Assembly: GCA_965205025.1 (NCBI GenBank)
Contig: CBDBFU010000032.1
Coordinates: 1 to 64,000, forward strand
Direction: 5' to 3'
DNA from: Candidatus Poribacteria bacterium
GTDB lineage: Bacteria > Poribacteria > WGA-4E > WGA-3G
DNA length: 64,000 bases
In this document: in pieces, positions 1 through 64,000 of the stretch
Layout: each line of letters begins with the position of its first letter
Position numbering within the stretch: the stretch's first letter is position 1
Made by a program: the position numbers and the translations under genes
The notes under the pieces: model-generated
The model's database searches: none
What the model was told of the DNA's origin: nothing
The model's input: the letters and a program-made list of their open reading frames with translations, nothing else

Positions 1-11
1 TCAATACACAA

Positions 12-178
12 TTAAGTTATATAACAATTAACGAATGTGATTCACGGAGAATTGGTCTAATTAAAATATAAACCCTTATAGAATAAGGGCTCGTAAAATT
101 GCTCCGTGAAGGTTTCCGTGAAAGCGCAATCATCTCAAAACGATAAATATTAACACTTTTTCCATTCACTATATCCAT
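12..178. repeat. ~170-bp dispersed non-coding repeat, copy 1 (inverted copy at 35187-35354)
   Basis: ACGAATGTGATTCACGGAGAAT...AAACCCTTATAGAATAAGGGCTCGTAAAATTGCTCCGTGAAGGTTTCCGTGAAAG...TTCCATTCAC matches the reverse complement of 35187-35354 closely. Confidence 0.9.
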
Positions 179-454
179 ACATCTAATATAATTATGAGAT
201 TGACAGATGAAGGTCTCAATGCCATAATGGAGTTGAGATGTATGCAAATGAACAATACTTGGGAAAATATTGGTATCCAGATACAATTGCAGGATGATGT
301 TGAGTGCCAAAAACTTTACACCCATCCATCACTTTTAATTGGTATTTCTCCATCAAGTTAGGTAAAATTACTCGTAAACTACTTACGAATAAAGACGTTA
401 ATTAATATGACAAGTCTATCGTAGAATCTTCCCGATATAGGAAATTAAAGAGTA

Positions 455-2242
455 ATGCCTGAACCCAATAAACCCGAAGACTATTTGGATCGGCTTCGCC
501 ACTCTACCGCACATATAATGGCGTATGCCGTACAACAACTTTTTCCAGATGGAGAACATACTGTAAAACTTGCTATTGGTCCACCTATTGAAAACGAGTT
601 TTATTACGATATGGAAGTTCCCCGTCCAATTACACCTGACGATTTTCCTGAAATTGAAAAGCACATGAAGACAATGATCAAATCAAATGTGCCATTTGAA
701 CAGGAAACATGGGATTATGACAAAGCACATAAATGGTTTGCTGAACGCGACCAAAAATTCAAAATTGAATTAATTGATGGGATCTCTGACAGAGAAGTAA
801 GTGCATCAGATGAAGGTGTTGCTCACGAAGGGGTTTCTATCTATCATAACGGCGATTTCACAGATCTATGTAAAGGACCACATGTAGAGAAAACCAGCGA
901 ATGCAGATATTTTAAACTACTACGGGTTTCTGGTGCATACTGGCGCGGTGATAGCAATCGGGAACAACTACAACGGATTTATGGAACAGCTTGGGAAACT
1001 AAGGATGATCTGCAAGCATATCTAAAACAGAGAGAAGAAGCAGCCAAACGCGATCACAGGAAACTTGGACGGGAGTTGGAACTCTTCCAAATGCATCCTG
1101 AATCACCCGGCAGTGTATTTTGGCTGCCTAAGGGAGCACACATATACAACCTTCTATCTGAAAAGGTAAGAAAACTTTACCTGAGTGAAGGATACCAAGA
1201 GGTGCGTACACCTCTTATCTATGATAGTAGTCTATGGGAAACTTCAGGACATTGGGAACACTTTAAAGATGATATGTTTCTTATTGAAGATGAGGATGGT
1301 AATCAGACAAGTGCACTAAAACCGATGAACTGTCCAGCACACATGCTGATCTATAAAAGTACTCTTCATAGTTATCGGGATTTGCCATACCGCATATTTG
1401 ATCAAGGTGTTTTACATCGAAATGAAGCTACTGGTACCCTAAGCGGGTTGTCACGGGTTAGACAATTATGTCAGGATGATGCACACAACTTCGTAACTGA
1501 AGATCAAATTGCTGATGAATATGAACGTATTCTCGAACTGTTCCAACGTATATACGGAACATTCGATCTGCCATTCAGATGTGATTTCAGTACGCGCAAT
1601 CCGGATAAGTTTATGGGTGATATTGATGTATGGGATCGAGCTGAAGACATTCTTGAATCTGTCTTGAAGAATAATCAAATTGACTATGATATTGACCCAG
1701 GTGAAGCCGCGTTCTACGGTCCTAAACTTGATTTTCAAGTACGAGATTCTCTCAACCGAGATGTACAATGTGCTACAGTTCAGCTTGACTTCCAATTACC
1801 TGAAAGATTCGAACTCGTATATATTGCACCAGATGGATCCGAAAAGAGACCTGTTGTGATACATCGTGCAATCTGTGGAAGTTTTGAAAGGTTCATTGCA
1901 ATGCTTATTGAACACTACGCGGGGGCATTTCCAACATGGTTAGCACCAGTACAGTGTGTTGTCATGACTATTAGTCAAAAATTCGTGGATTATGCCACTG
2001 AAGTTCAACAACTTCTGCATCAGAAAAATTGTCGTGTCGTTTTAGACAATAGTGACGATAAGATAGGTGCTAAAATTCGGCAAGCTCGATTACAAAGAGT
2101 ACCGTATATGGTGATCATTGGAGAACGTGAACAGGAAAGTAGAACTGTAAGTGTCCGAAGCCGTGATGAAGGTGATATCGGTGCAGTGTCTTTAGATAGT
2201 TTCATTGACAAAATTGCCACCGAAGTCGATTTGGATTTCTAA
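455..2242 (+). CDS. thrS: Threonine--tRNA ligase (form lacking the N-terminal TGS domain)
   Basis: LRHSTAH editing motif, DLCKGPHV, RDHRKLG, KPMNCP, AFYGPKLD, HRAICGSFERF and a C-terminal anticodon-binding domain. Confidence 0.98.
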   Translation: MPEPNKPEDYLDRLRHSTAHIMAYAVQQLFPDGEHTVKLAIGPPIENEFYYDMEVPRPITPDDFPEIEKHMKTMIKSNVPFEQETWDYDKAHKWFAERDQKFKIELIDGISDREVSASDEGVAHEGVSIYHNGDFTDLCKGPHVEKTSECRYFKLLRVSGAYWRGDSNREQLQRIYGTAWETKDDLQAYLKQREEAAKRDHRKLGRELELFQMHPESPGSVFWLPKGAHIYNLLSEKVRKLYLSEGYQEVRTPLIYDSSLWETSGHWEHFKDDMFLIEDEDGNQTSALKPMNCPAHMLIYKSTLHSYRDLPYRIFDQGVLHRNEATGTLSGLSRVRQLCQDDAHNFVTEDQIADEYERILELFQRIYGTFDLPFRCDFSTRNPDKFMGDIDVWDRAEDILESVLKNNQIDYDIDPGEAAFYGPKLDFQVRDSLNRDVQCATVQLDFQLPERFELVYIAPDGSEKRPVVIHRAICGSFERFIAMLIEHYAGAFPTWLAPVQCVVMTISQKFVDYATEVQQLLHQKNCRVVLDNSDDKIGAKIRQARLQRVPYMVIIGEREQESRTVSVRSRDEGDIGAVSLDSFIDKIATEVDLDF

Positions 2243-2329
2243 GAATCTCATTACCTTTTAACAGATAATCTTTCTATTTTATGGTTAGTTAAAGAGTTTA
2301 TGAATTAACTAAATACAAGGAGCGTTTAA

Positions 2330-2932
2330 ATGTACAAAGTAATGTCCTGCTTATTATTCATAGGAATTATATTAATTGGTGCCTGTGGTCCCTCTACACA
2401 AGTTACACGGATAGATAGTGAAACAATCACTGATCTAACCGGTAGATGGAACGATACAGATTCTGGGATGGTAGCTGAAAAAATGATCTCGGACTGTTTA
2501 GGTCATGTCTGGATTAACAATCACAATCAGACATCCGGTGAAAGACCTGTAGTGATTGTAGGTGGTATCCGCAATAAAACTAATGAACATATTCCCACGC
2601 AAACGTTTATCAGCGATATTGAACGGGAATTCGTCAATTCTGGGAAAGTCGATCTTGTTTCAAGTAAAAGCGAAAGAAGTGAAATCCGTGAAGAGCGAGT
2701 GGATCAGAGTGAAAATGCTGCAATTGAAACAATCAAGCGGATGGGACGTGAAGAAGGTGCTGATTATATGTTAACAGGCGAAATCAATACCATTGAGCAG
2801 AGAATAGATGGAAAACAAGTTGTATATTATCAGACTGATCTCACATTGACAAACATTGAAACCAATCAAAAAGTTTGGATCGGTCAGAAAGAAATTAAGA
2901 AATTTATTGGACGGAAAAAGTTCAAAATGTAG
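2330..2932 (+). CDS. LpoB-like lipoprotein (penicillin-binding protein activator family)
   Basis: Lipobox IGAC; DLTGRWNDTD, NKTNEHI, GADYMLTGEI and LTNIETNQKVW motifs of the LpoB/CsgG-like family. Confidence 0.75.
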   Translation: MYKVMSCLLFIGIILIGACGPSTQVTRIDSETITDLTGRWNDTDSGMVAEKMISDCLGHVWINNHNQTSGERPVVIVGGIRNKTNEHIPTQTFISDIEREFVNSGKVDLVSSKSERSEIREERVDQSENAAIETIKRMGREEGADYMLTGEINTIEQRIDGKQVVYYQTDLTLTNIETNQKVWIGQKEIKKFIGRKKFKM

Positions 2933-2954
2933 ACTTATCTAAAACATATTTGGC

Positions 2955-2989
2955 ATATTAGGGGTGGGACATTATCCTACCCCTAATAT
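2955..2989. terminator. Intergenic stem-loop
   Basis: ATATTAGGGGTGGGA-CATTA-TCCTACCCCTAATAT inverted repeat between two co-oriented genes. Confidence 0.55.
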
Positions 2990-3009
2990 CGTTAGAAAGT
3001 AGTAATTAA

Positions 3010-4359
3010 ATGAGCAGAACATTACCACTTCTTCTTATCACACTTATCATAGTAGGGTGTGCAGGATATAAATTTGAAGAAGTTGAAACTGGTTTGAATG
3101 GTGGACAACCTGAAAATGCCTATAACTATCTTAAGAAGCATGAACCGAAGAATCCAGATATACCACACAAATATGAATTAGGTCTAACTGCACATTACGC
3201 CAATCAATACAATGAGAGCAGCAAAGCATTTGCCCAAGCAGAACAAATTGCTGAAGAACGGTACACCAAAAGTATTTCTACAGAGGCTTTATCTCTGATT
3301 ACCTCTGATCGAATACGACCGTATGTTGGTAAATCTTATGAACGACTTTTAGCGCATTACTATCATGCGTTAAACTACATCAAACAAGATAAGTTAGACG
3401 AAGCATTGGTGGAATGTAGACGTGCCACAAATCTAATTCAATACTTCATAGGGGAAGAAAAAGAATACGATTACATTGGGGCAGGATTCTTGGCATATTT
3501 TTCTGGTATTTTATATGAATTTTCAGGAGAGCTCAATAATGCTCTAATCTCATATAAGCAAGCAGAACAATACTATAAAAGTGCATCTGATACTACTGGC
3601 ATTGAAATACCAGATGATGTAGGTTATTCTTTAGTAAGACTTTCACGAAAACTTAATTTTGCAGATGACTTGGAACGGTATAGTATCCTATATGGGGATC
3701 CTCCTCAAATATCAGAAAATCATGGTGAATTAATCCTTTTTTATGAGACGGGTTATGTTCCTCGTAAACGACAACAGACTTTGACATTCCCAATTCTCAA
3801 AACCGACAAATTTGGCGAGGATGATAGTGATACTGTTGAGTTTGCTCGGACACTAAGAAGTCGAGAAGGATTAGTTGTTGAAGAAATCAAACTTGAATAC
3901 TTATTACATGTAGCAATACCAATTATTGAATCCTTTCGTCCAAAATATAAAGGTATAAGAGTTTCTATAGAAGACACATCACAAGAAGCAGAATTGGTAG
4001 AGGACGTAGAAACAGCAGCCATTTTAACACTTAAGTCAGAAAGAACAGTTATATTAATTCGTACGTTAGTACGTGCATTGGGAAAATACTTAATTACACG
4101 GAAAGCTAAAAAACAGAATGAAATCTTAGGAGCACTTACTAATCTCGCAGGTGTTCTGACCGAAGGTGCTGATAGACGATCATGGCAGACTCTTCCTAAT
4201 CAGATTTATATGGTACGTATGCCGCTCGTTTCAGGAATCCATAATGTAAAACTCTCCTTTTTAAACGAAAATGGGTATATTCTCAGTACTAAATCTCTAC
4301 GAAATGTTGAAATTACAGCAAATAAAACAACAATTTTGAATTATCGAACATATAGATAG
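3010..4359 (+). CDS. COG3014-like TPR lipoprotein
   Basis: Lipobox IVGC, helical TPR-like N-terminal half and C-terminal ADRRSWQTLP motif; this family is commonly adjacent to lpoB-like genes. Confidence 0.7.
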   Translation: MSRTLPLLLITLIIVGCAGYKFEEVETGLNGGQPENAYNYLKKHEPKNPDIPHKYELGLTAHYANQYNESSKAFAQAEQIAEERYTKSISTEALSLITSDRIRPYVGKSYERLLAHYYHALNYIKQDKLDEALVECRRATNLIQYFIGEEKEYDYIGAGFLAYFSGILYEFSGELNNALISYKQAEQYYKSASDTTGIEIPDDVGYSLVRLSRKLNFADDLERYSILYGDPPQISENHGELILFYETGYVPRKRQQTLTFPILKTDKFGEDDSDTVEFARTLRSREGLVVEEIKLEYLLHVAIPIIESFRPKYKGIRVSIEDTSQEAELVEDVETAAILTLKSERTVILIRTLVRALGKYLITRKAKKQNEILGALTNLAGVLTEGADRRSWQTLPNQIYMVRMPLVSGIHNVKLSFLNENGYILSTKSLRNVEITANKTTILNYRTYR

Positions 4360-4456
4360 ACATACTAAAAACAGAAAATCATAAGTACATAATTTAATGT
4401 CAGTTTGAGAATAAAAAATCTCAGTTCGATAAACAGAATTATGTTCTGAAGATAGT

Positions 4457-4540
4457 CTTTGTAGCACAAACTTTCCAGTTTGTGCACTCTGGTGTTAACT
4501 AAACGTTCAGGTTACAATGGGTCTTATCAAACTCACGTTA
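4457..4540 (+). repeat. REP-containing repeat unit (empty-site version of 61733-61930)
   Basis: CTTTGTAGCACAAACTTTCCAGTTTGTGCACTCTG...TACAATGGGTCTTATCAAACTCACGTTA recurs at 61733-61930, where it is interrupted by a MITE. Confidence 0.85.
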
Positions 4541-4553
4541 ATTTACTAACGAT

Positions 4554-5714
4554 ATGGAACGAATTTATCTCGATTACAACGCCACAACCCCACTCCGCTC
4601 TGAAGTCCGAGAGGCAATGATGCCCTATCTCACTGATACCTTCGGCAATGGTTCAAGTATTCACGCTTACGGACGTGAAGCAAGAAATGCTATTGACACT
4701 GCACGTGAACAAGTTGCAGAACTCATCGGGGCAAAAAGTCCGAGTGAAATCGTATTTACTGGAAGTGGCACTGAAGCAGATAACCACGCAATTAAAGGGT
4801 TAGCTGAATTACAGAAGAGCCGGGGAGAAGGTAATCATATCATTACATCTTCTGTAGAACATCATGCTGTTCTACATACATGTCAATATCTGGAACAACG
4901 CGGTTTTGAGGTTACCTATTTGCCAGTTGATAGATATGGACGGGTAAATGTTGAACAACTAAAAGCTGCTATCAGAGATACAACTATTCTAATTTCTATC
5001 ATGCATGTTAACAATGAAAATGGCACTATACAACCACTCGAAGAAATATGTCAGATAGGGATGGAACAAGAGATACCAGTTCATACAGATGCAGTTCAAT
5101 CTATTGGAAAATTAGATTTGAATGTTCAGGAGATTGGTGTCAACCTTTTGGCACTTTCGGCACACAAAATATATGCTCCTAAAGGGATAGGAGTTCTCTA
5201 CATCCGTAGAGGAATTCGTTTAGCTAATCTTGTTCATGGTGGATCACACGAAAGGAACAGACGGGCAGGATCAGAAAATGTACCTGCAATTGTTGGACTC
5301 GGTGTAGGGGCAGAACTTGCCAACAAAGATAGACAACGGTATGCCTTACATTTAGATAAGATGACACAACGACTCCGTGCAGGTCTTGATGCGAATATAG
5401 ATGGATTGCATTACAATGGACATCCTAAATATTGTATACCGGGTACACTAAATGTATCATTTGAATCAGTTGAAGGAGAGAGTCTCATCCTAAGATTGGA
5501 TATGGAAGGAATTTGCGTTTCAACTGGATCCGCTTGCACCTCTGGTTCTATGGAACCTTCCCATGTGCTTGCTGCTCTTGGATTACCCCCAAGGTTAGCA
5601 CAAGGAACAGTACGATTTTCACTCGGAAGAAACACTACTGAAGAAGAAATTGACACCATAATCTCGAAATTACCAAATGTTATTAAACAGATGAGATCTT
5701 TGTATAGAGTATAA
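4554..5714 (+). CDS. iscS: Cysteine desulfurase (IscS/NifS family)
   Basis: IYLDYNATTP, FTGSGTEADN, HTDAVQ, SAHK (PLP lysine) and STGSACTSGS catalytic loop. Confidence 0.93.
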   Translation: MERIYLDYNATTPLRSEVREAMMPYLTDTFGNGSSIHAYGREARNAIDTAREQVAELIGAKSPSEIVFTGSGTEADNHAIKGLAELQKSRGEGNHIITSSVEHHAVLHTCQYLEQRGFEVTYLPVDRYGRVNVEQLKAAIRDTTILISIMHVNNENGTIQPLEEICQIGMEQEIPVHTDAVQSIGKLDLNVQEIGVNLLALSAHKIYAPKGIGVLYIRRGIRLANLVHGGSHERNRRAGSENVPAIVGLGVGAELANKDRQRYALHLDKMTQRLRAGLDANIDGLHYNGHPKYCIPGTLNVSFESVEGESLILRLDMEGICVSTGSACTSGSMEPSHVLAALGLPPRLAQGTVRFSLGRNTTEEEIDTIISKLPNVIKQMRSLYRV

Positions 5715-5842
5715 TACTAAGAGTTCTTTTTCAAAACTTCATCCCTCTCAATTTTGATACTTCTATAAAGATAATCTTAATTCCCTTTATCATGTAATAC
5801 CATTTATAATTGAAAATGTCTCTTTTTTGTACCACAAACTTT

Positions 5843-5987
5843 ATGAGGATTAAGTTTTAAATTCGGCAATTCTCATTATTCCAAACCCTGTAGGTTCGGT
5901 TTCCTAACCACGGGGAATGCTAAATAGCATTCATACCGTTGATTCGAATTTCCTATCACATTACCGAATTATTATTTTAATCTTCAT
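5843..5987. mobile_element. MITE inserted in a GCACAAACT/AGTTTGTGC REP palindrome
   Basis: Ends ATGAGGATTAA / TTAATCTTCAT, inner inverted repeat TTCGGCAAT / ATTACCGAA, flanked by CACAAACTTT and TCAGTTTGTGC. Confidence 0.75.
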
Positions 5988-6136
5988 TCAGTTTGTGCCC
6001 TGAAAATGACTGCCATAATAACCGCCTAATGAGACAATAATTTATGGAAATGGTATAACTATTGCTAATGGATTCTGTACATGTTATGATAATCAATAAT
6101 GTGTCATGAATAGATACATCTAATATAGGTAATGAT

Positions 6137-6622
6137 ATGAAAAAGAATGACAAATTATCAACTGCTGAAACCCTCTTCAAGGTCGGTAATCATAAAAGCG
6201 AATTAGAAGACTACAATGGTGCAATTATAGAATATAATCAAGTTATATACTTAAAGCCCGATTTCGGTTATGCATACTATAACAGAGCATGTGCAAAAGA
6301 TAAATTGGGAAAGATTCGTGAAGCGATTTCTGATTATATGGTTGCTGCAGAATTAGCAGAAAAAACAGGTGATACTGCTTTGCAATTAAAAGTTGAAGAA
6401 AAACTACGTTTAAACAGAATTACTCTAAATCCCAAGCAGTGTGGGGGACGTCCATGTATACGAGGTATGCGAATACGAGTTACAGATGTGTTAGGATTAT
6501 TGGCAAGTGGTCTTTCTTTTGACGAGATACTTCAAGAAATGCCTGACCTCGAAGCAGAAGATATTCTGGCATGTCTTCAATTCGCTGCAAATAGAATGGA
6601 TTCTCCTATTCATTCTATATGA
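6137..6622 (+). CDS. TPR-repeat plus DUF433 antitoxin fusion
   Basis: N-terminal TPR (DYNGAIIEYNQVIYLKPDFGYAYYNRA) and C-terminal DUF433 (RITLNPKQCGGRPCIRGMRIRVTDVLGLLASG...PDLEAEDILACL). Confidence 0.85.
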   Translation: MKKNDKLSTAETLFKVGNHKSELEDYNGAIIEYNQVIYLKPDFGYAYYNRACAKDKLGKIREAISDYMVAAELAEKTGDTALQLKVEEKLRLNRITLNPKQCGGRPCIRGMRIRVTDVLGLLASGLSFDEILQEMPDLEAEDILACLQFAANRMDSPIHSI

Positions 6623-6990
6623 GGTATTGGATTGATGCACAACTCTCTCCTGCGATAGCACCTTGGATTACAGACACTTTTAATATCGATGCAGTATCTA
6701 TTCAATGGCTTGGTCTCAGAAATGCTACTGATGAAGAAATCTATATGGCTGCTAAAGAAGAAAAGGCAGTTGTAATTTCCAAAGATCGTGATTTTATTCA
6801 TCTATTAGATAAGTATGGACCTCCACCCCAGATTATCTTGATTACCTGTGGTAATAGTCCAAACTCTCTGGTACGAAAAATATTACATCAACACCTTGAT
6901 AACGCTATCATACAATTACAAACTGGGATTCCTCTAATTAAAATTCCAGATTCATATAATATAACCCAATTTACTACTAACGGATTTTGA
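6619..6990 (+). CDS. DUF5615 PIN-like toxin (VapC45-like)
   Basis: WIDAQLSP, ATDEEI, ISKDRDF and GPPPQII motifs; ATGA overlap with the DUF433 gene. Confidence 0.85.
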   Translation: MRYWIDAQLSPAIAPWITDTFNIDAVSIQWLGLRNATDEEIYMAAKEEKAVVISKDRDFIHLLDKYGPPPQIILITCGNSPNSLVRKILHQHLDNAIIQLQTGIPLIKIPDSYNITQFTTNGF

Positions 6991-7117
6991 TCCTTTCAAC
7001 ACAGTTTTTTAGACACTTTCCTCATCCCAGAGGGGTGATATGTCTATAGAAAAGGTATATAAACATCCTGCACTCCAGCGGAGTGCTATGTAAGTAAATA
7101 GGTGACAACTTAGAGTA
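6962..7117. mobile_element. ~155-bp MITE-like repeat with two internal hairpins, copy 1
   Basis: Close match to 63445-63600; contains CATCCCAGAGGGGTG and GCACTCCAGCGGAGTGC hairpins. Confidence 0.8.
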
Positions 7118-7141
7118 GTATATCTTAGTTGATTTAGAACT

Positions 7142-9757
7142 CTACCTATTCTTTGGATTCCACATCGCACATATAACAGCTGTAATCGGTATTGCCAACA
7201 CTAAACCCAGTGTCCCCGCCAACAACCTAACTACTTCTGCTGACACAACACCAACACTAAGCAATTGGACAGGTGGATCTTTAAACAGATCGATATTTGG
7301 TGCTCCAATTGTTATCACCAATAACAATTCGACACCAATATAAGCAAATACTAAAGTATTAATCATTGTGCCAAGGATATCCGTACCCACATTCAGTCCA
7401 GATGCAATCAATTTCCATGTTGGCATGTTTGGATTAGCACGACGGATCTCTTCCATACTTGATGCAACCTCAATAGCACCGTCAACCGCAACACCCAGAA
7501 CACCCATCAACATTCCCGCCAATAATATCTGAACAAAATCATAGGTCTGTGTTCGTGTTGCCTCTACAATATCAGCTGCTATCGCATCCTCTAAACCTGT
7601 AAAATGTAACTGCTCTTGTGCCATGAGGACTATGAGACCTGCTACAAGGATACCACCCATTGTGCCGAACACAGCAGAGAATGTCTTGCGACTTGGTCCA
7701 ATCACAAATACCAATGAAACGAAAGCAACCGCACCGGAAGTAAGTGTTACCACAAGAACAGCATTCATACCTTGTGAAATTAAGGGTAGCATAAAGAAGT
7801 AGATTACCATTCCAGATATTATCATAGCACATACGGTACGAATTCCCTCTATCCGACCAACAAGTACAATCAGTAGGAACATTCCTCCTACAAACCAAAT
7901 TAGAAACCTATCACGTCCATACTCCTGCACAATGTTCACAAGACTAATCTGTTCAGGAATTCCATTAACACGACAGAGAACAATATCACCGGGTTCCGCG
8001 GGAATACTTAACAGTGACAATTTGTGGTCCACAATATTCCGGAATACTAAACTTCTCCCTTTATACATACCTCCGAGGATTTCAATTTCAAGAACATGGT
8101 GCTCTTTCTGTGAGTCATAGACATCAAGACTATCCGAGCCATCTTGAGTAATACGAACACTAAATGTTTGATTGTAATCAATGTCTTCAATTAACCAACG
8201 ACTATCCTTCCACGGTTTAATTGAAACAGATATATTATCAGACAAACGATACTTTTTCTCTTCAAATGCCTTAAGCAATTCGGTAGGAATCTCCTTTCTG
8301 TCTAATTCTTTTGCATTTGAACCATTAATAGTGAAGAGATATTCTCCAGTGGATTCAAGGAGTCGTAATACCTTGCCTTTGGCATACTCAGATCTATGGT
8401 CTAAATTTCCCTGTTCATCATACTGCTCTGATATTGTGGCAGATTGTCGATGGGACTGATAATAAAAGATGGTTGTTCCTATTACCACCAAGAGCATAAC
8501 TATTGGAACTGCGATTCGGCTTGGTAAAATACCATCAAAATCCGTAGCTTCACCACCAAACAATTCTTCTAATTCCTCTTGTGTAGGTATGTCTTCATGG
8601 ATATCTGTTCGTTTTACTTTTATATATTTTGTTAGAAAACCGGCAACTGTTGCTGCTATAGGAACAGTAAGCACTAATCCTATCGTTCCCACGACTGCTT
8701 GAATAATAGCAACAGTTGTTGCCTCCTCATTCACTAATCTTAGGAACGGGTATAACATCCCTGACTCAGGAAAATCAATTCTTGGTAGCAACATGGTTAT
8801 CATATGAGCACCAAGATAGGCAAAAATAAGCGTATCCGCCATTGTCCCCATAATGTCCCGTCCGACATTCAATCCCGCGCGAATTGATTGTCGGACACTT
8901 ATGTTAGGATTTACCTGTTTCACCTCATGAACACTTGAGGAGATGGACATGCTAACATCCATCATCGCTCCTAAAGCACCTAAGATAATACCTGCAGAGA
9001 GAATACCCGCAAAGTTCCAATCTTGTGCCCCACTCCGCCATAATGCTAAGCCAAGTTCTAAGAAACCAAACTCCTGATCCATACCTGTAAGTGCCATAAG
9101 ATTTTGACTCAGGATTGACAGAACACCAACTGCAGCTAATCCTCCAAGTGTTCCAAGTACACCTGAAATTACTTTAACACTAAAACCAGTTATAAAAAGA
9201 AATGTGACTACTGTCAAGAATGCAGCTATTATCAATGCGGCCACAATTGGGTTGAATCCGCTAAGCGTTAACGGTACAAGTAGGTACAAAATGGAGAATA
9301 CAGTGACAAACAACGTCAAAATCGCACGTATGCCTTTCATACCAGCAACCAAAATCATGAGTATGCCTAACGCACCGGCAAGATATAATAACAACGGTGT
9401 ACGGAAATACTCTCCCATAGAAACGGTAACTATTTGCGGGTTATTTGGACTACGTAATGGAATTTCAAGAAATAGTATCTCTCCCTTACTCATCACCCGA
9501 TCACCAAAGGCACGTCCAATCCAGATGTTATCTACCTGAACTGTCTCACCACGGAAGGGACCTGATAAAATCTTAAAGGTTAAAATCTGGTCGACTTCTT
9601 CACTCGTATCTATCGAGATGACCCGACCAAGACAAGCCAACGTCTGAAGATTACCATCACTTGTAATTTCCGCATAACGGTATAACTTCAAATGCAAATA
9701 GGTGACACCCAACAGAATTAGAAGTATTCCGATTATCTTTATAATTCTTTCTCGCAT
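7142..9757 (-). CDS. YibE/F-family membrane protein with two tandem YibE/F domains
   Basis: GALGAMMDVSMSISS...GLNVGRDIMGTMADTLIFAY repeats as GVLGVAVDGAIEVASS...GLNVGTDILGTMINTLVFAY; many TM segments. Confidence 0.85.
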   Translation of the reverse strand: MRERIIKIIGILLILLGVTYLHLKLYRYAEITSDGNLQTLACLGRVISIDTSEEVDQILTFKILSGPFRGETVQVDNIWIGRAFGDRVMSKGEILFLEIPLRSPNNPQIVTVSMGEYFRTPLLLYLAGALGILMILVAGMKGIRAILTLFVTVFSILYLLVPLTLSGFNPIVAALIIAAFLTVVTFLFITGFSVKVISGVLGTLGGLAAVGVLSILSQNLMALTGMDQEFGFLELGLALWRSGAQDWNFAGILSAGIILGALGAMMDVSMSISSSVHEVKQVNPNISVRQSIRAGLNVGRDIMGTMADTLIFAYLGAHMITMLLPRIDFPESGMLYPFLRLVNEEATTVAIIQAVVGTIGLVLTVPIAATVAGFLTKYIKVKRTDIHEDIPTQEELEELFGGEATDFDGILPSRIAVPIVMLLVVIGTTIFYYQSHRQSATISEQYDEQGNLDHRSEYAKGKVLRLLESTGEYLFTINGSNAKELDRKEIPTELLKAFEEKKYRLSDNISVSIKPWKDSRWLIEDIDYNQTFSVRITQDGSDSLDVYDSQKEHHVLEIEILGGMYKGRSLVFRNIVDHKLSLLSIPAEPGDIVLCRVNGIPEQISLVNIVQEYGRDRFLIWFVGGMFLLIVLVGRIEGIRTVCAMIISGMVIYFFMLPLISQGMNAVLVVTLTSGAVAFVSLVFVIGPSRKTFSAVFGTMGGILVAGLIVLMAQEQLHFTGLEDAIAADIVEATRTQTYDFVQILLAGMLMGVLGVAVDGAIEVASSMEEIRRANPNMPTWKLIASGLNVGTDILGTMINTLVFAYIGVELLLVITIGAPNIDLFKDPPVQLLSVGVVSAEVVRLLAGTLGLVLAIPITAVICAMWNPKNR

Positions 9758-9983
9758 TATTGTAACTCAGTGAATTTTAAGATTAATAGTTATTAATAAA
9801 ACTTAGGTATATTCTTGATTATATCTACTTTAATAGCGAACCATTCGTTATTAAGCAAGTTATATGCCAATCAGGAATGCTATTTAGGTAGGAATATAAT
9901 AGGATGTGGTAAATTTTATTGCACAATTATGTGCAGTTAGTTTGCAATAGTACATTAATGGGCAGGTAAAAGAGTTAGTCACT

Positions 9984-11852
9984 CTAAAGGTGTTTTCGGA
10001 TATTTTCAGCAACACTACGAGGAATACCTTTCACTGAAAGGAGTTCATCCAGACTTGCATGTCGGATGGCATCAATTGATCCAAATTGTTGTAGTAATGC
10101 TTGTTTCCGTTTTGGTCCAATACTTGGAATCTCATCCAATACAGATGTGGTAAGGGCTTTCTGGCGGAGTTTACGATGGTATGTAACTGCAAACCTATGT
10201 GCCTCATCTCGTAAACGTTGAATTAGGTGTAAAGTTGGATTATCTTCCCGTAATACTATTGGATCAGGATTTCTTGGCAAGAAAATCTCTTCAATCCGTT
10301 TCGCAAGAGCAATCATTGGAATATGTGTTGGTATTGGTTCTAACTCAGACTGTGAAAACGTCTGTAATGCAGTCTGTGCAGCACTTAACTGTCCTTTCCC
10401 ACCATCAATCAATATCAAGTCTGGTAATTTGCTAAATTTTTTATCGCCACTCTCTGCACGTCGAAATCGTCTGGTCAATACCTCTTGCATCATGGCGTAA
10501 TCGTTTTGTCCTGATACAGTTCGTATCTTAAACTGCCGGTATTCACTTGACATAGGTTTTCCATCTTCCAATACGACCATAGATCCAACAGCATATCTAT
10601 CACCAAGATTTGAAATATCGTACGCTTCAATACGTCTAAGCGGATGATTTATCTCAAGAAGTTCCTGAAGTTCCACGAGTGCCGGATCAACATCGCTACT
10701 ATATACTACACTTTGTTCACGCTGCATGATAAGCACTTCTGCATTTTTCGTTGCTAATGTTTGAAGTTGTCGAAGCCTTCCTGCTCTCGGAACATGTAGA
10801 GAAACCTGATTCCCGCGTTTCTCGCTTAACCACTCTTGAATAAGATCTGAAGATTCTATAAGCATAGGTAATACAATTGTCTTTGGAACTAAAACTGCGT
10901 TCTGATAATACTGAGAAACAAAAGCACTCAAAGCAGTAGATATTAATTCAGGGTGAACATCATTTAGATAATAATGTTCACGTTCAAGTAGTTTTCCATC
11001 TCGCACATGTAATACTTGAACACATGCGACATCCCCCAGTCGATTCTGCAAGCCATGCTGAAATGCTGTTGCAATACCGATAACATCTTCATCAGCAGAT
11101 GATACTTTGTCAAGATTCTGTTGTGTGGTAACAGCATCCTGAACGTCCTTCAACATATCACGATATTTTGCTGCCTTCTCAAAATCTAAAGACTCTGCAG
11201 CATCTGTCATCTGCTGTTTTAGATCTTTTACGACAGCATTCGTATTCCCACCAAGAAACTGACACACTTTGCGAACTATCTTTTTATACTCTTTAACACT
11301 TACCTTATTAGCACACGGAGCAGGACATCTACCAATGTGGTAATCAAGACACTCACGATAGTTATTCCCATATTCCGTAAGAGGTAAACTACATGTACGG
11401 ATTGGAAACAATTTTGTCAATTGTTTCATAACTTGTCGGGTTGAACGGACACGTACAAATGGACCAAAAAACCGTGTTCCATCATTTTCCGTTTTTCTCG
11501 TAATCATAATACGAGGAAATGGTTCATTCGTAGTTACACGTAAAAATGGGTATCTTTTGTCATCCTTTAATTTTACGTTATAACGTGGTTGATGCGATTT
11601 AATAAGATTATTCTCAAGAATCAACGCTTCAATCTCATTACTCGTAACAATATAATCAACTTCAGTCACATAACGCATCATCTGTGCAGTCATAGGATTC
11701 TCGGATACACCACTTTGAAAATAGGAGCGTACTCTATTACGCAGATTAACTGCCTTTCCAATGTATATAGATGATCCATCGGAAGCTTTCATCAGGTATA
11801 CCCCTGGTGAACTTGGGAGAGATTGCCACAATTTCGGTTGATTATCCATCAT
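9984..11852 (-). CDS. uvrC: Excinuclease ABC subunit C
   Basis: GIY-YIG (PGVYLM...IYIGKAVNLRNRVRSYF), RIEAYDISN, LIDGGKGQL, RDEAHRFA and C-terminal HhH motifs. Confidence 0.98.
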   Translation of the reverse strand: MMDNQPKLWQSLPSSPGVYLMKASDGSSIYIGKAVNLRNRVRSYFQSGVSENPMTAQMMRYVTEVDYIVTSNEIEALILENNLIKSHQPRYNVKLKDDKRYPFLRVTTNEPFPRIMITRKTENDGTRFFGPFVRVRSTRQVMKQLTKLFPIRTCSLPLTEYGNNYRECLDYHIGRCPAPCANKVSVKEYKKIVRKVCQFLGGNTNAVVKDLKQQMTDAAESLDFEKAAKYRDMLKDVQDAVTTQQNLDKVSSADEDVIGIATAFQHGLQNRLGDVACVQVLHVRDGKLLEREHYYLNDVHPELISTALSAFVSQYYQNAVLVPKTIVLPMLIESSDLIQEWLSEKRGNQVSLHVPRAGRLRQLQTLATKNAEVLIMQREQSVVYSSDVDPALVELQELLEINHPLRRIEAYDISNLGDRYAVGSMVVLEDGKPMSSEYRQFKIRTVSGQNDYAMMQEVLTRRFRRAESGDKKFSKLPDLILIDGGKGQLSAAQTALQTFSQSELEPIPTHIPMIALAKRIEEIFLPRNPDPIVLREDNPTLHLIQRLRDEAHRFAVTYHRKLRQKALTTSVLDEIPSIGPKRKQALLQQFGSIDAIRHASLDELLSVKGIPRSVAENIRKHL

Positions 11853-11860
11853 TCCCTCAT

Positions 11861-12436
11861 TTATTCCACTAATTTCACCTTCGCATAAATTGCACGTAAA
11901 GCCAACTTACATTCAATTGAAGCTAACTGCATTACATCCTCTACTGAACGAAATACACTCAAAGACCATTCCTTACCTTTTCGTATATACTGTTCAACAT
12001 TCCTATTGTTCTGAGAGACCAGAACATACTCTTGTAAAGATACAAGGGTTTGATACGAAGCGAATTTTTCATTTCTATCATAGGTTTCAGTTGATGGGGA
12101 TAACACTTCTACTATAACTGTTGGATTGAGCAGTGTATCAAAATTATTGTCTTCAAAGTGTGGTTCATCACATACCACTACAACATCTGGGTATGTGTAT
12201 AATCCGGTACCACTAACTTTCACTCGCATATCATTAGTATAAACTTCACATGGGTGATCTAATAACTGAATATGAAGACCGCTGGATATATTGACAGTTA
12301 TAAGATTATGCTGACGGCTTGCACCCGGCATAGCAACAATATCACCATTGCGATATTCACTCTTGAAATCTGAGTCTCTTTCTTTTATAAGATATTCTTC
12401 AGGTGTATAGAGGGTTTTTGCTGTTGCAGTTGCCAT
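11861..12436 (-). CDS. Uma2/DUF820 family putative endonuclease
   Basis: YTPEEYL, MPGASRQHNLI, YPDVVVVC, EVLSPST and LQEYVLVSQ. Confidence 0.9.
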   Translation of the reverse strand: MATATAKTLYTPEEYLIKERDSDFKSEYRNGDIVAMPGASRQHNLITVNISSGLHIQLLDHPCEVYTNDMRVKVSGTGLYTYPDVVVVCDEPHFEDNNFDTLLNPTVIVEVLSPSTETYDRNEKFASYQTLVSLQEYVLVSQNNRNVEQYIRKGKEWSLSVFRSVEDVMQLASIECKLALRAIYAKVKLVE

Positions 12437-12467
12437 ATTCTCACCTTATCAACATTAAGATTCATAT

Positions 12468-13160
12468 TCACAATTTCTTATATAGTTTACGGAAGATCTC
12501 TCTACCTTCTCTCTGATACTTTAATTCAAAATTAGTGGTGATATTTTCATACCCAGTAAATTCTGAAGGGTGTAGATTCGTCCACTTAGAAAGTCTTTCC
12601 TGTATCTCACTGAAATACTCAGCAAAATCTGTTACAACATATAATCTTCCTACATTTGATTTGAGTGTTTGCATAATAGCAGAGAGAAACTCCTTATTCC
12701 GGAATATCCTTCGTTTCTGTTGACGTGCCTTCGGCCACGGATCAGGAAAGTAGATATGATAGGCTTGTATTGATTCCTCAGGTACATACCTTGACAAAAA
12801 GTAATTAGCATCAGTCCAGACTAATCTCACATTCTCAAATACCCCCGAACTTTTATCAATAGTGTAATGACGGATATATTTCTTAAAACGCTCATGTGTA
12901 ATCTCAACATACTTTTTTGCCCGTTCAACACCAATATAATTGATCCTCCGATTCTGTCTTGATACTTCAAGTAGAAATCGACCCTTCCCAAAACCAATCT
13001 CAATTTCTACAGGATATGTATTTCCAAACAGTGTTTTCAAATCGATCGGAGTAGATAAATCCTGTAGAGAAGTCGATTTATCACATATCACATCAATTAT
13101 TTTAGAATAATAGGTGGTTTTTCTATAAAAGGTATCGTTGTAACGCGGTTCAGCATTCAT
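12468..13160 (-). CDS. trmB: tRNA (guanine-N7)-methyltransferase
   Basis: EIGFGKGRFL, YFPDPWPK, VTDFAEY and TNFELKY. Confidence 0.92.
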   Translation of the reverse strand: MNAEPRYNDTFYRKTTYYSKIIDVICDKSTSLQDLSTPIDLKTLFGNTYPVEIEIGFGKGRFLLEVSRQNRRINYIGVERAKKYVEITHERFKKYIRHYTIDKSSGVFENVRLVWTDANYFLSRYVPEESIQAYHIYFPDPWPKARQQKRRIFRNKEFLSAIMQTLKSNVGRLYVVTDFAEYFSEIQERLSKWTNLHPSEFTGYENITTNFELKYQREGREIFRKLYKKL

Positions 13161-13919
13161 GACTCGCTCTTCAAGAATTTATGAAGATGTGACTTAATCA
13201 AATTATCCTCAGGTTTATAACCTAATACCTCAATTGCCCCAGTGATGTCAAGATAACCTTGCTGATATCCATCTGTATTCGCAGAACGGCCATAAGTTAT
13301 TAGATATTTGATAGGTCCATCGTAATCTACTGCAAGACTAAAGAGTTGGACGCAATCTCGTGGTGTTAAAAGTGTACTGCAGTGTCTTAGACCATTAGGT
13401 TCATAGGTGCCATTATAACTCCCTATTCTAATACTGATAAACCGCATATCATGAGCATCAACCAGATAACGACCAGCAATCTCAGCCATTCCTTTCATAG
13501 CACCATACCAACCATCAGGACGAAACTGGTCTCCAGTAGAGAACCGTGGTGGAGAACTCAGTCGTTCGTTCCATCCAGACACATGATTTGTACTTGCATA
13601 AACTATTTTTTTAACCCCACATTCACGTGCTGCCTCAAACAGATTCATTGATGCCCCTATATCACTTACCTCACCTGGAACTTTACCAAGTGAATCCTGC
13701 TTTATATAGGCTAAATGCACCAACACATCCTGATTTGTGCACAAATCTCTCATTGTAGCGTAATCTTTAATATCAGCTTCCTCTACTCTGGATGTTGATC
13801 CTTTGATAGAATTAATATCCATCAATGTTAATATATAATTGTCTTGTTTTTCCCATGCCTGCCAGAGAGTTGTTCCTACAGTTCCAGGCTGCACCTGTTA
13901 TGAGTACTCGTTGTTTCAT
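13157..13919 (-). pseudogene. NAD-dependent epimerase/dehydratase (uronate dehydrogenase-like) with a +1 frameshift near codon 11
   Basis: ATG at 13919 gives MKQRVLITGAA; one extra base breaks the GAAGTVG Rossmann motif; the downstream frame has VYASTNH and YGAMKG. May be a sequencing error. Confidence 0.75.
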
Positions 13920-13926
13920 AGTTGAT

Positions 13927-16626
13927 CTACTCTTCTGTTGGCAATTTTGCCAGTATTTGTTCTCGAACATTCTGCGGATCTGAAACAGGTTGGACATAAA
14001 ATCTATCAATCGCTTGTCCACCCAAACCTGAACATCTACACATCTCAACATTTAATTCTAATTCAGCAAGAATCCCACTAAAATAGTGCAGAAATCCTAC
14101 CTTCTCTTCACCAGTAACAACAATTTCGGTATAATTCCTTGCTGTTTCAACAACGACATCATCTACACGCCAAGTTCCACTTGTATCAATGTAATGTCGT
14201 TCAAAAATCTGTTCAAGAGAAACCTCTTGTGCCATTAGACTTCGGATATCAAAATCTAAATCCCGTTTTAATTCTTCATCAAGTGGGAGTGGTTCAGCAA
14301 CCGTATGCGGAGGTTGATGAACTAACCTATATATTTCTAATTCCACACTTGTATCCTGTTTTGTATAAACCCGAGCATCCTGTACATCTATGTTATTTGC
14401 ATAGAACAAACCACTTACTGTATGCAACTTTCCTACCCTACTATATCCGCATAGATGTAATTCTGTAAATCCTTGCTTATCTACAAATTGAAGTATTGCT
14501 GCACTTGGAATAATATCTAAATTCTCTGAGTTTGTTGCTTCAGCTTGTCCAATCATTTTCATATGCATGGAAATCTCTTCTGGAGCAACTCCAATACGAT
14601 ATGTAACCGGCATATGATGAAGAAATTCTTGAAATTCTTCTGGTGGGGCATGTGTCCCCCACTGAGATTCCTCTTGACCACCTAATCGTACACGAACCAC
14701 CTCATACAATCGCTTAAGATTGTGTTTAGCAAGGTTATTAAAATTCTGGGATCCATTTGCTTTAGAATCACAATATGTTAACAAATAGAGAGAACATAAT
14801 CTCTCAAGAGAATTAACTTTACTACAAAAATCAGTTATTGTACTTTCATCCCAATGATGATAACGAGCTAAAGTAATCATGGTTAGATGTTCACGAATTA
14901 AAAACGAAATCTCTTCGGTCTGTTGAGAGTTATACCCAAATTCTGGTGCAATACGCTTTGCTTTTTCTGCGCCAGTTTCAGGGTGTGTAGGATCAGGTTT
15001 ATCAATATCATGAAGGAAGAGAGCCATATACAGTACAGTTGGATCAGAAAGTGTTCGTAAAACAGTATTTAACTCCTCCAATTCAGAAACAGTAGATGTA
15101 GTTGAATGTTGACCAAACTGCGGACCTCCAAATGGACTACCCGATTCAGTTCTACGGATCTCATCGAGATATCCTATTGCAATGAGAGTGTGTTTCCCTA
15201 CAGTATACGGATCAAGGCTTCGTTCACTCCGAGTCATCATAGCTTGTTCAAAACGTGCACCACCTTCACCAAGTCTTGCTAATATACCAAGTCTATGTAA
15301 ACGAGTGAAGGTCTTTTCAACATTCCCAGGTGTATTAATAAGTTCTGAGATTCTTGATTTGAACCTATCCAAGTCAAAGGCATCAACATAAGCGAAAATG
15401 AAAGTCGCAAGCGATGGATCAATCTCAAAGTCATACTGTTGAAAATAGGTGAAAAGCCTAAACAGTTCATCGGTATCAAGTTCACCGAAATTATTATCAA
15501 TACAATATAAGACATCTGTACGGACACCTAACACATCAGAAACGGGAATACCGTTGGCAAGGAATTTACGGATTAGGAGTTCAGCTTTAAAATGTAAATA
15601 CTTAGCCGTTGCATAATAATCTGACATAAAATCATAATGATTCTCATCAGTCTCATCGGAATACCCCAATGCCGTGGCTATTTGACACTGTAATGTATCA
15701 TCTTGTTCTGGTTGATAGGAAAGGGAGTCGTGCGGAGCATTAGCTAACACATGAAGTAAATTCCTTACCTTGAACATGAAATCGAGTGATGGTTTTAATT
15801 GGTCATCATCATATCGTTCATAAAGTTCAAGTATTGGGGTGAAATCACGTAATCCACACATCCAAAGAGCATACTGGAGTGTCCTTAGTCCTCCACGACC
15901 AGTTTTTATATCTGGCTGATTAAGATATATAGTATCTTCAGACGCTTTAAAAGAATCTGCCTTAGATTGAAGTAAATCTAAAACAAGTGATATGTCAGAC
16001 TTTTCTGAATAAACTGCCTTTCTAAACTTTTCCGTGAGTGTTGAATCACCAACAATAAAACGCATATCAATTAATGCCGTCATATCCTGATAATTCCACT
16101 TGGCTATATCATCCATCGGTCGATAAATAAAACTGAATTCAAAACCCGGAATTACGGAATGTAAACTGTCAAAAAAGTCATAATACCATCGTATAAGTTC
16201 CAATGTTCCTTCATCATATACATCCTCTAAATCCACTGATGATGTATATACTACATCCACATCTGAATAGTAACATAATTCATGCCTACCGTAACTCCCT
16301 ACCCCATATAACGCCACATCCGGCAACCATTCTTCTGATAGTTCAGCATGAAGGTCACTTGATTTTACTTCGGGAATTTTCAGTAGTTCTTCAACCTGTT
16401 TAGTATATTCAGATTGAATTTGAAATGAAGCCACCTCATAGACTTTACGTAATACTGTATCCCATATCTGGGTATGTAACGAACACGCAGAAAAACCGCT
16501 TTCTCCAGTCAGAATCTGTTCTTTAAGTTGCTCTCGTTCAGATTGAATGAACGCACCTAATTGTTGTCTCAATACTTCCTGAGAAATATCCAAATTTGGA
16601 ACGTATTGAAGTATACGGTTTTCCAT
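13927..16626 (-). CDS. glnD: [Protein-PII] uridylyltransferase/uridylyl-removing enzyme-like protein
   Basis: GSYGRHELCYYSDVD nucleotidyltransferase motif, PDIKTGRGGLR, YTVGKHTL, HD domain (LHDIDK) and C-terminal ACT-like regions. Confidence 0.8.
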   Translation of the reverse strand: MENRILQYVPNLDISQEVLRQQLGAFIQSEREQLKEQILTGESGFSACSLHTQIWDTVLRKVYEVASFQIQSEYTKQVEELLKIPEVKSSDLHAELSEEWLPDVALYGVGSYGRHELCYYSDVDVVYTSSVDLEDVYDEGTLELIRWYYDFFDSLHSVIPGFEFSFIYRPMDDIAKWNYQDMTALIDMRFIVGDSTLTEKFRKAVYSEKSDISLVLDLLQSKADSFKASEDTIYLNQPDIKTGRGGLRTLQYALWMCGLRDFTPILELYERYDDDQLKPSLDFMFKVRNLLHVLANAPHDSLSYQPEQDDTLQCQIATALGYSDETDENHYDFMSDYYATAKYLHFKAELLIRKFLANGIPVSDVLGVRTDVLYCIDNNFGELDTDELFRLFTYFQQYDFEIDPSLATFIFAYVDAFDLDRFKSRISELINTPGNVEKTFTRLHRLGILARLGEGGARFEQAMMTRSERSLDPYTVGKHTLIAIGYLDEIRRTESGSPFGGPQFGQHSTTSTVSELEELNTVLRTLSDPTVLYMALFLHDIDKPDPTHPETGAEKAKRIAPEFGYNSQQTEEISFLIREHLTMITLARYHHWDESTITDFCSKVNSLERLCSLYLLTYCDSKANGSQNFNNLAKHNLKRLYEVVRVRLGGQEESQWGTHAPPEEFQEFLHHMPVTYRIGVAPEEISMHMKMIGQAEATNSENLDIIPSAAILQFVDKQGFTELHLCGYSRVGKLHTVSGLFYANNIDVQDARVYTKQDTSVELEIYRLVHQPPHTVAEPLPLDEELKRDLDFDIRSLMAQEVSLEQIFERHYIDTSGTWRVDDVVVETARNYTEIVVTGEEKVGFLHYFSGILAELELNVEMCRCSGLGGQAIDRFYVQPVSDPQNVREQILAKLPTEE

Positions 16627-16917
16627 TTATCAGCAGTCTTCCTTAGGGGTTTTTATATTTTGAAAGGATTCGTGATATGTCTGGAATTTTATGTCTCTAT
16701 TTTGTGAATTATACACTGATTGTGTTTTTAAGACAATATCTTTCTATGAAGTAAATCAACTATATATACCTGTTATCAACATAAAACTGCAGACCCACTT
16801 ATATATAAACAATGCTTATTGATGTCTTTTTTCTTGACACACTTTATAGAGGTTGGTAATATGAAAAAGTTCCTTTCATAATAACTTGATTCTACACTAA
16901 ATAAGGAGATATCACCA

Positions 16918-17706
16918 ATGAACGAAGACCAAAAATACCTTTTTGACTTGACGGGATATCTAATTGTAGAAAACGCACTCTCGGCAGAAGAGGTGGACCA
17001 GTGTAACGCAGCTATTGACCACCATATTGAAGGACTCAGAGAACGTGAAAGTTCTTTAGCAGGTGGTTCAGATGCACTCTCCGGTACTGCTCATCGTATG
17101 GATATGGGTGGTATGTTGGCATGGGAAAAACCTTGGTGTGAACCTTTTCGAGAGCTATTAATCCATCCAAATATAAGACCCCATCTTGAAGAAATCTTAG
17201 GTATGAAATATAGACTTGACCACGGTCCAGGATTAATCGCCATGGAGAATGGTACTGAAGGAGGCACTCTACATGGTGGTGGAATTGAAAGACCTAATTT
17301 CTCCGAAGCTTATTTCTTTAAATATGGTCGTATTTATACCGGTCTTACCGTAGTTGAATACATGCTTGCTGATGAAGGTCCCGGTGATGGTGGTTTAGCA
17401 ATAATTCCAGGAAGTCATAAAGCTAATCTACCTTGTCCAACAACTATGAAACGATACGAACAATATCAGAACTTAGTGGAGGAAGTTAATGCTAAGAAAG
17501 GTGATGCCGTCATTTTCACTGAGACACTAACACACGGAACACTTCCGTGGACCGCTTCCCACCAACGTCGCGCATTACTTTATAAGTTCAGTCCTGGTTT
17601 TCAATCCTATGGGATCGGAGCACATACTGTTGTATATCCTGACTATATTGAAGATATGACACCAGACCAGCGAGAAGTCATGGAAGCACCACATATAAGA
17701 CGATAA
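16918..17706 (+). CDS. Phytanoyl-CoA dioxygenase (PhyH) family Fe/2OG enzyme
   Basis: FDLTGYLIVENAL, GGLAIIPGSHK, GDAVIFTETLTHGT and RRALLYKF. Confidence 0.88.
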   Translation: MNEDQKYLFDLTGYLIVENALSAEEVDQCNAAIDHHIEGLRERESSLAGGSDALSGTAHRMDMGGMLAWEKPWCEPFRELLIHPNIRPHLEEILGMKYRLDHGPGLIAMENGTEGGTLHGGGIERPNFSEAYFFKYGRIYTGLTVVEYMLADEGPGDGGLAIIPGSHKANLPCPTTMKRYEQYQNLVEEVNAKKGDAVIFTETLTHGTLPWTASHQRRALLYKFSPGFQSYGIGAHTVVYPDYIEDMTPDQREVMEAPHIRR

Positions 17707-17717
17707 TGGAGTACATA

Positions 17718-18662
17718 ATGGCAAACCTAAGAGTTGCAGTTATTGGGTGTGGCAGTCGTGGACGCGGGCATATGAAAATACTTTCAGATTTTGAGGATAC
17801 GGATCTAATTGCAATATGTGATCCGATAGAAGGGGCACGAAATAACGCCGGCGATGCATTCAATATTTCAAAACGTTATGAGACGATTGAAGCAATGTTG
17901 GATAATGAATCACCTGATGCAATTTTCGTTGCTACTCCTGCTCATCTCAACGCAGAAGCAGCACTTCCTTGTTTTGAACGAGGAATCAACACTTTACTTG
18001 AAAAACCGCCAGGAATGAGTGTTTCTGAAACTATCGTCCTAAGAGATACTGCCAAAAGAACTAATGCTAAAGGGATGGTTGGTTGGAACCGACGGTTTCA
18101 CCCTATAATTGTACAAGCAAAACACATGGTAAAGGAACGTGGTAATATCACACAATTAGTAGGTGAATTTCATAAGAGTATTACACGGTTAGCTCAATCA
18201 GGTAGGTTCCCTGAACATCTTATGGATAATATGTTCCTTGAAACACCTATTCATGCATTGGATACAATCCGTTATTTAGCTGAAGCAGATGTCAAAGAAG
18301 TTCATAGTGTTGTTCAACGTACTATATCAAAGTACAAAGATGTTCATGCTGCCTTGATACTCTTTGAAAATGGTTGTGTTGCACAACACATTGCAAACTA
18401 CACCACGGATGCGCGTCTTGAAAGATACGAGATACACGGTAGAGACATCTCAGCATATCTTGAAGGCGTTTCACACGGAAATGTCTTTTGTGATGGTACA
18501 AAGCATGAATTGACTGAACCGGGTAGCGGAGGAACGGTAGAGCAAAATAGGTATTTCCTTGATTGTGTTAAATCTGATACTCCCGTTTCACTTCCTGCAG
18601 CCAATTTGGACGAAGCAGTAAAAACTATGCAACTTGCGGAAGATATTTTAAGTGGAATATAG
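17718..18662 (+). CDS. Gfo/Idh/MocA oxidoreductase
   Basis: VIGCGSRG Rossmann motif, LEKPP, GWNRRF and IHALD. Confidence 0.9.
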   Translation: MANLRVAVIGCGSRGRGHMKILSDFEDTDLIAICDPIEGARNNAGDAFNISKRYETIEAMLDNESPDAIFVATPAHLNAEAALPCFERGINTLLEKPPGMSVSETIVLRDTAKRTNAKGMVGWNRRFHPIIVQAKHMVKERGNITQLVGEFHKSITRLAQSGRFPEHLMDNMFLETPIHALDTIRYLAEADVKEVHSVVQRTISKYKDVHAALILFENGCVAQHIANYTTDARLERYEIHGRDISAYLEGVSHGNVFCDGTKHELTEPGSGGTVEQNRYFLDCVKSDTPVSLPAANLDEAVKTMQLAEDILSGI

Positions 18663-18702
18663 TAGGCATTCGTGTTATACGTTTTAGGAGGAAAACTTTC
18701 TC

Positions 18703-20631
18703 ATGAAAAACAAACTATTTTTTATTTTAACTGTTCTTTTGACGATATTTGCCTTTACTTTAAACACCTTCGCTCAAGACCACACACGTTTGGGGTTACC
18801 CGAAGGCGCGAAAATGCGGATTGGTAAAGGACATAAACGCCAAATCGTATATTCCCCAGACGGTTCTAAACTGGCAGTGGCGAGTAGCATCGGTGTTTGG
18901 ATATATGATGTACAAACAGGTGAAGAACTGGACCTTTATATTGGACATACAGAACCTGTCACAAGTGTAGCGTTCAGTCCGGATGGAAACACACTCGCAA
19001 GTGGAAGTGAGGACACCACAAGTCGTCTGTGGGATGTTGATACTGGCGAAGAAAAGAGAATACTCAGCGAACGTATATCGAAGGTCTTTAGCGTAGCGTT
19101 CAGTCCGGATGGGAACACACTCGCAAGTGGAACCAGCAACTGGACCATTACTCTGTGGGATGTTGCAAGTGAAAGAAATAAAAGAAATGATATGCTCACA
19201 GGACATGCAGGATATGTCTTTAGCGTAGCGTTCAGTCTGGATGGAAACACACTTGCAAGTGGAAGTGAAGACAATACCATTCGTCTGTGGGATGTTGATA
19301 CTGGCGAAGAAAAGAGAATACTCAAAGGACATACAAAGATTGTCACAAGTGTAGCGTTCAGTCTGGATGGAAACACACTCGCAAGTGGAAGTTCTGACAC
19401 TACAAGTCGTCTGTGGGATGTTGATACAGGTGAAGAAAAGAAAATACTCAACGAACATATATCGATGGTCTCTAGCGTAGCGTTCAGTCCGGATGGGAAC
19501 ACAATCGCAAGTGGAGGTGATGACAGCATCATTCGTCTGTTGGAAGTTGATACTGGTGAAGTAAAGAGAATACTCACAGGACATACAGGATATGTCATAA
19601 GCGTAGCGTTCAGTCCGAATGGAAACACAATCGCAAGTGCAAGTAGGGACAGCACCATTCGTCTGTTGGAAGTTGATACTGGCGAAGTAAAGAGAATACT
19701 CACAGGACATACAGAACCTGTCACAAGTGTAGCGTTCAGTCCGGATGGAAACACAATCGCAAGTGGAGGAAGGGGCGGCATCATTCGGCTGCGGGAAGTT
19801 GATACTGGCGAAGAAAAGAGAATGCTCACAGGACTTGGAGGATATGTCATAAACGTAGTGTTCAGTCCGGATGGAAACACAATCGCAAGTGGAAGTGTGG
19901 ATGGCATCATTCGTCTGTTGGATGTTGATACTGGCAAAGAAAAGAGAATACTCACAGGACATACAGAACCTGTCGCAAGTGTAGCGTTCAGTCCGGATGG
20001 AAACACACTTGCAAATGTAAGTGTGGATAGCAACATTCGTCTGTTGGATGTTGATACAGGCGAAACAAAGAGAATACTCAAAGGACATACGAAAGGGGTC
20101 TATAGCGTAGCGTTCAGTCCGGATGGAAACACACTCGCAAGTGCAGGAAGGGGCGGCAACATTCGTCTGTGGGATGTTGATACTGGCGAAGAAAAGAGAA
20201 TACTCAAAGGACATACAGATGACAAGAATAAGCCAGTAGAGGTCTTTAGTGTAGCGTTCAGTCCGGATGGAAACACACTCGCAAGTGCAGGAAGGGGCGG
20301 CATCATTCGTCTGTGGGATGTTGATACTGGCGAAGAAAAGAGAATACTCATTACACCTGCAGAATCTGCCACAAGTGTAGCGTTCAGTCCGGATGGAAAC
20401 ACACTCGCAAGTGGATGTGGGGAGTACACCAATGCTGTGTTGGATAGAGACTACACTATTCGTCTGTGGGATGTTGATACTGGCGAAGAAAAGAGAATAC
20501 TCAAAGGACATACAGGAAATGTCACAAGTGTAGTGTTCAGTCCGGATGGAAACACAATCGCAAGTGGAAGTGAAGACGGTACCATTCTCTTATGGGATAA
20601 CAATTCCCGATATGATGAAACTGATGATTAG
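18703..20631 (+). CDS. Secreted WD40-repeat protein with 14 repeats (two 7-bladed propellers inferred)
   Basis: Signal peptide ending TFAQD; 14 copies of S(P/L)(D/N)G...W/L(D/E)V, most with GH...V.SVAFSPDGNT(L/I)AS...IRLWDV; ~126-bp DNA repeat unit. Confidence 0.95.
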   Translation: MKNKLFFILTVLLTIFAFTLNTFAQDHTRLGLPEGAKMRIGKGHKRQIVYSPDGSKLAVASSIGVWIYDVQTGEELDLYIGHTEPVTSVAFSPDGNTLASGSEDTTSRLWDVDTGEEKRILSERISKVFSVAFSPDGNTLASGTSNWTITLWDVASERNKRNDMLTGHAGYVFSVAFSLDGNTLASGSEDNTIRLWDVDTGEEKRILKGHTKIVTSVAFSLDGNTLASGSSDTTSRLWDVDTGEEKKILNEHISMVSSVAFSPDGNTIASGGDDSIIRLLEVDTGEVKRILTGHTGYVISVAFSPNGNTIASASRDSTIRLLEVDTGEVKRILTGHTEPVTSVAFSPDGNTIASGGRGGIIRLREVDTGEEKRMLTGLGGYVINVVFSPDGNTIASGSVDGIIRLLDVDTGKEKRILTGHTEPVASVAFSPDGNTLANVSVDSNIRLLDVDTGETKRILKGHTKGVYSVAFSPDGNTLASAGRGGNIRLWDVDTGEEKRILKGHTDDKNKPVEVFSVAFSPDGNTLASAGRGGIIRLWDVDTGEEKRILITPAESATSVAFSPDGNTLASGCGEYTNAVLDRDYTIRLWDVDTGEEKRILKGHTGNVTSVVFSPDGNTIASGSEDGTILLWDNNSRYDETDD

Positions 20632-20811
20632 AAAGATATAGATGAGCTGTTTTCTGTCGAGTCACGCGGCAAGAAACTTGTCACACTCGGTCAGATAAAG
20701 CGTACCCAACTGTTCCAAAACTATCCAAACCCATTCAACCCGGAGACGTGGATACATTATCGTTTAGAAAATGCCAGTGACGTGCAGATTACGATTTATG
20801 ATGCGCGTAGC
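20632..20811 (+). pseudogene. Detached and truncated C-terminal sorting-like domain of the WD40 gene
   Basis: In frame after TAG 20629-20631: KDIDELFSVESRGKKLVTLGQIKRTQLFQNYPNPFNPETWIHYRLENASDVQITIYDARS, then broken at a GTAG REP. Confidence 0.8.
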
Positions 20812-20814
20812 TTT

Positions 20815-20839
20815 GTAGTCGCGCAATTCATTGCGACTC
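20815..20839 (+). repeat. GTAG-type REP hairpin
   Basis: GTAGTCGCGCAATTCATTGCGACT. Confidence 0.65.
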
Positions 20840-20953
20840 TTATATTCCGGACTTATGGGCAAAACTACAAATCTCATAATGAAATCTTATTTATTAGAAT
20901 TGGTATAACACTAAGACCAAAATATAGTCTAAATAGTTCAATAGGAAGGAACA

Positions 20954-21778
20954 ATGACTACATTAGACCAACGACTTGAGGCATATAAAACTGATGGCTT
21001 CACTATTTTTGAAAAAGTCTTTGACGAAACACAGATGGAACTCTGGAAACAGAAGCACCAAGAACTTTCAGCAGCACACAATGGACAAACATGGTTCGGT
21101 AACACGCTTGAATTAGCGCCTGAGTTGATGTGGCCCGCTGTCTCAAATCCAACTATACTGGAGTTTCTTGAGAAGGTTATGGGACCATTTGTTCAATTGG
21201 ACAACCTGACACTGGCAGCTTTCCCATCCATGGAACTTGAGAAAGCAGAAGGTAGGGTTTCAGGGTGGCATCGTGATCGGTGGGCACATGTTCCCTACAC
21301 CGATGAATATCACCGACCTAATGCTATCAACGCAATCTCGTATTTACAAGATCTTACAGATGAATATGGTCCACTTCGTGTAATTGTTGGATCTCACCGA
21401 AAACCAATTACCATCGAACCTGATGGACGTGGGATACCCCATCCTGATGAGACCATAATTCACATGAAAGCAGGAGATGTAGTTATCACGCATAATGGAC
21501 TTATTCATTCAGGTACACCTAACACATCAGGGCAGTTAAGATATTTCTTCAGTATATATTACAACCTTACTTGGTTAAAACATACAGATCATCATACAGG
21601 ACCACATACACAAAACCTAATTGAACAAGCTAAAGCAGCAAATAATCATCAATATATGCGGTTACTTGGTATAGACGAACAACTTCAACCCAGATGCAAT
21701 TCCGGTTTCCTCTCTTCAGATGAGGAACGTTGGAAGGAATGGGCAGATGCGGATCGTGCTGCCATTAAGGAGGAGTAG
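20954..21778 (+). CDS. PhyH-family Fe/2OG dioxygenase
   Basis: GWHRD (HxD), GPLRVIVGSH, GDVVITHNGLIHSG and R..F. Confidence 0.9.
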   Translation: MTTLDQRLEAYKTDGFTIFEKVFDETQMELWKQKHQELSAAHNGQTWFGNTLELAPELMWPAVSNPTILEFLEKVMGPFVQLDNLTLAAFPSMELEKAEGRVSGWHRDRWAHVPYTDEYHRPNAINAISYLQDLTDEYGPLRVIVGSHRKPITIEPDGRGIPHPDETIIHMKAGDVVITHNGLIHSGTPNTSGQLRYFFSIYYNLTWLKHTDHHTGPHTQNLIEQAKAANNHQYMRLLGIDEQLQPRCNSGFLSSDEERWKEWADADRAAIKEE

Positions 21779-21780
21779 AC

Positions 21781-22527
21781 ATGGCTGAAGGACCTGTAGT
21801 ACCACCAACGCTCAATGTTGAACTTGACCACCAATTGCAACAAGAGGTTAATTTTTTTCTAAAATGGGGATACCTTATTGTTGATGATGCCGCAACACCT
21901 GAACAGATTGAGTCGTTGCGCAACGCGCTTGATGAAAGTTACGAACGGCACAATAAGAGCCAATTCATCGGTGAACTGCTTGAAGAGGATGATAGATTTG
22001 CTTTTTTGCTTGACAATCCACCTGTGATGAAACGGATGGAAGCGATATTGGGGACGTGTGTGCAGCTTCACAGTGCAACTGCCCGTATCGTTGAACCAGG
22101 AACACCTGACCAAAACTGGCATCGCGATGGTCCATGGCCAGTTGACCCTTTCGGCACCCCCTATGGAAGTTTACCTGCCCAAATAAACTGCGGGTACTAT
22201 CTTGACGAAGTGACTGATGAAAAAGGACCAACAGTCGTACAACCCGGCAGTCATAGAGCTCCATTCCGACCACCGCCAAGTCCAGTCCAGCTTCCTGATG
22301 AAAAGCGTGTGTTAGTTTCCCCAGGACAAGCTGTCATGTTTGATGGGTGGACGTGGCATCGTGGTGCTGCTAACACCTCTTCGCAAAGCCGACGCGTTTG
22401 TTTGATGTGCTATCAAAACGCTTGGATGAAATCTCGTGAACCTTTTAACGGACCGCGCGTAACAAAACTTCGCGAAGAAGGCACACCACAACAAAAGTTA
22501 CTGCTCGGGGCAATTCCAAAGTGGTAA
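21781..22527 (+). CDS. PhyH-family Fe/2OG dioxygenase
   Basis: WHRD, GPTVVQPGSH and FDGWTWHRGAAN...RR. Confidence 0.9.
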   Translation: MAEGPVVPPTLNVELDHQLQQEVNFFLKWGYLIVDDAATPEQIESLRNALDESYERHNKSQFIGELLEEDDRFAFLLDNPPVMKRMEAILGTCVQLHSATARIVEPGTPDQNWHRDGPWPVDPFGTPYGSLPAQINCGYYLDEVTDEKGPTVVQPGSHRAPFRPPPSPVQLPDEKRVLVSPGQAVMFDGWTWHRGAANTSSQSRRVCLMCYQNAWMKSREPFNGPRVTKLREEGTPQQKLLLGAIPKW

Positions 22528-22571
22528 AATAGTAGGCGCAATCTTTGTGCCGTAACAAACGGAGATTTTAT

Positions 22572-24026
22572 ATGAACGTCGCTTATATTGTTATTGACAC
22601 ACTACGCTATGACTACATTGGTGCAAATGGAAATGATTGGATTGAAACCCCAAACTTCGATAACTTCGCATCTAAGTCTTGGGCATTTGATCGTGCATTC
22701 TGTGCCAGTTTCCCAACTATTCCATATCGAACCGATGTCATCACCGGACAATATGGTGCTCCATTTCACTCTTGGAAACCACTCAGACATGAAAGAAGAA
22801 CACTACCATGGACTCTTGCACAAAGCGGATATGCAACCCAACTAATTCACGACACACCACATCTTGTCAACGGGGGACATAACTTTGATTGGCCATTCCA
22901 TGCATGGACATTTGTCAGAGGGGCAGAAGTGGACAGAGATTGGATTATGGATACCCTCCCCATACCAGAAAATTGGAGAAAAGAAGAATTATTCGATTGT
23001 CTTGACGATAAAGCATCACAATCGAATATGTTACGGAGTTATGCTCGTGCCAACAGAAATAGAAAGAAACTTGAAGATTGGAACTGTGCTAAACTGTTTA
23101 ACACTGCTGCCCAATTCCTAAAAGACAATGCAAAAAGAGAGAATTTCTTCCTGTGGGTAGACTGTTTTGATCCGCACGAACCGTGGGACGCTCCTCCTGA
23201 ATTCATGAAGAAATATGACAAACGTCCCGGTTATGATGGTGGTATTGACCCACGAAGTCTCGGGAGCAGGAATAATCCAAAATTATCAGATGAAGCAATA
23301 CAACATATAAAAGACCAATACGCTGCTAAATTAACTTGGATGGATCACTGTTTCGGACAGTTTTTAAATGCACTGGAATCCACAGGTTTAGATAAGAATA
23401 CTGCTGTTATTCTTACAGGAGACCATGGCACAAATGTCGCTGATCGTGGTTCGTTTGGTAAAGGACAACCTATTCGGGAACAGGAAGGACATGTCCCTCT
23501 CTTTGTACGTTTACCAGATGGAGATACAGGTAGAAGTAATGTGATTGTTCAACCGCAAGATTTCTTTCCTACTATTTTGAGTATTCTTGATGAAGAACGT
23601 CCTGATGGTTTAGAAGGATACGATTTTCTAACACCTGCACGTGAAGGAAAATCTGGAGATAGACTGCTGGCACTATCCGGTGGAAGTATTGAAAGATGGA
23701 AACAAGCCTCTCAACGAGAGAATGCCATCCTGTTTACAGTATTTGACCAAGACTGGAGTTTAGAAGTGACCGCAAAACCGGAAAATTCCAAACTTGTCCG
23801 ACTGGGTGAATTAGAATATGTACAGGATCAACATCAGGATGTTGTAACTCAGATGCATGCAGCTGGATTAGATGAAATAGAACGACGTGGAACTGATCCT
23901 GATCTTATTTCATGGTTACGAAGTGGTGGTGAGAGGGCGTTCCCCGAAGATCCCAATTATTGGGATGGATATCCGGGCCCGGTAGCGTTCCGCCCCTATT
24001 TCGGTAAGCTTTATTCTGGAGAGTAG
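22572..24026 (+). CDS. Sulfatase-like hydrolase (alkaline phosphatase superfamily)
   Basis: IVIDTLRYD, TPNFD, FDPHEPWD and TGDHG; active-site loop reads TIPYR; ATG at 22572 follows a GGAG RBS. Confidence 0.88.
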   Translation: MNVAYIVIDTLRYDYIGANGNDWIETPNFDNFASKSWAFDRAFCASFPTIPYRTDVITGQYGAPFHSWKPLRHERRTLPWTLAQSGYATQLIHDTPHLVNGGHNFDWPFHAWTFVRGAEVDRDWIMDTLPIPENWRKEELFDCLDDKASQSNMLRSYARANRNRKKLEDWNCAKLFNTAAQFLKDNAKRENFFLWVDCFDPHEPWDAPPEFMKKYDKRPGYDGGIDPRSLGSRNNPKLSDEAIQHIKDQYAAKLTWMDHCFGQFLNALESTGLDKNTAVILTGDHGTNVADRGSFGKGQPIREQEGHVPLFVRLPDGDTGRSNVIVQPQDFFPTILSILDEERPDGLEGYDFLTPAREGKSGDRLLALSGGSIERWKQASQRENAILFTVFDQDWSLEVTAKPENSKLVRLGELEYVQDQHQDVVTQMHAAGLDEIERRGTDPDLISWLRSGGERAFPEDPNYWDGYPGPVAFRPYFGKLYSGE

Positions 24027-24062
24027 CAGCTATCTGAAACTAATGTATAGAAATTGAGATTG

Positions 24063-24092
24063 CTGGTGAGTTTAATCCTCGCCAGTTTTTTT
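24063..24092 (+). terminator. Intrinsic terminator
   Basis: CTGGTGAG-TTTAATC-CTCGCCAG stem followed by T7, downstream of the sulfatase gene. Confidence 0.7.
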
Positions 24093-24404
24093 ATTCCCAA
24101 AAGATATCCCTTGAAATTGACTCAGTGTTTTGATAATATATTTGTGAAGACCACCGCTAAATCCCAAAAAAAACTACTAATTGCATAAAATATACGAGAG
24201 GTAATTTTGATGAGGAAGCATGCTAAGTTAGAATCTTATGTAATGAAAAACTCGAGTAAATTATTTGGTGAAGAGTTCAATTTGAAGCCTGGAACTAAAT
24301 TAAATGATAAATATGATTCAACAATCCAAAGTATTCGCAATGATTTTGAGAATGTTTTTGCAAGTCCAAATTACTTCTTGCAAAACTAAAAGAGGAGTAT
24401 AAAA

Positions 24405-24635
24405 ATGCCAAAAGCAAACCTAAAACAACAAGCGGTAACATTGATTGAACAACTCTCTAACGAAAAACTAAAAGTAGTGGTTGACTACCTGACCTATTTA
24501 CATGACAAGGAAGCATGGGATGCAACACATGAATTGGCAAGCAATCCTGAAATCGTGAAAAGTTTAGAACGTGCTGAAGCTGATGAAAAAGCAGGTAGAC
24601 TCAAAAAATGGAACGATGTTAGACGTGACGTTTGA
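24405..24635 (+). CDS. Small antitoxin of a RelE/ParE-type TA pair
   Basis: 76 aa with VVDYLTYL...ATHEL...SLERAEADEKAGR; overlaps the downstream RelE-like toxin; AGAGGAG RBS. Confidence 0.7.
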   Translation: MPKANLKQQAVTLIEQLSNEKLKVVVDYLTYLHDKEAWDATHELASNPEIVKSLERAEADEKAGRLKKWNDVRRDV

Positions 24636-24891
24636 AGTACAACTCACTGATGAAGCAACAACCCATTACCAATCACTGGATGCTAATATGACGCGCAGAG
24701 TTGATAATGTCATGGACACATTAGGTCGTAATCCGTTATTCGGTCCTAATATTGTCAAATTAAAAGGACAGTATGCCGGTCTATATCGTTATCGTGTTGG
24801 ACGTTATAGGATAATTTATAGGATTGACATGGAAGACCATAGATGTATTATTAGGAGTATTTACCCACGCGGGAAAGCATACAACAGATAA
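24625..24891 (+). CDS. RelE/ParE family toxin
   Basis: Probable GTG start at 24625; KLKGQYAGLYRYRVGRYRIIY and IYPRGKAY. Confidence 0.88.
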   Translation: MTFEVQLTDEATTHYQSLDANMTRRVDNVMDTLGRNPLFGPNIVKLKGQYAGLYRYRVGRYRIIYRIDMEDHRCIIRSIYPRGKAYNR

Positions 24892-24952
24892 TTTAGAACC
24901 ATATAGTTACTGAAAATCTATAAATGAATCTTCTTATTATAAAGGAAAAAAC

Positions 24953-26002
24953 ATGCCACAAACATATAAAGCATGCCTTATCGGATGTGGACGAATGGGT
25001 GCAACTATTGACGATGAAGTTGCAAACCGACCTGACAATTTTATCTGGCTACCCTTCTCTCACGCTGCAGCTGCAGTTGCTTGTGAAAGAACAAACCTGA
25101 TCGCTGTATCAGATGTATTTGAAGATAAAGCTGAAGCCATTCGAAAACGTTACGGCGCAGAACGCGCATACACTGATTACCAAGAAATGATTGAAAAAGA
25201 AAAACCTGATATCGTCTGTATTGCAACTCGTCCCGGACCGCATGCTGACATAACTGTGTTTGCTGCAGAGAATAACGTCAAAGGTATATACTGCGAAAAA
25301 CCTCTTTGTTGTTCTATGGAAGAAGCAGATACTATGGTTGATATAGTTGAAAAGTATGGAGTTAAATTCAACTACGGTACACAACGTCGGTTCATGCCAC
25401 TCTACCGTAAAGTACGGGAACTTATTGATGCTGGAGAAATTGGAAATGTTCAATGTACTATAGCACAATACGGTGCAAGTTCTGCATTATGGGGATTAAC
25501 ACACGCTGCCGATATGCTTCTTTTCCTCGCAGGTGATCCAGAAGTAGACTTCGTTCAAGGTACTGTTTCATGTTCAGATTCAGATTGGGAGGGAAACAGA
25601 TTGAATGTCGATCCCGCTATTACCAACGGATACATACGGTATTCAAACGGCGTTCATGGATATAACACTGCCGGAACTGGTCCTGAATATGAAGTCTGTG
25701 GAACAGGTGGTAAAATCCGTATTCAAAATAACAGTCGGGAAGTGCAATTCCGAAAAAAAGACGGAACATTCTATGAGGATGTACCATTTCCAGAAGTTTC
25801 CCGTGCTACGGGTACAGTCATGGGTATCACTGATGTTGCTGAAGCTTTGGATGAAGATCGTGAAACAAAAGGACCAATCCAACTTGCAAGAAGAAGTCAA
25901 GAGACTCTGATGGGAATTATAGAATCACATAGACTCGGTGGACAACGAGTTTCGTTACCAATGGAAAATCGCGGTCTCTATGTCGGCAGAAAAGATTGGT
26001 AA
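24953..26002 (+). CDS. Gfo/Idh/MocA oxidoreductase
   Basis: LIGCGRMG, CEKPL and THAAD. Confidence 0.9.
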   Translation: MPQTYKACLIGCGRMGATIDDEVANRPDNFIWLPFSHAAAAVACERTNLIAVSDVFEDKAEAIRKRYGAERAYTDYQEMIEKEKPDIVCIATRPGPHADITVFAAENNVKGIYCEKPLCCSMEEADTMVDIVEKYGVKFNYGTQRRFMPLYRKVRELIDAGEIGNVQCTIAQYGASSALWGLTHAADMLLFLAGDPEVDFVQGTVSCSDSDWEGNRLNVDPAITNGYIRYSNGVHGYNTAGTGPEYEVCGTGGKIRIQNNSREVQFRKKDGTFYEDVPFPEVSRATGTVMGITDVAEALDEDRETKGPIQLARRSQETLMGIIESHRLGGQRVSLPMENRGLYVGRKDW

Positions 26003-26061
26003 GGTTATTTGTTTGAAGTAAATGGATATTTTAATCTTATTGATAATAGACGCTGATATCT

Positions 26062-27057
26062 ATGAATTTAGACACACAAATCCAAGTATTTCGTGATACC
26101 TTCTATGATGTCAAAACCGAAGTCCAAAAACGTATTGTTGGTCAAGATCAGATAGTTGAAGGTGTCCTGCTGTGTCTACTGGCAAATGGACATACCCTCA
26201 TTGAAGGAATCCCCGGTTTAGGTAAGACACAACTCATCCGAACACTGAGTGAAACCTTAAATCTATCCTTCAAACCAATCCATTTTACACCTGATATGAT
26301 GCCGTCAGACATCACAGGTACAACCTTTCTTATTGAGGACGAACAAGGAAGAAAGCAGTTTGAATTCCAACAAGGTCCCATCTTTGCCCAGCTTATCCTC
26401 GCAGATGAAATAAACAGAGCAACACCACGTACACAATCTGCTCTCCTGGAAGCAATGCAGGATCGGACGGTCACTGTTGGACGAACAAGTCATACATTAG
26501 AAGAACCGTTTTGTGTACTCGCTACACAAAACCCTCTTGAAATGGAAGGCACTTACCCTCTTCCAGAAGCGCAACTTGACCGTTTTCTATTCAAACTATT
26601 GATTGAATTCCCTGATGAAGATGAAATCCTTGAGATTCTTCGTCGAACGACAACTGATACTAAAATCTCAATTGAAAAAGTTACAAATGCAGAAACTCTA
26701 AATAACATGCGATCACTTGTTCCGCAGATCATCATCGCTGAACATGTTGAACGCTATATAATTCAACTTGTCAGAGCAACACACGCTGATTCTGAAAACG
26801 CACCCGATATTGTTAAACAGTACGTCCATCTCGGAGCTGGTATCCGAAGTATACAAGCAATTACACTTACAGCAAAAATTAAAGCTATCCTTGATCAGAG
26901 ATATAATGTTGCTTTTGAAGATATCAATTCAGTCCTACATCCTGCCCTACGCCACCGAATTATACTCAACTTTGAAGCTCAAGGTGAACGTATATCACCA
27001 GATACTATCATATCAGAAGTCCGTAATTCCCTTCCTCCGACAACTTCCGAAAACTAA
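26062..27057 (+). CDS. MoxR-family AAA+ ATPase
   Basis: Walker A GIPGLGKT, FTPDMMPSD, LADEINRA and ATQNPLEMEGTYPLPEAQLDRF. Confidence 0.95.
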   Translation: MNLDTQIQVFRDTFYDVKTEVQKRIVGQDQIVEGVLLCLLANGHTLIEGIPGLGKTQLIRTLSETLNLSFKPIHFTPDMMPSDITGTTFLIEDEQGRKQFEFQQGPIFAQLILADEINRATPRTQSALLEAMQDRTVTVGRTSHTLEEPFCVLATQNPLEMEGTYPLPEAQLDRFLFKLLIEFPDEDEILEILRRTTTDTKISIEKVTNAETLNNMRSLVPQIIIAEHVERYIIQLVRATHADSENAPDIVKQYVHLGAGIRSIQAITLTAKIKAILDQRYNVAFEDINSVLHPALRHRIILNFEAQGERISPDTIISEVRNSLPPTTSEN

Positions 27058-27238
27058 CAATTCACGTTTATTTAGTTTTCGTATTTTCTACTATATTTTT
27101 CACATTTCAATAGAAACTACCTGTAGGTTGGGTTTCACCTACAGTTCAACGCAACCTATGAAATAAACTATCAGTAACATTCAGAAACTGATAATTCTTA
27201 ATACTAAATATCCGTGTGAAATTTACTGAAGTGACGGG

Positions 27239-28648
27239 TTATTCTCTGACTGCACAAGGCACAATTATAGAATCCACCATACCGTGTATAATTTTCTTAT
27301 CGGCAGGACATACAGCAGCCTGTATACCCCCAAGCTTAACAGTATCCCCAACAACAAAATAGTATGGACGGAGGAGTGGACGGCAAGGCATTTCCTGCAT
27401 TTCCTGTGATTCAAAGTCGTAGTACTGCATCCGAACACGCATAGAAGTATAGAACTTTTGAAGGACATAAGGGGTCTTCTCAAAATTAGCAAGTCCATTC
27501 TCTAAAGATACCTCCCATTCTTCTGTAGGAAGATCATGACCAATGGATACACCACGACTACCCCATGAAAGATCTGAAAAACCGGACGGTTTGATGACTA
27601 ATTCACGCTGTCGTTGGGTCACAGAACTGTATTGTCGCCAGTCTGTCACAGGAATACCTTCTATATCAAGATTAGGAATTACTGCATGGGGTGGTAAAGG
27701 ACGTGCATCAAGAATCCAAGTTTCAGGAATCACTTTCTGTAGGAATGGATATGCCTTCTTACCAAGTTGACGTTTCCAGAATTCTTGAAGGGACGGATGA
27801 TGGAACAAAGCAAGCCACAGTTTTTCTTCTAAGAAGGCTTTGGGGGGTGGTGTCATAACCACATTCCGTTTCTTTGCACTGTAAAATATTAACTCTGCCT
27901 TTGGTATATTAGGAAGATCAAACAATTCGTAGAATCGGTAGACCACATCAATATCTAACTTACCGTTTTCCGTCTCTGCAACAAGACCGTCTTCGGTGAA
28001 GATAATCTCTTGAGGATGGAGTGTGATAGCTTTGAATCCAGTTTCACAGAGTGCATTCGCAAGCCAAACCATTTCAGGACGATAATCTTCAGATTCATTG
28101 GAAACAACTATGGCGAGGGATGGATCATCCTTCTTGGCTAAGGCTTTGATCATCTCAGCATAGCCTTGTACCATACCATCTTTCCCACCGATGATGTTAT
28201 ACCCAAGTTTGGTATACATTCTTGCAAGACATCCTGTCCCACCAATGAAACCTGGGATAGAATCAAGTTCAGTTATGATGTGATTATCGTCTGTTGTGGG
28301 TAAAATATCAGGTCGAATGACACTCGGGATATGACTTTTAAAACGGTTCATCCTTCCATATTGGATGACGTTTTCAGGTTTTCCAATATCTAAATAATCA
28401 GATACCCAAGTAGGTTGAATTCCTCTCACACTTTGCGAATAGAGAAGGTTACAGGCACGATAAAAATTGAGTAGATGGAGTCCGAGTTCATCAAACCAAT
28501 CTAATTCTTCTTGAGAAATCCAGAACGGTTCCGGTGAGATACGCCAGGATGTATTACAATTCGGATGAATTTCACGTTTTTCTGCTGAGAATAATTTTTC
28601 TTTCGGAATTTCATTATTAATTAACAAACATATCTGTTTGGCTTCCAA
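27239..28648 (-). CDS. Uncharacterised ATP-grasp-like protein (circularly permuted / glutathionylspermidine-synthase-like)
   Basis: RPDIL...ITELDSIPG, EEKLWLAL, VIKPSG...WGSRGVSIG and YVLQKF; TTG start after GGGAG. Confidence 0.55.
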   Translation of the reverse strand: MEAKQICLLINNEIPKEKLFSAEKREIHPNCNTSWRISPEPFWISQEELDWFDELGLHLLNFYRACNLLYSQSVRGIQPTWVSDYLDIGKPENVIQYGRMNRFKSHIPSVIRPDILPTTDDNHIITELDSIPGFIGGTGCLARMYTKLGYNIIGGKDGMVQGYAEMIKALAKKDDPSLAIVVSNESEDYRPEMVWLANALCETGFKAITLHPQEIIFTEDGLVAETENGKLDIDVVYRFYELFDLPNIPKAELIFYSAKKRNVVMTPPPKAFLEEKLWLALFHHPSLQEFWKRQLGKKAYPFLQKVIPETWILDARPLPPHAVIPNLDIEGIPVTDWRQYSSVTQRQRELVIKPSGFSDLSWGSRGVSIGHDLPTEEWEVSLENGLANFEKTPYVLQKFYTSMRVRMQYYDFESQEMQEMPCRPLLRPYYFVVGDTVKLGGIQAAVCPADKKIIHGMVDSIIVPCAVRE

Positions 28649-28691
28649 ACTAAAACTCCCTCATAAGTATATTTCTATTTTAATCCGTATA

Positions 28692-30275
28692 TCAGAGAAT
28701 AACCTGTTTTGCAAAATCTATCTTGTTTTGTTCAGCAATTGTCTTTAATACATTTCGAGGTACAAGACTATCCACATTAATTAGTGTAAGTGCTACTTCT
28801 CCAATTCGCGAGCGTCCAACGGTCATATCAGCAATGTTAATGTTATGCTGTCCAAGAATTGTACCGATTAACCCTATCATCCCGGGTTGATCACTATTGT
28901 AAATGAGTAGTATATGTCCATCTGGCGTAGCATTCAGATGTAGTTGGTTGATCCGAACGATACGAATATCTTTACGTCCAAATGTTGTACCAGCAATAAC
29001 TGTATCCCCTCGATCAGTGGTCACAGTAACAGTTATCAAGTTAGCGAAATCCGCTTCTGATTCACTCTTGGTTTCAGTTATTGATATACCACGCTGCTTG
29101 ATTAGGAATGGTGCGTTAACGTAATTTACCTCTGTTAATACTGGTGTTAGTAGTCCTTTTTGTAAAGCAACTGTAATAGGTGTGACATCCTCTTTCTGAA
29201 AGAGTAAACCGCTATAATGCACTTTGATTGAAGAGATTTGTCCTTCTACAATTTGGGCATGGAAACTTCCAATCTTCTCTGCAAGTTGAAGGTACGGACC
29301 TAATATGTCAAATACTCTTGGATCAATTTTGGGTTGATTTATCGCATTTGCAACTGGTTTGCCTTGGAGAGCATTAATCACCTGTTGTGCAACTTCTATA
29401 GCAACGTGATCTTGTGCTTCTGTAGTGGAAGCGCCAAGATGAGGTAGGGCAAGAACATTATCAAGGTCAAGTAGTGGACTATCGACAGCAGGTTCATTTT
29501 CAAAGACATCAAGCGCAGCCCCAGATATCTTTTTCTCTCTTAACGCATTAACTAACGCTTCTTCGTCAATTATACCACCTCGAGCACAGTTAATAAGACG
29601 TGCGGTTGGTTTCATAAGTTGAAATTCAGTGTCACCAATGCTATGGTAAGTCTCCGCATCTAAGATAGTGTGAATAGTTATGTAATCTGATTCCCGGAAT
29701 AAAGTCTCTCTATCAACGATCCTGACACCCATTTTCTCTGCTGCGCCAGCAGAGATATAAGGATCGAAGGCTATTAATTCCATTTCGAAACTGTGGGCAC
29801 GTTTTGCGACTTCTCTGCCAATTCTACCAAGTCCTACAGAACCTAATACCTTACCGTATAACTCAACTCCCAAAAATTTGTTTCGCTGCCATGTTCTGTT
29901 TTGCAATGAAATACCAGCGGGAACAATGTTTCGAGATAAGGCTAATATTAGTGCAATTGTATGTTCAGCTGCTGCAATTGTATTACCTTCAGGTGTATTT
30001 ACGACCAATATACCATTTCGTGTGGCTGCTTCAACATCAATATTATCTACACCAACCCCTGCACGACCAATTACCTTAAGGTTAGTTGCAGCATCTATTA
30101 CCTCAGCAGTAACCCTGGTATCGCTCCTAATGAGTAGGGCATCATAAAATGGAATCCGATTTATCAATTTCTCGTGGCTTAATTCCAACTCAACATCAAC
30201 CTTGAAATTTCCACTTTTTAGTAAGACATCCAAACCACGCTGGGAAAGTAAATCACTAACCAGCACATTATCCAT
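28692..30275 (-). CDS. serA: D-3-phosphoglycerate dehydrogenase
   Basis: RAGVGVDNID, GLGRIG, NCARGG, LDVFENEP, PHLGAST and a C-terminal ACT domain. Confidence 0.97.
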   Translation of the reverse strand: MDNVLVSDLLSQRGLDVLLKSGNFKVDVELELSHEKLINRIPFYDALLIRSDTRVTAEVIDAATNLKVIGRAGVGVDNIDVEAATRNGILVVNTPEGNTIAAAEHTIALILALSRNIVPAGISLQNRTWQRNKFLGVELYGKVLGSVGLGRIGREVAKRAHSFEMELIAFDPYISAGAAEKMGVRIVDRETLFRESDYITIHTILDAETYHSIGDTEFQLMKPTARLINCARGGIIDEEALVNALREKKISGAALDVFENEPAVDSPLLDLDNVLALPHLGASTTEAQDHVAIEVAQQVINALQGKPVANAINQPKIDPRVFDILGPYLQLAEKIGSFHAQIVEGQISSIKVHYSGLLFQKEDVTPITVALQKGLLTPVLTEVNYVNAPFLIKQRGISITETKSESEADFANLITVTVTTDRGDTVIAGTTFGRKDIRIVRINQLHLNATPDGHILLIYNSDQPGMIGLIGTILGQHNINIADMTVGRSRIGEVALTLINVDSLVPRNVLKTIAEQNKIDFAKQVIL

Positions 30276-30378
30276 TTTAAACTCCTCTGACCTACTAAGG
30301 ATTTTGAAATTCTAACATCATAAGACCACCATGTCAATAAAATTGAGATGGTTCCATTGGTATCCCCGACTCTTCTCT

Positions 30379-30407
30379 TCTGTAGGAGGGAACTCCGATT
30401 CCCGATC
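30379..30407 (+). repeat. GTAG-type REP hairpin
   Basis: TCTGTAGGAGGGAACTCCGATTCCCGAT. Confidence 0.6.
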
Positions 30408-30731
30408 TTTTATACTTAGTTCAGACAATTCTTCATCCGCTTAATCCGTTACCCAGACAACAAACCGCACCCCAAATCCCACTTCTCCACGTAATCTGCG
30501 ATTTAAAAAAACACCTCTTTGTATCACGAACTTTTAGTTTGTGATCTTACTCCCTAACCTCTCCAAACATTTTTATCAGATTACTCCGTGATTCTGACAC
30601 CTCAAAACAATAGGAAAATTAAAACTAAATAATCCATCCAAATGACAAATTACTCTTGACTTTTCTCATGTAAATGATTATGATTAAATAAGGTCTATTA
30701 ATTCGAACGATTTAGAAGAGTTTTTTGTTTC

Positions 30732-32270
30732 ATGAACCCAGTCAAAAAAGGTATCCGTCTATGGCCTTTATATATCATCGTTAGTCTCACCTTTTTAGCG
30801 ATTGTATTGGTGTGGTTGATGGATGCTGGTCACCGTCAAAACCAAGTTGCACTTACTGTATTAATATTCATCATTACAGCTTTTTTGGGAATATCTTGGT
30901 TGCTGGGTTTATCCCGATTGACCTGGAAAACCAAACTTAAATCTTTTGCTGTCATTTGCATTAGCATAGTGGCATTTATCTTCCTGTTTCAATTTGATGG
31001 TTTCAGTGGTGATTTGGTTCCAAAATTTGAATTGAGATGGGTTGCGCGAACTATACCTCCTTCTTCGTTGTCTTATGCACAGGTTACAACCGATGCACAA
31101 GACACATCCGATCAACTTTCGACTGATTTTCCACAATTCCTTGGACCAGACAGAAACGCTACAATCACAGGTATAAAACTCAACACAGATTGGAAAAATA
31201 ACCCTCCAGAATTGATTTGGCGAATTCCTGTTGGTGCCGGATGGTCAGGTTTTGCTGTTGTAGGAAACTCGGCAATCACCCAAGAACAGGAAGATGAGTG
31301 GGAAAAAGTCGTCTGCTATGACCTATACACAGGTAAAGAAAAATGGACTCACCGAGATAGAGCGCGTTACTACACATCCCTTGGTGGACTTGGACCCCGC
31401 GCAACACCTACAATTGATGGTAATCATGTCTATACAGTAGGTGCAACAGGTATCCTCAATTGTTTAGATTTTGAATCCGGCAGACTGATTTGGTCAACGA
31501 ATATCTTCATAGAAAACAACGTAAAGGCACCACATTGGGGTGTAAGTGTTTCCCCTCTAATCGTAAAAGATTTGCTTATTGTCAGTGCTGGAGGTGCAGT
31601 AGCATATCATAAAGAAACCGGTAAAATAGCGTGGACAGGACATAGAGTTAAGAGTGCATATAGTTCACCAGTACTACTAACTTTAGCGGATACCGAACAA
31701 GTTGTGTTATTTGACCACGGACTTATCACATCACATCAACCATCTACAGGAAAACTGTTATGGAAACAATCATGGCCCTCAAGTGGTGTTGAAATTGCCG
31801 CACAACCAACGCCGCTTCCAGGGGATAAACTCCTTGTTTCAACTGCTTATGGAATTGGCGCAAAATTATTTCAGATATCAAAGGGTAACCAGTCAGATAC
31901 ATTCATCGTTGATTTATTATGGGAAACAATACGCTTCAAAGCAAAATTTACAACGATAATTCATTACGAAAACTATTTATACGGTCTTGACGATGGTATA
32001 TTCGCATGTATTGACCCATCTGATGGTTCGCGTCAATGGAAAAAGGGACGTTATGGTCATGGACAAACACTTCTAATCGGAGATGTCCTCTTGGTTCTTA
32101 CAGAATCTGGAGAGATTGTGTTACTCAAACCAGACCCTGAAAAACATAATCAGCTGGCACAAATCCAAGGCATAACTGGACAGACATGGAACAATCCTGC
32201 CATTGCAGGAAATCTTCTACTCGTACGTAATAGTCAAGAAGCCGCATGCTATCGATTACAGACTGAGTAA
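30732..32270 (+). CDS. Membrane-anchored PQQ-like (BamB-type) beta-propeller protein
   Basis: Three N-terminal TM segments; FPQFLGPDRN, GPRATP, YSSP and TWNNPAIAG. Confidence 0.88.
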   Translation: MNPVKKGIRLWPLYIIVSLTFLAIVLVWLMDAGHRQNQVALTVLIFIITAFLGISWLLGLSRLTWKTKLKSFAVICISIVAFIFLFQFDGFSGDLVPKFELRWVARTIPPSSLSYAQVTTDAQDTSDQLSTDFPQFLGPDRNATITGIKLNTDWKNNPPELIWRIPVGAGWSGFAVVGNSAITQEQEDEWEKVVCYDLYTGKEKWTHRDRARYYTSLGGLGPRATPTIDGNHVYTVGATGILNCLDFESGRLIWSTNIFIENNVKAPHWGVSVSPLIVKDLLIVSAGGAVAYHKETGKIAWTGHRVKSAYSSPVLLTLADTEQVVLFDHGLITSHQPSTGKLLWKQSWPSSGVEIAAQPTPLPGDKLLVSTAYGIGAKLFQISKGNQSDTFIVDLLWETIRFKAKFTTIIHYENYLYGLDDGIFACIDPSDGSRQWKKGRYGHGQTLLIGDVLLVLTESGEIVLLKPDPEKHNQLAQIQGITGQTWNNPAIAGNLLLVRNSQEAACYRLQTE

Positions 32271-32314
32271 ATGAAATTATAGACCTTCTATTTTCAAGAC
32301 TTTTTACCACTCAA

Positions 32315-33262
32315 ATGGATCATCATATTAAAAGAGGAATACAAATACTGATGAATGCATATTTAATCAACTTTTTCAGAATCTTTATTGTATGTGTACT
32401 CGGTATCTCACTTTCCGGTATAACAACAGCATCTGCTACCAAAGACAAGTCGATTGATTCACCCCTTGAACAACAAATTGATGATTTCGTTAAGCAATAC
32501 CGAAGAAAGAATAAGCTGACCTACACCGATAAGACCAGTTTTGTTGTCTACGATCTATATCGTAATAAGAAATTAGTATCAATTAATGAAGATACGGAAA
32601 GAATGGCAGCCTCGTTAATTAAGAATTTTGTCATGCTTGTATATTTCCATGAAGTTAAGCAAGGACGTTTAGTCCATACGAATACGAATCGTCGCCACCT
32701 AAAAAGAATGATTGAGGTAAGCTCAAATACCTCAACCAACTATTTTATTAACCTAATTGGAAGTCCATACAAGGTTAACAGGATTCTAAAAGCCAATTAC
32801 GGCTATTTTAAACAGACACGAATTGTAGAGAGAATACCCACAACAGGAAGGACATATAAAAATACCACAAGTGCGAAGGACTTGAACAATTTCTATGTAC
32901 AGTTGTGGAATAATAAATTACCATACACAGATAAAATGAAATGGTATCTTGGACTCCAAAACGGAGATTATATCTATAAACGCACGAGTATCCCGTCATC
33001 TGTAAAGGTTTACAATAAAACAGGAACTGTTTACGGATTAATCGGCGATAGTGGTATCTTAGTTCTTCGTGATCCAAAGGGGAATCCGAGACCTTATGTC
33101 TTTACCGGAATGATTGAAGACAAGACGAAAACTAACTATCGTAGACGACGCATATCATTTGGGGCATGGGTTGGAAACCGAGCTAATATCCTTAGACGGG
33201 TTTCTGAAAGAGTATATGATTATATAGACAATTCCTACGGTGGGAACTTTATTTTACGGTAA
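32315..33262 (+). CDS. Class A beta-lactamase-like / PBP serine hydrolase
   Basis: SxxK (ASLIK), SxN (SSN) and KTG motifs; signal peptide; exact start uncertain. Confidence 0.8.
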   Translation: MDHHIKRGIQILMNAYLINFFRIFIVCVLGISLSGITTASATKDKSIDSPLEQQIDDFVKQYRRKNKLTYTDKTSFVVYDLYRNKKLVSINEDTERMAASLIKNFVMLVYFHEVKQGRLVHTNTNRRHLKRMIEVSSNTSTNYFINLIGSPYKVNRILKANYGYFKQTRIVERIPTTGRTYKNTTSAKDLNNFYVQLWNNKLPYTDKMKWYLGLQNGDYIYKRTSIPSSVKVYNKTGTVYGLIGDSGILVLRDPKGNPRPYVFTGMIEDKTKTNYRRRRISFGAWVGNRANILRRVSERVYDYIDNSYGGNFILR

Positions 33263-33282
33263 ATGTCTATTACAGGTGTTCT

Positions 33283-33918
33283 ATGGCATCTATAGTCGAT
33301 ATTGGGAGAAGGGTAGAACTTGTTCCAATTGATACACACTTCAAGGATATTACAATAGGGCTCTATCGCGACCAACAAGAGGATCGTACTGTTTATCGTG
33401 TCCATACCTACAGTCGTTTAGAGGGTGTTCAAGAACGAATCCAAAATGTCATTCAGTCAATGCAAACCTTAGGGGGTATGGAAACATCTGACGAACTTCT
33501 CTACTTTCCTTGCGGTGAAGGACATCAAGCTGCTTGTCGCCGAGTTTTTTTAGAAGCCTGTAAGCTTCCACAAGACTCCCCAGCAGAACAACGACCATTG
33601 AATACACTGGATAAGAAATCTAAACTAACTATTACTGTAAATTCATTAGGGAGCGGTATCTATAAGGTAGCTGCAAATGGAGAAGGACGCAGTGCTGAAC
33701 GGAGAGTCTCTGCTATTACAGGTGGATTAATGAAGTTAGGAGAGATGGAACCCGTGAAGGATAATGAGAACGATTCAGTCTCATTATCCTGCGGTTATTC
33801 TCACGATGCCCTTATCGGACTATTATTAGTTCGCGCCCCAAATGTGCGAGTTATTCTACGAGAAGATGAAGCAAGTGCATCTCGGGGCGTCTTAAGTGCT
33901 CCCAGTCAGCAGACATAG
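33283..33918 (+). CDS. Hypothetical protein
   Basis: 211-aa ORF co-oriented in an operon-like arrangement; no family recognised. Confidence 0.65.
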   Translation: MASIVDIGRRVELVPIDTHFKDITIGLYRDQQEDRTVYRVHTYSRLEGVQERIQNVIQSMQTLGGMETSDELLYFPCGEGHQAACRRVFLEACKLPQDSPAEQRPLNTLDKKSKLTITVNSLGSGIYKVAANGEGRSAERRVSAITGGLMKLGEMEPVKDNENDSVSLSCGYSHDALIGLLLVRAPNVRVILREDEASASRGVLSAPSQQT

Positions 33919-33960
33919 AATATTTGAAGAAATGCTATAGATAAACGGGATATCAAACCT

Positions 33961-34974
33961 ATGAATGGACGAGAACGCGTCTTAGCTGCCCTCCGGAATG
34001 AACCCACTGATCGAACCCCAGTTTGCAATCCTACCTCCGTTGCTACTGTGGAATTGATGGATCTGGTCGATGCACCTTTTCCACAAGCCAATCGTGATCC
34101 GGAATTGATGGCACGGCTTGCAGCAACAGGTTATACAGAACTCGGTTTTGATACCATAATGCCAGTTTTCACTATCATTCAAGAGTCCAGCGCACTCGGA
34201 TGCAAAATTCAGTGGGAACAGAAGGACAACTGGCCAACCGTCAGAATGCGTGAACCTATATGGGAAGATGTTGATGATATTACTATCCCAAGCGACTTCT
34301 TAACCCATCCAGATACACAATGTGTCCTTGAAGCCATAAAGATTCTAAAAAAAGAATATGGTGATGAAGTGGCTGTTATTGGTAAAACAATGGGACCTTG
34401 GTCACTCGGATACCACTGCTTTGGTGTTGAACCTTTCCTATTACTTTCTCTTGATGATCCAGGTAAAACGAAACTTGCATTAGACCGTATGAAAGAGGCT
34501 ACTGTAGAATTCGGTATTGCGCAAATAGAAGCCGGTGCAGATGCCCTCACTCTTCCAGACCATGCAACAGGTGATCTTGTCAGTGGTGAATACTACGAAC
34601 GATATCTACGCGACTTACATATTGAATTCGTAGATCGAATACCTATCCCTCTTATACTACATATTTGTGGACGTACAGTTGATCGCATGGAATATATTGC
34701 ACAAACAGGTATGGCAGCTTTCCACTTCGACTCAAAAAATGAACCGAAAGAATCAATGGATATCGTAGAGAAACGGATCGCGCTGGTTGGTAATATCAAC
34801 AATCCTGAAACTCTTTTCGCCAAAGACCCCGAAGATGTTAAGGCAGAAGTCGTTAAAAATCTTGAAGCAGGTGTACCACTAATCGGTCCTGAATGTGCTA
34901 TCCCCCTCCAAACAACAATCGAAAACCTTCAAGAAATCCCAAAAGCCGTTCAGGAATGGCACCGTAATCAATGA
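33961..34974 (+). CDS. MtaA/CmuA-family methyltransferase (URO-D superfamily)
   Basis: ERVLAAL...DRTPV, GPWSL, LHICG, LVGNINN and GPECAIP. Confidence 0.88.
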   Translation: MNGRERVLAALRNEPTDRTPVCNPTSVATVELMDLVDAPFPQANRDPELMARLAATGYTELGFDTIMPVFTIIQESSALGCKIQWEQKDNWPTVRMREPIWEDVDDITIPSDFLTHPDTQCVLEAIKILKKEYGDEVAVIGKTMGPWSLGYHCFGVEPFLLLSLDDPGKTKLALDRMKEATVEFGIAQIEAGADALTLPDHATGDLVSGEYYERYLRDLHIEFVDRIPIPLILHICGRTVDRMEYIAQTGMAAFHFDSKNEPKESMDIVEKRIALVGNINNPETLFAKDPEDVKAEVVKNLEAGVPLIGPECAIPLQTTIENLQEIPKAVQEWHRNQ

Positions 34975-35097
34975 ACTCATGGCGAATTAAAGCTAATACC
35001 ATATCTAAAAATGTCTATCCGATGAACAGTTGTTATACCATTTTCAATTGATAGATTTACATTATGATTTACGTGATACAAGGTTTATATATATTAT

Positions 35098-35176
35098 GAG
35101 TCCCGTAGGGACGAAATGTCTATAGAAAAAGTGTTTATCCATTATCTTGAGTCCCGTAGGGACGGAATGTCTATAT
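35098..35176 (+). repeat. Tandem REP doublet
   Basis: GAGTCCCGTAGGGACG(A/G)AATGTCTATA twice at ~51-bp spacing; same doublet at 57425-57502. Confidence 0.85.
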
Positions 35177-35186
35177 CAACATATAG

Positions 35187-35354
35187 ATGGATATTGTGAA
35201 TGGAAAAAGTGTTAATATTTATCGTTTTGAGATGATAGCACTTTCACGGAAACCTTCACGGAGCAATTTTACGAGCCCTTATTCTATAAGGGTTTATAAT
35301 TTTAAGTATACCGATTCTCCGTGAATCACATTCGTTAATATTAATATAACTTAA
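35187..35354. repeat. ~170-bp dispersed non-coding repeat, copy 2 (inverted relative to 12-178)
   Basis: Reverse complement of window positions 12-178. Confidence 0.9.
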
Positions 35355-35456
35355 GTATGAACGGAATGCATCTTTGGTTTTCATCTGATACCATTTCAAT
35401 TAATGTTTATCCCATGAACAGTTGTTATGTATGTCTTGAAATACTGCACAAACTGG

Positions 35457-35552
35457 ATGAAGATTAAATAAATATTTCGGTAATCCATCCCATAAAATTA
35501 TCGTAGGGACGGGATTTCCCCGTCCGTATATAGCCGAATTAATAAATTAATC
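35457..35552. mobile_element. Partial copy of the REP-inserted MITE
   Basis: GCACAAACTGG|ATGAAGATTAA...TTCGGTAAT...GTAGGGACGGGATTTCCCCGTCC...GCCGAAT...TTAATC; right end truncated. Confidence 0.6.
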
Positions 35553-35738
35553 ACTGAACACGTCATCTGCCAAATACAACATACCAACACCAACAACGGC
35601 AGTTAAAGGATAAAACCATTTTCTAAACTTCTTGAATTTTAGTTCCGTTCCATGTTGCTTTGATCTCATAACTTCCATTCTGGATAACATACTATCTCTT
35701 GTAGATGAATCAGCCAAATGATTGACAGGCCTTACCAT
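35547..35738 (-). CDS. Small hypothetical membrane protein or gene fragment
   Basis: Basic stretch followed by a hydrophobic segment (KFKKFRKWFYPLTAVVGVGMLYL); start uncertain. Confidence 0.35.
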   Translation of the reverse strand: MVRPVNHLADSSTRDSMLSRMEVMRSKQHGTELKFKKFRKWFYPLTAVVGVGMLYLADDVFSD

Positions 35739-36615
35739 CCTCGTTGATATTTGACATATTAATTAGGTCAAAAGGGATTCCATCTTCTCTTGCTAATCGA
35801 TATAGAGCAAGTTTACATTTTTCAATATCTCGCATCCAAATCCCAAGTTGAGATTTGGCTTCCAATTCGACATAGTACTGATCTCTGTTTAAGCTACCAG
35901 GTCGAAGATTTTCCATTATATTGAGATAGGTTTCGTATTCGTTCTTTTCTATAGGGACACCTAACTCAATCTTTTCCATAAAATCAGCAACTATATGAAC
36001 ATCAGGTATATCACCGTATTCTTTGATAAGTCGTACGCGATTATATTCTGTCCATGCTTCTGGGTCTTCCTTTCTGATTTTCGCTACCGCACTTTGTTCA
36101 TCATAATAAGTTGTCCTGTGAAATAATGGTATTTCTTTTGTATCTGTACCCTTGATCGGACTCTCAGGAAATAAGTAGTTGTGAGCTTGAACAACAGCTC
36201 TTAGTTCGTCATCTGTTAAAACAATACTGAATGCCCTTTTAAGAGGATAATCTGCAAGGACATGCACCTGTTCGATGTCTCCGAAACGCTTGATGAGTGA
36301 TGCACGAAAGTATTCAGTGTATAGAATAAAGTCATCTGTATGTTCATAGATTTCATTTAGGTCAAGGATGACAGGTATACTTCCTATACTAAGTAGGTGT
36401 CGTGCATAAGCAGCACGTTCCACTGGATCTCTTGTCTTTTCCCAATCTCTTGGTACTCCGACTTCTAAATTCTCAAGTTTTTCAACAAAAGATGCAATCC
36501 TTAGTAACGGATCAGTTTCATGTTCAATTGGTGTCGGTGTGTCTTCCATTTCACCACAACTGAAGATGAATAAGATAATGGGTAACCATGCAAGTTGTAA
36601 TAAGTACTTTTTCAT
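35710..36615 (-). CDS. Uncharacterised lipoprotein with an internal repeat
   Basis: Lipobox IFSC; EYFRASLIKRFGDIEQVHVLADY repeats as EYNRVRLIKEYGDIPDVHIVADF. Confidence 0.8.
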   Translation of the reverse strand: MKKYLLQLAWLPIILFIFSCGEMEDTPTPIEHETDPLLRIASFVEKLENLEVGVPRDWEKTRDPVERAAYARHLLSIGSIPVILDLNEIYEHTDDFILYTEYFRASLIKRFGDIEQVHVLADYPLKRAFSIVLTDDELRAVVQAHNYLFPESPIKGTDTKEIPLFHRTTYYDEQSAVAKIRKEDPEAWTEYNRVRLIKEYGDIPDVHIVADFMEKIELGVPIEKNEYETYLNIMENLRPGSLNRDQYYVELEAKSQLGIWMRDIEKCKLALYRLAREDGIPFDLINMSNINEDGKACQSFG

Positions 36616-36631
36616 TTATTATCCTTTTATT

Positions 36632-37208
36632 TACTATAGTTTGGACAATTTTAGTGACAAGAAGCGGAAAAGAGGTTATCCTTTCAAAAAACACTAACAA
36701 CTTGAAAGGATCAACAAATGTAACCTCTTTCCCTCTTAGATGATATGTTATCAAAATTTATGGTACATTTCAAACACAATAACTTTACTCATTTTCGCAA
36801 CTTTGTCTTAGGATTGATCAATAATCCATACCCCGCGCAACAGTGTCTAATGTGTATCAATCCGGTGTCAAATACAAGTCGTATTGGGCACAGTTGAAGT
36901 TTCTTTCTCGTGGCAAATGGTGTGTTGATAAGGTTTCTACTTTTCTGACACAACTCGTTCAAACGATCTATAACAAGGTGTTTATGTCTATGATGAAACA
37001 CACGCTATCAAAACGGGTCGTAAACAATATGGGCTACATCTGTACGGACATCAGTTCGGTGCGCTCGGTTGGCTTTGTAAAACACCTATGGGACACGCAT
37101 TTTCCCGCTCTGTGTGCGCGTGATGTGCCCAAACACAAAAGATACAAGTCTGTCAGTAATACTTGAAAACTCAACTTGAAATGGACATAAATTGTCCAAA
37201 CTTTAGTA
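36632..37208 (+). mobile_element. Internally deleted IS701-like element (non-autonomous)
   Basis: 19-bp inverted repeats TACTATAGTTTGGACAATT / AATTGTCCAAACTTTAGTA; frameshifted transposase pieces from ATG 36745: MLSKF...FRNFVLGL, LKFLSRGKW and YVYDETHAIKTGRKQYGLH. Confidence 0.65.
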
Positions 37209-37297
37209 AAAGCAATTAGTGTATCAATTAAAACGAATTCTAATCTACCTACCTTCAAATTGCAAACAAGTTTTCAACACATAAAATCAAGTAAAAT

Positions 37298-38089
37298 TCA
37301 TTGGGTTCGGCACACACCAATAAGGTCTAACCCATGGTGAAGTTGCGTATCTGATACATGAAAATCTGATAATGTGATATTGGATATTAAGCTATCGTGA
37401 GTTGCTTTCATAAATGATTTTAACATTTTTCCACCAATATTAAAGCAGGATTGCAGCAGGCGTTTAGGAAGCCACTTACGCATTTTCAGGATATCCCACC
37501 TGAATATTTGCTGGACATACCGTGCTCGAATGTTTTGAAATTGTTGAACTTTTTCGCGGGCATGAAGTGCGTAAAGTGTTACATTTTTAAAACAGGATGA
37601 AAGGAGTTTGCGATATTCGTCAACGGAATACTCCCGTTCATGATAGGGCCACTCTATACCAGTAGCACTTCGAAAAGGTGAATAACGGTTTGGGGTAGAA
37701 ATCAACAGTATACCTGACTTTGATAGAAGTTTACTTATATCCGCTAATAAACGGGTCGGTTCTTTTAGATGTTCAATGACGTGAAAACAACAGACGATAT
37801 CAAACGTTTTGTGGGTATATTTTGAAAGATTCTCAACATGTTGAACGTCAAAACTAAGGTTTGGTAGGGGATATTTTCGTTGTGCTTCTTGAATAGATTT
37901 CTTATCTTTATCAATAGCCAAAACATCTTTGGCGTGTTGTGCTAACAGGTGTGCTCCATATCCTTCACCGCACCCAATATCTAATACATTCATTGCTTTT
38001 ATGAATTGCGTTGCATATTCATAAACAGCGCGATATTGACAATAAAAAGGATGATTTATTTTTTGAGATGGATCAGTTCTTTCTGCCAT
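37298..38089 (-). CDS. Class I SAM-dependent methyltransferase
   Basis: VLDIGCGEGYG, FHVIEHL, LLISTPN and HEREYS. Confidence 0.92.
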   Translation of the reverse strand: MAERTDPSQKINHPFYCQYRAVYEYATQFIKAMNVLDIGCGEGYGAHLLAQHAKDVLAIDKDKKSIQEAQRKYPLPNLSFDVQHVENLSKYTHKTFDIVCCFHVIEHLKEPTRLLADISKLLSKSGILLISTPNRYSPFRSATGIEWPYHEREYSVDEYRKLLSSCFKNVTLYALHAREKVQQFQNIRARYVQQIFRWDILKMRKWLPKRLLQSCFNIGGKMLKSFMKATHDSLISNITLSDFHVSDTQLHHGLDLIGVCRTQ

Positions 38090-38228
38090 GTAGCAACTCC
38101 TAAAAGATGTTATAGCATTTTTATAAATGTTTATACCATGAACAGATGTTATACATGGATTGAAATACTAATGTAAGAATTGGGGGTCGGAATTCCTATA
38201 AGTGTCAATTTAGTGCATCTCCAGTATC

Positions 38229-38255
38229 GGTAGCTTCGGTTTCCTAACCGAAGCG
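38229..38255 (+). repeat. GTAG-type REP hairpin
   Basis: GGTAGCTTCGGTTTCCTAACCGAAGC. Confidence 0.7.
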
Positions 38256-38319
38256 GAATTACGCGAGGACCTTCAATCAAAAGGATTCTCACAAATCCGG
38301 TGCGGTTGGGAAACCGCAC

Positions 38320-39774
38320 CATAGGCGTCAATTTAGCGGTTTTTTGTAGCATTTTCAAGATATTCCAATGTTGTTTTTCTATTAGCTCTTCTTTCAATGT
38401 AGCACCCGTTTTCGAATACTTGTTTTATCTCATCAAATGTCTCTCTAAGATGTCTCTTTGACTTGCGAAAGCTTATTGTGATTGTGCGTGTGTAGGACGT
38501 AATAAGCTCTACTGTTTTCGATAAACTATGCCGTAAACATCGCCATCCTATGACCAACATCACCCAATGCCGAATGATTGCAGCGATCAGTTTAGCATAT
38601 ATTTCACATAGAATACGATACGGTTTTTTACTTCGTGATGTGTCTACTTTTCCAAGGCTTTTAAAGCACTTAAATATCAACTCGATCTGCCATCGAATCC
38701 GCGCAATGACACATATCTGTTCAGCGGTGAGTTGATCCGTTCCAATATTTGTAATGTAGATATTCCAACCTGCGAGTTGGAGTCGTGCCTGTGATGCTTG
38801 TGTATGCTTTCGTTTAGCACGATAGTTGATATCTCGTCGTCGTTTTTCGGTTTCTTCTTCGGAGAGTCTCTGAGCTACTAATCTTACTTTCATCCGCTTT
38901 TTTGAACCTATGAAAATATCTGTTTCGATAATGTTTTCGGTCTGAAACTTGAGCCATTTATGTAAACAAAGAGGCTTTCCTGTATTGTCAAAAACCGAAC
39001 ACCTAACTTTATACCGTGAAATCCAAAAGACCCCTTCGTCCGTAAGTTCTTGAAGGGTTTGTAGCGAAAAATAACCGAGATCCGCAAGGCGTAAACTCCC
39101 TTGGGGGAGCCGGTCAATCTGTTTTTCTACAGTGCTATCAGCGGTGATGCCGTTGGTGAGTTGAAAGTGTTCGAATGTCCCTGTAGCAACATCGAAGCGT
39201 AGATGGAGTTTCAGTTCGGATTTGTTCGGATAATCCTTTTTACTGGCACCTTCCCAAATATCGTGAAGCGTATCAGGGAGTGTTATCCAGGAACTATCTT
39301 GTATATAGATACCGTTGAACTGTTCAAGGAGTGGGAGAACTTGTGGATCCGCAGAAATCACTTCGGACGCAGCCGCGTCAAGGATTGCTTTGAGGGTTTG
39401 TGCAGCTTCAGCAGTAAATCGTTGTTCAATCGCTTGTCGTGAGATTGGAGTACCGAGAGAAGCAGCAGTATGTGTAAGTTGAGTATAGGTGGCATCAGGA
39501 TTTTCTAACCAACTATAAATAAGTGTCTGAGCAAAATGACTCCCCGCAAGTTTTCGATTTCTTTTGCAAAATCCTGTTTCAAGGGCTGCTTCATCAGCAA
39601 TGGTTGTTAGAATCTGTTGCATTTTTTCAGGAACCTGTGATAATGTATTCATTGGAAACACCTCTTGTATAAAGTAAAAGGTAATATTTTTATACATTAT
39701 ATAGGAGGTGTTTTCACTTAACAATAATTATTATTGAAAAATCAGACATCCTTTTTCTAAAATTGACGCCTATA
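38320..39774 (-). mobile_element. IS4-family insertion sequence, full length
   Basis: Inverted repeats CATAGGCGTCAATTT / AAATTGACGCCTATA; flanked by the 20-bp direct repeat GTGCGGTTGGGAAACCGCAC at 38300-38319 and 39775-39794. Confidence 0.9.
38333..39652 (-). CDS. IS4-family DDE transposase
   Basis: IQDSS, ADLGYFS, ITN and RWQIELIFK motifs; probable start MNTLSQV at 39652 after GAGG. Confidence 0.93.
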   Translation of the reverse strand: MNTLSQVPEKMQQILTTIADEAALETGFCKRNRKLAGSHFAQTLIYSWLENPDATYTQLTHTAASLGTPISRQAIEQRFTAEAAQTLKAILDAAASEVISADPQVLPLLEQFNGIYIQDSSWITLPDTLHDIWEGASKKDYPNKSELKLHLRFDVATGTFEHFQLTNGITADSTVEKQIDRLPQGSLRLADLGYFSLQTLQELTDEGVFWISRYKVRCSVFDNTGKPLCLHKWLKFQTENIIETDIFIGSKKRMKVRLVAQRLSEEETEKRRRDINYRAKRKHTQASQARLQLAGWNIYITNIGTDQLTAEQICVIARIRWQIELIFKCFKSLGKVDTSRSKKPYRILCEIYAKLIAAIIRHWVMLVIGWRCLRHSLSKTVELITSYTRTITISFRKSKRHLRETFDEIKQVFENGCYIERRANRKTTLEYLENATKNR

Positions 39775-39853
39775 GTGCGGTTGGGAAACCGCACCTACCG
39801 GCCTGGGGGTGGGAAAGATCGAGGATCGGAATCTACTCCTAATAGAACTAAAA

Positions 39854-39877
39854 GCACAAACTGGAAGTTTATGCTAC
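39854..39877 (-). repeat. GTAG-type REP hairpin (uninterrupted member of the MITE target family)
   Basis: Minus strand reads GTAGCATAAACTTCCAGTTTGTGC. Confidence 0.75.
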
Positions 39878-39901
39878 ATCAAAGAGATCTTTGAATGTGA
39901 C

Positions 39902-40894
39902 TTAGGATTTTCCATCATTCTGGTTAATATTATGCTTTGAAAGTTCATTTTCAGATTGTATGCGGCGTTCAAACCGAGATATAAGACCAATAATCAACTC
40001 TCCCAGTAGTCCGATAGAAAAAAACTGTGCACCAAGGATTAACATCAAAACAGAAAGCATAAGCAAGGGGCGAAAACCTACACCACCTTCTATAAACCAC
40101 ACAAAAGCAAGGTAGATCCCGATTAGCATACCGATAAAAGTGACAATTGCACCAATCATGCCAAAAACATGTAAAGGACGTTTAAGGTATTTTGTGATAA
40201 ACAACACTGTGAGTAGATCAAAGAATCCTTTTGGTATCCGCTTTAACCCGTACTTAGAAACGCCAAAACGGCGTGGATGATGTTTTACTTTGACTTCACC
40301 AACCCGATAGCCTGCTTGATGTGCCAATATAGGTATATACCGATGCAGGTCTCCGTAGAGGTGAAGTTCTTTAGCAACTTCTTTCCGATATGCCTTGAAC
40401 CCACAGTTCATGTCGTGAAGTTTTACACCGGTGAACCAAGCGGTAACGTTATTGAAAATGAAAGAGAAGGCGCGCTTTTCAAAGGGATCTTTCCGTGGAA
40501 ATTTCCACCCAGAAATGACATCGTAGGCACCGTTGTGAAGTGCGTCTAACAACTTGGGAATTTCCTCTGGGTCATCCTGTAGATCAGCGTCCATAGTGAT
40601 AACAATGTCTCCTGTCGCTGCAGCGAACCCCGCGGTGAGTGCTTCTGCTTTGCCCTGATTACGTTTGAAATGGATAATCTGAATTGGAGACAATTGTGCA
40701 GATGCAGCGAGAGCTTCCAACACCTCCGCAGTCGTATCGGTGCTGCCATCGTTGATAAAAACGACTTCTGCATTGTAGGAATGCGTTTTCAGGGTAAGTT
40801 CAATCTGCTGTAGTAAAACAGGAAGCGATTCCTCTTCATTGTATGCTGGGATAACAATTGATAATTGAGGGTCGTTATGTATTTCTTTTGACAT
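39902..40894 (-). CDS. GT2 polyprenol-phosphate glycosyltransferase (DPM/ArnC-like)
   Basis: VIPAYNE, NDGSTD, MDADLQDDP, DMNCGFK and two C-terminal TM segments. Confidence 0.93.
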   Translation of the reverse strand: MSKEIHNDPQLSIVIPAYNEEESLPVLLQQIELTLKTHSYNAEVVFINDGSTDTTAEVLEALAASAQLSPIQIIHFKRNQGKAEALTAGFAAATGDIVITMDADLQDDPEEIPKLLDALHNGAYDVISGWKFPRKDPFEKRAFSFIFNNVTAWFTGVKLHDMNCGFKAYRKEVAKELHLYGDLHRYIPILAHQAGYRVGEVKVKHHPRRFGVSKYGLKRIPKGFFDLLTVLFITKYLKRPLHVFGMIGAIVTFIGMLIGIYLAFVWFIEGGVGFRPLLMLSVLMLILGAQFFSIGLLGELIIGLISRFERRIQSENELSKHNINQNDGKS

Positions 40895-42113
40895 TTTGCT
40901 GATAGATACTGATAAATTGTTCTATTGTTTTTGTCCAAGTTAATTCTTGCTGTATACGTTGTTGTCCTGCTCTGCCGAACTGTTCTCGTTTTGCGGGGTT
41001 TTCTAATAGCGATATAATTGCAGTTGCTAAATTGTTGACGTTTTTCTCATCCACTAATATGCCTGTTTCGCCATCTTTTACGACGATAGGTATTCCCGAA
41101 ATGTCTGTAGAAACCACAGGTTTTCCGCATGCCATCGCTTCTAAAATTACAATTGGACATCCGTCCACATTGCCTTTCGGATCAAATACTGCGGGGAGCA
41201 CAAACAGATCAGACATATAAAAATAGACGGGAACGTCCGCTCGACTTATCGTACCGGGAAACTGAACAAAATCTGAAACACCTAATTCCGTTGCGAGGGT
41301 TTTGAGACGAGACAGGTCAGTCCCATCTCCACCAATAATAACTTTTACATCCTGCACCTTTTCTTGGACATAGGGTAGTGCCTGAATCAGTACGTCGAAT
41401 CCCTTTTTTAAAACGATACGTCCTAACGCAAAAACGACGGGACAATCATCTGGAATTGAAAGTGTTCCCCGCATCTCAGTAATCTTTTTCTGAGACGGTG
41501 TAGAAAATACACTGGGTGTTACGCCATTGGGTATCATACACCGCTTATGTTCTGGTACACCCAATGCTGCTAACTCGGGCAAAAATACGGGTGTCACACT
41601 CGTTACCATTGCAGCATGTTTAAGTGTCCACCTTGCCATACTCTTGAAGATAAAATTCTGTTTTGAAACAAAAATGTCTGACCCGTGGAGCGTTATGACA
41701 AATGGAATTTTTAACAATCTATTGACCACCGCGCTTATGAAACCGTTGGGTAAAAGCCAGTGTGCATGAATCACGTCAAATTTGTGTTTGCGACTCAACC
41801 AAAAAAGGTGGAATATACCTGAAATAAACAGAAATGGTGCTAATAGGTATACATACTTCTTTAGTGCACAATCGTTCACCAATGTATTGGAATACCCTAA
41901 ACGTTGCAGCTGACGAGGAAAAAAGTAGCGATATGTACGTAGATTCACAGCACTATCTGTCTCGGAACGTTTAAACTGCGGGGTACCTGGTGTTAGAACT
42001 GTAATATCAACATCCTCTTGTTGCTGAAGTGTCTCAGCGATGGATTCAATAAATGGTGCCGTTGTGTCATCAGGAAAACGCGGATACCCATGTGTCAGTA
42101 TACAAACCTTCAT
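40875..42113 (-). CDS. GT4 glycosyltransferase
   Basis: HAHW, TLHGSD, IPNGV, KKGF and DGCPIVILEAMACGKPVV. Confidence 0.93.
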   Translation of the reverse strand: MKVCILTHGYPRFPDDTTAPFIESIAETLQQQEDVDITVLTPGTPQFKRSETDSAVNLRTYRYFFPRQLQRLGYSNTLVNDCALKKYVYLLAPFLFISGIFHLFWLSRKHKFDVIHAHWLLPNGFISAVVNRLLKIPFVITLHGSDIFVSKQNFIFKSMARWTLKHAAMVTSVTPVFLPELAALGVPEHKRCMIPNGVTPSVFSTPSQKKITEMRGTLSIPDDCPVVFALGRIVLKKGFDVLIQALPYVQEKVQDVKVIIGGDGTDLSRLKTLATELGVSDFVQFPGTISRADVPVYFYMSDLFVLPAVFDPKGNVDGCPIVILEAMACGKPVVSTDISGIPIVVKDGETGILVDEKNVNNLATAIISLLENPAKREQFGRAGQQRIQQELTWTKTIEQFISIYQQNVKRNT

Positions 42114-43841
42114 CTAATTGTCCTCAGGATCCACCCTATAAATCCAGACATGATCAATACCGTTGAGAGATATTTGGTGTTCCAATTCACCATTTAGTGT
42201 GCCAGTTTGCGGCACACGTCCGATTTGCGAATCTCGGATATAGACGACTTCATAATCGGGATTATATCCACGGTTTCTATCTGCTCGATAGACAAAACCT
42301 TGAAAATAGTAATATACAAATTCAGTGGCAAGTGGCGACACTTGAACGACGAGATCTTCAGCATTCGGTTTCTCATTCAAATAGTTGGCTGCGATATCCA
42401 ACCCAGAGGCATCTCCTACAGTGATTATTTTCGTAATATCCGTGACTTTCCAACAAGGGTTGTAGTAAGTTCCATAATACGGGTGAAGACATAAAGCTGG
42501 CCATACCTGAATGAAAAATAACAAAATACAGGTAACAATGGTTAAGGAACGTTTGAAAACGAGTTCTTTGGATCCTAAGCGAGAATCAATAACACTATAT
42601 AGCCAGCGGAGAATTGTAACGAAACTTAAAGCAGCAAGTATTTCTAAAATTGGAAATGCAGGTAGTAAATAGCGACTGAATTTTTTGCTTGTAGCAGAAA
42701 GACATACTGTAAAAATCAGAACAACCACAACTAAAGCGACCACTTTACGAAATTGAACTCCAGTTTCAACTGTATGTTTACGATTTTTCCAAAAAAGAAA
42801 AATACCGACGAAAACAAGAGGCAACATAAATGGTGTGCTTTTAATTGATAGCACAAAAGGATAGAATAACCATCCAGGATCATAGACAACTTTTCCGAGA
42901 AAAAAGTGTTCTACTTCATGCGGTGTTGTGACTGCCCAATTTACTCTGTCAAAAACACGCCACGCGGTATGCCCTATACAGATACATATTACGATTAGTC
43001 CTATGATTGCAGACAAGGTGAGTAGAAAGGACGCGTGTTTCTTTTTTAAAACTCTCAACATAAAAAATACAATAATTGAAAGGCATACTCCGAACATGGC
43101 AAAAGCAACTGTCCAAAAAACGGGCCAAAATCCAAGTACTGTAAGGAGCGCGCAGCTGAAAAAACATAGTAATGCTGCTACGAATGAAAGAAAACGTCGT
43201 CTGTTTTCTTTATCCTGGTTATAGAATAAAATAAAACACAATATTATCCACACGACCAGAATAAATGAATAACTTTTGGAAAGACATGCTAACCCAAAAG
43301 TTATCCCTGAAAAGGTCAAATAGTTATACTTCTTGGGCATCTCACAGTACAACAAAAATAGCAGAACCGTTATAAGAATAAATACGGTTGCTAAAGCGTC
43401 CGTGTGCACTCGCCTCGTCTGTGCTAAGAATAAGGGTGAAAAAGTTAGAAACGCAACACTTGTTATTGCTTCCCAAAGTCCAAACAAACGATTAAGGAGA
43501 ATACCACAGACACCAATTCCAAACGATATTACGATACCAATCAACCATCTCGCAGCTGCTAAGTTAGCAAGATCAAAATGTGTTTCTAAAAAGAATGTCC
43601 GTAACCCCGAGACCCACATTGTTATTACACCAGGGTGATACGCAATAAGTGTTTCAGAGAAGTCTCCACGGGTGATAGCATCCATGAAGTCAGCACTTCG
43701 ATTGAGCCACCGTGCCTCATCGCTTGACCAATGGGCAGACAACGTCAAAAACCTTGGCAAGTTTATAACTACAAAGATACTCAATGCGAATAAAAGCACC
43801 GTGTAGCGGTGTGAAAATAACGAACATGTTTGTTGTGGCAT
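42114..43841 (-). CDS. GT-C membrane glycosyltransferase (ArnT/PMT-like)
   Basis: SSDEARW, YHPG, VHTDAL, LSKS and RYLLP; many TM segments plus a C-terminal extracytoplasmic domain. Confidence 0.85.
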   Translation of the reverse strand: MPQQTCSLFSHRYTVLLFALSIFVVINLPRFLTLSAHWSSDEARWLNRSADFMDAITRGDFSETLIAYHPGVITMWVSGLRTFFLETHFDLANLAAARWLIGIVISFGIGVCGILLNRLFGLWEAITSVAFLTFSPLFLAQTRRVHTDALATVFILITVLLFLLYCEMPKKYNYLTFSGITFGLACLSKSYSFILVVWIILCFILFYNQDKENRRRFLSFVAALLCFFSCALLTVLGFWPVFWTVAFAMFGVCLSIIVFFMLRVLKKKHASFLLTLSAIIGLIVICICIGHTAWRVFDRVNWAVTTPHEVEHFFLGKVVYDPGWLFYPFVLSIKSTPFMLPLVFVGIFLFWKNRKHTVETGVQFRKVVALVVVVLIFTVCLSATSKKFSRYLLPAFPILEILAALSFVTILRWLYSVIDSRLGSKELVFKRSLTIVTCILLFFIQVWPALCLHPYYGTYYNPCWKVTDITKIITVGDASGLDIAANYLNEKPNAEDLVVQVSPLATEFVYYYFQGFVYRADRNRGYNPDYEVVYIRDSQIGRVPQTGTLNGELEHQISLNGIDHVWIYRVDPEDN

Positions 43842-43844
43842 GAA

Positions 43845-44129
43845 TTATTTGGAAGGTGTCTGGGTAGATTTTTGTTTTTTACTTTCCTGTTCTGCCCATG
43901 CTTGTTCCATTTTTTCTCGAAGTATCTTTCCACGCCTAATGCGTTCTTCTCGTGTTGGGCAGCAGCTGCAAGATTTCCTTTTCTTTTTAACAGCTGCACC
44001 TTGAGATGTAACAGAGTTTTCCTGCGGAATAGGTTGTATAGGTTTAGTGAGTCCAATTGTTGCGTAAACCATAAAACATGCAACGATTACACACAAACAA
44101 ATAATTCCTAATATTATAAAAAGTCTCAT
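43845..44129 (-). CDS. Small membrane-anchored protein with a KKKRKSCSCC motif
   Basis: N-terminal hydrophobic anchor; start overlaps the stop of the upstream gene (44126-44129); 3 bp from the GT-C gene. Confidence 0.7.
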   Translation of the reverse strand: MRLFIILGIICLCVIVACFMVYATIGLTKPIQPIPQENSVTSQGAAVKKKRKSCSCCPTREERIRRGKILREKMEQAWAEQESKKQKSTQTPSK

Positions 44130-44926
44130 CTGTTATCCCCAGTGTTTTTATAGCGACCTTGTCTTACATCCTCATAAATACGATCTAAGTGTTCTTGGTT
44201 TTTGGGTGGCCACGGCACATCAGCGGGAAGTTCAAGTTCTTCACGGCTTATCGGCGGTGGTTTTTTAGGAAGAATATTACCCATATCATCAATATAAACG
44301 ACTTTCCAACCCCACGGGTGTTTACCCTTAAATGCAATGTCAAACATATGTTGCTCAGTAAGTTTAGCATTTCCACTACTTACTCCGTATCCCTTCAATC
44401 CTCTATTAATAATAACGCTTTTTTTAGGAAGTGGAAGAACGGTTCTTCCATCAGGTCCTAAAAATTCAACGGAGAATACGTTTGGATCTGCCTGCTTTGC
44501 GGTTTTGGTTTGTTGGTATTTCCAAATCTGTCTATCAATGTGAGCATCTTCAAAGGATTTCCAGTCATCATATATAGTACCGAAATACATTTTGGGAAGC
44601 CATTTCTCTGGATCAGATAAATATATACGCTCCTGATGCATTAAACCACTACGAAGCAACATCATATACTGATGGAAATCATTAGCATCTTCAAAAACAA
44701 TGCCTTTATCAAGAATCCTTTGAATCCATTTGGTTGGAGGGTATCTCTCATTACATGCCTGCAACCATTCAATAGAGACATTATCAAATGTAAATGCTTG
44801 AAGAATAGTTTCAGGAGTTTGTGGTAGCGGGCCCTCATATTTGATAACTGGTTTCTTTATTGTTTGAACACAGGATATAATCATGCATAAACTGAAAATT
44901 AACACAACTGTCAATATAACTTTCAT
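44126..44926 (-). CDS. Uncharacterised lipoprotein, paralog of 44923-46365
   Basis: Lipobox IISC; PQTPE, YPPTKWIQRILDKGI, DWKSFEDAHIDRQIWKYQQ and FDIAFKGKHP...VVYIDDMG. Confidence 0.85.
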   Translation of the reverse strand: MKVILTVVLIFSLCMIISCVQTIKKPVIKYEGPLPQTPETILQAFTFDNVSIEWLQACNERYPPTKWIQRILDKGIVFEDANDFHQYMMLLRSGLMHQERIYLSDPEKWLPKMYFGTIYDDWKSFEDAHIDRQIWKYQQTKTAKQADPNVFSVEFLGPDGRTVLPLPKKSVIINRGLKGYGVSSGNAKLTEQHMFDIAFKGKHPWGWKVVYIDDMGNILPKKPPPISREELELPADVPWPPKNQEHLDRIYEDVRQGRYKNTGDNR

Positions 44927-46365
44927 TTTTCCTCCAAGAGATTAATTTTGCTATTACTTCGTCGTGCAGGTGGTTGCCGCCGCATCTGACGTTCTAATTG
45001 TTTAATCATTTCAATATCTTCTGCTTCAAGTCTACGGAGTCCTTCTTCAAGTCCATATTCATTTAATGTCCTAAAGGTTTTCTGAAGATACTCCGGACTA
45101 AACCTTTTGTTAAGAGTCTCCTCAATGTTTTCTGCGGTAGGTGGTTCAGGTCGCAACAACTTCTTAATTTCTGCTTCAAATTCAGCATCGCTTAGGGTGG
45201 AGAGTCTAAGTATTTCGGTGTCTATGTTTATTCGATCAGGTTTCTTGGTACTTTGATTAGGAATACTTTCTGTGAGATATTCTAAGTTTTCTGAAGGTAA
45301 TTTTTCTGCAAAGTCACCTTCAACAGATTGCGGTTTCCAAGTATCCGCAGGTGCACTAATCTCTTCTCGTGTTATCAAAGGAGGTTTTTCAAGGTGTGTA
45401 TCTCCATCTTCGTTGATGTAAACGATGTCATAATCTGTAGGATGTTTTCCACGAAATAAAATGTCAAATTTTTGTTCATCAGAAAGTGGAGTGCCGATAA
45501 AAGAGCCTCCCCCTTTGCCTCTTTCGACGTAAATACGTCCGGGAATAAATGGTATGAAGGTTTCTTGGTTAGGACCAATGAAAATTCCTCCAGATATTTC
45601 CGGATTCGACTCCATAGCGACTTTGAGTTGTTGGTATTCCCATATCTTCCTATCTATAAAAGCAGCTTCGTAGGTCTCCCAATCATTCGTAGGTGGAATA
45701 CCGAGATTACCCGATGCCCATTCTTCTGGTTGATGTTCACGTCGTGCTAAACTCCAGCGTGGTGCCATATAACCAGAATAGTCGCCATAATCTTCAATAG
45801 TGATACCTTTATCAAGGAGCATCTGAAGCCATTCAGCTTGAGGATACTTATCATCTATTGCAGGGTTGGCAATCATTTCTTCAAATGAAGTAAGTAGTGC
45901 TTCAACGGTTTGAGGACCCTTATGTTTTTTTGGTCCATCATCCGTTTGTTGCTTTTCAGGGGGTGGGAGTTCCGAAAAATCATAAACCCTAATAGGCGGC
46001 GGTATATCGGAATCTTCTTTTAGTCGTTTTGCCAACCTCTCAAATGTCTCTCGGGTTTGATCCCTTAACGTTTCAATCTGACTCAGTGCACCCGTAAACT
46101 CATGCGGCATTTCATTCTCAATCGTTTTTAAAAGCGCCTCGGTTTGGATATCTGTTTGTTCATCCAACCAAGATACCCACGGATCTGTATTCAGGTCCTT
46201 TTTATTTTCTCTAACTGTCGGTTCCACAGTAATTTCCCTAACCTTTGTTTGTTGCGGATTAACTGTGGGGATGTCTCTCTCAACAATCGGACGATATAGA
46301 AGAAAGGACACTATACCTAAAATAACTAAAAAAAGCAAAATATACAGAAGTTTTTTATGTTTCAT
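44923..46365 (-). CDS. Uncharacterised membrane-anchored protein (module A partner)
   Basis: Start MKHKKLL after GGGAG; N-terminal TM; GPQTVEAL, YPQAEWLQMLLDKGI, DWETYEAAFIDRKIWEYQQ and FDILFRGKHP...IVYINEDG. Confidence 0.85.
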   Translation of the reverse strand: MKHKKLLYILLFLVILGIVSFLLYRPIVERDIPTVNPQQTKVREITVEPTVRENKKDLNTDPWVSWLDEQTDIQTEALLKTIENEMPHEFTGALSQIETLRDQTRETFERLAKRLKEDSDIPPPIRVYDFSELPPPEKQQTDDGPKKHKGPQTVEALLTSFEEMIANPAIDDKYPQAEWLQMLLDKGITIEDYGDYSGYMAPRWSLARREHQPEEWASGNLGIPPTNDWETYEAAFIDRKIWEYQQLKVAMESNPEISGGIFIGPNQETFIPFIPGRIYVERGKGGGSFIGTPLSDEQKFDILFRGKHPTDYDIVYINEDGDTHLEKPPLITREEISAPADTWKPQSVEGDFAEKLPSENLEYLTESIPNQSTKKPDRINIDTEILRLSTLSDAEFEAEIKKLLRPEPPTAENIEETLNKRFSPEYLQKTFRTLNEYGLEEGLRRLEAEDIEMIKQLERQMRRQPPARRSNSKINLLEEK

Positions 46366-46433
46366 TGTATAACTCCCGAATGAATGTGTCACCGGCAAAG
46401 TAGTTAATCTCTGCCGGTGAAAACATTAAATCC

Positions 46434-46919
46434 CTAAGAACTTGTAGAACACTCATCATAAATAGACTGATTTTCAAAAGTACCACTTGCTACAGCAGAG
46501 GTATCAACTGACATCCTTCCGTTTCTATCTATCTGAAGAAACCTACTTGCAGATACCTCCTGAGTATCTACTGAAATCCAAGTCCACCACAAAAAACTCT
46601 TTTCTTCTGCTGTTAGCCAAAATGGTTTCTCTCCCTCTCCATCAGGATCCCTTTTTGTGAGCCAACCCGCTTTGGCAATACAATAACCAGAACCTGTGTA
46701 TGAATCACCATCTTGCTTCACTTTACCGTCAGCATAACTGATAGAAAGTGTGGCAGAAGCTGAATTGGAGCCACAAGAGGCGTAAGCAGTCGCCACAACT
46801 CTCTCATCACTGGATAGCGCTGATTTATTATCATCATCAGCATTGGATTCTTGATGGTTATAGATAACTATACCCAAACATAATGCCACTACGAAAGTGG
46901 CAAACATTACTTTATTCAT
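46434..46919 (-). CDS. Small secreted Ser/Ala-rich protein (module A)
   Basis: Start MNKVMFATF after AAGGA; signal peptide ending SNA; beta-strand-like pattern and cysteines. Confidence 0.8.
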   Translation of the reverse strand: MNKVMFATFVVALCLGIVIYNHQESNADDDNKSALSSDERVVATAYASCGSNSASATLSISYADGKVKQDGDSYTGSGYCIAKAGWLTKRDPDGEGEKPFWLTAEEKSFLWWTWISVDTQEVSASRFLQIDRNGRMSVDTSAVASGTFENQSIYDECSTSS

Positions 46920-47023
46920 ATTTTTATCCTTTTTCAATGAGGGTATTAAGTAAATAATGATGCGTGTAACTATGGATAACCCTCTTAATCCTGCTGCATC
47001 ATATTTTAATATATAAATTGACA

Positions 47024-47284
47024 TTCAATACCTTCGCCAAATATGGCTGATGTTTCATAAGTTAACCTAAGATGAAGTTAACCTAAGATGCTTCTTATCC
47101 AGTAGGAATCCTTGCGATTCAGATCAATGATGTCCCATAGCCTTTTAGTCTGTGTCCACCCATAAAGTCAACTGGTGTGGAATATGGTCTATACAGGAAT
47201 AAAAATAACTTCCGAAAAACCTGAAGTTATTTAATCCTGAAATTCCAGAACTTCTCTGAGCAATCGGTCTTACTCACTATGACA
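47024..47284 (-). repeat. ~250-bp conserved non-coding element upstream of module A, copy 1
   Basis: Blockwise identity to 49889-50130 (TCCAGTAGGAATCC, AAGTCAACTGG, GAAAAACCTGAA, GAACTTCTCTGAGCAATC, TTACTCACTATGACA). Confidence 0.88.
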
Positions 47285-47777
47285 AGGTAACGGCGTAAAG
47301 TTCATTCACCCCGCTGTATCTCCACCCCCTCCGCCTATCCCTATTCACGTCCCAGAGATACACTGCCCCAGTATCATCTCCGATCGCAACGTGAATACCA
47401 TCCGGACTATAAGCAACTGCGTTAATACCTTGAGCATCAGCAAAATTCAAACGCTGAACCTCCTTTCCATCGCTCGTCCACAAATGGACCACTACGGTGG
47501 CACCGCCGGCGGCGATGAACTTCCCATCAGGGCTGAAGGCAACTCCTTTAATTGCACCACCGATTGAGTGATGGTAGATCCTTTCACCGTCGCTAACTTC
47601 CCAGAGTTCCACATCACCCCCAGCATCTCCTGTGATGATATACTCTCCATCAGGACTAAAATCAACAGAAAGGGCGTCATGAGAAAGATTGTATAACTTG
47701 GTTTGAGCAATGATATTTTCAGCCATGCCAAACCAAACAAAGATAACCATTGTAATCCAAAAAAAGTTCTTTCGCAT
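47277..47777 (-). pseudogene. 3'-truncated secreted WD40-repeat protein
   Basis: Signal peptide and three WD40 repeats (FSPDG, FSPDG, YSPDG); ends at ELYAVT where the conserved element starts. Confidence 0.85.
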
Positions 47778-47832
47778 TGTATATCTCCTTTGTAAAAAAT
47801 GAAATCACCTTACAATTGCCACACGGCAAAGG

Positions 47833-48300
47833 TTAAACCATTTCTAATAAATTACATCACGTTTTCGATCTTGGTTGTATAATCGTACTTTGTTATACTC
47901 TCAATAGCGATTTTCGTGTAACTTCGTATGATCTCAGTGAGTTTATCCTGCATCTCTTGTAATGAAGTCAGAACAATTTGAAATAACTTTGCTTTGATGT
48001 CTTGCCATAGTCTTTCAATAGGGTTCAACTCGGGACTATAAGGCGGTAGAAAGAGGAATACTATATTCTCAGGAACTTGTAGTGATTTCGCTTGATGAAA
48101 ACGCCCATTATCAAGGACAAGGATATTCAGAGACGCCGGATACACCTTAGCAAACTCATCAAGAAATATTTGGAAACAGGTACTATTCAGATAAGGCATT
48201 TCAACGAAAAAACTTGTCTTAACTATGCTGTTTTTTTGGTCTGAATTACCGTTGGCACTTCAGTTTGTTGTTTTTGTCGCCTTATGTTTCTACCTTTCAA
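47833..48300 (-). mobile_element. IS630-family transposase remnant
   Basis: ORF 47852-48199 with VLDNGRFH and LPPYSPELNPIERLW; N-terminal part missing; end TAAACCATTTCTAATAAAT; other boundary approximate. Confidence 0.85.
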
Positions 48301-48488
48301 GGAAGATTGTAGATAGAACAATACCGCTTTGAAAACTGCAATGGATTCAGTTGTTTACTAATTTAAAATAGGTTTGGTAATACATCTAAAAGTATGTATT
48401 AAAATCACTTTATATCCAAGCCAAATTACAATACAGACTATATTTTCAGAATATACCTATTACTAATAGTATTTCTTAAGATCTCAAT

Positions 48489-48977
48489 CTAATGTGCTGG
48501 ACCGTCAGTTTGACTACCACCTGGCGGATATTTAACTTTCGATTTATGATTATGTGAAATATATTCATCATTGAAAGATGTGACAATACCAGCAAGAGAT
48601 CTTGACTCATATTCAGGTTCCTGACTACCAAACCCAGGTACATCAGTCCAAGTATTATAGCGATAGGCATTTGCAGTAAATGAACCCTCTATACCTGGTT
48701 CTCCTGGAGCGACTTCTTTTCGATCCTCTTCCAAATGTGGCACATTTGCTACAACATAGTACCAACTTCGCGTTACACCACCATCAATTCTTGATGGTGC
48801 TGCAACATCAGCCGATGCCCTTGCCATAAAAAGAATAACACCAAGTGAACTTGATGTACCATTTATTGAAGCAGAACAAGTAGCAGTATTCCTGGGGCCA
48901 GAATGTGTCAACCCAATATTCCAAACAAATAATAACGTAACAAAAAACAATAAAAAAGCCAAAAGATAATGTTTCAT
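48489..48977 (-). CDS. Small secreted protein (module B)
   Basis: AGGAGA RBS; signal peptide MKHYLLAFLLFFVTLLF; ATCSASING; no family recognised. Confidence 0.8.
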   Translation of the reverse strand: MKHYLLAFLLFFVTLLFVWNIGLTHSGPRNTATCSASINGTSSSLGVILFMARASADVAAPSRIDGGVTRSWYYVVANVPHLEEDRKEVAPGEPGIEGSFTANAYRYNTWTDVPGFGSQEPEYESRSLAGIVTSFNDEYISHNHKSKVKYPPGGSQTDGPAH

Positions 48978-48988
48978 TATATCTCCTT

Positions 48989-49774
48989 TTATTTTAATCC
49001 TAAAAATTCATACGGATCAATACCTTCTGAGTCGTAATCCAATATACGAATACTTTCTGGGGTTTCTCCTTCGGCTATTTTAACATATTCAGACGGCGTA
49101 ATGTCGCCTCCACCGAATGAATCCGAGATTACTGAGAGTCTTGAAGGTGATCCGTTAGACATATCATCAATTACATCCAATTTACTATATCTTACATAAA
49201 CAGTTCTTGGATACAATAAGTATACTTTCTGGTTGATATCAAATTTGAGACCGGTAATATCCCGTTCTCCATTATTCCATAATTTTACACGGACACGGGA
49301 TAAGATCTCAAATGTCCGTTGTCTACTACTTGGCATTTTTGCTACCCCAGGATTTTCCCATGCTACATCGTATGGGTAATCTTCAGGGATTTTTGGATAC
49401 GGTCCAAATCCAAAAGGAGAAGTCCGTAAATCACTCTGAAGTTTATTTTCATCTAATGGTAGACTCAGAGATCCATCATTTTGGGTTTCAACATTAGATT
49501 GCGTTTTTCTCTCTTGTTTCTCCCGAACTTCCTTAAGAAAACTCGTCCATTCATAACTCAATGAATCAGAAGTTGAATTAAGATATGTATCTTTCAGCGT
49601 TAAATCAGCATCTATCGGCTCTTGCTTTTCCTCCTCTTTAATTTTACTAAGAAACTTTTCATGTTCAAACTCACTTTGCTTGATTTCCTCCTTCACTTGA
49701 CGAGACCAAACAAAACTACCAACAGTAATAATGATACAAGTGAAGATCACACCAGTAATGAGAATACGTTGCAT
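48989..49774 (-). CDS. Uncharacterised membrane-anchored protein (module B partner, FGFGPYP family)
   Basis: N-terminal TM; SPFGFGPYPKIPEDYP, EILSRVRVKLW, YPRTVYVRY and GIDPYEFLGLK. Confidence 0.85.
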   Translation of the reverse strand: MQRILITGVIFTCIIITVGSFVWSRQVKEEIKQSEFEHEKFLSKIKEEEKQEPIDADLTLKDTYLNSTSDSLSYEWTSFLKEVREKQERKTQSNVETQNDGSLSLPLDENKLQSDLRTSPFGFGPYPKIPEDYPYDVAWENPGVAKMPSSRQRTFEILSRVRVKLWNNGERDITGLKFDINQKVYLLYPRTVYVRYSKLDVIDDMSNGSPSRLSVISDSFGGGDITPSEYVKIAEGETPESIRILDYDSEGIDPYEFLGLK

Positions 49775-49888
49775 TTGTTATTCTCCTATATTGGATTATT
49801 AAATAGACAGTATTAAGCAAATAATGGAGGCAAGACTCAATAATCAGTATAAGCAATTATTGAGTCTGCACTATTTCAATTTATCAAA

Positions 49889-50130
49889 TTCAATACCTAA
49901 ACTAATAATGACAGATTTTTCATAAGCTAATCTAAGTTGTTACTTGTCCAGTAGGAATCCCTCAGTTCTGATTGATGTTGCCCATAAAGAGTTAGTTTGT
50001 GACCCCATTAAGTCAACTGGCTTAGAATTTGGTCTTAACAAGAATAAAATCACTTCTTGAAAAACCTGAAATTACTTTTAATCTTGAAATCTCGGAACTT
50101 CTCTGAGCAATCCAATTACTCACTATGACA
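49889..50130 (-). repeat. ~240-bp conserved non-coding element upstream of module B, copy 2
   Basis: Blockwise match to 47024-47284; similarity stops right after ...CACTATGACA. Confidence 0.88.
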
Positions 50131-50383
50131 CCCATCAACTAAAACTTAGATAATTGGCGCAGCTATTGAATTGTATACCTTCCTTTTAGATATGATTTAA
50201 ACATATCTATCTGATTGGAGACTTTATTGACGCCACTGAGTACATTATGTATAACCATATCTTTGCCCTATAGCGTCAGTGGTCTCCATATATGTGTGTC
50301 AAGGTGTTGCCAATCATAGAGATCTAACATCATAAATACTTAGCAACGCTTGACATAAATACACCAACAGAAATATGACCTGC

Positions 50384-50429
50384 CTCTATAATTAAATGAC
50401 CCATGTTTTATACTTCAAAAGGTGCAAAA
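50384..50429 (-). promoter_or_regulatory. Putative ECF-sigma promoter facing module B
   Basis: Minus strand TTTTGCACCTTTTG-N12-GGTCATTTAATTATAGAG; same motif upstream of the ECF gene. Confidence 0.6.
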
Positions 50430-50527
50430 TCGTAATAAAAGAATATTTAATTCTGAATTATACTGTTTTCAAAAATTAATGCGCTGGTAAAAACAACAAT
50501 ATGATAATATTATCTATCTGATGGAGT

Positions 50528-50660
50528 ATACTGCAGAAAACAAAACATAGAAGTTTCACTCCTGAATTTTAAGACAAACATCATATTGAAGCATCTGACG
50601 GTTAAAGTTCACAAATGGAATTATGCTGACAACATTGCCTTAACAAGAACAACTTCATTG
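50528..50660 (+). pseudogene. Degenerate IS3-family OrfA remnant
   Basis: HRSFTPEF followed by a stop/frameshift, then SQMELC*QH; second copy KSRSFTPEF*AQV at ~51727-51780. Confidence 0.5.
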
Positions 50661-50799
50661 AATTTTGTTATTATTTTCTATTAACCATTTAGCCTTAAAA
50701 TGTTAACTAGCACAACGCGTAAGTATAGAAATATTATTGGTACATATATTGGTGCGGCAAAGATCCTCACGTGTTAGATTATTGTTAAAGTAAGACTTA

Positions 50800-51135
50800 T
50801 TAATAGGTTGTTACCTTAATGTCAATTCCAAGTTCATTCGCGATTTTTTCAAGTACTTCTTTCATAGTAGTCGGACGTTCAAGACGTAGTATGAAATATT
50901 CTCCCAATTGTGATTGATTAAGAGATTTATCTTTTTCCTTCATAACTATATGTACCCCTTCATGTCCTTCAAAATATTTGTCAATAAACAGTAATTCCCG
51001 TTTATATATTTCTTCTAATCCTAAACACTCTATTGCTTGAAAATATGTATCTATAGGTTTTTCGTCTGTATACCAATTATCTCCTATTTTCACGTTCAAT
51101 TTACCTCTTGGATCCGGTTCCCAATAATGCTTTCC
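50800..51135 (-). pseudogene. 5'-truncated hypothetical gene fragment
   Basis: Open frame lacking a convincing start or RBS; abuts the 51096-51233 fragment in another frame. Confidence 0.4.
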
Positions 51136-51233
51136 TTAATTGAACCATCGGAGAATTGGACTCTAATGAAATCCTCTCCAATTTCGTAATTAGTGATTCC
51201 AGAATCGCCTCCAACATTTGCATATACTTCCAT
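51096..51233 (-). pseudogene. Truncated small protein (KTSC-like, GGDSG..YEIG.D.I.VQFSDG family)
   Basis: AGGAGG RBS then MEVYANVGGDSGITNYEIGEDFIRVQFSDGS; the expected C-terminal half is absent. Confidence 0.55.
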
Positions 51234-51362
51234 TTTTCCTCCTGTTGATTTTGCATTAATTTGTAAGGAAATTATATTTTTATTTTACAATAAATTTCTG
51301 TTGACCCACTGCGGTAGCTCCTGAATACAAGGAATTGACCAACTGTAGATCTTGTAAAAGTT

Positions 51363-52121
51363 ACGTTTTATCACCATCATCGTTGGCGTGTAATATATCT
51401 TCGTTTCCAGAACAATTTAATTCCAGTAATACCAGAATGCCAAGATTTTAGTATTTCAGGTCTAAGTTTTATTTGTAGATACGAAATGATACTTAAGACG
51501 AGAAGGTTCCTCTCAAGTTCTCTATCACAAATTATCTATCTTCGTAATTTGCACTTTTTACAAACTTAAAAAATATGACCCCCTCTATAATTAAATGACC
51601 CATGTTTTATACTTCAAAAGGTGCAAAATCGTAAATAAGGTGTATTTTATTTTCATTTATACTGTTTTCGATAAATTTAAACCTATAAGAAACAACAGTA
51701 TGATAATATATTTTACCTGACAGAACATGCTGCAGAAAACCAAAAGTAGAAGTTTTACACCTGAATTTTAGGCACAAGTGCTGTGTAAAGTGAGAGAGGT
51801 ACGTTTTACCACCATCACCGTTGACGTGTAGTATCTTCGTTTCCTGAACCATCTAATTCCAGTAATCCCAGAATTCCAAGATTAGAGGATTTCAAGTCTA
51901 AGTTTTATGTAATTTCTTAGTCGTGATGATTCTTTTTCAGTGATTACCCATCCTCTTCATTTGTAGGTACGAAATGATACTTAAGACGATAACGTTTGCT
52001 CTCAAGTTCTCTATCACAAATTATCTATCTTCGTAATTTGCACTTTTTACAAACTTAAAATATGACACCCTCTATAATTAAATGACCCATGTTTTATACT
52101 TCAAAAGGTGCAAAATCGTAA
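51363..52121. repeat. Imperfect tandem duplication containing two more copies of the ECF-type promoter
   Basis: 51363-51634 resembles 51801-52121; promoter copies at 51583-51628 and 52070-52115 on the minus strand. Confidence 0.85.
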
Positions 52122-52194
52122 AAAAGTATATTTTATAGTATAATATTCCTTGTATTTAGGTAAGTAACATACCTCTTTTATACCTCTTTTATCT

Positions 52195-52239
52195 TTTTGC
52201 ACCTTTTGCCTCTATTTAAATGTGTCTTTATTAATAGAG
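52195..52239 (+). promoter_or_regulatory. Putative autoregulatory ECF promoter
   Basis: TTTTGCACCTTTTG-N-TGTGTCTTTATTAATAGAG, 86 bp upstream of the ECF start codon. Confidence 0.6.
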
Positions 52240-52324
52240 GGAGTCTAATCATTAGGTGTAAATAAATCTAAACCTACCGTTTGTGATTTAATAATATAAT
52301 ATAAGGTTAATAGGGAGATGTATC

Positions 52325-55186
52325 ATGGCAGAAAACAGTGTTGAATTAATTGCAAGAATTTTGGATGGCGACAAACAAGCATTTAATACTTTAATAAGCA
52401 AGTACCAAAAAAGAACTCATGCACTTGCTTGGAAGATGACAGGTGATTACGAGACCGCTGAAGAAATCACACAAGACGTATTTGTCAAAGTATATAACAA
52501 ATTGCATACACTTAGAAATCCAAAGCAATTTGATGGATGGCTCTATGTAATTACAAGGAGATTATGCATTAATTGGATGGAACGGAAGCAATCCAATATG
52601 AGATCGTTAGAGCAGATTTCAACGGAGGAATTAGATGAGATTTCTTATCGGCAATATGAATTGCAATTAATAGAAACAAATACTATCGAAGATAAACAGG
52701 ATATTGTCAAGGAGCTCTTGTCAAAATTGCCAGAAAGTGAACGAACGGTAATAACACTCTACTATATCGGCGATATGACGCCAACAGAGATAAGCAAAAA
52801 ATTAGGTGTATCCGTGAACACAATTAAAGCCAGATTACTACGTGGACAAAAACGTTTACAAGCGAAAGGGAAATCTATAATTAATGAAAATCTTGAAAGT
52901 GTACAACTTTCTACCGATCTAACTGAGAGTATCATGAAACAGATTCAAGATCTCAAACCTGAGCCAGTTGTTGCCAAACCGTTTCTCCCATGGACTGTTC
53001 TCGGTGCTTCATTCGTTTTAGTACTTCTACTGTTAGGTGCGATGAACCATTATATCACTCACTTTCAGCAACCTTATAATTACGAGGCATTATCAGAACC
53101 TACAATTGAAATCGTTGAATCCCCTATAACTGTTGATATTGTTACAAATACAGTTGAGCGTAAACGTTTAGTTGGAAATATAAGTAGTAATAATAGCAAT
53201 GGAAGAAGTCCACAGATATCTGAAACTGTTATAGATTCCAATAATCAGAATAACCCACTCAAATTATCTACTGCTGATTGGACATACATCGGAAAACCAA
53301 GTGGAACCACTATTTTCAATATTTTCTCTACTTCAGAAGATGATCTCTATGCAAGTGCAGGTACAGGTATTTATAAATTAGTTAAGAGTACAAATACATG
53401 GTCAAATGTCACCGCAGATATTCCTATTCATGGACACTTATCCCCAATAGCACATTATAAAGGAGCGATTTATGCTATCAACGGTTCCAATATACATTCT
53501 TCAACTGATAAAGGTAAAACTTGGGAGGTAATGTGTTCAATACCACAAGGAATTGAAATTGGATTAATAGTGCAAAATAATACCTCAGCAGGTAATTCAG
53601 ACGATAATATTGTAATGTATCTCGCTTTAGAAAAAAAAGGAGTATTTAAATCAATTGATTTAGGTAAACAATGGACACCTATGAATAAAGGCTTGGAGGA
53701 TAAGAAAATTACGGTCTTAGATACAATTGATAACGCACTAATTATTGGTACGAATCAAGGCATTTATCGGTTGAATTCAGGTATATGGGAAAAATTGCCA
53801 GTTGATCCGTATAGAAAAATCGAATCTTTGGCAGTATATAAACATAATCTTTATATTCTAACAGGTCCAGAGTCTCAAGAGGTTTCTAAGACTAACTCAC
53901 AACTTTTAAGATCCGAAGCGAAACATGATAAATCGCGTCGTATTTTCCACTCAGAAAATCTGGGTGACTCTTGGAGAGAGATCACACCTAAAAACAACCT
54001 TTTATCAATTAAACTTTCAATTGGTAAATATACAAAGATTTCAGCAAACGGAAAATCACTGTATGTATATGGAACTTATACAATGCACTCAATGGATCAA
54101 GGGAAATCATGGGATGCGCTTCAACCCTATATGACTTCAATTAGACCAAGATATCCTTCTGTATTCTCACTGACCAAAGATACTTATTACAATATCAATA
54201 TGTCCGGTCTTCACCGTTCAACTGATAATGGTACCACATGGCAACCGTTCATGGATGGCATTTTGGGAACAAGTGTCTTCGATATGATAGCATTTAATAA
54301 TAGATTATATGTGAATACTGGTAATATCATTCTTGTACAGACAACCGATGAAAGAGGGTGGGAATCAATACCTGTTTATTCTTGGAAATCTACAGGGAAA
54401 GCAGTTCCAATTACATACCAACACCTCAACCATCTTACTGAATCAAAGTTTGCAATAGTCAATAATGTACTTTATGGAATTAGTCATCGAGGAAGTAAAC
54501 TGTATATTTACAAATTATCGGCATACGATACTCATTTTTCATTGATAAAAATGATACCTTTTAGTCAACTTACAACGAATTCTGATAGACATTCTACCTT
54601 TGGCACTTTTACTGTAAGTGATAATATATTCTATATAGAATTCAATTACAGACTATTCAAATGGGAAGATGGAAGTTCAAAAATAGAAAATACAGGCATA
54701 ATTGATACGACTAAATACTCTAATGTCAAATTTACAGGAGGATTAAAGGTCGCAGCTTTATCAGATACTGTTTATGTTGGCAAACGGGATGGAAGGCTTC
54801 TTCGATCAGATGATCGTGGGAACAATTGGCAAGACATGACATCAAATCTTCCATTCACTGTCTCAAATTTCAAAGATATTACCTTTGTTGGAAATACCGT
54901 TTATGTTTCTACAGACAAAGGTGTTTTGGCTTCACAAAACGGAGACCACTGGTGGAGATTAACTAATACTGAAGGGAAACATATTATTATAGATAAATTC
55001 ACTATTCATAAGTCAAACATATATGGGGCAAGTGATACTGGTGCTTATTACTTAGATCAACAAGGTAAATGGGAACAAATCTATCCAAACATACAAGATA
55101 AGGTTATTTCTTTAACTTGCACTAACAATAAACTCTATATCGTTACTGAACAGCAAGGCATACGCTATGCATCCATAAAGAAATAA
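52325..55186 (+). CDS. ECF sigma-70 factor fused to a TM segment and an extracytoplasmic BNR/Asp-box beta-propeller
   Basis: Region 2 (AEEITQDVF...FDGWLY), region 4 (LPESERTVITLYY...VSVNTIKARL), TM (LPWTVLGASFVLVLLLLG) and multiple S.D.G.(T/S)W Asp-boxes. Confidence 0.93.
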   Translation: MAENSVELIARILDGDKQAFNTLISKYQKRTHALAWKMTGDYETAEEITQDVFVKVYNKLHTLRNPKQFDGWLYVITRRLCINWMERKQSNMRSLEQISTEELDEISYRQYELQLIETNTIEDKQDIVKELLSKLPESERTVITLYYIGDMTPTEISKKLGVSVNTIKARLLRGQKRLQAKGKSIINENLESVQLSTDLTESIMKQIQDLKPEPVVAKPFLPWTVLGASFVLVLLLLGAMNHYITHFQQPYNYEALSEPTIEIVESPITVDIVTNTVERKRLVGNISSNNSNGRSPQISETVIDSNNQNNPLKLSTADWTYIGKPSGTTIFNIFSTSEDDLYASAGTGIYKLVKSTNTWSNVTADIPIHGHLSPIAHYKGAIYAINGSNIHSSTDKGKTWEVMCSIPQGIEIGLIVQNNTSAGNSDDNIVMYLALEKKGVFKSIDLGKQWTPMNKGLEDKKITVLDTIDNALIIGTNQGIYRLNSGIWEKLPVDPYRKIESLAVYKHNLYILTGPESQEVSKTNSQLLRSEAKHDKSRRIFHSENLGDSWREITPKNNLLSIKLSIGKYTKISANGKSLYVYGTYTMHSMDQGKSWDALQPYMTSIRPRYPSVFSLTKDTYYNINMSGLHRSTDNGTTWQPFMDGILGTSVFDMIAFNNRLYVNTGNIILVQTTDERGWESIPVYSWKSTGKAVPITYQHLNHLTESKFAIVNNVLYGISHRGSKLYIYKLSAYDTHFSLIKMIPFSQLTTNSDRHSTFGTFTVSDNIFYIEFNYRLFKWEDGSSKIENTGIIDTTKYSNVKFTGGLKVAALSDTVYVGKRDGRLLRSDDRGNNWQDMTSNLPFTVSNFKDITFVGNTVYVSTDKGVLASQNGDHWWRLTNTEGKHIIIDKFTIHKSNIYGASDTGAYYLDQQGKWEQIYPNIQDKVISLTCTNNKLYIVTEQQGIRYASIKK

Positions 55187-55227
55187 GTTCTTGTTCAACA
55201 TTGAATCTTCACATATAGGTTATAAAT

Positions 55228-55515
55228 ATGAACAAAAATTATAAATATGAAGGTGTACATCTCAAGCCTCAAATTGCCGAAAAGCTTATTTTAAAACTAT
55301 TCTCAGGAAAAACTGTTACCAGAAGCGAAATTGACACGGGGGTAATTCAATTTCATGAATCGGCAGGTGGTCTTCCATCAACTGCTAAGACAAACCCAAT
55401 TCGTACTGCTCTGAGATATCTAAAGGAAAATGGTCTCGCAGAAAACATTTCCAAAGGACCTGGTAGCACTTGGCGGATATCAAATTCAGTAATTGTATCT
55501 TCTATGAATTTGTAG
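55228..55515 (+). CDS. Small winged-helix-like hypothetical protein, possibly a fragment
   Basis: LFSGKTVTRSEI...IRTALRYLKENGLAENI...TWRI wHTH-like pattern. Confidence 0.5.
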   Translation: MNKNYKYEGVHLKPQIAEKLILKLFSGKTVTRSEIDTGVIQFHESAGGLPSTAKTNPIRTALRYLKENGLAENISKGPGSTWRISNSVIVSSMNL

Positions 55516-55609
55516 ACCATATTTTGAATTGGCAATCTATTAGTCCGTTTTAGTAAAATGATAGACAGATAGCGTAAAGGCTACCTGTCTATACTTAATA
55601 TTCGGTTAT

Positions 55610-56170
55610 TTAATCTACACTCACGGATACAGAGTTTTCATGATTGAGTTGAGTATCAGGATTTAGTATAGGTTGGGAGTTAGAACCAGATTCTGCAGGA
55701 TTGATCAATTCTACAGTAAGACGACCATTTGCCCCACTGTATGCTGTGGTTACACTAATGTTCTGAGGTAGATTACCTATTTGTGGTTGCCTAAACACAT
55801 TCGTACTATATTCCCACCATGGACCATTAAATTTCTTTTCGATTGAAATAGAGTTTACTCCTACTATATTTATCGATGCCGAAAGACCATACTCTCCACT
55901 ATAATTAGGACTATTAGCATAGGAATGGAAATTTGCACTGCAACTAAACACATCCTCACCAGCGTCTATTCTATATAAACCTTTCTTGATGTATCAACTT
56001 CTAAGGGACCGTCCCCATCCGCACAACGTTCCCAGTTGCCATCCCATATTCGGGAAATCATCAAAAGTTCCAGATTTCCTGAACTCAGAATCAGTTGCCT
56101 GAACTATACCATTAATTATCACTCCGCTGATTATTACTACAATTAGTAAACTATAAACAAATCTTCTCAT
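55610..56170 (-). pseudogene. Small secreted protein of module C, interrupted by an in-frame TGA
   Basis: ATG 56170 gives signal peptide MRRFVYSLLIVVIISG; TGA at 55994-55996; same frame continues FSCSANFHSYANS to 55610. Confidence 0.7.
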
Positions 56171-56186
56171 AATAGAAATTCCTTCC

Positions 56187-56936
56187 TTATTTTAAATCTA
56201 AAAATTGATATGGGTCAATACCTCCGTCAGTAGAATCAATTATCTTAATTCCTGGAGGGCACATCACTTTCTTTAAGTACACCTTTTGTTTCAATGATAT
56301 CTCTGAGAGATTTCCCGGCTTCTCTATCACCGGATACACCAGTTGCATATCTTTCCACGGTGCCGTCGGATCTCACTCGATCTTTCCATTCAACATAAAC
56401 AGTACCGGAATATTCACATATATCTTCCCGTTTATCATCGCCCCACCGAGTGAATGTATACCTTGCTTCCACAATTTGATTTGGACACGCAATAGTAATT
56501 CATGTGCTACAGTAAGAGATTTTGGGTTATCCCAAATATTTCTGTGCCGGATAATCAACTGGAATCTCAGGAAAAGGACCAAAACCGTTGAATGAAACCG
56601 GTCTCTTTGTAGGTTCAGGGAATCGTTTCTCTGTTGATAGACCTATATCATCATGTATCACCTCTTTCACGAACAAGTCCGCATTTTCAGTTCGGTTCTC
56701 TGAAGATTCTGTTAGATTTTCCTCAGATTTAGACATCTCAGGCGTTGACACCTTTGGCTGCCTATTTATCTGATCATTTTTCGACAAAACCAATTGTGAC
56801 CTAACATCAGTATCAGCAAGCTGCTGACTGAATAATGCTATTGAATGTTCATGAAAGAGGTAACACACACCAGAAAAAAGAACAAGAAAACATAACCCAC
56901 CAAGTATCCATTTGTTTACATAAGTTCTTGAATCAT
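56187..56936 (-). pseudogene. Frameshifted FGFGP-family partner of module C
   Basis: Pieces in different frames: MIQEL / NKWILGG...SFNGFGPFPEIPVDYP / HELLLRVQIKLWKQG...IYVNIP / GTVYVEW / PPGIKIIDSTDGGIDPYQFLDLK; homologous to 48989-49774. Confidence 0.85.
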
Positions 56937-57016
56937 ATTTACCTCGTTTAAATAATTGTCTCGTTATAGTAGTAAAATATCTAATGCAGTTTAAAATTAA
57001 AAACATCAGACACCTT

Positions 57017-57060
57017 CTATAATTAAAAGACATATAATTTAGAGGTCATAAGGTGCAAAA
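57017..57060 (-). promoter_or_regulatory. Putative ECF-sigma promoter upstream of module C
   Basis: Minus strand TTTTGCACCTTATG-N12-TGTCTTTTAATTATAG. Confidence 0.6.
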
Positions 57061-57424
57061 AATGAATATGTAGAATTAAATGAATACGCAGATTTGTTAT
57101 ATTCTCACAATTCTGTGTTATAAAATTGAGCCATCATATTCTAAGATTAGATACAAGGACCTCCTAAGAAATACCCCATAGGCATCAACAATTAAGTCTT
57201 ATGCCAACTTCGGTTGGACACTACATTAGGGATTTCTAATAGTACTAAACTTTGGACAATTATATGTGATACACATTTCGCACTGCTGAGGCTGCGTTTT
57301 TGGGGCATCTATAGACGTCAATTTAGTGAGATTAACGAGTTGTGCTAAATAACTTTTAGCAACCAATAATTTCACATATATAATAGTTGATATGAATATC
57401 CTACATTAGTTAAGACTTTTCTTT

Positions 57425-57502
57425 AGTCCCGTAGGGACGGAATGTCTATAGAAAACCTATGAAAAACCTAAGTTGAGTCCCGTAGGGACGGAATGTCTAT
57501 AG
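57425..57502 (+). repeat. Tandem REP doublet
   Basis: AGTCCCGTAGGGACGGAATGTCTATAG twice at 51-bp spacing. Confidence 0.85.
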
Positions 57503-57710
57503 TAAAAAACCAAAATCCGTAAAAACAACAAATACATTTAGTTAACTGGCACAAGTCGTGAGATTAGTATATTTTTAGTTTGTTTTGGGGTGTCTGAACC
57601 ACGGATTACGCGAAACAGAGTGTTAGGAGAGGATAAGGAGTAACACCAATTCTAATAAATAATATGTCATCACATAAATTTTATGGAATTGAATATTGTT
57701 GGGAACTATC

Positions 57711-57760
57711 TTCTGTAGGAGCGACCTCTCGGTCGTAACATGGAGATTGCCCCTACAGAA
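57711..57760. repeat. REPIN-like inverted GTAG/CTAC doublet
   Basis: TTCTGTAGGAGCGACCTCTCGGTCG...CCCCTACAGAA. Confidence 0.65.
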
Positions 57761-57771
57761 TTTCCACCCTC

Positions 57772-57815
57772 AAGGATGATCCTGAATTTGCTAAATACTC
57801 TCTCAGGACATCCTT
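57772..57815 (-). terminator. Stem-loop downstream of the oxidoreductase gene
   Basis: AAGGATG(A)TCCTGA...TCAGGACATCCTT inverted repeat. Confidence 0.45.
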
Positions 57816-57839
57816 AATGGTCAGACAGATAAGACAAGT

Positions 57840-58886
57840 CTATACAGACAATTCAGACAACCTTACAGTCTTCCCACCGGCTTCAGCAGATTGATCAGCA
57901 GCAAACACAACACGATGCGTTTCAAAGGCTGTATCGAAATCGGTCAATGGCATCGGTTCATTTCTACCAATACTATCTATAAACGCTTGAAACTGCGGTT
58001 CATACGGATGATCACTCACATCACCAGAATCTATCAGTGATGTTTCAAGGTTACTCCATTTACTCTTATCCATACCTTTCAGTTTAGCAGAATAGATCTT
58101 ATTATCAAGCAAACTCCCTTCACTTCCAACAAGATGAATATGAAAATAATACGGTTGTAGACAATCTACACACGAAGTCACCTTACCAATCTTCTGTCCA
58201 CCCTCAAACTTAAGTAAACTCACACTGGTGGTCTTATATTCATACGGTTGAAATACTTCTCCGGCAGATTGTGTATGATAACTGGTAACCTCTTCCACAT
58301 CTCCATCCATAAAAAACAGAAGCGCATCAAGGGCATGACACCCTGCGGTTAACAAAGTACTGCCACCAAAATCCTTCTTGATATTCCATTCATACTGACC
58401 ATACCAAGGTCCAATCCCATGGTAGTAATCCACTTCAGCGTAGTGTAGTTCTCCCAACAATCCGTTATCAATAACTGAACGAATCATCGTAAAATGAGCA
58501 CTATATCGGCACTCAAAGCATACACACACATGCACACCATTGCTCTTAACAGCATCTCTTATCGCTTTTGCATCGTCGTATGTCAGACAGATAGGTTTTT
58601 CGATGATGAGATGTTTTCCTGCTTCTGCAGCAGCAATTGCTTGTTCCGCATGAAACGGATGTGGTGTACAGATATCAATAATGTGTACATCAGGATCAGC
58701 AAGCATCTTATCATAAGCAGTATACGCTTTTAATGGTGTACCGTAAGTCTCCTCTAATACTGATTCATCATGTTCACGACGCGAACAGATCGCAGTAACA
58801 TCTGATCCTGCTATTGCTTTAAAAGCTTCAATATGTGCTCCCGCAACCCAACCCAGACCAACAATACCTACATTTAAGTTTGCCAT
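57840..58886 (-). CDS. Gfo/Idh/MocA oxidoreductase
   Basis: VGLGWVA, IEKPI and GCHALD. Confidence 0.92.
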
Positions 58887-59756
58887 AATTTTTTCTCCTT
58901 ATTTCATTATGTTTCTGACATTTTACCACAAATCTTGATTTTAAGGATATATACATTGAAGAAATTAAAAATAATATGAAGAAAATATATTCATCTAACA
59001 ACTAAAATACATAACACAATAACATAAGATAAAAATAAAATCTTTGTCATAATGAAAATAAAATTGTATAATACTATATCGTTCAATTTTTGTAAACCAA
59101 AACTAATAGGTTGTTAATAGGAATATGAGTCGGAAAGGATAAGGATACAAACTAAAAACCAATAACGAAAAACAAATGACTATCTATAAAAACGATCCTA
59201 ATTACCAAATTACATTTACCTCAAAAAATATGCAACTTTTCCCTATTTGGAATGTCAAAATCAGGAAGGACAACAAAAACACAAAATCACATTTTTTTGA
59301 AATTCTTATAAATCAAATTCAAACTACTATGAACCCAGTATACGACAAGGGTTATAGGGGTAATTTACACCAATTTCAATGTCACACCGTGTGACAAAAA
59401 GTGTAACTTTTTTCCTTTTTTTCGACGCATAGACTCATGCTACAACAACACGATCCACTGTCTGAGTATTTAGGATTAAATGTCTGTTTTTATACACTAT
59501 TTTCTGTCTGTATATTAGGATTAAATGTCTGTTTTTATACCTTCTTTAACAATCAGAAATATCAGTTACTGAAGAGGATTTTTCAAGACTAATATATGAC
59601 AATATTTACACACACCTTCTCATATTCAGGTTGACGTACATACAATAAAATGATATACTTAAACGGATTTAAAATATTAACTCATAAGAATATTGCAAAC
59701 TACTTGAGGATAGGACTAAATATAGAAAAATGAGACTTTTCTCTGGAGGAAATACC

Positions 59757-61637
59757 ATGACAAAGGGTATATTTTATTCGTTTACCTTGATATTGTTACT
59801 ATTTGTAATTTCGCTTGGTTATACTCAAAATGAATGGGTTAAAGTAAGTGAATCTCAATGGAATGCATCCTTTTCTGATGTGTTCTTTATTGATGATCAG
59901 AACGGATGGATTGTTGGTAGCAATTCTACCATACTCAACACTACGGATGGTGGCAAGACATGGAAAAATCAACCAAACCAACCATTACCCTTTAAAGTAG
60001 AATTAAAGAAAATCCGTTTTATCAATCCTAAAATCGGATGGGTTGTTGGTGAAAATGGTACAGTATTAAAAACGACAGACGGTGGAGCATTATGGAATAA
60101 ATTACCCACAGATACCAATGTTGCATTATTGGGAGTATCCTTTGCTGACGAAAAACATGGATGGGCATGCGGCGATGGTGGCTTCATCATGCATACAAAT
60201 AATGGCGGCGTCAGTTGGAAACAGCAGGAAATCGAAACAAATAATACCATTGAAGGTATACATTTCACATCTCCACAGACCGGTTGGGCAGCAGGGGGTG
60301 GTGGCACTTTACTCCATACAATTGATGGCGGAAATAATTGGGATTTCCAGACAAGTGCAACTGTCAATACACTGGATGCAATTTCAATGCTTGATGAAAC
60401 TACCGGTTGGGCAGTTGGAGCCGGTGGGGCTGTCGTTTCTACAAATGACGGTATGAATTGGATCGTACAACAAAGCAATGTGCCAAATTCAAACGGAATG
60501 CCTGAACCCATTTGGGATGTCCACTTTGCCGATATGTCTACTGGGATTGCTGCCGCAGAATTTGGTGTGATCCTCATTACGCAGGATGGTGGTACTACAT
60601 GGAAACCATATCCTGAAAGACCTGTCGCTGCTCGTTTGCAAGGCGTTCATATGATTAGTCCAACAGAATGTTGGATAGTCGGTGATAAAGCAACTATCCT
60701 CCACACAAATGATGGTGGCATGACATGGGATGTTATTTCAAATGCAAACGATTTACAAGCAGCACATTTTTACAATGATAACCTTGGATGGGCTGTCGGA
60801 TTAGCCGGAAGTGTCCTGCATACAAACGATAGTGGTAAAACATGGAAACCTCAAAATAGTGGTGATGTATTTGAACTCTTTGGTGTAGGATTTGTTAACG
60901 AAAATAAGGGGTATATTGTCGGTAGTAATGCCGCACTGCTTGAAACATTAGATGGAGGCAACACTTGGCATAGTGTAAGTGATCCTGGAGACGAAGGACA
61001 CGGTACCGCAAAAAGAATCAAATTCAGTGGTACATTCAGTTTCAAGAGTGCTGTGGGTTCATACGGATTGAGTTTTGGGACTGATAAACATGGATGGGCA
61101 GTCGGAGAAACTGGTAAGGTTATGAAAACTGAGGATGGGGGTGAAACTTGGTTTGGGGTAGATTTCGATACGGGTTTTACCGGCGCAGGGTTCAATAATT
61201 TATTCGGGGTTCATTTCATTAATAAGGATGTCGGTTGGTTAGTTGGTTTTGCTGGAACAATTGCAATGACCACAGATGCTGGACAAAACTGGACAATATC
61301 ATTTGGTTCATCTGAATTACAAGATGTCTACGGCATTAACCCTACAACCGCATGGGTTGCTGGTAGCGAAGGAACAATACAAATAACCACAGACGGAGGA
61401 GCAACTTGGATTGATCAAACTGTTCCAACAAATGAAAATTTAAACGCTATACTCTTTATTGATGAAAAAATAGGGTGGGCAGCTGGTGATAAAGGTGTAA
61501 TTGTCCATACAACTGATGGTGGTGTTACTTGGTTAGAATATCCATCACCTACAAAAAATAATATAAAAGATATTGTGAAAACACCTGAGGGAACTTTGTG
61601 GATGGTTGGGGATTCGACTACAATACTACGATATTAA
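59757..61637 (+). CDS. Secreted YCF48-like / BNR-repeat beta-propeller protein
   Basis: Signal peptide; many F....GW.VG..G.IL.T.DGG.TW repeats; start MTKG after GGAGG. Confidence 0.9.
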   Translation: MTKGIFYSFTLILLLFVISLGYTQNEWVKVSESQWNASFSDVFFIDDQNGWIVGSNSTILNTTDGGKTWKNQPNQPLPFKVELKKIRFINPKIGWVVGENGTVLKTTDGGALWNKLPTDTNVALLGVSFADEKHGWACGDGGFIMHTNNGGVSWKQQEIETNNTIEGIHFTSPQTGWAAGGGGTLLHTIDGGNNWDFQTSATVNTLDAISMLDETTGWAVGAGGAVVSTNDGMNWIVQQSNVPNSNGMPEPIWDVHFADMSTGIAAAEFGVILITQDGGTTWKPYPERPVAARLQGVHMISPTECWIVGDKATILHTNDGGMTWDVISNANDLQAAHFYNDNLGWAVGLAGSVLHTNDSGKTWKPQNSGDVFELFGVGFVNENKGYIVGSNAALLETLDGGNTWHSVSDPGDEGHGTAKRIKFSGTFSFKSAVGSYGLSFGTDKHGWAVGETGKVMKTEDGGETWFGVDFDTGFTGAGFNNLFGVHFINKDVGWLVGFAGTIAMTTDAGQNWTISFGSSELQDVYGINPTTAWVAGSEGTIQITTDGGATWIDQTVPTNENLNAILFIDEKIGWAAGDKGVIVHTTDGGVTWLEYPSPTKNNIKDIVKTPEGTLWMVGDSTTILRY

Positions 61638-61750
61638 TATCTGTCATTTACTTTAAGAAATTCTAATACTATTTCTGATAATTAAAGTCGCTTTTAATGT
61701 AGCATAAACTTCCAGTTTGTCCTGAGAATCTCCTTTGTAGCACAAACTTC

Positions 61751-61865
61751 ATGAGGATTAAGTAAATATTTCGGTAATTCTAATTTTTCCAAGCCCGGTA
61801 GGTGCGGTTTCCTAACCGCACTGGATCTTTCTTTTAAATTACCGAATTTAAAAATTAATCTTCAT
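61751..61865. mobile_element. MITE inserted in a GCACAAACT/AGTTTGTGC REP
   Basis: ATGAGGATTAA...TTCGGTAATT...GTAGGTGCGGTTTCCTAACCGCAC...AATTACCGAA...TTAATCTTCAT; the flanks rejoin to give the 4457-4540 unit. Confidence 0.85.
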
Positions 61866-61969
61866 CCAGTTTGTGCACTCTGCGGTTAACTTAAAGTTCG
61901 GTCTACAATGTGTCTTATCAAACTCACGTTAGAAATGGTTTAACATACTACCTTTTGGAGGATTAATTT

Positions 61970-63358
61970 ATGAATCCAATTAGGTTCCGTTACTCAATTT
62001 GGGTAGCAACCTTTTTATTCGTTATAGTATCAATCTCAATTCAAGCACAAGAATACAGAGAATTGACACTTGAAGATAGTCTGCAAATTGCACAAAAGGA
62101 TAATTTATCTATTCAGGCTGCAGAACAAAAACTTATCGCTGCAAAGACGCAGGTAGATTTAGCACGTTCAGCATTATTACCAAGACTTTCAGCAAATGGG
62201 AATTACACCTATTTTAAAGACATTCAGAAATCCGTTATTCAGGCTGAAGGAGGATTTGGATTTCCTACGCCAGCACAAGAAATGAATCAGATGTCCACGC
62301 CAGATCCTGATAATGAGGCTGAGTTAATTGAATTGGAATTTGGGGCACATCATAATGTACAAGGAACAGTAAATTTAACCCAACCAATTTTTGCATGGGG
62401 ACGGATCTATAATAACTATAAAGCTGCAACAATCGGATATACTGCGGCAGAAGAAGAATTATCATCTGCTTATGAGAATCTTCGCTTAACTGTGTATGAG
62501 TCCTTTTACGGTGTTCTGATTACCCAAGAATTTGTAAAAGTCGCTGAACAAAGTGTCGAATTGGTTGAACTGCAACTCGCTCTCGCTGAGAGATCTTTTG
62601 CAGTCGGAGCAACAACAAATTTTGATGTTCTACGCGCTAAAGTTCAACTCGCAAATACAAAATCACAGTTGATTCAGGCACGTAATAGAGTCAAGAATGC
62701 TAAAGATTCATATAAAACTATATTAAACATTCCTCTTACACAAGATATTTCTGTAAAGGGGTCATTCCAAATACAACAGATAGAGAAAAAACTCGATGAG
62801 TTAATCTCAATAGCTATGACCCATCGTCCAGAAGTAAAACAATCTAACCTAAATGAACAGATAGGACAAAAACAACTCAGTGTTGCTAAAACCCAAAACC
62901 TGCCTGATCTCGCTTTTTTCTCTAATTATCAAATATCCCATAGTGAAAGACTCACAGAGATGAATAGAATTTGGAGTTTAGGTTTACAAATTAATGTTCC
63001 TATATTCGACGGTTTCGCATCACGGGCAGCTGTAAAACAAACCGAATCTACACTTAAGCAGATTGAATTATCTTCAAAACAGATAAAATCTTCTGTAGAA
63101 TTTGAGGTAAGATCCTCATATCTTGCATTACTTGAAGCTAAAACCCTTATAGACGTACAAAAGGAAACTGTTGCTCAAGCAGATGCAAGTGTACGTTTAG
63201 CAAATCTACAATTTGAATCAGGTATAATAACCACTGTCGAATTAACCGATGCGCAACTTGCACTATTACAGGCAAAAGTCAATCGATTACAAGCACAACA
63301 CAATTATGTGATTGGTCTCGCAAGATTAGAAAAAGCAATTGGACAAAGGATACAGTGA
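61970..63358 (+). CDS. TolC-family outer-membrane efflux protein
   Basis: Signal peptide; LTLEDSLQIA, LLPRLS, G..T..DVL.A and INVPIFDG OEP motifs. Confidence 0.92.
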   Translation: MNPIRFRYSIWVATFLFVIVSISIQAQEYRELTLEDSLQIAQKDNLSIQAAEQKLIAAKTQVDLARSALLPRLSANGNYTYFKDIQKSVIQAEGGFGFPTPAQEMNQMSTPDPDNEAELIELEFGAHHNVQGTVNLTQPIFAWGRIYNNYKAATIGYTAAEEELSSAYENLRLTVYESFYGVLITQEFVKVAEQSVELVELQLALAERSFAVGATTNFDVLRAKVQLANTKSQLIQARNRVKNAKDSYKTILNIPLTQDISVKGSFQIQQIEKKLDELISIAMTHRPEVKQSNLNEQIGQKQLSVAKTQNLPDLAFFSNYQISHSERLTEMNRIWSLGLQINVPIFDGFASRAAVKQTESTLKQIELSSKQIKSSVEFEVRSSYLALLEAKTLIDVQKETVAQADASVRLANLQFESGIITTVELTDAQLALLQAKVNRLQAQHNYVIGLARLEKAIGQRIQ

Positions 63359-63444
63359 TATCTTGAAATCCAGAATCTATCATATTCACGGACACATTAT
63401 ATTTGAAACATACATTAAACAAAATAATCAAAGAACTCTATAAA

Positions 63445-63600
63445 TAACCCAAGTTGCTATGAACGGATTTGATCGTTCCAACACAGTTTTTATTACATTT
63501 TCCTCACCCCAGAGGGGTGATATGTCTATAGAAAAAGGTATATCAATATCCTGCACTCCAGCGGAGTGCTATGTAAGTAAATAGTTGGCAACTTAGGTTA
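63445..63600. mobile_element. ~155-bp MITE with 13-bp terminal inverted repeats, copy 2
   Basis: TAACCCAAGTTGC / GCAACTTAGGTTA; close match to 6962-7117. Confidence 0.8.
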
Positions 63601-63632
63601 TAAATAAAATTATTGGCAAGGAGACATCTATA

Positions 63633-64000
63633 GTGAGAACAATCTGGATTGTTATCATCATAATTGCAGTAGCCGCAGTTATTGCAATGTTCAGATTCTT
63701 AAAACCTGTGAAACCTGAACTTGATGAACTGGCTGATACATCCGTAGCTAAACCGGTAGAAATATCCAAAGCTAAGCGGGGAGAAATTAGGGCTGAACTA
63801 CAATTATCAGGGACGATTGAAGCACAAGCACAAGTAAGTGTTTTCCCAAAAATTGCTGGAAGAATTATTTCACTTTCAGTCACTGAGGGAGAAATGGTTA
63901 CTGCTGGACAATCCCTCGCTGTTGTAGAACATGAAGAATTGAAGTTGGCTGTTCAACAAGCTGAAGCGGTTTTAGATTCAGCAAAAGCTGCATATTCCCA
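63633..64000 (+). CDS. RND efflux periplasmic adaptor (partial, runs off the window)
   Basis: GTG start after AGGAG; TM anchor; LSGTIEA...VFPKIAGRI...VTEGEMVTAGQSL; follows the TolC gene. Confidence 0.88.
   Translation, partial: MRTIWIVIIIIAVAAVIAMFRFLKPVKPELDELADTSVAKPVEISKAKRGEIRAELQLSGTIEAQAQVSVFPKIAGRIISLSVTEGEMVTAGQSLAVVEHEELKLAVQQAEAVLDSAKAAYS

Follow-up and report, generated by a model that had tools for sequence, protein, structure and literature searches.

The Correia element of Neisseria is a bacterial miniature inverted-repeat element (MITE), and promoter, terminator or processing activity has been reported for it. Among insertion sequences (IS), IS701 and ISAba11 typically have target duplications of 4-5 bp. 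Passages of PMC8944449 consulted here give nothing on the target duplications of IS701. A full-text literature search retrieved no paper on miniature inverted-repeat elements in Poribacteria.

Here we analyze two repeated stretches in a 64,000-nt piece of a Candidatus Poribacteria genome (contig CBDBFU010000032.1, positions 1 to 64,000; hereafter the window). A sequence-only reading of this DNA had proposed that both stretches, each preceding a module of genes, were a transposon end or recombination site with a sharp TGT boundary fused to a portable regulatory leader, or else a cis-regulatory RNA. We find that the two stretches are very probably old, decaying copies of a MITE of about 280 nt, related to an IS701-like IS. 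The reading was right in placing mobile-element DNA before gene modules, while the anatomy and the kin that it assigned to this DNA have to be replaced.

Results

A 280-nt repeat family bounded by inverted repeats

The two stretches in the window, both on the minus strand, are colinear homologues with 77.9% identity over 213 nt (E 2.9e-36), in agreement with their first description as diverged but colinear segments of about 250 bp. As also described, both carry TGTCATAGTGAGTAA, ending at 47284 and 50130, and have in common CCAGTTGACTT, GGATTCCTACTGGA and two ATGGG boxes. Using nhmmer with a profile built from six full copies (profile positions 1-282), we found 10 copies on 6 contigs of the same genome (E 2e-90 to 2e-26), and further members of the family in the genomes G004 (8 copies) and G041 (2 copies); across 40 genomes of the genus, 3 contained the 3' half. 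A 24-mer taken from the left end matched exactly at 12 loci in genome_contigs, every one titled Candidatus Poribacteria, and two patterns from the element interior returned 0 loci in metagenome_contigs. Full copies are 262-285 nt long, pairwise identity among elements is 72-86%, and the ORF list holds no ORF of at least 60 aa inside either window copy. In an alignment of the copies, all parts of the element are conserved to a similar degree, the pattern that neutral decay of repeat copies predicts. Two copies, C20b and C13, are clear duplicates of each other (91.9% over 638 nt, flanks included).

The family is bounded by 15-nt terminal inverted repeats, CAATACCTTCGCCAA on the left and TTGGCGAAGGTATTG on the right, the element ends reading 5'-CAATACC...GGTATTG-3', with 0-4 mismatches per end in the six full copies. 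Where the flanks are unrelated (copies C20a, C16, C28, L056 and L087), similarity stops at both inverted repeats. The family combines several features by which a MITE is recognized: inverted repeats at both ends, small size with no transposase gene, dispersed copies, and an autonomous element with the same ends.

Copy 2 (49891..50168, minus strand) is a full-length MITE of 278 nt that matches profile positions 1-282 (E 1.8e-76) and can be aligned over its whole length with five other full copies. Both of its terminal inverted repeats are degenerate; the left one (CAATAGCTGCGCCAA, 50154..50168, minus strand; TIR scan and alignment) sits 24-38 nt upstream of the TGT, and the right one (TTAGTTTAGGTATTG, 49891..49905, minus strand) was placed by the alignments. 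Copy 1 (47026..47284, minus strand) is truncated at its 5' side, matching profile positions 39-282 (E 2.2e-62, and by alignment), and has no left inverted repeat. Its right inverted repeat is an exact match to TTGGCGAAGGTATTG on the minus strand (47026..47040) and has the same sequence as the right end of the 1459-bp IS described below, so that the claim that no partner end is visible in the window does not hold. The tandem duplication that had been pointed out in copy 1 is real and private to this copy: two 16-nt units start at 47059 and 47075 (47059..47090), where the 9 other aligned copies all show a gap of 16 columns.

The TGT edge and the truncated WD40 gene

The TGT had been taken for a boundary common to both copies and likened to the ends of Tn7, Tn5053 and IS481-type elements. 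Only copy 1 starts there. Copy 2 and five further full copies extend 38 nt upstream of the TGT to the terminal inverted repeat, and in all, 8 full copies from three genomes pass the TGT, each reaching the left inverted repeat except one that is cut by a contig start. Other truncated copies have their breakpoints at about positions 47, 107, 131, 143, 148, 171 and 197, none of them at the TGT. The TGT edge is a one-off deletion breakpoint of copy 1, and the comparison with Tn7, Tn5053 and IS481 ends falls, since the element ends in inverted repeats with the outer sequences CAATACC...GGTATTG and not in TGT.

The breakpoint lies at a WD40 gene (47277..47777, minus strand; Pfam WD40, E 9.8e-17) that is truncated at its 3' end, and the earlier proposal that copy 1 interrupts this gene and supplies its stop codon was confirmed, the TAG of the ORF lying within the element. 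The remaining stump of 166 aa has a signal-peptide-like start, three repeats and part of a fourth; in our reading, its final residues (...GVNELYAVTLS) still conform to a WD40 repeat as far as the junction. In four related genomes, the open frames that hold WD40 relatives are 316-1491 aa long. A search for the missing 3' half with a matching opposite end came back empty: we found no close WD40 paralogue in the same genome, no orthologue in G004, G041, G019 or G046, where every match was at most 42% identical, and no reciprocal junction with the lost 38-nt left end. The sole orphan left-end fragment (contig C21, about 126263-126294) continues into AT-rich DNA that is unrelated and encodes no WD40 sequence. 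A simple deletion is favoured for this junction because neither the WD40 3' half nor a reciprocal junction was found. A single deletion would have taken the first 38 nt of copy 1 together with the 3' part of the WD40 gene, and the same event would have produced the apparent TGT boundary and left an element-derived stop codon behind the stump.

Genes around the two copies

Downstream of copy 1 lies a gene for a 161-aa protein with a signal-peptide-like start (46434..46919, minus strand; ORF list), with no Pfam or NCBIfam match; its reading frame stays open upstream as far as an ATG at 47024, 1 nt past the right inverted repeat. The C-terminal fragment of an unrelated IS630-type transposase (DDE_3) is found at 47852..48199 (minus strand; Pfam PF13358, E 4.2e-18). 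The gene that begins 117 nt downstream of copy 2 encodes an N-terminally membrane-anchored protein of 261 aa (48989..49774, minus strand), a member of a 15-gene paralogous family (hmmsearch E 2.2e-99). It has no Pfam or NCBIfam match, and the best match of the family protein in a protein atlas scores 0.78, which is uninformative. The second gene after copy 2 encodes a 162-aa protein with a signal-peptide-like start (48489..48977, minus strand; ORF list), also with no match in Pfam or NCBIfam.

The left end of copy 2 is abutted by a low-copy repeat different from the MITE, here called repeat X (50169..50312, minus strand). Repeat X also adjoins MITE copies C14a and C14b, and one family gene with no MITE. 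As three copies have this left-flanking repeat in common, the family has likely spread in part by segmental duplication.

A related insertion sequence and its sister elements

The sequence-only reading had noted no recombinase in the window; a DDE_5 transposase associated with the same ends does exist on other contigs of the genome, in eight copies of a 1459-bp IS. These copies differ by 0-2 nt (one is 1 nt longer), and all end in identical 15-nt inverted repeats, the same as those of the MITE. The transposase, located for instance at L011:1516-2871 on the minus strand, is an intact ORF of 451 aa, whose stop codon sits in the left end of the IS, and matches Pfam DDE_5 with E 6.3e-36 (124.8 bits against a cut-off of 27). 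Its best NCBIfam match is to the IS701 family (4.3e-35, 121 bits), although none of its scores against the NCBIfam IS701 models (121, 53 and 43 bits) reaches the respective cut-off (170, 150 and 250).

The MITE profile also matches the left end of the IS in nhmmer. Copy C14a is 68.8% identical to the IS over 128 aligned positions (E 2e-11), with 16/16 identities at the right end, and the first 125 nt or so of the MITE are homologous to the IS end that encodes the C-terminus of the transposase. The interior of the IS has nothing in common with MITE positions of about 130-265, so that, judged by its sequence, the present IS is not the direct parent of the MITE. We infer that an older relative of the 1459-bp IS lost its interior to give rise to the MITE, and that the DDE transposase of such an IS701-like element moves it in trans, or once did.

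The 1459-bp IS is still active in this genome. Perfect target duplications of 6-7 bp flank 6 of its 8 copies, and the remaining two have swapped flanks. Deletion derivatives of this IS exist, as a 56-bp element (C29:51703-51758) joins positions 1-23 of its left end to positions 1434-1459 of its right end. A sister element has been recently active in G006. Nine of its copies there measure 413 bp, differ by 0-1 nt and carry perfect inverted repeats that match those of the IS exactly; a tenth measures 310 bp, with a single mismatch in the left repeat. Perfect target duplications of 5-6 bp occur at 8 of the 10. In the 280-nt family, a target duplication was seen at only one of 8 full copies (C20a, 6/7 matching); at about 10% decay per copy, more target duplications would be expected to survive. 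No genome near enough for a comparison of empty sites was found, the best orthologue of the gene after copy 2 being 52% identical at the protein level.

Hairpin and transcription

The terminator-like hairpin noticed in copy 1 is an imperfect palindrome of about 46 nt (47194..47239), larger than first described, with a folding energy of -16.3 kcal/mol. Its homologue in copy 2 (about 50030-50085) folds at -10.2 kcal/mol. Some hairpin was obtained in all 10 copies folded, with energies from -5.3 to -26.1 kcal/mol, a 13-nt deletion in C20a leaving a short one only. Rfam gave 0 matches over the whole window at gathering thresholds, and the RNAalifold consensus of 10 copies reached -9.5 kcal/mol over about 300 columns, with an unfavourable covariation term of +1.4; the proposal of a cis-regulatory RNA was not supported by either search.

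A consensus scan of 46800-50400 for promoters and terminators found no sigma-70-type promoter inside either copy aimed at the downstream gene, and 18 promoter-like sites overall against 14.0 +/- 3.2 in shuffles. RNA-library contigs from two studies, about 93-94% identical to the window, cover 48272-50048, one of them spanning the right end of copy 2, with DNA carry-over being possible. These are assembled contigs of a strain at that level of identity, from which transcript start, strand and level are unreadable, and the parts of the window with no such cover, 46400-47185 and 47317-47971, carry no information.

Orientation and placement

The next downstream gene is co-oriented with the element for all 20 copies of the 280-nt family, for 7 of the 8 IS copies, and for 8 of the 10 G006 elements. 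For the young elements alone (IS and G006), the probability of at least 15 of 18 is 0.004. When the IS and the MITE family are taken together, 35 of 39 elements lie in one orientation just upstream of genes; the 56-bp mini element is oriented opposite to its downstream family gene. In the genome studied, 5 of the 6 full copies precede paralogues of one uncharacterized family of membrane-anchored proteins, which has a probability of about 1e-12 under random and independent placement before genes, and one of the 8 IS copies precedes a gene of this family. One copy in G041 also precedes a family member, and one in G004 lies before an IS that is followed by a family gene. Placement is far from random, and simple transposition does not account for the preference for family genes.

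Several copies are only 26-42 nt from the start codon of the next gene. A separate promoter does not fit into this space, and consequently transcripts of these genes would have to start in, or run through, the element. The element would probably be part of the downstream promoter or 5' leader, or else be tolerated only in that orientation.

Two further similarities were followed. The upstream regions of three MITE-less family genes on contig C9 resembled the MITE 3' half by eye, as if it were native upstream sequence; nhmmer --max gave them E values of at least 5. A 34-nt match (88-91%) relates MITE positions of about 220-260 to the RNase J start region in G013, G014 and G017; this resembled a captured leader, but the RNase J upstream region of the MITE-bearing genome gave no nhmmer match at E up to 10.

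Discussion

Apart from its uniform orientation toward the following gene, this MITE is an ordinary kind of repeat. What the analysis provides is mostly housekeeping: a puzzling repeat is explained, a false TGT transposon end is removed, and the WD40 gene at 47277-47777 is seen as a deletion stump. In addition, an IS701-like IS is recorded together with MITE derivatives of 56, about 280, 310 and 413 bp in Poribacteria, an uncultured phylum of sponge symbionts.

The preference for one gene family might suggest that the element is a fixed, immobile promoter or 5' leader that belongs to the membrane-protein family and was multiplied by gene duplication and maintained by selection or gene conversion, with the inverted repeats as a relic. 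The five of six full copies before family members, together with those of G041 and, across an IS, of G004, fit such a module, as do the repeat X beside three copies, the lack of recognizable target duplications, and elements that are 72-86% identical when the proteins behind them are 23-38% identical. However, similarity ends exactly at the inverted repeats, and the spacers to the start codon are unrelated among copies. Furthermore, element similarity does not track protein similarity: the closest pair of elements, C14a and C14b (86%), precedes proteins that are 27% identical, whereas the proteins of C14b and C16 are 37% identical with elements at 76%. Other genes are also preceded by the element (for LRR proteins, a lipoprotein, a 987-aa secreted protein and a 144-aa protein of unrelated type), eight other family members have no trace of it upstream (nhmmer --max), and the same IS family has arrived before family genes in independent events, as the IS, as a solo right end and as the 56-bp mini element. 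A fixed module is consequently improbable.

A structured cis-regulatory RNA, that is, a riboswitch-like or attenuator-like leader with the hairpin as a regulated terminator, could draw on the retention of a hairpin in all folded copies (short in C20a), on one mismatched stem position that is re-paired in two ways, A-T in copy 1 and G-C in L055, and on the inclusion of the element in RNA-library contigs. Nevertheless, we consider it very improbable in view of the empty Rfam search, the weak consensus fold with its unfavourable covariation, inverted repeats that diverge with no compensation, and even conservation along the element. The hairpin is moreover palindromic, with T-runs on both strands, and so does not explain the orientation. 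The end of a larger TGT-terminated transposon of the Tn7, Tn5053 or IS481 type, or a site-specific recombination site, delivering modules, is scarcely credible. The two window copies do cease to be similar at the TGT, but this reading is refuted by the full copies that continue upstream of it; no other truncated copy breaks there, the downstream modules are not conserved together with the element, and no Tn7- or IS481-type gene is among the listed ORFs beside the copies.

Returning to the decaying MITE, an extension can be offered only tentatively, and we rate it as unlikely: that the IS701-like family inserts or survives almost only one way just upstream of genes, and that Poribacteria-specific modules have come, by co-option, to use the 280-nt MITE as a portable leader or promoter, these modules encoding membrane-anchored and secreted proteins, possibly symbiosis surface factors. 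If so, the sequence-only reading would be right in substance, and the element would rewire expression of a fast-evolving gene family. Should the strict orientation and the position before genes for one family of exported proteins be due to promoter or leader activity, symbionts could re-tune surface-protein genes in this way.

Among known systems, the TGT-ended transposons Tn7, Tn5053 and IS481 have a single likeness to this locus, the TGT with which copy 1 begins; unlike Tn7 and IS481, the family ends in CAATACC...GGTATTG and its transposase is of the DDE_5 type. The putative helper IS, 1459 bp long, resembles IS701-family elements in its single 451-aa DDE_5 transposase with its best NCBIfam match, in its short inverted repeats and in the transposase stop codon within its left end. 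It differs in its score of 121 bits against the curated cut-off of 170, which places it outside the NCBIfam equivalog, and in its target duplication of 6 bp, occasionally 5 or 7. The Correia element offers a further parallel: the Poribacteria MITE is likewise small (262-285 nt) and non-coding, has inverted-repeat ends and many diverged intergenic copies, coexists with a related autonomous IS in the same genome, and lies in 5' regions, where it could alter expression of the next gene. Unlike Correia, the old subfamily has no recognizable target duplications, its orientation to the next gene is uniform (20/20), and most of its full copies precede one paralogous gene family.

Results

Extent of the element family

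The two stretches of the window at 47026..47284 (-) and 49891..50168 (-), referred to here as copies 1 and 2, belong to a repeated element that is very probably a MITE. Within the inspected region, 46500-50700, minus-strand alignment of the two stretches shows that they are homologues, 77.9% identical across 213 nt (E 2.9e-36), and the minus strand is the coding strand of all genes near both. The similarity reported in the sequence-only reading is consequently real, as are its shared motifs, since TGTCATAGTGAGTAA, which ends at 47284 in copy 1 and at 50130 in copy 2, CCAGTTGACTT, GGATTCCTACTGGA and two ATGGG boxes are found in both copies. The 16-nt tandem duplication that it had noticed (47059-47090) is private to copy 1, and its terminator-like hairpin is part of an imperfect palindrome of ~46 nt at 47194-47239 of the same copy.

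The own genome, of which the window is C32:1-64000, comprises 5.66 Mb in 33 contigs and contains ten copies. Six of them are full-length, at 262-285 nt: copy 2, two copies on contig C14, and one each on C28, C20 and C16. In all six the similarity goes on for 38 nt upstream of the TGT that had been proposed as a sharp common boundary, up to a left limit, CAATACCTTCGCCAA, whose reverse complement, TTGGCGAAGGTATTG, forms the last 15 nt. Copy 1 covers only positions 39-282 of the 282-position profile; the other truncated copies that retain the 3' part begin at about 47, 107, 131, 143, 148, 171 and 197, and those with the 5' part only stop at 89, 127 and 165. The TGT edge is not the edge of the family. 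The sequence-only reading had itself named the lack of a common TGT boundary among other copies as the result that would count against it, and, because these copies break elsewhere, this is what was found.

The junction of copy 1 with the WD40 gene

Copy 1 supplies, as had been claimed, the stop codon of a WD40 ORF (47277-47777, minus strand, 166 aa, three Pfam WD40 stretches), the codon lying within the first bases of the element. Each partner of this junction is missing a part: 38 nt are gone from the start of the MITE, and the ORF breaks off early in its fourth repeat, open frames with WD40 relatives in four related genomes being 316-1491 aa long. The reciprocal junction and the WD40 3' half were searched for elsewhere, and neither was found. 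The simplest reading is a single deletion with end points within the WD40 gene and within the MITE. Adjoining the junction is a 115-aa C-terminal fragment of an IS630-type DDE_3 transposase (47852-48199, minus strand), unrelated to the MITE; the region separating the two modules is littered with broken genes, this second broken mobile element among them.

At the other end, GAAGG sits within the right inverted repeat (window 47024-47040; C14:126397-126416), and 1-2 nt past it comes an ATG, both at copy 1 and at a solo right end before C14b, one of the C14 copies; behind copy 1 this ATG opens a frame continuing into the downstream gene. Given this arrangement, the right end of the element could act as a ribosome-binding site.

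Relationship to an IS701-like insertion sequence

The MITE profile also picks up the left end of an insertion sequence (IS) of 1459 bp, at identical scores; eight copies of this IS are present in the own genome, differing from one another at 0-2 nt, and one of them is 1 nt longer. IS and MITE have 15-nt inverted repeats in common. The IS left end matches the initial ~125 nt of the MITE at 69% identity (E 2e-11), and the two elements agree fully over the final 16 nt; in this comparison the IS contains nothing that corresponds to the MITE interior (~130-265). The single IS product, of 451 aa, whose stop codon lies within the IS left end, matches Pfam DDE_5 (6.3e-36), and its top NCBIfam match is the IS701 family at 121 bits, under the curated cut-off of 170. 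Perfect target duplications of 6-7 bp flank six of the eight copies. The copies at C12:184774-186232 and C24:56931-58389 are without matching duplications and bear each other's flanks (ATATAA and TAGTAA), which indicates recombination between two IS copies, by inversion or exchange.

In a 56-bp mini element (C29:51703-51758), positions 1-23 of the IS left end run directly into 1434-1459 of the right end, which shows that this IS family does give rise to internal-deletion derivatives in this genome. The two inverted repeats of the mini element share one variant base, and the same left repeat is seen in a left-end remnant at C12:50828.

Distribution among relatives

The 3' half of the 280-nt subfamily was found in three of 40 genus genomes, the own genome and relatives G004 and G041, with copy-to-copy identities of 66-86% in a star-like pattern in which own-genome and G004 copies are interleaved; in other genomes the match is limited to the first ~125-150 nt. 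An exact left-end 24-mer was found at 12 loci in the collection of species-representative genomes, each of them under the title Candidatus Poribacteria. Relative G006 carries nine 413-bp copies that differ at 0-1 nt and have perfect inverted repeats identical to those of the IS, and one 310-bp copy with one left-repeat mismatch; perfect 5-6-bp target duplications flank eight of the ten. These features mark the 413-bp element as a sister MITE that was active recently. It contains a nested GGTTCGGTTTCCTAACCGAACC-type hairpin repeat (loci L060-L068).

In relatives G013, G017 and G014 (loci L020, L021 and L026, at ~1500-1540), a 34-nt stretch 88-91% identical to MITE positions ~220-260 overlaps the RNase J start codon; the own-genome RNase J upstream region gave no match to the MITE profile.

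A low-copy repeat ending in a small palindrome, AGATATG...CATATCT (window 50169-50312; C14:98453-98527, 126020-126087 and 100536-100600; C20:~35990-36100; C13:~157000-157110), adjoins three MITE copies at their left end, precedes one MITE-less family gene (see below), and takes the place of the MITE 5' half at copies C20b and C13. Upstream of C14a, the other C14 copy (C14:98300-98460), and at many other sites of the genome, there are other, much more abundant short repeats, a 228-nt stretch having given 262 genome-wide BLAST hits.

Genes downstream of the copies

Five of the six full own-genome copies lie ahead of paralogous genes for ~250-aa proteins that carry a membrane anchor at the N-terminus and share 23-38% identity. 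Of this one family, 15 members are encoded in the own genome, and matches occur in all 31 sampled genus genomes; Pfam, NCBIfam and the protein atlas gave no match or lead. In the window, the family gene behind copy 2 lies at 48989-49774, the second gene of that module at 48489-48977 and a further paralogue at 56527-57033 (all minus strand); other paralogues are on C14, C16, C20, C9, C29, C23, C15 and C10. A family gene is often followed by one for a small protein whose start resembles a signal peptide. One IS copy (of eight), one solo right end and the mini element, 86 nt away in reverse orientation, also precede family members, as does a full copy in G041 at 102 nt; eight members have no element upstream.

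The next downstream gene is co-oriented with 10/10 copies in the own genome, 8/8 in G004 (at one, this gene encodes an IS transposase and a family gene comes next), 2/2 in G041, 8/10 elements of G006, and 7/8 IS copies when the end beside the transposase start is taken as downstream; the mini element is opposite to its next gene. Co-orientation amounts to 35/39 overall, a count in which copies are partly non-independent (C20b and C13 are segmental duplicates), and restricted to the young elements P(>=15 of 18) = 0.004. According to our ORF lists, with approximate distances, 26-117 nt separate the right end from the start codon in the own genome: 26 nt at C20b and C13, 33 nt at C14a and 42 nt at C14b. 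These four leave no room for a separate promoter, and transcription must therefore start in the element or cross it.

Discussion

The sequence-only reading had also offered a cis-regulatory RNA. A hairpin does form in 10/10 copies folded (-5.3 to -26.1 kcal/mol, short in C20a) and is palindromic, with T-runs on each strand; a structured RNA is nevertheless rejected, as Rfam gave no match, the consensus fold of ten copies reaches only -9.5 kcal/mol over ~300 columns with an unfavourable covariation term, and the two inverted repeats decay independently. It is doubtful that the MITE serves as a co-opted leader or promoter. Metatranscriptome contigs from two libraries, each made in a different study, match the window at 93-94% identity and span the element and the two genes after copy 2, one bridging the element's right end, although as contigs they admit DNA carry-over and do not reveal start, strand or level; a consensus scan found no sigma-70-type promoter pointing at the downstream gene within either window copy.

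Co-duplication of element and gene does not explain the association with the membrane-anchored family, because element and protein similarities disagree between pairs and flanks are unrelated up to the inverted repeats. Behind the clustering of copies before these genes there may be a hot spot, gene conversion or a selected effect on expression.

The earlier view of a mobile element before modules was right and its observation sound, whereas the boundary it proposed and its analogy with Tn7 and IS481 were wrong. What we describe is very probably a decaying MITE family with a putative IS701-like helper in Poribacteria.
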